A stretch of 64,000 nucleotides of DNA. Source: Scyliorhinus canicula. Lineage: Eukaryota. Each line of letters opens with the position of its first letter. The first letter of the stretch is position 1. Location of the stretch: the NCBI RefSeq assembly GCF_902713615.1, contig NW_024055490.1, positions 1-64,000 of the forward strand. The letters run 5' to 3'. The notes beneath the pieces were generated by a model that was given only the letters and a program-made list of their open reading frames with translations, was not told the DNA's origin and made no database searches. This document shows positions 1 through 64,000 of this stretch, piece after piece. A program made the translations under genes and the position numbers.

Positions 1-24008: not shown

Positions 24009-24935
24009 ATGTCAGGGAAGGCAGTACAATGCTCCTCCTGCAGAATGTTTGAGGTGAGGGACGCCGTCAGTGTCCCTGCTGATTTCATCTGTGGGAAGTG
24101 CACCCAACTCCAGCTCCTCAAAAACCGTGTTAGGGACCTGGAGCTTGAGCTGGATGAACTTCGGATCATTCGGGAGGCAGAGGGGGTCATAGATGGGAGC
24201 TTCAGGGAAGTAGTTACACCAAAGACTGGAGATAGATGGGTAACTGTAAGAGGGACATGGGAAGAAGCAATCAGTGCAGGGACCCCCTGCGGTCGTTCCC
24301 CTGAGTAACAAGTATACCGTTTTGGATACGTGGGGGGGGGGGACTTACCAGGGGTAAGCCATGGGGTACGGGCCTCTGGCACGGAGTCTGTCCCTGTTGC
24401 TCAGAAGGGAAGGGGGGAAAGGAGTAGAACATTAGTAATTGGGGACTCAATAGTCAGGGGCACAGATAGGAGATTTTGTGGGAGCGAGAGAGACTCACGT
24501 TTGGTATGTTGCCTCCCAGGTGCAAGGGTAAGTGATGTCTCGGATCGTGTTTTCCGGGTCCTTAAGGGGGAGGGGGAGCAGCCCCAAGTCGTAGTCCACA
24601 TTGGCACTAACGACATAGGTAGGAAAGGGGACAAGGATGTCAGGCAGGCCTTTAGGGAGCTAGGATGGAAGCTCAGAGCGAGAACAAACAGAGTTGTTAT
24701 CTCTGGGTTGTTGCCCGTGCCACGTGATAGTGAGATGAGGAATAGGGAGAGAGAGCAATTAAACACGTGGCTACAGGGATGGTGCAGGCGGGAGGGATTC
24801 AGATTTCTGGATAACTGGGGCTCTTTCTGGGGAAGGTGGGACCTCTATAGACAGGATGGTCTACATCTGAACCTGAGGGGCACCAATATCCTGGGGGGGA
24901 GATTTGTTAGTGCTCTTTGGGGGGGTTTAAACTAA
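24009..24935 (+). pseudogene. CR1 ORF1 (zinc-binding/leucine zipper + SGNH esterase), frameshifted
   Basis: CSSCRMF..CGKC..LELELDELR, then VIGDSIVRG, HIGTND and DGLHLN; indels near 24255 and 24335 relative to copy 2. Confidence 0.9.
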
Positions 24936-27849
24936 TTCAGCAGGGGCATGGGAACCTGGATTGTAGTTTTGGGATACGGGAGATTGAGAGTATAGAGGTC
25001 AGGAGCACAGATTTGACTTCGCAGGAGGGTGCCAGTGTTCAGGTAGGTGGTTTGAAGTGTGTCTACTTCAATGCCAGGAGTATACGAAATAAGGTGGGGG
25101 AACTGGCAGCATGGGTTGGTACCTGGGACTTCGACGTTGTGGCCATTTCAGAGACATGGATAGAGCAGGGACAGGAATGGTTGTTGCAGGTTCCGGGGTT
25201 TAGGTGTTTTAGTAAGCTCAGAGAAGGGGGCAAAAGAGGGGCAGGTGTGGCGCTGCTAGTCAAGGACAGAAGAAGAGTCCCCATCTAGCATCCTTTCCGC
25301 CACAGGTGGCGGAAAGGATGCTAGATGGGGACTCTTCTTCTGAGGTAGTATGGGCTGAGGTTAGAAACAGGAAAGGAGAGGTCACCCTGTTGGGAGTTTT
25401 CTATAGGCCACCTAATAGTTCTAGGGATGTAGAGGAAAGGATGGCGAAGATGATTCTGGAAAAGAGCGAAAGTAACAGGGTAGTTGTTATTAGAGACTTT
25501 AACTTTCCAAATATTGACTGGAAAAGATATAGTTCGAGTACATTAGATGGGTCGTTCTTTGTACAATGTGTGCAGGAGGGTTTCCTGACACAATATGTTG
25601 ACAGGCCAACAAGAGGCGAGGCCACATTGGATTTGGTTTTGGGTAATGAACCAGGCCAGGTGTTAGATCTGGAGGTAGGTGAGCACTTTGGAAACAGTGA
25701 CCACAATTCGGTGACCTTTACGTTAGTGATGGAAAGGGATAAGTATACCCCGCAGGGCAAGAGTTATAGCTGGGGGAAGGGCAATTATGATGCCATTAGA
25801 CATGACTTAGGATGTGTTGGTTGGAGAAGTAGGCTGCAAGGGTTGGGCACACTGGATATGTGGAGATTGTTCAAGGAACAGCTATTGCATGTTCTTGATA
25901 AGTACGTACCAGTCAGGCAGGGAGGAAGGGGTCGAGCGAGGGAACCGTGGTTTACCAAAGAAGTGGAATCTCTTGTTAAGAGGAAGAAGGAGGACTATAT
26001 GAAGATGAGGCATGAAGTTTCAGTTGGGGCGCTTGATAGTTACAAGGAAGCGAGGAAGGATCTAAAGAGAGAGCTGAGACGAGCAAGGAGGGGACATGAG
26101 AAGTCTTTGGCAGGTAGGATCAAGGAAAACCCAAAAGCTTTCTATAGGTATGTCAGGAATAAAAGAATGACTAGGGTAAGAGTAGGGCCAGTCAAGGACA
26201 GTGGTGGGAAGTTGTGTGTGGAGGCTGAGGAGATACGCGAGATACTAAATGAATACTTTTCGTCAGTATTCACTCAAGAAAAAGATAATATTGTGGAGGA
26301 GAATGCTGAGACACAGGCTATTAGAATAGTTGGCATTGAGGTGCGTAGGGAAGAAGTGTTGGCAATTCTGGACAAGGTGAAAATAGATAAGTCCCCGGGG
26401 CCGGATGGGATTTATCCTAGGATTCTCTGGGAAGCCAGGGAAGAGATTGCTGAGCCTTTGGCTTTGATTTTTAGGTCATCATTGGCCACAGGAATAGTGC
26501 CAGAGGACTGGAGGATAGCAAATGTGGTCCCTTTGTTCAAGAAGGGGAGTAGAGATAACCCCGGTAACTATAGGCCGGTGAGCCTAACGTCTGTGGTGGG
26601 GAAGGTCTTGGAGAGGATTATAAAAGATACGATTTATAATCATCTAGATAGGAATAATATGATTAGGGATAGTCAGCATGGTTTTGTGAAGGGTAGGTCA
26701 TGCCTCACAAACCTTATCGAGTTCTTTGAGAAGGTGACTGAACAGGTAGACGAGGGTAGAGCAGTTGATGTGGTGTATGTGGATTTCAGTAAAGCGTTTG
26801 ATAAGGTTCCCCACGGTCGGCTATTGCAGAAAATACGGAGGCTGGGGATTGAGGGTGATTTAGAGATGTGGATCAGAAATTGGCTAGTTGAAAGAAGACA
26901 GAGAGTGGTAGTTGATGGGAAATGTTCAGAATGGAGTTCAGTTACGAGTGGCGTACCACAAGGATCTGTTCTGGGGCCGCTGCTGTTTGTCATTTTTATA
27001 AATGACCTAGAGGAAGGCGCAGAAGGATGGGTGAGTAAATTTGCAGACGACACTAAAGTTGGTGCAGTTGTAGACAGTGCGGAAGGATGTTGCAGGTTAC
27101 AGAGGGACATAGATAAGCTGCAGAGCTGGGCTGAGAGGTGGCAAATGGAGTTTAATGTGGAGAAGTGTGAGGTGATTCATTTTGGAAAGAATAACAGGAA
27201 TGCGGAATATTTGGCTAATGGTAAAATTCTTGGTAGTGTGGATGAGCAGAGGGATCTCGGTGTCCATGTACATAGATCCCTGAAAGTTGCCACCCAGGTT
27301 GATAGGGTTGTGAAGAAGGCCTATGGTGTGTTGGCCTTTATTGGTAGAGGGATTGAGTTCCGGAGCCATGAGGTCATGTTGCAGTTGTACAAAACTCTAG
27401 TACGGCCGCATTTGGAGTATTGCGTACAGTTCTGGTCGCCTCATTATAGGAAGGACGTGGAAGCTTTGGAACGGGTACAGAGGAGATTTACCAGGATGTT
27501 GCCTGGTATGGAGGGAAAATCTTATGAGGAAAGGCTGATGGATTTGAGGTTGTTTTCGTTAGAGAGAAGAAGGTTAAGAGGTGACTTAACAGAGGCATAC
27601 AAAATGATCAGAGAGTTAGATAGGGTGGACAGCGAGAGCCTTCTTCCGTGGATGGAGGTGGCTAGCACGAGGGGACATAGCCTTAAATTGAGGGGTAATA
27701 GATATAGGACAGAGGTCAGAGGTGGTTTTTTTACGCAAAGAGTGGTGAGGCCGTGGAATGCCCTACCTGCAACAGTAGTGAACTCGCCAACATTGAGGGC
27801 ATTTAAAAATTTATTGGATAAGCATATGGATGATAAGGGCATAGTGTAG
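24926..27849 (+). pseudogene. CR1 ORF2 (APE endonuclease + RT), broken by a fold-back insertion
   Basis: YFNARS, SETW, SDH, YRPVSLTS and FADD motifs; stop at 25286-25288 inside the inverted duplication 25267-25342. Confidence 0.92.
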
Positions 27850-27948
27850 GTTAGATGGCCTTTAGTTTTTTTTCCATGTCGGTGCTACATCGAGGGCCGA
27901 AGTGCCTGTACTGCGCTGTATCGTTCTATGTTCTATGTTCTATGTTCT

Positions 27949-28923
27949 AAGATCAGCCTCTCAAAGCACTTCATTACAACTGACGTCAGGGCCACCGGGC
28001 GGTAGTCATTGAGGCATGTTGCCTGGTTCTTCTTTGGTACCGGTATGATGGTGGTCTTCCTGAAGCAGGTGGGGACCTCAGAGTGGAGTAGGGATAGGTT
28101 ACAGATGTCTGTGAATACCTCTGCCAGCTGGTATGCGTAGGCTCTGAGTGCCCGACCAGGGATCCCGTCCGGGCCCGTCGCCTTCCGTGGGTTCACTTTC
28201 AGGAAGGTCGAGCTGACTTCGCAAACTGTGATGGTGGGTATGGGTGAATTATGGGTTGCTGGGGCACTCGATAGCGGGTTGTTGGTTACCTGCTGAAACC
28301 GAGCATAGAATGCATTAAGTTCATCGGGGAGGGGTGCGCTGCTGCCAGAGATACTGCTCGGCTTCGCTTTGTAGCCCGTTATGTTGTTTAGTCCTTGCCA
28401 CAACCGCCGATATTCTGTCTGTGACTCTAGCTTAGTTTGATATTCTCTCTTGGCATCTCGGATGGCTTTGCGGAGGTTGTAACTGGATTTCTTGTATAGG
28501 ACAGTGTCGTCTGCCTTGAATGCCTCAGATCTGTCCTTCAGTAGGGAGTCATCTCGCAGTTGAGCCATGGTTTCCGGTTGGGGAACATACGTATTGTTTT
28601 CTTTGGCACGCAGTCGTCCACACATTTGCTGATGAAGTCTGTGACGGTGGTGACATACTCATTTAAGTTAGTCGCTGAGTTCTTAAATATGGACCAGTCC
28701 ACTGTCAATAAGCAGTCACATAAGAACTCTTCTGTCTCCTCGGACCAGCACTGCACAATCTTCTTAGTTGGATTCTCCCGCTTGAGTTTCTGCTTGTATG
28801 CCGGGAGAAGGAGCACAGTCTTATGGTCTGATTTCCCAAAGTGCGGTCGGGGGATGGAACGGTAGGCGCCCTTGATCTTTGAGTAGCAGTGGTCAAGAGT
28901 GTTGTCGCCCCTGGTGGGACAGG
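27949..28923 (-). mobile_element. Rex1/Babar-type LINE, upstream part
   Basis: TRGDNTLDHCY..HFGKSDH (APE end) and KATGPDGIPG..NDYRPVALTSVVMKCFERLI, which continues as MKRITSI.. at 22856. Confidence 0.88.
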
Positions 28924-31900
28924 AACATAGAACATAGAACATAGAACATAAAACACTAGAGTGCAGTCCGGGCCCTTCGGCCCTCGATGTTGCGCGGACC
29001 TGTGAAACCATCTGAAGCCTATCTGACCTACACTATTCCATTTTCATCCATATGTCTATCCAGTGACCATTTAAATGCCCTTAAAGTTGGCGAGTCTACT
29101 ACTGTTGCAGGCAGGGCGTTCCACACCCCTACTACTCTCTGAATAAAGAAACTGCCTCTGATATCTGTCCTATATCTATCACCCGTCAATTTAATGCTAT
29201 GTCCCCTCGTGTTGGTCATCACCATCCGAAGAAAAAGACTCTCACTGTCCACCCTATCTAACCCTCTGACTATCTTATATGTCTCTATTAAGTCACCTCT
29301 CAGCCTTCTCCTCTCTAACGAAAACAACCTCAAGTCCCTGAGCCTTTCCTCGTAAGAGCTTCCCTCCATATCAGGCAACATCCTAGTACATCTCCTCTGA
29401 ACCCTTTCCAAAGCTTCCACATCCTTCCTATAATGTGGTGACCAGAACTGCACGCAGTACTCCAGGTGCGGCCGCACCAGAGTTATGTACAGCTGCATCA
29501 TTACCTTGTGGTTCCGAAACTCAATCCCCTTGCTTATAAAGGCTAGCACACCATATGCCTTCTTAACAGCCCTATTAACCTGGGTGGCAACTTTCAGGGA
29601 TTTATGTACCTGGATGCCGAAATCTCTCTGTTCATCTACACTACCAAGAATCTTGCCATTAGCCCAGTACTCTGCATTCCTGTTACTCCTTCCAAAGTGA
29701 ACCACCTCACACTTTTCCGCATTAAACTCCATCTGCCACCTCTCAGCCCAGCTCTGCAGCTTATCTATGTCCCTCTGTATCCTATAACATCCTTCAGCAC
29801 TATCCACAACTCCACCGACCTTCGTGTCATCTGCAAATTTACTAACCCATCCTTCTACACCCTCTTCCAGGTCATTTATAAAAATGACAAACAGCAGTGG
29901 CCCCAAAACAGATCCTTGCGGTACACCACTAGTAACTGAACTCCAGGATGAACATTTGCCATCAACCACCACCCTCTGTCTTCTTTCAGCTAGCCAATTA
30001 CTGATCCAAACCGCTAAATCACCTTCAATTCCATACTTCCTTATTTTCTGCAATAGCGTACCGTGGGGAACCTTATCAAACGCCTTACTGAAATCCATAT
30101 ACACCACATCAACAGCTTTACCCTGATCCACCTGTATGGTCACCTTCTCAAAAAACTCAATAAGGTTTGTGAGGCATGACCTACCCTTCACAAAACCGTG
30201 TTGAGTATCGCTAATCAACTTGTTCTTTTCAAGATGATTATAAACCCTATCTCTTATAACCTTTTCCAACATTTTACCCACAACTGAAGTAAGGCTCACA
30301 GGTCTATAATTACCAGGGTTGTCTCTACTCTCCTTCTTGAACAAGGGGACAACATTTGCTATCCTCCAGTCTTCCGGCACTATTCCTGTCGACAAAGACG
30401 ACATAAAGATCAAGGACAAAGGCTCTGCAATCTCCCCCCTGGCTTCCCAGAGAATCCTAGGATAAATCCCATCTGGCCCAGGGACTTATCTATTTTGACA
30501 TTTTCTAAAATTGCTAACACCTCCTCCTTTTGAACCTCAATTCCATATAGCCTGGTCGACTGAACCTGAGTGTTCTCCTCGACAACATTGTCTTTCTCCA
30601 GTGTAAACACTGACGAAAAATATCCATTTAATGCTTCCCCTGTCTCCTCTGATTTCACACACAACTTTCCACTACTATCCTTGATTGGCCCTAATCTTAC
30701 TCTCGTCATTCTTTTGTTCCTGATATACCTATAGAAAGCCTTAGGGTTTTCCTTGATCCTATCCGCCAACGACTTTTCGTGTCCTCTCCTCGCTCTTCTT
30801 AACTCTCCCATTAGGTCCTTCCTGGCTAACTTGTAACTCTCAAGTGCCCTAACTGAGCCTTCATGTCTCATCCTAACATAAGCCTTCTTCTTCCTCTTGA
30901 CAAGTGCTTCAACTTCCTTAGTAAACCACGGTTCCCTTGCTCGACAACTTCCTCCCTGCCTGACAGGTACATACTCATCAAGGACACGCAGTAGCTGTTC
31001 CTTGAAAAAGCTCCACATTTCGATTGTACCCATCCCCTGCAGTTTCCTTCCCCATCCTATACATCCTAAATCTTGCCGAATAGCATCATAATTGCCTTTC
31101 CCCCAGCTATAATTCTTGCCTTGCGGTATATACCTATCCCTGCCCATTGCTAAAGTAAACATAACCGAGTTGTGATCACTATCACCAAAGTGCTCACCTA
31201 CATCTAAATCTAACACCTGGCCGGGTTCATTACCCAGTACCAAATCCAATGTGGCCTCGCCCCTTGTTGGCCTGTCTACATACTGTGTCAGAAAACCCTC
31301 CTGCACACACTGCACAAAAACTGACCCATCTATAGTACTCGAACTATAGTATTTCTAGTCAATATTTGGAAAGTTAAAGTCCCCCATAACAACTACCCTG
31401 TTACTCTCGCTCCTGTCAAGAATCATCTTTGCAATCCTTTCCTCTACATCTCTGGAACTATTCGGAGGTCTATAGACAACTCCCAACAGGGTGACCTCTC
31501 CTCTACTGTTCCTAACCTCGGCCCATACTGCCTCAGTAGACGAGTCCTCAAGCGTCCTTTCTACCGCCGTAATACTTTCCTTGATTAACAATGCCACACC
31601 CCCCCCCCCCCTCTTTTACCATCTTCTCTGTTCTTACAGAAACATCTAAATCCTGGAACCTGCAACAACCATTCCTGTCCCTGCTTTACCCATGTCTCCG
31701 AAATCGCCACAACATCGAGATCCCAGGTACCAACCCATGCTGCAAGCTCACCCACCTTATTCCGGATGCTCCTGGCGTTGAAGTAGACACACCTCAAACC
31801 AGAGTCCTGCTTGCCGGTGCCCTCTTTCGAACTTTTAACCCTATCCCTGACCTCACTACTCTCAACATCCTGTACACTGGGACTACAATTTAGGTTCCCA

Positions 31901-32164
31901 TCCCCCTGCTGAATTAGTTTAAACCCCCCCGAAGAGCACTAGCAAATCTTCCCCCCCCCCCCCCCAGGATATTGGTACCCCTCTGGTTCAGGTGAAGACC
32001 ATCCTGTTTGTAGAGGTCCCACCTACCCCAGAATGAGCCCCAATTATCCAGGAAACCAAAACCCTCCCCCCTGCACCATCCCTGTAGCCATGTGTTCAAC
32101 TCCTCTCTCTCCTTATTTCTCACTTCGCTAGCACGTGGCATGGGTAACAACCCAGAGATAACAA
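28924..32164 (-). mobile_element. 5'-truncated CR1 LINE, related subfamily, frameshifted ORF2
   Basis: (AACATAG)n tail at 28924; ORF2 pieces 31585-31797, 31355-31597, 30410-31315 and 29028-30419; ORF1 end ..ASALRGGLN* at 31914-32150. Confidence 0.95.
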
Positions 32165-32309
32165 CATCTTTAAGGAGATGTGCTGGTGGAATTTTGGCAG
32201 TACACTCTTGAGGTTGGCTTTGTTGAAATTACTGAATTACTGACATTTTATATGGAGCCAGTGGAATTCCCATTCACCAATACCATCGTGTTCGAATTCG
32301 ACAGAAGAC

Positions 32310-32530
32310 GGGGGCAGCACGATGGTGCAGTGGTTAGCACTGCTGTCTCACGAGGCCGAGGTACCAGGTTCGATCCCGGCTCTCAGTCCCTCTCCGCGTG
32401 GGGTTTGCACATTCTCCTGTCTCTGCGTGGGTTTCACCCCCAAAACCCAAAAATGTGCAGCGTAGGTGGATTGGCTGCGCTAAATTGCCTGTGATTTGGA
32501 AAAAATTAATTGGGTACTTAAAATTTATAA
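32310..32530 (+). mobile_element. V-SINE inserted in duplication copy A only
   Basis: GGGGCAGCACGATGGTGCAGTGGTTAGCACTGCTG head; absent at the paralogous position ~42955. Confidence 0.85.
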
Positions 32531-33599
32531 TAAGACACAAGTCTAAGAAAAGATTACCCTCTGAAAATTAAATTGACCAATGTAAGGCTGGACCCAGAAT
32601 TAGAACTTTAGATACACGGAGCAACATTTCAGAATGTAATGTCGACATGAAGCCATGAAAGGTTAACAGTCTTGTCTCAGTGGAATCAATATCAGTTCTC
32701 ACAACAGATACCTCAGCCCATGATCCAGATGTGATCCAATGCAGGAGTATTTTATGTTTCAATTTCTCCATCTTTTAGATGTGATGATACTTGAAATACA
32801 GTACTACAGAGATACAGTCTTAGGGCTGCTTCGAAATATTATTACTGGACTGGTAATCTGGAGGCCTGAACTATTACTTCAGAGCCTCGAGTACAAATTC
32901 CACCAGGGCATATTGCAATGATGTGATCAGCTTGGGACTCCTTACCAAAGGGTAGATATTTTGGAGGCAGTGTAGAGAAGGATCATTAGGTTAATCTCGG
33001 GTATGGATGGATTTTCATAGGTAGCTGTGATTAAGAGGTTCTTCGGCCCATCGTTACTGTCCCTATCATCAAATAGAGAAGAACCCGGCCCTGGATAGTC
33101 TTGAAGCACAGACCTTTCAGTTTACAGCGAAAAGCGTTGACCAACTGCACCACAGAGACTGACATGAGCAGAGTTTAAGTAGGGAAGACCTACACGCATT
33201 GGAGTTTTGAAGAATGAGAGGCGAACGTACTGAGATATGTAATATTTTCAAGGAGCTTGATAGTGTGGATGCTAGAGGTTGTTTCTGCTTGTGGGAGAGT
33301 CTGGGATCGAAGGGCACCATCTCAGAGTGAGGTGTCGCTCATTTCAGACGAGGATGAAGCGGAATTTCTTCTCTGAGAGGGGAGTGATTCTATGGTGCAG
33401 AGAATTGGAGAGGCCGGGTCAATAAATATGTCCAAGACTGAGACAGACAGACTTTTCATCAGTAAGGGAATCAAGGGTTATGGGGATAAGGCGGAAAAGT
33501 GGAGTTGAGGATTTTATCAGATCAGGCACGATCTCATTCAATGGCAGATCATATTCCATGGGCCGAATGGCCACCTTCTGCTCCTACATCTTATGGTTT

Positions 33600-33778
33600 G
33601 AAAATGAAAATCGCTTATTGTCATGAATAGGCTTCAATGAAGTTACTGTGAAAAGCCCCGAGTCGCCACATTCCGGCACCTGTCCGGGGAGGCTGGTACG
33701 GGAATCGAACTGTGCTGCTGGCCTGCTTGCTCTGCTCTAAAAGCCAGCGATTTAGCCCAGTGAGCTAAACCAGCCCCT
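33600..33778 (-). mobile_element. short tRNA-SINE (746-918 family), copy A only
   Basis: Reverse complement of 746-918; absent at ~44165. Confidence 0.85.
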
Positions 33779-34284
33779 GTTTTTTTGACAGCTGGGGTAC
33801 TTTCAATTGAATGAATTAATAAATCAGAAATAAAATTGTCACGTCATTCATAATACTCATGAAGCTCTTGAAATTTCCCAAAGCCCAGCAGGTTCACCAA
33901 TGTCCTTCAGGAGAAGAAATCTTCCCTCCTTACCCTGTCTGGCCTCTATGTGTCTAGTTCAGCAGTGATGTGGTTGACGCTTAACTATCTCTGATATTGC
34001 CGAGCAAGCCAATCAGTTCAAGGTCTGCTGCCACAGAAAGTCAGATGTGAATTCAACTGTCCGAAGTGCACCTTATCAAAATGGTGGTTCACATCCGGAT
34101 TCACAGAATGGACAGTTAATGCTGACTTTGTCGAGACTTCCGGTTGCGGCTATGACCAGCTAAGTCGCACGTTTGGCTGCTCCTGCGAGGAAGGTGTTTT
34201 CGGGCCGATTGGAGGGCCCCTAACGGCGCTGGAACGACGATTCCCGGTGGGGGAAGGTTCCCAGAGGAGAACCCTGCAAAACTT

Positions 34285-35130
34285 ATGGTCGTCACCCGAA
34301 GTGGGGCAGAAAAAAAAGCGGCAGCAGCTCCCCGAAAAAAGCGGGGGAAGAAACCCAAAATGGCGGCCGGCGGCGCACCCGAGGACTGGAGGAAATGGGC
34401 GGAGCAGCAGCAGGCCGTTCTCCTGCGCTTCTTCACGGAGCTGAAAGTGGAGCTGCTGGAGTCGATGAACGCGACGACCACCAGGCTGATGGGAGCCCAG
34501 GCGACCCAAGAGGCGTCAATTCGGGAGCTGCAGCAGGAGATGGCTGTGAGGGAGGAGGAGGCCACGGTCCTCGTGGGAAAGGTGGAGGTGCACGAGGCAC
34601 TCCACCTGAAATGGCAAAACCGACTGGAGGAGATGGATACCCGCATGAGGCGGAAAAACCTGAGGATCCTGGGCCTGGCAGAAGGGCTGGAGGGGTCGGA
34701 CCTCCCGAGGTATGTGGCAGAAATGCTGGGCTCACTGATGGGGGCAGGGGCCGTCCCTTCGCCCCTGGAACTGGAGGAGGCCTACAGAGTAATGGCCAGG
34801 AAGCCAAGAGCAAACGAACCCCCGAGGGCGGTGCTGGTTCGGTTCCAGCGACTCAGTGACCGGGAGAGGGTGCTGAGGTGGGCCAAGAGAGAGAGGAGCA
34901 GCAAATGGGAGAACTCGACGGTGAGGATCTACCAGGACTGGAGTGCGGAGGTGGCAAAGCGGCGGGCCCGGTTCAACCGGACGAAGGCGGTGCTGCATGC
35001 CAAGAGAATCAGATTCGGGATGCTGCAGCCAGCGCGCTTGTGGGTGACCTATAAGGACCAGCACCACTATTTCGAGTCCCCGGAGGAGGCGTGGGCCTTT
35101 GTCCAGGAAGAAAAGCTGGACTCGAACTAG
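34285..35130 (+). CDS. L1 ORF1p (coiled coil, RRM, CTD), intact
   Basis: 281 aa with RRKNLRILGLAEG, PRAVLVRF, IYQDWSAEVAKRR and QPARLWVT. Confidence 0.9.
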   Translation: MVVTRSGAEKKAAAAPRKKRGKKPKMAAGGAPEDWRKWAEQQQAVLLRFFTELKVELLESMNATTTRLMGAQATQEASIRELQQEMAVREEEATVLVGKVEVHEALHLKWQNRLEEMDTRMRRKNLRILGLAEGLEGSDLPRYVAEMLGSLMGAGAVPSPLELEEAYRVMARKPRANEPPRAVLVRFQRLSDRERVLRWAKRERSSKWENSTVRIYQDWSAEVAKRRARFNRTKAVLHAKRIRFGMLQPARLWVTYKDQHHYFESPEEAWAFVQEEKLDSN

Positions 35131-35824
35131 AACCAGGGGATACTTGGCGGTCGTTGCCGCTCTGGTACTTTAAGCTGGACACGTGGCTTTCTTTTGGTTG
35201 GATTTTCACTTGGCTGTATTTTTGGACCCTTTTTTTCTCTCTACCAGTTTTTTCTTTTTTCTGTTATTTATAATGTTATGTTGGGGGGGCGGGGTGGGGG
35301 GGGAGTGCCGGGGGTATGTGTTTCTTGTGGGGTTTTTTTTATCGGTGTGGGATCGGGGACGGGGGTGGAACTGAAGATGGAGGGGTGGGGAGTGGCAGGG
35401 CGAAAGCGCGGGCTTTCCTCTGGTTTCCCGCGCGCGGGGCAGAGGAGGGAGCAGGGTGCGAGGAAGGGGCGTGGTCAGCAATGGCTCCCTTTCCCGCGCT
35501 GGAGCGGGGTCAAGGAGGGGTGGTAAGGGGGGGGATGTCCCCCATGCCGGGAGGAGTCGGATTGTGGCAGGGGCAGCCGGGTCAGCGTAAACCAGCTGAC
35601 TTACGGAAGTACTATGGAGGGTGCATCGCGGCTAGGAAGGGTCCTAGCCTGGGGGGGGAGGGGGTGGGGGGGGAGGGGGAGGGGGGAAGGGGGGGGCTAC
35701 CGGGTTGCTGCTGAAAAGGCCAGGGAGGAGAAGTTGAGGACCGGAGGGGTGGGGGGAGGGCGCCATCGCCATGGGGAGCGGGTCAGAAGGGGAGGGCTGA
35801 CTCGGGGCGAGCAGGTGAAAGGAT

Positions 35825-38800
35825 ATGGCTAGTCGGCAGGGGAGAGGGGCGGGCTGCCCTTCGACCCGGCTGATCACTTGGAATGTGAGGGGGCTGAATG
35901 GGCCGGTCAAGAGAACGAGAGTAATCTCGCATTTGAAGGGACTGAAGGCGGATGCAGCAATGCTACAAGAGACCCATTTGAAGGTGGTGGACCAGGTCCG
36001 CCTGAGAAGGGGGTGGGTGGGACAGGTGTTCCACTCAGGACTGGATGCAAAGAACCGGGGGGTGGCGATCCTGGTAGGGAAGAGGGTGTCGTTCGTGGCG
36101 GCGGAGGTGGTGGCGGATAAAGAGGGTAGATATGTCATGGTGAAGGGTAGGCTACAGGGGGAGAAAGTGGTGATGGTTAATGTGTATGCCCCGAATTGGG
36201 ACGACGCTGGCTTCATGAGGCGCCTACTGGGCCTCATTCCGGACCTGGAGGCAGGGGGCCTGATCATGGGGGGGGACTTCAACACAGTGCTGGACCCCGA
36301 GCTGGACAGATCGAGTTCAAGGACGAGTAGGAGGCCGGCAGCGGCAGAAGTGTTAAAGGGGTTTATGGAGCAGATGGGAGGGGTAGATCCCTGGAGGTTT
36401 GGGAGGCCGAGGGCGAGGGAGTATTCCTTTTTCTCCCATGTCCACAGAGTCTATTCTAGAATTGACTTTTTTGTATTGAGCAGGGGACTGATCCCGAAAG
36501 TACGGGAAGTGGAGTACTCGGCCATAGCGGTCTCAGACCATGCGCCACACTGGGTAGATTTGGAAATGGGGGAGGCGCGAGACCAGCGTCCGCTGTGGCG
36601 CCTGGATGTGGGGTTGCTGGCGGATGAGGAGGTGTGTAAGAGGGTCCGGAAAAGCATTGAAAGATATCTGGACACTAATGACACGGGGGAGGTGCAGGTG
36701 GGGATGGTCTGGGAGGCCCTGAAGGCGGTGATCCGGGGGGAGCTGATCTCCATACGGGCACATAGGGAAAGGAGGGAGAGACAGGAGAGGGAGAGGCTGG
36801 TGGGGGAGCTTTTGGACGTGGATAGGAGATATGCGGAGGCACCAGAGGAGGGGCTGTTGGGGGAACGGCGCAGTTTGCAGGCTAAGTTCGACCTGTTGAC
36901 CACCAGAAAGGCAGAGACACAGTGGAGAAGGGCGCAGGGCGCGATTTATGAATATGGGGAGAAGGCGAGTAGGATGTTGGCGCATCAGCTCCGCAAGCGG
37001 GATGCGGCTAGAGAAATTGGGGGAGTGAGGGAGAGGGGTGGGAACGTAGTGCAGAAGGGGCCAGAAGTAAATGGGGTCTTCAGAGACTTCTATAAGGAGC
37101 TGTATCGGTCAGAGCCGCCGACGAGGGGAGGGGGGATGGAGGGCTTCTTGAACAAATTGAGGTTCCCCAAGGTCCAAGAGGAGCTGGTAGAGGGGCTGGG
37201 GGCGCCGATAGGGTTAGAGGAGCTAGTCAAGGGGATTGGGCATATGCAGACGGGGAAGGCGCCGGGGCCAGACGGGTTCCCGGTGGAATTTTACAAAAAA
37301 TATGCGGATTTGGTGGGCCCTGTGCTGGTACGAGCCTTCAACGAGGCATGGGAGGGGGGGGGCCTCTGCCCCCGACAATGTCGCAGGCACTGATCTCTCT
37401 GATCTTGAAGCGGGACAAGGACCCCGTGCAGTGTGGGTCATATAGGCCTATCTCGCTCCTGAATGTGGACGCCAAGTTGCTGGCAAAGATCCTGGCTACC
37501 AGGATAGAGGATTGTGTGCCAGGGGTGATACACGAGGACCAGACGGGTTTTGTGAAAGGGCGGCAGCTTAATACGAACGTGCGGAGACTGCTAAACGTCA
37601 TCATGATGCCGGCAGTGGAGGGTGAGGCAGAGATAGTGGTGGCATTGGACGCGGAGAAAGCATTTGATAGGGTGGAGTGGAAGTACCTGTGGGAGACGCT
37701 GGAATGGTTTGGATTTGGGGAGGGATCTATTAAGTGGGTGAAGCTGCTCTATTCGGCCCCGACGGCAAGTGTAGTGACGAATGGTAGGAGATCGGAGTAT
37801 TTTGGGCTCCACCGGGGGACCAGACAGGGGTGCCCCTTGTCCCCCCCCTGCTCTTCGCACTGGCAATTGAACCGTTGGCGATGGCACTGAGGGGCTCAGG
37901 GGGGTGGAGAGGGCTGACAAGGGGCGGGGAGGAGCACCGGGTATCGCTATACGCGGACGACCTGCTGCTATACGTGGCAGACCCAGAAGGGGGAATGCCG
38001 GAGGTGATGGAACTGCTAGCAGAATTTGGGGACTTTTCGGGGTACAAGCTAAACTTGGGCAAGAGTGAGGTATTTGTGATACACCCAGGGGACCAGGAAG
38101 AGGGAATCGGGAGACTCCCGTTTAAGAGAGCAGGAAAGAGTTTTAGATATTTAGGGGTGCAGGTGGTAAGGAACTGGGGGATTCTCCACAAGCTGAACTT
38201 CTCCAGGCTGGTGGAACAGATGGAGGACGAATTTAAAAGGTGGGACATGGTGCCGCTGTCGCTGGCGGGCAGAGTGCAGTCCGTTAAAATGACGGTCCTC
38301 CCGAGGTTTTTGTTTTTATTTCAGTGCTTGCCCATCTTCCTCCCTAGGGCCTTCTTCAAAAAGGTGACGAGTAGCATCATGAGCTACGTGTGGACGCACG
38401 GCACCCCAAGGGTGAGGAGGGTCTTCTTGGAGCGGAGTAGGGATAGTGGAGGGCTGGCATTACCCAACCTTTCGGGGTATTACTGGGCGGCAAATGTATC
38501 GATGGTGCGCAAGTGGATGATGGAAGGGGAGGGGGCAGCTTGGAAACGAATGGAGAGAGCGTCCTGTGGCAACATAAGCCTGGGGGCCCTAGTAACGGCG
38601 CCATGGCCGCTCCCTCCCACGAGGTACACCACGAGCCCGGTGGTGGCGGCCACCCTCAAGATCTGGGGGCAGTGGAGGCGACACAGGGGGGAAGTGGGAG
38701 GTCTGATGGAGGCACCGTTAAGAGGGAACCATAGATTCATCCCGGGGAACATGGACGGGGGATTTCAGAGCTGGCACAGGGTGGGCATCAGGCAGCTGAA

Positions 38801-39623
38801 GGATCTGTTTGTAGATGGGAGGTTTGCGAGCCTGAGAGAGCTGGAGGAGAAATTCGGGCTCCCCCCGGGAAACATGTTTAGACATTTGCAGGTGAAGACA
38901 TTTGCTAGACGCCAGGTGGAAGGGTTTCCCTTGCTCCCCAGTAGGGGGGCGAGTGATAGGGTGGTCTCGGGGGTCTGGGTCGGAGGGGGGAGGATATCGG
39001 ACATCTACAAAGTAATGCAGGAGGCGGAGGAGGCATCAGTAGAGGAGCTGAAAGCCAAGTGGGAGGGGGAGCTGGGAGAACAGATAGAGGATGGGACATG
39101 GGCTGATGCCCTGGAGAGGGTTAATTCTTCCTCCTCGTGTGCGAGGCTTAGCCTCATTCAATTTAAGGTGCTACATAGAGCCCATATGACGGGGACAAGG
39201 ATAAGTCGGTTCTTTGGGGGTGAGGACAGATGTGTCAGGTGTTCGGGAAGTCCAGCGAACCATGTCCATATGTTTTGGGCATGTCCGGCACTGGAGGAGT
39301 TCTGGAAGGGGGTGGCAAGGACGGTGTCGAGGGTGGTGGGATCCAGGGTCAAACCAGGATGGGGACTTGCGATCTTTGGGGTTGGGGTGGAGCCGGGGGT
39401 ACAGGAGGCGAGAGAGGCCGGAGTACTGGCCTTTGCGTCCCTAGTTGCTCGAAGAAGGATACTAATACAGTGGAAGGACGCAAGGCCTCCAAGCGTGGAA
39501 ACTTGGATTAATGACATGGCAAGCTTTATTCAGTTGGAAAGGGTCAAATTCGCCCTGAGAGGGTCGGTACAAGGGTTCTTCAGGCGGTGGCAGCCTTTCC
39601 TCGACTTTTTGGCTCAGAGATAG
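35825..39623 (+). pseudogene. L1 ORF2p (APE, RT, CCHC) with two frameshifts at homopolymer runs
   Basis: ITWNVRGLN, LQETHL, GDFN, SRID, SDH, KAPGPDG, YRPISLLN, QGCPLSP, YADD and CVRC..HMFWAC; frame changes at G9 37354-37362 and C8 37841-37848. Confidence 0.92.
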
Positions 39624-41659
39624 GGTACAGAGGTCGCAGCAGCAGCAACCCGGGGGGGGGGGGGGGTGGCAACAACGGTTGTGGTGGGTTATTTACGGTT
39701 GAAATGCGGGCAAATTTGCTCGCAGTTCATGTTTGATGTTGATTGTTGCTTTGTTTGTTTTTGGGGGAGGGGGGAGGGACAACGCGCGCGCGAGTTCGGG
39801 CGGGGGGGGGGATATTTGTTAAGAGGGAATATTTTGTAATATTTTATAGTTAGTTGGGGTAAATATCTTCATGTAAAAAATTCTTTCAATAAAAATTATT
39901 TTTAAAAAAAAATGCTGACTTTGTCAGCGAGGGTCATATTCCGAGAATAAATGTTAAAATCTGTGCAAAATGCTGCAGATTCCGGAAATCTAAAACAAAA
40001 ACAAAAGAAGGCTGCTCAGCAGGTCAGTGAGCATCAGCAGAGAGAGGAACAGATTCACATTTCAGGTGGATTACCTCAATGACATAATTGTAAAGAGCAG
40101 AGCTGCTTTTCCCAGTATCATCGACCAATGTCCGTTCCTGAACATAAATCACAGATTAGCTGGTCACTTATCACATCTCAGTTTGTGGGAGCTTGCTGTG
40201 CACAAAATCTCTGCTCTGTTTCCAACATTAGAGCAGTAACTAAATTCAGCAAAAATACATCAGTGAGTTTGAAGGGCGTTGGGATGACCTGAGGTCGGGT
40301 AAAGCGGTTTACAAAAGCAAGCTCTTTCCAAACGTTTACATTTTAAAATGCAAGTTGTAATATGTTGAAAGATCTGAGATTAATGTGACTGTGGGTAACT
40401 CCTCTGCCAGATGTTTCAATTTATCTCCTTCAAATCGGTTAATGTTTCAATTAAATTAATATTCAGTGGAATAACAGCCTGGTTAAAGATGATTTATTAA
40501 TTGAGGCATCAGAACTTTCAGAATTAATACTTAATTTAAATGTATTTTTTATTTCAATTAAGTAACATCTGTTCTAATGGATGTTTCTATACGTTTCAAC
40601 CAACTGTCAATATTCTTAAAATAAACCGCTATTTTGAGTTGAACCTAATCATTAAATAACTATGTTTATCTCGTTTTGCTAGCATGAACATTTCATTGCG
40701 ACCAGTAAGGTGTTTATGTAAATAAACACAGAAATAGAAGTCTCAGATTAGGTTGTGGGCTGACAAAAGCACAACAACTATTTCCCCACCGACACAGCAC
40801 AGAAATAGAGGCAAAGACGCAAATAGATCAACGGATTCCAGTAATGATTGTTTTTGACATTTGTTTCTTCATCAGTTATATGAGAAAAATGTCATCATGA
40901 TAATCATGTTCACAATTAAGAAAGTGTCCCTCTAATCTCGAAATATAATGACATGCGAAATGTGTTCACAGAGTTTTCCAGTTCTCCTGTATCTGATATA
41001 TGTCCCTTTTTCCTAACTGGTTCTGTCTCATGTCTCTCCACGATGGGTCATTGCCTTTAATCGACAACATGAAGCCAACATGTGCCGAATATAATCTCTC
41101 AGCGCAATCTCACCTCATTGGCTTCCAACTAAATGGATCGAATCCAATTAATTGGAATACATAGAGGGGGTTTTACTCTAAAATGCGGTTGGAGCATTCA
41201 ATTACCTTGCAGTGTTTAATGAGAACTGTGGAGAAACATTTACCCGGTGTCTAACCTGAGCTGAACAGGATTTGATGTGGCAGTGCCGAAGGATCTTTCC
41301 CTCTTTCTAACCAGGCTAACAAGATAGATAGTTTCTTGATTAATAAGGGGATCAAGGGTTATGGCGAGAAGGCAGGAGATAGGCTTTTAAAAACATAACA
41401 GTCGTGATTGAATGTGGAGCACGCTCCATTTGGCCTAATCGTCGAATTCTGCTCCTGTGTCTTATAGTTTTATGGTAGGAAGACAATCTATGGACGATCT
41501 CAGAATAGATAGGTACCTGATTGCCATCGCAGATATGGTGGGTGAACGGCATATTTCTGTATTGTAAACCTCTAACTCTCCATGACTCTATGACAAGGTC
41601 TAAAACGATTATCACTTATATGGGGTGGAGATTAACCTAAACTAATCGAATAATACTTT

Positions 41660-41905
41660 TGTCACAAGTAAACTGACATTAACACTGCAATGAAGTCACT
41701 GTGAAAAGATCCCAATCGCCACATTCCGGCGCCTATTTGGGTACACAGACTGAGAATCCAGAATGTCCAAATTACAGAACTGCACATCTTTCGGGACTTG
41801 TGGTGGGAAACCGGAGCACCCGATGGAAACCCACGCAGACACGGGGAGAACGTGCAGACTCTGCACTGACTGGGACTCTGGCACTGTGAGGCAACAGTGC
41901 CACTG
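41660..41905 (-). mobile_element. V-SINE, copy B only
   Basis: GGAAACCGGAGCACCCGATGGAAACCCACGCAGACACGGGGAGAAC core; absent at ~20025. Confidence 0.8.
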
Positions 41906-43549
41906 CAATTGGATCTACTGCAGTGATTACTGATGCAAGGTCTCAACTAGCATAAACCGAGACAGGTTCTACTGCAGAAATTACTGATACAAGGGTTGAT
42001 TACCCTTAAATTATATAGGATATAGAGCAGTGATTATTGATTCAGGGTCTGGAATGTTATAAACTGAGGTAGGGTCTATTGCAGTCATTCCTGCTGCAGG
42101 GTCTGGATTAATATATGTGTAAAGGCTTATTAGGTCAGATGATTAAAAACTTGATCGACGAGGCAGGTTATATGGGATGATTTTATTAAGGGAATTGAGG
42201 TAAAGAGGAGTAGGGAATGAATACCAGAGCTTAGGGCTGAGACGCATGAAGACATCGCAAAGTTAAACAATTAATTCTGAAGATAACATTCCGTCTTGAT
42301 CAATTACAGTTGCAAAACTCAAGAACAATATTTTATATGCACACATGCACGAACGGCCAATTTGCAGAGAACTCACTTGCTCTACTTAACCAGATGAGAG
42401 TTCTATGATTGGGTGGATATTTACCCTGTGAGTGCCAATCTGGTGATTCTGTGAGAGCACTGTTCTGTCTAACACTGCCAGTATATTAGATGATCATTGA
42501 ATATAAAACGAGGCAGGAAAATAATCCTCACCATGAAAACAACTTTCCAATGTATAGAGTGTAACACAAGAGTAAATTCATCATTTTGAACAAAACAGAG
42601 ATTTCCATTAACGTTTGGAAATTGCAGTGCACCGGTGTTCACGTGTAGACCTGTCCCTCAAGCCTAGTTCATTACTGGGATGTTGGTAAAATATTAAACT
42701 CAATATTACCCACATGATAGCAGAGCAAATACACATTTCACAGAACTGCTTATAGGTATTAACAAGAATTAATATAATCTCCAAATCAACAATGATTGTA
42801 CTCGTACAAACAAGCAAATATATAATATAATTTATAATATCGAGACAGGCAACAGGACATCGTTCAGTGTAATATAAACGGAGACTGGTGTGCTATTTTT
42901 GGAATAACTGATATGGAGCCAGTGGAATTCCCTATCACCATTGCCATCCCGTCAGAATAAGACCCAAGTCTAGTAAAAGACCAGCCTCTGAAAATTAAAT
43001 TGACCCATGTAAGACTGGACCCATAGTTTGAACTTTAGACTCACTGAGCAATATTTCAGAATGTCAAAATGCAAACCATGATGATGTCTCAGTGGAATCA
43101 CTATCACCTCCCACAACAGATACCTGAGCACATGACCCAGACTGTGATCCAATGCAGGAGTGTTTAATGTTCAATTGTTCCATCTTTTCGATGCGGTGAT
43201 ATTACAGTCTTCTCGATAGTCTCGCAATATTATTACAAACGGGTAGTCTGGGGGGCTGAACTAATTCTCCAGTCACAGGAGTACAAATCCACCAGGGCAT
43301 ATTGTAATGTTGTGAACAGTTTTGGTCTTATATAAGGATTGATATTTTAGAGGCAGTCCAGAGAAGGTTCTTTAGGTAAATCCCGAATGTGGAGGTATTT
43401 TCAAAGGTAGGGAGCATTTCACAGCACAGAAAGAGGCTCCTCGGCCCATCGTTACTCTACCTGTCAGCAAATAAAGAAGAATCCGGCCTTGAAACACAGA
43501 CCTTGCGGTAAACAGCCAAACACGCTGACCAATTGCACCACGGAGACTG

Positions 43550-43713
43550 TGGCAATGATGTGGAGATGCTGGCGTTGGACTGGGGTTAGCACAGTAAGAA
43601 GTCTTACAACACCAGGTTAAAGTCCAACAGGTTTGTTTCAAACACTAGCTCTCGAAGCAATGCTTCCACCTGAGGAGGGAGTTTAACCTGGTGTTGTAAG
43701 ACTTCTTACTGTG
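43550..43713. mobile_element. 164-bp miniature Penelope terminal-repeat insertion with inverted ends and TSD
   Basis: 32-bp inverted repeat at 43590-43621 and 43682-43713; TSD ACCACRGAGACTG at 43537-43549 and 43714-43726; empty site at 33149-33161. Confidence 0.85.
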
Positions 43714-45659
43714 ACCACAGAGACTGAAATGGGGAGAGCTTAAGTGGGTTAGGCCTACACGAATTGGAGTTTAGAAGAATCAGAGGCGAAGTTACTGAGA
43801 TATATAGTATTCTCAAGGGGCTTGACAGTGTATAAACTGGAGATTGTTCCCGCTTTTGGGAGAGTCTAGGACCAAAGGGCACAATCTCAGAGTAAGGTGC
43901 CACTCATTTCAGACGAGGATGAAGAGGAATTTCTTCTCTCAGAACGTAGTGCTTCTATAGAATCATTTGCCGGTGAGAATTCGCCTGGTCAATAAATATG
44001 TTCAAGGCTGAGACAGATATTGTTAATCAGTAAGGGAATCAAGGGTAATGGGGATAAAGTGGAAATGTGGAGTTGAGGATTTTACCAGATTTGCAACGAT
44101 TTCATTGAATGGTAGATCATATTATGTGGGCCGAATGGCCAAGTTCTGCTCCAAATCTTATGGTTTTATGGCAGCTTTAGAGACTTTCAATTGAATGACT
44201 TAATCAATCAGCCAGTAATTGTTGCGTCATTTATAATACTTTCGAAGCTATTGAAAGTTCGCAAAGCCCAGCAGGTTCACCAGCATCCTTCAGGAGAAGA
44301 AAGCTTCCCTCCTTACTCTGTCTGGCCTATATGTGTCTCTATTTCAACAATGATGTGGCTATCTCTGATACTGCCGAGCAAGCAAGTCAGTTGAAGGGAA
44401 GCTGCTACAGAAAGTCAAATGTGAATAAAACTGCTCGAAGTGCACCTTATCAAAAAGTGGTTCACATTCGGCTTCTCAGGATGGACAGTTAATGCTGACT
44501 TTGTCACTGATGGCCATATGGCGAGAATAAATCCAAAACTGTGCAATGTGCTGCAGATTCTGGAAATCTAAAACAAAAACAACAAAAAAGGCTGCTCAGC
44601 AGGACAGTGAGCATCAACAGAGAGAGGAACAGATTCACATTTCAGGTGGATTACCTCACTGATATAATTCTAAAGGGCAGAGCTGCTTTCCCCAGTATCT
44701 TGGACCGATGTCCGTTCTTCATCTAAAATCACAAATGAGCTGGTCACTTATCCCATCTCCATTTGTGGGAGCTTGCTGTGCGCAAATTCCCTGCTCTGTT
44801 TCCAACATCAGAGCAGCGACTAAATTCAGCAAAAATATATCAGTGAGTTTTAAGGGCATTGGCATGACCTGAGGTCGCGTAAAGTGTTTTACAAAAGCAA
44901 GCTCTTTCCAAATGTTAACATTTTTAAAATGCTGGTTGTAATATGTTGAAAGATCTGAGATGGATGTGACTATAGATCACTCCTCTGCTTGATGTTTTAA
45001 TCTATCTACTTTAAATCGGTTAATATTTCAATCAAATTAACATTCAGTGGGAAAGTAGCTGGTTAAAGATGGTTTATTAATTGAGGCATCAGAACTTTCA
45101 GAATGAATACTTAATTTATTGTATTTTTTATTTCAGTTAAGTAACATCTGTTCTAATGGAAGTTTCTATTCATTTTATCCTACTGTCAATATTCTTAAAA
45201 TAACCCGCTATTTTGAGTTAAAACTAATCAATAAATGACTGTGTTTATCTCATTTTGCTGACATGAACACTTCATTGTGACCAGTGAGGTGTTTATGTAA
45301 ATAGACACAGAAATAGAAGTCCCAGATTAGATTGCGGACTGAGAAAAGCAAAACAAATGTTTCCCCGCCAACACAGCACAGAAATAGAGCCAATGATGCA
45401 AATAGATCAACGAATTCCAGTAGTGTTTGTTTTTCGACATTTTTTTATTCATCAGTTATATGAGAAAAATGTCATGATGATATCCATGTTCATAATTAGG
45501 AAATATTCCCTTTAATCTCTAAATATAAGGGCATGCCAAGTGTGTTAGTAGAAATGTCCTGTATCCTATCTCTCTTTGTGTCTTTCTCATAACTGGTTCT
45601 ATCTCATGTCTCTCCACGATGGGTCATTGTCTTTAATCGACATGTGGCCAACACTAATA

Positions 45660-45795
45660 ACAATTTTACTGTGAAAAGCCCCGAGTCGCCACATTCCGGC
45701 GCCTGTTCAGGTGAGCTGGAACGGGAATTGAACTGCGCTGCTGGCCATGTTCTGCATCACAAACCATCTGTCTAGCCCACTGAGCTAAACCAGCC
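45660..45795 (-). mobile_element. short tRNA-SINE, copy B only
   Basis: Same family as 746-918; absent at ~41090. Confidence 0.8.
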
Positions 45796-47299
45796 CTCTC
45801 AGCCCGAACTCACCCTGTTGGCTTCCAACTAAATGCATCGAATCCAATGTATTGGAATCCGTCGAGGGAGTTTTACGCTAAAATGAGGTTGGAGCATTCA
45901 ATGATCTTGGAGTGTTTAATGAGAACTGCAGAGACAAGTTTCTTCTATATCTGATCTAGGCTCCACATGGTGGTTGAGGATTTGATGTGGCAGGGCCGAA
46001 GAATCTTTCCTTGCACTTAATCCAGCTGCCGAGGCCTTGGAGCATTTGACTGAAGAGTGCAGAGCAAGTTTACTTGCATGTAACCTGCACTGAACCTGCC
46101 CTGTGAGTGTTTGATATGACTGTGCACATGGAGATTTACTCCGTATCTGAACTGTGCTGTACCTGACCTGGGTGGGTTTGATGGGAAAATGCAGAGATTT
46201 CTTTACCCAGTAACTAACCTCACTGTCAATCTGTCTGGGAGATCTCTGAAGGAATAGTGCAGAAGAGGTTTTGCCTGGTATCGAACTCTTGGTTTCTCGG
46301 CCTTTAATGTGTTTGAGCGAGTTATGTAGAGGGAATTTAATTCTATATCTAAACAATCTGCAGCTGCTCTGAGAATGTTTGATGGGGACAGTGTAAGGCA
46401 GTTTCTCTTTGTCTCCAACCTGTGATGCACCAGTCCTGCGAGTGTTTGAAGGGGCAGTAGGCCCTGCCTCTGTATTGCACCAGGCCGTGAGCCCGTCTCC
46501 GTTTTTGTTCTACAACCCTGTACCATTTATATTAGTTTATATTAAATAAAGACCTATTTCTGTTTGTTCATATTAAACTAGGCCACCAATTAGAGGACAT
46601 GTCTTGATCAATAAGGCGTTCAGGAGTTATTGGGAGAAGGCGGGAGAATGGGAATTAGGAACATATCCCCAGTCTCGATGTGTCGAATGGTCTATTTCTG
46701 CTCCAATATCTTATGGACCCTGTTTGTCTCTCTTTAAATTAACCTAGAACCTGACACTGTTTCTATTAATTTAAACCTGTCTCTGTTTGTATTACATTAG
46801 ATACAGCCTCAGTTCTGCACTGGGCCATATCTCTGTTCATATTACATTGGAGCCGGCCTCAGTAATTGCTGCGGTAGACCATGCACAATAATATGGAAAG
46901 TGGCTGATGTGGAATTGTGTAGATTAAAAAAGACTGAGGGAACAGTGAAAATGTAAAATTCTTCAGCAAGCAATGCGGATCTATGTCCAGATAAACGTCA
47001 TAATCTGTCTTGTCAGCACCCTAGATGCATCAACACACAACCACAGATCTCTCTGATCTTCTTGCACCCACTTCAAATTGTACAACTTAACTCCTATTGC
47101 CTGGGCCTAGTGCAATAGAAGAAAGGAATGGAATAGTTGTAATTGTGTAACATTAACAAAGGACCATTAGATAAATAACTGAGACAGAACCTAGTGGTAC
47201 AGCCACATTCATTCTCTTGGCACCAGACACACAGTAGCTGCATTGTGTAACATCGACGGGATGCACTGCAGAAACTCGCCAAAATTTCTTGCAATGAAA

Positions 47300-47480
47300 T
47301 GAAATGAGATGAAAATCGCTTATTGTCACAAGTAGGCTTCAATTAAGTTATTGTGAAAAGCTCCTAGTCGCCACATTCCGGCGCATGTTCAGAGAGGCTG
47401 GTACGGGAATTGAACAATGCTGCTGGCATGCCTTGGTCTGCTTTAAAAGCCAGCTATTTAGCCCAGTGCTAAACCAGCCC
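47300..47480 (-). mobile_element. short tRNA-SINE inserted in an old LINE remnant (~47205-47590, +)
   Basis: (GAAAT)n tail and family core; the flanks resemble the 3' region of the old L2/RTEX-like LINE. Confidence 0.75.
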
Positions 47481-47882
47481 CATCTTCAACAGCACCTTCC
47501 ATACCCGAGACCTCCGAGAATCACAAGGGCAACAAGCACATGGGAACACAATACTCTGCATCCTCCTACACATCCAACTCTCTGGGGTAGGAATTGGTCT
47601 TGGGCACCGGCAAAGAAGAATTTATATCTGAAATCTAATTCTGCTGACTGCACTGAAAATGAATATCAAATGTTGCAGAGCACACACTGTATACACTTCC
47701 GTCCGTTGCATATTGTTGACATATACTGATTTCTTGTCCAAAATAAGTATTTATTATATTATCTTTCCATCTCAAAGACATGTGGAATAATGCGCCCACA
47801 ATTCAAAACAGAGGCATCATCTGGTGCATTAATAAAAGTGAGCGGTCTCGGAGAAAAATAGGCAGATTCAGGATCAAATATA

Positions 47883-48179
47883 GAATCCCGACAGGGCAGA
47901 AGGCCACTCGGACCATAGCATCTGCCCCGACCTCTGAAAGAACACCTTCCCCAATCCCCTGCCCTTGCAACATGACCTGCGCATCCCTGGACACTAAGGG
48001 ACAATTTAGAATGGCCAATAAACCTAACCTGCATATTTTTGGATTATGGGAGGAAACAGGAGCATCCGGAGGAAAGCCACTCAGACACAGGGAGAAAGTG
48101 CAAACTCCACACGGATCGTCAAGAATTGAACCCTGGAGCGATGAAGCAGCAGTGCTACCCACTGTGCCACCGTGCCGCC
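47883..48179 (-). mobile_element. V-SINE, full length
   Basis: Head at 48179, V core and a CR1-like 3' tail at 47883. Confidence 0.8.
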
Positions 48180-48569
48180 GATAACATAATCAGAAACTGG
48201 GTCTAGTGCAATATAAACTGAGTTCTGGTCTTTTTGATAGCTATTAACAGCTGAAACCGAACTACGTGATGCAAACAGAGTGTTGTTCCAGTTTACGATA
48301 CACAGATAAACGTTCTGATGCTGTAACCACTGTGACGTGTTTCGTGCCAGACTAACCGAGACATGATTCAGTGCAGTTATTATTAATGATTTGTAACATA
48401 AACAGGGCGTGGGCCTGTATATTAACAACTGATATTCAGCCGAGTGCAGGGAAACTGAGACAGGACCTGCTGTAATGTGACAGAGACACGGCGAGTGTAA
48501 TGTAAACAGAGGCTGGGGTTCGGTGAATGTAAGCTGAGAGATATGTTTAAAATGATTTAATGGCATCTT

Positions 48570-50045
48570 GGTGTCACAAGTAACGTCAGCATTTGATGCC
48601 AATTCCTACTTGCCCTTGAGAATGTGGTGTTGAGCCCGCTTTTTGAACCATTGCATTCCATACTGAGTAAGTCCACCCATAGAGCTGATAGGAAGGGAGT
48701 TCCAGGATTTTGACCAGTGACAGTGAAGGAACAGAGATATAGTTCCCATCTTCTGCGCTGCAAATTCTATGAAATCTATGAAGATGGCGTGAGGCTTGTC
48801 GGGGAACTTGCAGGTCCTGCTGTTATAATGCGTCTGCCGGGCCTGGTCCTTCTAAATGTCTGAGTTCGTGGGTTTGGAAGGTAGTCTAGAAGGAGGCAGT
48901 TGCTGCAGTACATTCTTCTATATCGCTCACGCTGCTAGAATTGTACACCCGTGATGCAGGGAGTGAATGTTTCAGCTGGTGGATGGGGTGTTCCTCGAGT
49001 CGGCCGCTTTGTCCTGGGTGGCGTTGAGATTCTCGAGTGTTGCTTGAGGGGCGCACTTCAGACAAATGGAGGATATTCAGTTAAACTCCTGACTTCTGCC
49101 TTCTGGATGATGAGTAGGGGCTGGGAACTCAGGAGGTGAGTAACTCACCGCAAAATTTCCAGTCACTGACCTGCTCTTGTAGCCACATTATTTAAATGGT
49201 TCTTCCAGTTCAGTTTTTCATCAATGCTAATGATGGTGGGGGATTCAATCAAGGTAGTGGCATTTAAAATCAAGGGGAGTTGGTTAGCATCTCTATTTTT
49301 GGGGTGGTCATTGCCTGACACTTGTCAGCCCAAGCCTGAATGTTGTTCAAGTCTTACTGTATATGGAGACAGACTGCTTCAGTATTTGAGGAATCGAATA
49401 TGGTGCAGAACATTGGGTAATCATCAACGAACATCCCCACTTCTGACCTTATGATGAAGGGTGAAGCTAGGGCCGGGGCACTATGCTAGGACACTATACG
49501 TGACAGGATGCTCCTTGACACTTTTCATGAAGTTGCTGATGATCAAATGCGGACCGATGGGCTAATAATTGGCCGGGTTGGATTTTTCCTGCCTTTTGTG
49601 GACGGGTCATGTTTGGCAATGTTACACATTGTTGGGTACATGTCAGTGCTGTACCTGCACTGGAGCAACTTGTCAGGGGCGCAGCCAGTTCCAGGCCACA
49701 CATCTTCAGTATTGCTGCTAGAATGTTGCCAGGGATAATGCATTAGCAGCGCCGTCAGCCGTTTCTTGATATCGTGTGGAGTGAATCAAATTTGCTGAAG
49801 ACTGACATCCATGATGATGCAGACCACCGGAGGAGGCCGAGATGGACCATCCTCTCGGCACCTCTGGCAGAAACTTTCAGTCTTGTTTTTTGCACTGACG
49901 TGCTGGGCTCCCGCATCATTGAAGAGGGGAATTTTATTGAGGCTCCTATTCTGGCCTTTTGTTTAGTTATTCATTACTATTCAGGACTGGATGTGGCAAA
50001 ACTGCAGAGACAGATCCTGTATATTGAAAATAGGATCGCATTGAT
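48570..50045 (-). mobile_element. old non-LTR retrotransposon remnant (L2/RTEX-like)
   Basis: Homologous to 12790-13385 and 55955-56695; truncated by the CR1 at 50053. Confidence 0.65.
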
Positions 50046-50519
50046 TGTGTGATTCATCCAGCAGAGGGCAGCAGAGCAGAGCTACTGATCAGCTGTTCTG
50101 GGGAAATTTGCATACGTGCAGTGCGGTCAGCCTAAGTTGAAGGTGAATCTGCGAAGGAGACCCGAGGAGTTTGAGTGAAGGCAATCATCCAGCAGAGGGC
50201 AGCAGAGCAGAGCTACTGATCAGCTGTTCTGGGGAAATTTGCATACGTGCAGTGCGGTCAGCCTAAGTTGAAGGTGGTTTGTGGAGAGGCTGTTGGCAAG
50301 TGACAGTTAAACCCGAAAACTTCGTCTGTGTTTCCCACCCTACCTCCTCCTCTAACCAACCCCCCCACCCCACGGTGGTTGGTAAGCGGGAGCAGGGGCC
50401 TGTCGTGAAGGTGAGTGAGTGCCTTTAAATTTGCTTACCTTTCAGCGGGAGCAGGGTTTGAGGTAATATCAGGTAAGCTCTTCCTTTCTTTTTCTTGTTT
50501 TTTTTTAAATCTAGAGGTG

Positions 50520-51445
50520 ATGTCAGGGAAGGCAGTACAATGCTCCTCCTGCAGAATGTTTGAGGTGAGGGACGCCGTCAGTGTCCCTGCTGATTTCATC
50601 TGTGGGAAGTGCACCCAACTCCAGCTCCTCAAAAACCGTGTTAGGGACCTGGAGCTTGAGCTGGATGAACTTCGGATCATTCGGGAGGCAGAGGGGGTCA
50701 TAGATAGGAGCTTCAGGGAAGTAGTTACACCAAAGATTGGAGATAGATGGGTAACTGTAAGAGGGACTGGGAAGAAGCAGTCAGTGCAGGGACCCCCTGC
50801 GGTCGTTCCCCTGAGTAACAAGTATACCGTTTTGGATACGTGTGGGGGGGACGACTTACCAGGGGTAAGCCATGGGGTACGGGCCTCTGGCACGGAGTCT
50901 GTCCCTGTTGCTCAGAAGGGAAGGGGGAAAGGAGTAGAACATTAGTAATTGGGGACTCAATAGTCAGGGGCACAGATAGGAGATTTTGTGGGAGCGAGAG
51001 AGACTCACGTTTGGTATGTTGCCTCCCAGGTGCAAGGGTACGTGATGTCTCGGATCGTGTTTTCCGGGTCCTTAAGGGGAGGGGGAGCAACCCCAAGTCG
51101 TAGTCCACATTGGCACTAACGACATAGGTAGGAAAGGGGACAAGGATGTCAGGCAGGCCTTTAAGGAGCTAGGATGGAAGCTCAGAGCGAGAACAAACAG
51201 AGTTGTTATCTCTGGGTTGTTGCCCGTGCCACGTGATAGTGAGATGAGGAATAGGGAGAGAGAGCAATTAAACACGTGGCTACAGGGATGGTGCAGGCAG
51301 GAGGGATTCAGATTTCTGGATAACTGGGGCTCTTTCTGGGGAAGGTGGGACCTCTATAGACAGGATGGTCTACATCTGAACCTGAGGGGCACCAATATCC
51401 TGGGGGGGGAGATTTGTTAGTGCTCTTTGGGGGGGTTTAAACTAA
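50520..51445 (+). pseudogene. CR1 ORF1, frameshifted
   Basis: Same protein as 24009-24935; indels in purine runs near 50925, 51080 and 51405. Confidence 0.88.
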
Positions 51446-54330
51446 TTCAGCAGGGGCATGGGAACCTGGATTGTAGTTTTGGGGTACGGGAGATTGAGAG
51501 TATAGAGGTCAGGAGCACAGATTTGACTTCGCAGGAGGGTGCCAGTGTTCAGGTAGGTGGTTTGAAGTGTGTCTACTTCAATGCCAGGAGTATACGAAAT
51601 AAGGTAGGGGAACTGGCAGCATGGGTTGGTACCTGGGACTTCGATGTTGTGGCCATTTCAGAGACATGGATAGAGCAGGGACAGGAATGGCTGTTGCAGG
51701 TTCCGGGGTTTAGGTGTTTTAGTAAGCTCAGAGAAGGGGGCAAAAGAGGGGGAGGTGTGGCGCTGCTAGTCAAGGACAGTATTACGGTGGCGGAAAGGAT
51801 GCTAGATGGGGACTCTTCTTCTGAGGTAGTATGGGCTGAGGTTAGAAACAGGAAAGGAGAGGTCACCCTGTTGGGAGTTTTCTATAGGCCACCTAATAGT
51901 TCTAGGGATGTAGAGGAAAGGATGGCGAAGATGATTCTGGAAAAGAGCGAAAGTAACAGGGTAGTTGTTATGGGAGACTTTAACTTTCCAAATATTGACT
52001 GGAAAAGATATAGTTCGAGTACATTAGATGGGTCGTTCTTTGTACAATGTGTGCAGGAGGGTTTCCTGACACAATATGTTGACAGGCCAACAAGAGGCGA
52101 GGCCACATTGGATTTGGTTTTGGGTAATGAACCAGGCCAGGTGTTAGATCTGGAGGTAGGTGAGCACTTTGGAAACAGTGACCACAATTCGGTGACCTTT
52201 ACGTTAGTGATGGAAAGGGATACGTATACCCCGCAGGGCAAGAGTTATAGCTGGGGGAAGGGCAATTATGATGCCATTAGACATGACTTAGGATGTGTTG
52301 GTTGGAGAAGTAGGCTGCAAGGGTTGGGCACACTGGATATGTGGAGCTTGTTCAAGGAACAGCTATTGCATGTTCTTGATAAGTACGTACCAGTCAGGCA
52401 GGGAGGAAGGGGTCGAGCGAGGGAACCGTGGTTTACCAAAGAAGTGGAATCTCTTGTTAAGAGGAAGAAGGAGGCCTATGTGAAGATGAGGCGTGAAGTT
52501 TCAGTTGGGGCGCTTGATAGTTACAAGGAAGCGAGGAAGGATCTAAAGAGAGAGCTGAGACGAGCAAGGAGGGGACATGAGAAGTCTTTGGCAGGTAGGA
52601 TCAAGGAAAACCCAAAAGCTTTCTATAGGTATGTCAGGAATAAAAGAATGACTAGGGTAAGAGTAGGGCCAGTCAAGGACAGTGGTGGGAAGTTGTGTGT
52701 GGAGGCTGAGGAGATAAGTGAGATACTAAATGAATACTTTTCGTCAGTATTCACTCAAGAAAAAGATAATATTGTGGAGGAGAATGCTGAGACCCAGGCT
52801 ATTAGAATAGATGGCATTGAGGTGCGTAGGGAAGAAGTGTCGGCAATTCTGGACAAGGTGAAAATAGATAAGTCCCCGGGGCCGGATGGGATTTATCCTA
52901 GGATTCTCTGGGAAGCCAGGGAAGAGATTGCTGAGCCTTTGGCTTTGATTTTTAGGTCATCATTGGCTACAGGAATAGTGCCAGAGGACTGGAGGATAGC
53001 AAATGTGGTCCCTTTGTTCAAGAAGGGGAGTAGACATAACCCCGGTAACTATAGGCCGGTGAGCCTAACGTCTGTGGTGGGTAAAGTCTTGGAGAGGATT
53101 ATAAAAGATACGATTTATAATCATCTAGATAGGAATAATATGATTAGGGACAGTCAGCATGGTTTTGTGAAGGGTAGGTCATGCCTCACAAACCTTATCG
53201 AGTTCTTTGAGAAGGTGACTGAACAGGTAGACGAGGGTAGAGCAGTTGATGTGGTGTATATGGATTTCAGTAAAGCGTTTGATAAGGTTCCCCACGGTCG
53301 GCTATTGCAGAAAATACGGAGGCTGGGGATTGAGGGTGATTTAGAGATGTGGATCAGAAATTGGCTAGTTGAAAGAAGACAGAGAGTGGTAGTTGATGGG
53401 AAATGTTCAGAATGGCGTTCAGTTACGAGTGGCGTACCACAAGGATCTGTTCTGGGGCCGTTGCTGTTTGTCATTTTTATAAATGACCTAGAGGAGGGCG
53501 CAGAAGGATGGGTGACTAAATTTGCAGATGACACTAAAGTCGGTGGAGTTGTAGACAGTGCGGAAGGATGTTGCAGGTTACAGAGGGACATAGATAAGCT
53601 GCAGAGCTGGGCTGAGAGGTGGCAAATGGAGTTTAATGTGGAGAAGTGTGAGGTGATTCACTTTGGAAAGAATAACAGAAATGCGGAATATTTGGCTAAT
53701 GGTAAAATTCTTGGTAGTGTGGATGAGCAGAGGGATCTCGGTGTCCATGTACATAGATCCCTGAAAGTTGCCACCCAGGTTGATAGGGTTGTGAAGAAGG
53801 CCTATGGTGTGTTGGCCTTTATTGGTAGAGGGATTGAGTTCCGGAGCCATGAAGTCATGTTGCAGTTGTACAAAACTCTAGTACGGCCGCATTTGGAGTA
53901 TTGCGTACAGTTCTGGTCGCCTCATTATAGGAAGGACGTGGAAGCTTTGGAACGGGTGCAGAGGAGATTTACCAGGATGTTGCCTGGTATGGAGGGAAAA
54001 TCTTATGAGGAAAGGCTGATGGACTTGAGGTTGTTTTCGTTAGAGAGAAGAAGGTTAAGAGGTGACTTAATAGAGGCATACAAAATGATCAGAGGGTTAG
54101 ATAGGGTGGACAGCGAGAGCCTTCTCCCGCGGATGGAGGTGGCTAGCACGAGGGGACATAGCCTTAAATTGAGGGGTAATAGATATAGGACAGAGGTCAG
54201 AGGTGGGTTTTTTACGCAAAGAGTGGTGAGGCCGTGGAATGCCCTACCTGCAACAGTAGTGAACACGCCAACATTGAGGGCATTTAAAAATTTATTGGAT
54301 AAGCATATGGATGATAAGGGCATAGTGTAG
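51436..54330 (+). CDS. CR1 ORF2 (APE endonuclease + reverse transcriptase), open frame with no upstream AUG
   Basis: Stop-free frame 51427-54330 with all APE and RT motifs; the first in-frame ATG is at 51799, downstream of YFNARS and SETW. Confidence 0.9.
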   Translation, partial: FKLIQQGHGNLDCSFGVREIESIEVRSTDLTSQEGASVQVGGLKCVYFNARSIRNKVGELAAWVGTWDFDVVAISETWIEQGQEWLLQVPGFRCFSKLREGGKRGGGVALLVKDSITVAERMLDGDSSSEVVWAEVRNRKGEVTLLGVFYRPPNSSRDVEERMAKMILEKSESNRVVVMGDFNFPNIDWKRYSSSTLDGSFFVQCVQEGFLTQYVDRPTRGEATLDLVLGNEPGQVLDLEVGEHFGNSDHNSVTFTLVMERDTYTPQGKSYSWGKGNYDAIRHDLGCVGWRSRLQGLGTLDMWSLFKEQLLHVLDKYVPVRQGGRGRAREPWFTKEVESLVKRKKEAYVKMRREVSVGALDSYKEARKDLKRELRRARRGHEKSLAGRIKENPKAFYRYVRNKRMTRVRVGPVKDSGGKLCVEAEEISEILNEYFSSVFTQEKDNIVEENAETQAIRIDGIEVRREEVSAILDKVKIDKSPGPDGIYPRILWEAREEIAEPLALIFRSSLATGIVPEDWRIANVVPLFKKGSRHNPGNYRPVSLTSVVGKVLERIIKDTIYNHLDRNNMIRDSQHGFVKGRSCLTNLIEFFEKVTEQVDEGRAVDVVYMDFSKAFDKVPHGRLLQKIRRLGIEGDLEMWIRNWLVERRQRVVVDGKCSEWRSVTSGVPQGSVLGPLLFVIFINDLEEGAEGWVTKFADDTKVGGVVDSAEGCCRLQRDIDKLQSWAERWQMEFNVEKCEVIHFGKNNRNAEYLANGKILGSVDEQRDLGVHVHRSLKVATQVDRVVKKAYGVLAFIGRGIEFRSHEVMLQLYKTLVRPHLEYCVQFWSPHYRKDVEALERVQRRFTRMLPGMEGKSYEERLMDLRLFSLERRRLRGDLIEAYKMIRGLDRVDSESLLPRMEVASTRGHSLKLRGNRYRTEVRGGFFTQRVVRPWNALPATVVNTPTLRAFKNLLDKHMDDKGIV

Positions 54331-55308
54331 GTTAGATGGCCTTTAGATTTTTTCCATGTCGGTGCAACATCGAGGGCCGAAGGGCCTGTACTGCGCTGTA
54401 TCGTTCTATGTTCTATATAAACATTGACAAGTACTGGTGCAGTATTAATTGAAACAGAGTGTCCTGTATTATAAACAAAGACAGAGTCTAGTCTAACAAA
54501 AATACAGACAGTGATCAGTGCAGTAATTATTGAGGCAATGCCTGCTTCGTGTAATGCAAGGCATCTGGATTTAAATTCCATCTGCTGGCCAAACTTTGCA
54601 ATTGCAGTTGCTGTGAAAATGTTGTTGTCAGGTATAATCCATGATGTTGATGTATCCATAATCCATTTGCACAAATGTAATATCACATCGCCTTCTACGG
54701 GAGGTGCCAAAATTTAAGGTGTAACTAATTTCAGGTGTCGGTGGCTGATTCTCCCACATTGAGATCAGCACCAGAGCAAAGCGGCTCAATTCCTGGTCAT
54801 GCACTTTTGTTCATCTTTGTTAAATAGAGGAATGTTTACCTGGGCGTTGTATGGAGTCCATGGGAAATGTAACATTCATCTCACAACCATAGTGTTGGGG
54901 AGAGTTTATTGATTGATTATACCACCTGCAAAATGGTTGGGGCCATTGTGTCTGAAGCTTCCCAGGAAGTTAACAAGGGACTTTAATGTTAAAGGGGCAA
55001 TGTGTGTGCGCGTGTAAAACAGATAATGCGTGTGTGAGGGACTGTGTGTGTGTGGCTGTGTTTGTGTGAAACACATGTTGCGTACAAATCTCACAACGGT
55101 CACGGCATCCTTCTATTTCAATAGATACACAGCAAATATTTCCACAAATGTTGCACACGAAGCGCCCAATTGTCGTTCTGGGTTGTCGCTTTTTCGGTTT
55201 GTGTCTATTTCAAAGCTGCTAAATCCACTGGTCCTGGTGGTTCACACCAGCCCACCGACAGTGTCGAATGTTTATTGAAATTGATGAAAGTAAGGTGAAG
55301 AGGTAGAC

Positions 55309-55550
55309 ATGTGCGGAGTCTGCACATCCTTCCCAAGTATGCGTGGGTTTCCTCCGGGTGCTCCGGTTTCCTCCCATAGTCCAAAGATGTGCAGGTTAGG
55401 TGGATTGGCCACTGAAAATTGCCCTTAGTGTCCAAAATTGCCCTTAGTGTTGGGTGGGGTTACTGGGTTATGGGGATAGGGTGCTCTTTCCAAGAGCCGG
55501 TGCAGACTCTATGGGCTGAATGGCCTCCTTCTGCACTGTAAATTCTATGA
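55309..55550 (+). mobile_element. 5'-truncated V-SINE
   Basis: V core and 3' tail GGGCTGAATGGCCTCCTTCTGCACTGTAAATTCTATG. Confidence 0.85.
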
Positions 55551-55954
55551 AAACATGTGGCAGAAAGAGCAGATCATGTCCAGAGCAAATCTTGCGACAC
55601 AAACACAGCACCTTTCTTCCAGCAACATTCCGCCTGCAAGCAGATGAAGTGTTAAGTGTAAAGTGTGAAGCCAGCAAAGGCCTTCCCAGTGATGCTGTGA
55701 GTGAGATACGTCAATAGTTGCTGCAGTCTCATCTGTCCACTTTGTTTTCCCATATTGGTTATGGTTGTACATCATGAATCTCCTGTGGGGTAGCTTATAC
55801 CTTCCAGCAGAGAAGGCGGAGGCCATAAATGTTCAGAAACATAGCAATTATATTCACCAATTTTCATTAATTTATGAATATAAACGATTAGATTCACCAA
55901 TTGCCATCGTTCCACAAAGTCCTGTTTTAAATGAAGTTATACAGTGTGGGCATC

Positions 55955-56695
55955 GAGGGCTAGGCCATGATTTATTGTCCATCGCTAATTGCCTTTCACA
56001 AAGAGGCAGTGAACTGCTTGTTTGAACCTCTGCAGTCACTCTGGTGTAGGTACGTCGACGATGTTGTTAGGGAGGGAGTTCTAGACTTTTGAACCAGCGA
56101 CAGCGAAGATTCGGTGATATATTTCCAAGTTAGGATAGCGAATGATTTGGAGGGGACTTTCCAGGTGGTGATCTTACCATATATCAGCTGCCTTTTCCTT
56201 CTAGAAGGATATGGTCCTGGGTTCAGAAGGTGTTTCGAAAGGAGATTTGCTCGTTCCTGCAGTGCATCTTATGGATTGTACATTATTGCCATTATTCGCC
56301 GGAGGTGGATGGAATGAGTGTTTGCCCATGGGGTGACAATAAAGCTTCTTTAGCCTGGATGGTGTCGAGCTTCTTGAATTTTGTTGGAGCTGCACCCAGC
56401 AAGGCAACGGGAGAGTATTCAATTACACTCCTGGCTTATGCTTTGTAGATGGTGAACAGGCTTTGGGAGTCACGAGGTGAGTTGCTCACCGCAGGCTTCC
56501 TGAACGCTGATCGGATCTTGTAGTCTCAGCATTTATATGGTCAGTCCAGTACAGCTTCTGGTCAATGGTAACCCCAGTGTGTTGATCGTGGGGAATTCAG
56601 CGATGACAATATCAGTGAATGTCAAGGAGCGATGGTTAGATTCTATTTTGCTGGAAATGGTCATTGTTTAGCAATTCCGTGGCGAATATCACCAA
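55955..56695 (-). mobile_element. old non-LTR retrotransposon 3' remnant (L2/RTEX-like)
   Basis: Minus strand GVTIDQKLYWTDHIN..R*ATHLVTP, with stops and frameshifts. Confidence 0.7.
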
Positions 56696-57754
56696 TTGTC
56701 ACAAGTCACAAAGTTAAATAATGATATTATTCAATTATCATCAACACAACATAAAAAGTTCCATTCACCAATTATGATCCGCACTTTCTTTTACAAAATG
56801 TAAATACAATTCATTTAAGGGAGGTGGATTTGAGACCACGAAGAGATCAGCCATGATGATTGAATGGCGGAGCAGGCTCGAAGGGCTTAATTGCCTATTT
56901 CTGCTCCTAATTCCTTTTTTGTGTGTTTGACATAATTTATTGAGATTAAATTTAATTGAGATAGCATTGACCATTATGTCACCAAGAAGTCACATCTACA
57001 CCGGAATTCAATGTGAAATAGAATTAAACCACACCGAGGATAATGTGCAACTACCCAGCAGCCTCTGCGCTGCATTGGTCAGTAATCGCCTCATCGTCAC
57101 ACAGAATCGCCAGACTAGAGTGTGAGATGATTTTTAAAGTGCCGGTAGAAATAAAAATGCCTTTACCTAATGTGACGTTAATGAATCTTTACTTCCCAAT
57201 TTGTTATTACACTGCTTTGGAAAGTAATTCAACATTTACAGCTGTCCACTGAGTTTCACAGTATTTCTGTTTTCACATTAATATGTTTTAGTCTGGTGTC
57301 TTCATTAATTTGGGTAGGGACATCTTGAGTGACTTATTGTACATGAAATGACCTCATGCTCCAAATATTACAACCGTCCTCCACAATGTAATCACCTTCC
57401 CGCTTTCTGTCTTTGAGATGACGGTTCGCCATCAGCGGAGAAGAATCACCAGCACCGCAGGAATATCTCCAGTTTCCTCTTAGTGACGTCCAGTTCGTCA
57501 GTTCCCGATAGTCTGGGGAGGAAATTCACCCAGAAAGGCTTCAGCCACCGAATGTATCAGGCGATACAAATTATAAAGGACCAACTTTAATTTGTGAAAT
57601 CATCAAGAGCAAAACTGAAAATGTAGAACAGCATCTTTCAGGGCCATCTATCCATCCATCCATCAACCCCATTCACTGATTCCTCAATCACAATATTCAG
57701 GCATCCAACTAACACTCATCTCTACATCAAATCAGTGATCCCTTTATATTTTGG

Positions 57755-58050
57755 GTGGATGGTGATGCAGTATTAATGTTATTGGGTCAGTAATAAAAAT
57801 GCCCGGGTACAAATGCTCGCGTACAAATCCCACCATAGTCGGAGGGGGAATTTAATTCCACTTAATAAATCTGGAATACATATTACATGAAATCCGCTCT
57901 GTTTCACCAATGAAGGAAATCTGTCATCCCTCCCTGGCTTCACCTACATCAGGCTCCAGTCGGACAGCAACATGTCTGACTCTTCCGTTCATTCTGAACT
58001 GGCAATAGTAATTAGGGGCAGGGTCTTGTATTGAACCCACAATCCATGGA
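57755..58050 (+). mobile_element. degenerate DeuSINE
   Basis: GAAGGAAATCTGTCATCCCT..ACCTACATC..GGCTCCAG..ACAGCAAC..TGACTCTT core. Confidence 0.55.
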
Positions 58051-59759
58051 AGTATATAGGGGGAAAACATGAATATACATGTTGGTCTGTTACAAATTGA
58101 CCCTCTGTCTGATAGTCTGATTGTATTTCAATCGGTCATCACAATGTTGTGAGATGTGGGAGAGATCCTCCAGCGGGATATTGCTGCTAAGAGGGGCTAC
58201 AAATCCTTTCCATAGAGATGGGAACAGTACAAATAGGTTCACAATTTAAAACATAAAATGTTCTCCAGTCCTGTTGCTGGGTAGATTTGTTTATAAATAG
58301 TTCTCATTGACAATGTTAAGAGTTTGAAGTTGGCTTGCAGCCAAGCGGTCAGTACTGAGCCAACAGATCTCTGAAAAAAAATCCAGATGCTTCCTGTAAA
58401 CAACATTGAACATTCGAGCCTCCCTGACTGCAGGCGGCTGGATTGCTGCCAAATACTGTGTGGGGCAGATTAACCTGAATATGAATGGATTAAATGGGAT
58501 TGATCCATTCAAACAATAAATGTTTAGTCGCACATGAAGTAAATGTTTTAAATGGTGTTCCATCTAAATAAATATATTCGGTGAATGTTCTGTTCACTCT
58601 TAGAATAAACATGATCAGAAAATAGTAAATTGACTCGTGCTATTTAATTTATATAAGTTCCGAGTAAAGGTCACTCTAGTTATGAAAGTCCGTTTGTGAA
58701 GAACCGAATGAAGTGAGAGTGAGTGGTGTTGATGGGCCCAATCCACAAGCCCAATAAAATGAGGGGAATTGCAAAAAATATAAGTTGAAATAAAAGAAAA
58801 TCATAAAAGTGCTCAAAACCCGCCGGAATTCCTGGAATATTCTTCGAGTTGTTGACCCCATTTAAACGGTGGAGTCTCTTATACCTGATCAGCACCGTGT
58901 TCTGTACAGTTTAATTTGTGCTGATTTCCATTATTTAACAGTCCCTCTTATTGCTGCCAATGAGTGGAGAAATGACCAGTTCATGGCCTGCTTCAGTGGA
59001 AGATAAAACATTTATTCCTGTGATATTGTGTAATATGCCGCAAAGTCCTGATATCCTGTGTTCCCAACACCAGTGAATGTTAGACAGCCGGTGGTCAGTA
59101 AAATTAGCGGCAATGATTTAGATGCTGAATGATAACTTTGCTATCGCCGCGTCCGTTCTGATTCATTAACTTCTCTGTCAAAAGCTGATGTGAATTTTAT
59201 GTTTCTCTGTCAACTCACTGCTCAATAATCTGGCAAGCGGCTTCTTTTACCGCCAATGTTCACACAACTGTCTGAGGCTCAGGGGCAGTTCGAGAAATAG
59301 CAGGAGAGACATTGTGTAATGTGAGAGTTTCTTCTTGTCCCCAGACCTACATTGTTTAATGATAGTCGTGCACCATTTAAATCGAATCACTTTATTCATT
59401 GCCCGTATTTAGTTACAGAATTCGAGAACAACTCTTCTGATAAATTATAAGTTATTGTTTTAATTGGATAGAGACCCAGAGTTGTTGCAAATTAGACAGA
59501 CAGACGTCTTATTCCCTGTTAATATAATTTCATCTGTTTGTGATCATCCACTTATGTTGGAGTACATAAATAAAGGACTGAATTTACAATGGAATTAAGT
59601 TTAATTAACAGATGCGAAAATATAATTTCACCAATAGGATGACGAGAGACATTACAATGAATCCAGTCAGACAAACAAATATCCCGATACACATAAATGT
59701 CTATTTTAATAATAACCTATAGTAAATCGCTGGGTCCATTCTGTTGTGGGTGTGGAAGG

Positions 59760-59860
59760 TGGGACGTGGATCCAGTCGCCGCCTCCACCAGGGAATCAAC
59801 AGGCGGCGCCTGGAAAGCCGCCCCCTTCTGCCGGGTATTTAAATGCCGCTCACTGGGACC
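59760..59860 (+). promoter_or_regulatory. IgH V promoter region
   Basis: GC-rich patch with TATA-like TATTTAAA at 59836-59843, ~80-90 bp upstream of the leader ATG; no canonical octamer seen nearby. Confidence 0.6.
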
Positions 59861-59922
59861 CGAATCCAACAGTCCGGGAGCTGGTTTGTTCACTGAGTTC
59901 CTGACACAACCATTTCCCCCAA

Positions 59923-59980
59923 ATGACCAGAAGGATGAGGTGGGCCATTTCTCTCAGTTTGTTGCTGACTTTCTTATCCC
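59923..59980 (+). CDS. IGHV: IgH V leader exon (MTRRMRWAISLSLLLTFLS-R; alternative ATG at 59935)
   Basis: Hydrophobic signal peptide, phase-1 donor C|GTGAGT at 59981, joins in frame to RVQS. Confidence 0.92.
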
Positions 59981-60108
59981 GTGAGTAGTTTTTATTGTCC
60001 AGGTCTCTCACTGTTACTGTCTCAGTGTTAGTCTCTCTCTGGAATGTTCTAGAGTCACCAATCATTTCACCAGCATTAATCCTCGGGCTTTTTGATATAT
60101 TTTTACAG

Positions 60109-60410
60109 GTGTCCAGTCGGATGTTGTGTTGACTCAGCCAGAGGCAGAGACCGGGCGTCCCGGAGGCTCCCTGACACTGACCTGTAAAACCAGCTTCAGC
60201 GTTAGCAGCTATGGCGTGCACTGGGTCCGCCAAATTCCCGGACAGGGGCTGGAGTGGTTGGTATATTACTATAGTTCATCCAGCAACAACTACGCCCCAG
60301 CCATTAAAGATCGATTCACTGCGTCCAAAGACACTTCAAGCAACATCTTCTCTTTGGCCATGAGGAGCCTGAAGACCGAAGACACCGCCATCTATTACTG
60401 TGCAAGAGAC
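60109..60410 (+). CDS. IGHV: germline VH exon, IgM-like
   Basis: Acceptor TTTTACAG at 60101-60108; [100 protein letters not shown]; both Cys and the Trp are conserved, no stops. Confidence 0.97.
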
Positions 60411-60449
60411 CACAGCGAGAGGAACCAGGGCTGGACCCGCACAAGAACA
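60411..60449 (+). other. V 3' RSS (23-bp spacer)
   Basis: CACAGCG (60411-60417), 23 nt, ACAAGAACA (60441-60449). Confidence 0.93.
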
Positions 60450-60817
60450 GCTCGAGAGGGAATTCAGCAACTTGCAGCTTAACCTGAAGGTTAGTACTTG
60501 ATTCAAATGTAATATTAATGTCAGTGATCAGAGTCAAAGCACACGCTGCTTCTTACATAACTAACACAGAGAAAATTAAACAGTAAAACTGAACACACCA
60601 ATCGATCTAATAGGATGAGCTTTTGTCTGTTTATATTTACTGTTCACAGTTTCAGCAATTAGAGACTTGCCTATATCCTGGTTTTATTATTTCTGATTCT
60701 TGGAGAAAGTGCATGTACATTGAGTTTTATAAACTGCTGTCAAATTATAAATTTATCAGAAATAAACGTGTATTTGAAATGAATATTGAATGGCAGGACT
60801 GAACAGAGAGTGAGTGC

Positions 60818-60898
60818 AGTTTTTGTGCGGGTGTCTGTCACTGTGACTACAGCAGTGGGTCACAGTGCTGTGCACAGCGACATCCTCATACAAAAACC
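60818..60898 (+). other. IGHD: D1 segment ACTACAGCAGTGGGT (60846-60860) with 12-RSS and 22-RSS
   Basis: AGTTTTTGT-12-CACTGTG | D | CACAGTG-22-ACAAAAACC. Confidence 0.95.
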
Positions 60899-61196
60899 TC
60901 AGTGATAGAGTTTGTTCAAATTGGTGATCAGCGCCACAGCAGGATTTTCAACCTAAATGAGGCTTAAATAAAACACAATATTAGTTTATAAAAAGGTATA
61001 AAAATCTTCCACTTTATCTCTGTTGACCGACACGCTATATCTGCACAGAGGGTTTAAAAGTGTTCTGATCCTCTTTATAAATGTAATGACCAGGACAAGC
61101 TGAAATAACTCACCCATTCGCTCTTGGAAGAGACAGAGTTAGTTTTTGAGGGAGCAGTGAATTTAAATCTCTGTTTTTTAGTCAACAGTCTGCCGC

Positions 61197-61262
61197 AGTA
61201 TTTGACACGCTGTGTCTCACTGTGATAACAGGGGCACAGCAGTTACTGTCAATACAAAAAGC
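61197..61262 (+). other. IGHD: D2 segment ATAACAGGGG (61225-61234) with 12-RSS on both sides
   Basis: AGTATTTGA-12-CACTGTG | D | CACAGCA-12-ACAAAAAGC. Confidence 0.92.
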
Positions 61263-61579
61263 CCCTCAGCACTAATTCACTGAGGCTGGCTCAGTGCTCG
61301 CTTTTACAATCCAACTTAATTTACAGTGATGTATTACTGTCCAGCACTGACAAAATGATAAGAATTAATATGGAAATTTGGTGGTCGTTATTTAGTCACA
61401 GTTGGTGTTTTCAATAGCATTTCCATGTCTGAAATATAAAACATTCAGTCATTTATGAAGAGAGAACGGTATCCACAAATATTCATATAATTTCCTGAAA
61501 ATTAATCGTGAATTTTCTTTGCCGTTGGTTTGTGAATATTTAAAATAATGGTGGATTTCTGTCTATTTTGTGCAGGTGC

Positions 61580-61618
61580 GGTTATTGTATGGAGCAGCCC
61601 AGGGAATGTGACACTGTG
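61580..61618 (-). other. J 5' RSS (23-bp spacer)
   Basis: GGTTATTGT (61580-61588), 23 nt, CACTGTG (61612-61618). Confidence 0.93.
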
Positions 61619-61666
61619 ACATCATGGGCTACTGGGGACAGGGGACCATGGTGACGGTGACTGCAG
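61619..61666 (+). CDS. IGHJ: JH segment (IMGYWGQGTMVTVTA)
   Basis: WGQG motif; donor G|GTAAGA at 61667. Confidence 0.96.
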
Positions 61667-61782
61667 GTAAGAACCATTCCGTCATTTACCAACTGTTTTA
61701 CTTGAGTATTTGTTTTATATTTTTCTGCATTTTCAAAATCTATTCGTTCACTGAAATGTGTTTTGGTGGATCATGTATTGCG

Positions 61783-63047
61783 ATTTTGTTGCAATGTTTC
61801 ATTTGATTCTGCTGAAAGGGGAATATAGAATCCCGCAGTTTCTTGGCAGAAAGATGCTGCTGAGGGATTCAGTCCCTGTTTGCTGTGATTTGATGTTTAT
61901 TTGCTGAGGATACTGTGTGGCGGGGTTAGTTTAATTACAGAACGTGTGTTTTTACGATGTTTAATCTCGGTTCTATCTAATGTCTGCAGTTTGTACCGTC
62001 TTCTGCACAAGTGTTTGAGATCTAACCCAACATTGACAAAATGTGCTAAAGTTTCTCCATTATCTTATTGAATATGATCCGCTTACTGACAATGCTTATG
62101 TTATTATTCCATTTTTGTGTTTCATTTAATTCTTCATTCATTTGATGACATGAGGGTTTGGTGCATTCTAGTTTGAGATTTTCTTGCAATGTTGCATTTG
62201 GTTCTGTTGAAAGGGTTTGTAGAACTGAGCTGCTTCTCTATGGTGCTTCACTCGTTCGGTGATGTGTTTTGGTGTTTTTCTGCTGAGGAATGTTTTTGGG
62301 TGACTTTGAATCGGAAGATTTGTGAAACGGTTTGGCGTGTCAGTATTGTTTCAACTCGGTGACGCTGAGCGGTTACACGGTTTGTGATTGAATGCAGAGT
62401 ATACGTGTTTGAAACTGCTTGGTGCAGGCTTGTAGGCAGAGAACAGGGAGGCTGTTTCTGCATCTTGAAAAAAAGGTGAAAATTGCAGATTAAACTAAGC
62501 CACGTTTTACGACAAAGCCTTTCCGAGCACAGGTTGTTGCTGCAATCACAGTTTGCCGTTTGTGCAATGTTTCATCTCCGTGGCATCTGATGGTTGCAGC
62601 TTTTACCATCTCCTGCAAACATTAAAAGCATTTAAATGTGTTTGAAAAATGACTCAATATGAAAAAATTGGTAAAGTTCCAATAATTCTTTGTTGTTAAT
62701 ATTCCAGCTCCTCACAATGCTATTGCTGTTATTCCACATTTCTGTTTAGTTTAATAATTCATACATTTGGCGACGAGCTGGTTTGCTAGATGTTTATATT
62801 TTCTTGCAATATTAAGTTTGATCCAGTTCGATGTAGAATTGAGCTGCTTCTCCATAAACGGGTTTCAGTCCTTCATTGATGTGATTTCGTGTTTTGTTCT
62901 TCTGACGAGATTGTGTATCTGGGTGACTTTAAATGATTAAGATTGGTCAAACGGTTCAGCGTTTCTGCATTGTTTAAACTCGGTGACACTGAGCGGTTAC
63001 ACGTTTTCTGGTTGAATGCAAACAGTCTCGGCGTTTGAAAATGCTTG
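61783..63047 (+). repeat. degenerate triplicated block in the J-C intron
   Basis: Copies at ~61783-61970, 62178-62421 and 62798-63047, each starting ATTTTSTTGCAAT. Confidence 0.75.
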
Positions 63048-63832
63048 AAGGGCGATTGTCGGGAGAAAACAGCCAGGCTTAAGAAAATAATCTAATAAAG
63101 ATATATTGATGCATTTTGTAATTTTAACTGATGCTTCCAGATTAAACGAAATAATGACTGAAACGCCCATGCAGAACATAGTAACATTTATATAATTCAA
63201 ACAATTGCAATGCGGTGATACAACTCCATATTAACCAAGGGTTATTTTAGATTGATATAATTCATCATTAATCGCCTTTCACAATCATGCTGTGTTCCAC
63301 ACGAGGTTAACGTGACCGGGCAGATTTCTAGGCTGGAAATACTTTGTAATTGCAGTTATTCTATTATTTCTGTGCCGCGGCAACCATATTATACCTTCAC
63401 TGTAATGCGTAGTTGGATAGCGAGGTAATTATCGCTAATCTAACCTGAAACAGGGTTCTGAGATGTGGAAGTCGCTGCCAATCATGGAATTGTTCCGATG
63501 ATTTTATTTATATTGTAGGAAAGTTCAGATTGCCTATGGCATTAGATTGAAAAGTAAAAGCCTGAATGTCAAACCGATTTATTTATTTACAAAAGGTTAA
63601 CAATACCTCTGCATTTTATAATGACATCCTGTCTCCCACAGCTGTGCTCTACACACGATAGAATTATAGGAAGAACAAATGATAGGAAAGAAAGAATGAT
63701 TATATCTTAGCTTTAGGCTTAAAATTTATTAAATGCTAAATTCAGCAACAAATTATCCACTCCACTTGCTCATAATGGGTGAGTTTTGGAAATGATTTGA
63801 ATAAATATTACTGAGCTGTTCTCGTTATATTA

Positions 63833-64000
63833 CATGGTGGTTAGCATCAATGCTTCACAGCTCCAGGGTCCCAGGTTCGATTCCCGGCTGGGTCACTGTC
63901 TGTGTGGAGTCTGCACATCCTCCCTGTGTGTGCGTGGGTTTCCTCCGGGTGCTCCGGTTTCCTCCCACAGTCCAAAGATGTGCGGGTTAGGTGGATTGGC
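63833..64000 (+). mobile_element. V-SINE in the J-C intron, runs off the window end
   Basis: GGTGGTTAGCA..GGTTCGATTCCCGG head and V core. Confidence 0.9.

What the first reader, a model, noticed from the sequence alone, without database searches (positions are those of the whole stretch)
24926..24935. Candidate -1 programmed ribosomal frameshift fusing CR1 ORF1 to an AUG-less ORF2
Seen: ORF1 ends GGT TTA AAC TAA, so T_TTA_AAC (24926-24932) is in exact X_XXY_YYZ phase directly before the stop. ORF2 is open in the -1 frame across it (TTT AAA CTA ATT CAG..). The same heptamer plus stop occurs in copy 2 (51436-51445) and in the diverged minus-strand subfamily (31914-31923). In copy 2 the first in-frame ATG (51799) lies downstream of the APE motifs YFNARS and SETW, so AUG initiation would give a truncated endonuclease. 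The nearby ATG (24948) is out of frame and opens only short ORFs. Established: UUUAAAC is the coronavirus-type slippery site, and -1 frameshifting is typical of LTR elements and retroviruses, whereas L1 uses termination-reinitiation. Inference: this CR1 family may make an ORF1(esterase)-APE-RT fusion. I recall amniote CR1 ORF1s also ending in ..ALN*, but this is unverified. Only a weak downstream hairpin (CAGG/CCTG) is visible.
Basis: partly seen in the sequence, partly recalled or inferred. Interest (0 to 1): 0.8.

Follow-up and report, generated by a model that had tools for sequence, protein, structure and literature searches.

The report
Conserved frameshift site in CR1 LINEs
In this shark genome, and in amphibian- and bird-type relatives, a common jumping gene (CR1 LINE) ends its first gene with the same seven-letter 'slippery' sequence plus a stop while the second gene runs on one base back, often with no start codon, so its enzyme is likely made as a fusion when ribosomes slip back one base, as in retroviruses.

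Summary
Observation confirmed and extended. T_TTA_AAC plus stop ends ORF1 (esterase) in all three window copies; ORF2 (APE-RT) is open in the -1 frame across it. 140 of 145 genome copies from seven lineages keep it (best-scoring copies), as do 9 amphibian-/bird-type metagenome loci; one distant locus has G_TTA_AAC. The constraint is on nucleotides: across 16 lineages Leu is always TTA and Asn always AAC, while 0 of 15 other conserved ORF1 columns hold one codon; the preceding codon encodes 7 amino acids yet ends in T in 16 of 17. Linkers of 35-86 codons stay in the -1 frame with 0 stops in 570 codons. A near-stop AUG exists in only 5 of 17 lineages. No conserved hairpin or pseudoknot was found; a G-tract at +11 to +20 is conserved instead. 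No splice joint in 4 RNA runs. Best reading: -1 ribosomal frameshifting giving an ORF1-ORF2 fusion (0.75), untested; rival: AUG-independent reinitiation. Not found in the held literature (founding CR1 papers not held). This scan noted the same idea twice before on other DNA.

The parts
24926..24932 (+). Slippery heptamer T_TTA_AAC (X_XXY_YYZ in ORF1 phase), copy 1
   Evidence: nucleotide-level conservation
24933..24935 (+). ORF1 stop directly after the heptamer (TAA here; TAA or TAG in all lineage representatives)
24923..24929 (+). Second, overlapping in-phase heptamer G_GGT_TTA (present in lineages A, A2, C, D, E; not in B, D2 or the non-shark loci)
   Evidence: sequence
24908..24910 (+). -1 frame stop that limits the ORF1/ORF2 overlap to 25 nt
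24943..24952 (+). G-tract at +11 to +20 from the heptamer's last base, at a fixed distance across lineages; candidate stimulator (inferred)
   Evidence: G at +11, +12, +14 in 16 of 16, +13 and +18 in 15 of 16
24936..25057 (+). Poorly conserved, stop-free linker between junction and APE domain in the -1 frame
   Evidence: dN/dS 0.65-0.84, no stops
24009..24935 (+). CR1 ORF1 (Cys-rich N-terminus, SGNH/GDSL esterase), broken by a frameshift in this copy
   Evidence: (PF13472)
24911..27849 (+). CR1 ORF2 (APE endonuclease + reverse transcriptase), interrupted in this copy by a short inversion
22857..23750 (+). 5' UTR array of 6.8 copies of a 131-bp unit
51436..51445 (+). Heptamer + stop, copy 2 (98% identical to copy 1)
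51421..54330 (+). Open ORF2 of copy 2, 969 codons; first ATG at 51799 inside the APE domain
31914..31923 (-). Heptamer + stop, copy 3 (subfamily A2, 84% identical, 5'-truncated, about 28923-32165)

Best explanation
The last codons of CR1 ORF1 form a conserved slippery site (T_TTA_AAC plus stop) at which a fraction of ribosomes likely slips back one base and would continue into ORF2, making an esterase-linker-endonuclease-reverse transcriptase fusion, while most would stop and release ORF1p. Shown: the site, its phase, the -1 arrangement, nucleotide-level invariance across lineages, a stop-free in-frame linker of varying length, and young families whose first ORF2 AUG lies inside the endonuclease. 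Inferred: the slip itself, its rate (probably low, since no stimulatory structure is seen), the fusion protein, and a stimulatory role for the adjacent stop codon and the G-tract at +11 to +20.
For: Leu TTA 16/16 and Asn AAC 16/16, against 0 of 15 other conserved ORF1 columns with one codon; TTA is 24 of 208 Leu codons elsewhere; the codon before encodes G,T,D,H,S,C,A yet ends in T in 16 of 17 (background 24%). The one exception, G_TTA_AAC (L072), is a P-site deviation of the kind (GUU) listed for equine arteritis virus in PMC3542737. 54 of 107 ORF1 homologs end in LN; the residue before has 11 identities, only 1 of 54 not T-ending-codable, against 32 of 54 one residue earlier. Linkers of 9 lengths, all multiples of 3, have 0 stops in 570 -1-frame codons against 39 and 56 in the other frames. 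APE codons upstream of the first AUG evolve at dN/dS 0.06-0.09 between families A and A2; 39 of 40 A and 31 of 31 open A2 copies have no AUG before the APE motif, and A2 has identical copies, so it was recently active. U_UUA_AAC is among the most shift-prone heptamers on mammalian ribosomes (PMC5009743).
Against: No translation data. No conserved downstream hairpin or pseudoknot (mean z 0.35, 0.11, 0.02 over 16, 16, 15 lineages), although the textbook signal needs one 5-9 nt away. 5 of 17 lineages have an in-frame AUG 2-5 nt from the stop, family C as TAATG like SART1. L1 ORF2 is initiated independently of its AUG, so lack of AUG does not exclude reinitiation, and the open linker fits both models. 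Lineages are related, so 16/16 is not 16 independent events. One chimaera homolog ends ALNY (DNA not seen).
Confidence: 0.75

Rival explanations
1. Termination-reinitiation: ribosomes stop at the ORF1 stop and restart ORF2 at or just after it (AUG in some lineages, near-cognate codons such as ATT or GTG in others); the conserved TTTAAACTAR and G-tract would be a pause or tethering signal.
For: Family C has TAATG in the ORF2 frame, the SART1 stop-start; L073, L076, L077, L079 have an in-frame ATG 5 nt into the stop region; A, A2, E have in-frame ATT overlapping the stop. L1 and calicivirus reinitiation tolerate loss of the AUG. The open linker fits too.
Against: Does not explain why the conserved bases form an exact in-phase X_XXY_YYZ site upstream of the stop, why the wobble T of a variable codon is kept, or why the only variant keeps re-pairing. 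The codon at the would-be start is not conserved (ATT, ATG, GAG, GTA, GAA, GGT, GAT, GAC, GCT). No conserved upstream UGGGA motif. The two routes could coexist in AUG-bearing lineages.
Confidence: 0.16
2. The motif is kept for an RNA role other than recoding (RNP assembly, protein binding) or for a C-terminal Leu-Asn, and ORF2 is made by another route such as internal initiation.
For: LN is invariant in 38 of 38 aligned ORF1 proteins (rows were chosen among those ending in LN); the G-tract could be a protein-binding site.
Against: Protein constraint cannot fix synonymous positions; an unrelated RNA motif would not need to be in phase at the one short overlap of the two ORFs.
Confidence: 0.04
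3. ORF2 is placed in frame at the RNA or DNA level: by splicing, by polymerase slippage on the G/T runs, or from mutant copies with a one-base insertion that fuse the ORFs.
For: Natural fused copies exist (L105, L136, L138, L183-L188); AG|GGG lies 8 nt past the stop in most lineages.
Against: Of 5 joints listed in 4 RNA runs none is GT..AG and none crosses the junction; no polypyrimidine tract, and family B lacks the AG. The 6 fused A2 copies are scattered among normal copies and are rejected as one clade (p-AU 0.0002), so they are independent accidents, not a master lineage.
Confidence: 0.05

Closest known systems
Viral -1 frameshift sites U_UUA_AAC (IBV/coronavirus type) and G_UUA_AAC (equine arteritis virus type)
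   Same: Same heptamer and phase; RT/replicase ORF in the -1 frame (PMC5009743 and PMC3542737, passages read).
   Different: No conserved 3' stem-loop or pseudoknot found here; a G-tract instead; host is a LINE, not an RNA virus.
Dictyostelium TRE5-A / TRE3-A (APE-type non-LTR retrotransposons)
   Same: A review figure legend states both require a -1 frameshift for ORF2 (PMC5911963, passage read).
   Different: Different clade and host; the legend gives no shift site or experiment and I did not see the cited papers. Here the site is defined and conserved across vertebrate CR1.
Retroviral / LTR-retrotransposon gag-pol frameshifting
   Same: Structural ORF1 protein in excess, catalytic ORF2 as a minor fusion (general knowledge; Ty1/Ty3 +1).
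   Different: CR1 has no capsid, protease or LTRs; whether a fusion is cleaved is unknown.
SART1 UAAUG stop-start and mammalian L1 ORF2 reinitiation
   Same: Bicistronic LINE RNA; family C has TAATG; L1 tolerates loss of AUG.
   Different: Neither is described with a slippery heptamer in the passages read; L1 has a 63-nt spacer; here the ORFs overlap in -1 and the AUG is not conserved.
Canonical vertebrate CR1 with esterase ORF1
   Same: Esterase ORF1, APE-RT ORF2, short 3' repeat.
   Different: The passages read on CR1 do not mention frameshifting or ORF overlap.

Membership tests
CR1 LINE (esterase ORF1) | ORF1 with SGNH esterase | tested here: met
   PF13472, E 3e-15; homologs in sharks, rays, frogs, birds
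CR1 LINE (esterase ORF1) | ORF2 with APE endonuclease and RT | tested here: met
   PF03372 and PF00078
CR1 LINE (esterase ORF1) | 3' end in a short tandem repeat, not poly(A) | tested here: met
   (GTTCTAT)n at 27923-27949 and, reversed, 28923-28960
CR1 LINE (esterase ORF1) | RT tree placement in the CR1 clade | not tested
   No reference RT set; assignment rests on domains, 3' end and the bird homologs
Canonical eukaryotic -1 programmed frameshift signal | X_XXY_YYZ heptamer in the zero frame | tested here: met
   16 of 17 lineage representatives T_TTA_AAC, 1 G_TTA_AAC
Canonical eukaryotic -1 programmed frameshift signal | Downstream ORF in -1 frame overlapping at the site | tested here: met
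   -1 frame opens only 3-15 nt upstream in 14 of 17
Canonical eukaryotic -1 programmed frameshift signal | Conservation at synonymous positions | tested here: met
Canonical eukaryotic -1 programmed frameshift signal | Stem-loop or pseudoknot 5-9 nt downstream | tested here: not met
   No conserved fold, mean z about 0; pseudoknots and long-range pairs beyond 115 nt were not modelled
Canonical eukaryotic -1 programmed frameshift signal | Measured transframe product | not testable with these tools
   No reporter, proteomic or ribosome-profiling data
SART1-type stop-start reinitiation | UAAUG or AUG next to the ORF1 stop | tested here: not met
   Absent in the window's families A and A2; present in 5 of 17 lineages

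The most novel reading that the evidence does not exclude
Canonical CR1, from sharks to birds, has expressed its reverse transcriptase for several hundred million years as a Gag-Pol-like ORF1-ORF2 fusion by -1 frameshifting that is driven not by a pseudoknot but by the adjacent stop codon and a fixed G-tract (protein-bound or G-quadruplex-forming): a natural, structure-free frameshift signal in a vertebrate LINE.
Probability: 0.35. Interest if true: 0.9.

Novelty: new variant of a known kind. Interest (0 to 1): 0.8.

Why it matters
How non-LTR retrotransposons translate ORF2 is called an open question in a review (PMC3894237), and the worked examples are reinitiation (L1, SART1) or 2A skipping. 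CR1 is the dominant retrotransposon group in most vertebrates (PMC13343379 abstract). A defined 7-nt site that can be changed synonymously makes the question directly testable. If right, CR1 ORF2 annotations that start at the first Met are wrong, the enzyme carries the esterase and N-terminal ORF1 domains, and the G-tract would be a candidate natural stimulator of a kind that a 2016 review knew only from synthetic constructs.

Tried and rejected
Downstream structure: folding 45, 70 and 110 nt for 16 lineages, with and without G-quadruplex option, gave no shared helix; two-tier quadruplex predictions appeared in 6 of 16 only. TURBS-like UGGGA: not conserved. Fused copies as masters: rejected as a clade; this does not separate frameshifting from reinitiation. 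Search for longer (fused) proteins gave 5 hits, spliced gene models rather than clean fusions; weak evidence either way. Viral contigs held no relative; genome-contig scan was not run (error). A query with the chimaera ORF1 returned family B again. The look-up of sequencing runs listed no indexed RNA holder. RNA reads come from many, mostly passive copies, the loose-end and difference tables were cut (24 of 424 and 40 of 573 rows shown), and reads say nothing on translation. Of 34 metagenome loci, 18 had an ORF1 C-terminal profile hit; 3 end before the junction, 5 (L089, L099, L100, L103, L104) are distant or degraded and show no junction, L094 has TTTAAAC then AAG. Fish esterase ORF1s (P0091-P0105, P0107) do not end in LN, so the signal does not extend to them. 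Literature: 10 searches found no paper on CR1 frameshifting; Kajikawa 1997, Kapitonov and Jurka 2003 and Kojima 2005 are not held and Haas 1997 was not looked up, so an earlier remark there cannot be excluded.

Full report
Observation. The window holds three copies of a CR1-type LINE. Copy 1 (about 22857-27949, +) and copy 2 (about 50050-54415, +) are 97-98% identical; copy 3 (about 28923-32165, -) is 84% identical and 5'-truncated. ORF1 is an SGNH esterase and ORF2 is APE plus RT. All three have TTTAAACTAA at the stated places. ORF1 reads GGT TTA AAC TAA; ORF2 reads TTT AAA CTA ATT in the -1 frame, which opens 15 nt above the heptamer. In copy 2 the first in-frame ATG is codon 122 from the heptamer, whereas the exonuclease III match starts at codon 44 and the L1 endonuclease match at 49-56. 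ATG 24948 is in the ORF1 frame and opens 15 codons. The host is a shark, inferred from homolog names.

Within the genome. DNA and protein searches of G000 (plus fetches 22 and 36) gave seven lineages, with APE identity to family A of 86% (A2), 76% (E), 47% (B), 45% (C) and 49% (D2). After removing 3 identical rows, TTTAAACTAR is present in 140 of 145 loci: A 40/40, A2 32/32, B 34/36, C 16/16, D 8/11, D2 1/1, E 9/9. Misses are one TGG for TAG, one TTTGAAC and three without a junction. These are best-scoring copies for queries that held the junction or ended in LN, so they lean to intact copies; the between-lineage comparison is what counts.

Beyond the genome. Of 107 ORF1 homologs, 54 end in Leu-Asn, from sharks, rays, frogs and birds; most others are truncated, run on, or are fish esterases with other ends; a chimaera protein ends ALNY. 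The residue before LN has 11 identities, yet 53 of 54 can end in T, against 22 of 54 one residue earlier (background for the excluded residues 13%). Of 34 metagenome loci, 18 gave an ORF1 C-terminal profile hit: 8 have TTTAAACTAG, 1 GTTAAACTAG, 1 TTTAAACAAG, 3 end before the junction and 5 are distant or degraded; L076, missed by the profile because of an upstream frameshift, also has TTTAAACTAG with a 796-codon -1 frame. 'Amphibian-' and 'bird-type' are my labels from likeness to named proteins.

Nucleotide, not protein, constraint. One natural copy was taken for each of 17 lineages; 16 were aligned over the ORF1 C-terminus (median pairwise identity 34%; L076 left out as too short). Seventeen columns keep one degenerate amino acid in at least 85% of rows. 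Only the last two hold one codon: TTA 16/16 and AAC 16/16. The other 15 hold 2 to 4 codons. Elsewhere TTA is 24 of 208 Leu codons and AAC 39 of 79 Asn codons. The codon before encodes 7 amino acids and ends in T in 16 of 17. The exception, G_TTA_AAC, matches the GUU deviation listed for equine arteritis virus (PMC3542737, passages). The lineages are related, but the control columns share the same tree.

The linker is translated. For 13 lineages with a located APE motif and an open copy (L074 broken, L075 and L081 cut, L076 not located, all left out), the heptamer-to-APE distance takes 9 values from 105 to 258 nt, always a multiple of 3, with 0 stops in 570 -1-frame codons against 39 and 56 in the other frames. 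In the young families the open state is the common one (A 40/40, A2 31/32, C 13/16, E 9/9, B 28/35). Between A and A2 (5 pairs) dN/dS is 0.13-0.16 for late ORF1, 0.65-0.84 for the linker and 0.06-0.09 for APE codons above the first AUG. So ORF2 translation enters at or near the ORF1 stop. This fits both frameshifting and reinitiation.

Start codons. An in-frame AUG lies 2-5 nt from the stop in 5 of 17 lineages: family C (TAATG) and four bird-type loci. B, E (7 of 9 copies), L072 and L083 have one further down the linker; A (39 of 40), A2 (31 of 31 open), D, D2 and L071 have none before the APE motif. A2 has identical copies at different loci, so a recently active family lacks a usable AUG. The heptamer is conserved; the start codon is not.

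Stimulator. No shared secondary structure: mean z 0.35, 0.11 and 0.02 for three window sizes and z -0.64 for copy 1. Pseudoknots were not modelled. Anchored on the heptamer without gaps, G is kept at +11, +12 and +14 in 16 of 16, at +13 and +18 in 15 of 16; the two Gly codons there are GGG in 15 of 15 and 13 of 13 cases against 84 of 278 Gly codons downstream. This G-tract is a second nucleotide-level element; a stimulatory role is inference. PMC5009743 (passages) says G-quadruplexes stimulate frameshifting in synthetic constructs, that natural use was not known, and that a protein complex stimulates it in an arterivirus. That stop codons directly follow some viral shift sites is recalled, not checked here.

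Splicing and fused copies. Four RNA runs cover the junction (summed depth 17-156); 5 joints were listed over 2301 nt, none GT..AG and none across the junction; loose-end rows were cut to 24 of 424. Natural one-ORF fusions occur, but 6 fused A2 copies are scattered in a tree of 42 copies and are rejected as a clade (p-AU 0.0002).

Mechanism. Most likely, most ribosomes end at UAA/UAG and give a ~308-aa ORF1p, and a minority slip -1 on U_UUA_AAC and give an ORF1-linker-APE-RT fusion of about 1270 aa (0.75). Site, phase, conservation and open linker are shown; slip, rate and product are inferred. The main rival is AUG-independent termination-reinitiation (0.16), for which L1 and SART1 are precedents; both routes might operate where an AUG is present.

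Known and new. What I saw of papers: passages of PMC5009743, PMC3542737, PMC5972666, PMC1965478, PMC5911963, PMC3894237, PMC3905857, PMC4316615, PMC13343379 and PMC2734521; no supplements. Ten searches found no CR1 frameshifting paper; three older papers asked for are not held. Two earlier notes of this scan report the same idea on other genomes; they are not independent support. The element works like a -1 frameshift site but fails one defining feature of the canonical signal, the 3' structure, so I class it as a new variant of a known kind.

Verdict. Real, far beyond chance, conserved at nucleotide level across vertebrate-type CR1, and directly testable. Interest 0.8.

Noticed in passing
window 60096-60482 (+): Immunoglobulin V-set segment (PF07686, E 3e-19) ending YYCAR followed by a CACAG-type signal; the window looks like part of a shark Ig heavy-chain locus.
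   Followed up: partly
window 22857-23750; L136, L140, L183: The 131-bp 5' UTR unit is 85-91% identical between families A, A2 and B although A and B ORF1 and APE are only about 44-47% identical: suggests 5' UTR exchange between CR1 lineages.
   Followed up: partly
window 50454-50915: In run X21 a strong peak (depth about 1100) of the read orientation opposite to the ORF2 signal lies over the 5' half of ORF1; could be an antisense or host transcript carrying a CR1 fragment.
   Followed up: no
L105, L136/L137, L138, L183-L188: Natural copies in which a small indel fuses ORF1 and ORF2 into one ORF of up to 1330 codons; L138 and L187 carry one extra T in the heptamer, the DNA image of the predicted frameshift product. 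L136 and L137 are one duplicated locus.
   Followed up: yes
window 34156-39623 (+): A second LINE type (L1/Tx1-like by recall of its ORF layout; APE) with ORF1 and ORF2 about 690 nt apart and an ATG at the ORF2 start, a contrast to CR1.
   Followed up: no
window 21747-22952 and 27933-29032 (-): RT-bearing LINE fragments (PF00078 + PF09004) flank CR1 copies 1 and 3, which appear to have inserted into them.
   Followed up: no
window 25266-25302: 37-nt inverted segment inside ORF2 of copy 1.
   Followed up: partly
window 8251-8712: 78-bp tandem repeat, 5.9 copies, 95% alike; RT fragment nearby at 6650-7078.
   Followed up: no
P0008, P0075: Vertebrate-type CR1 ORF1 proteins filed under Pseudomonas aeruginosa and a frog-parasitic flatworm; likely host contamination of those records.
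   Followed up: no
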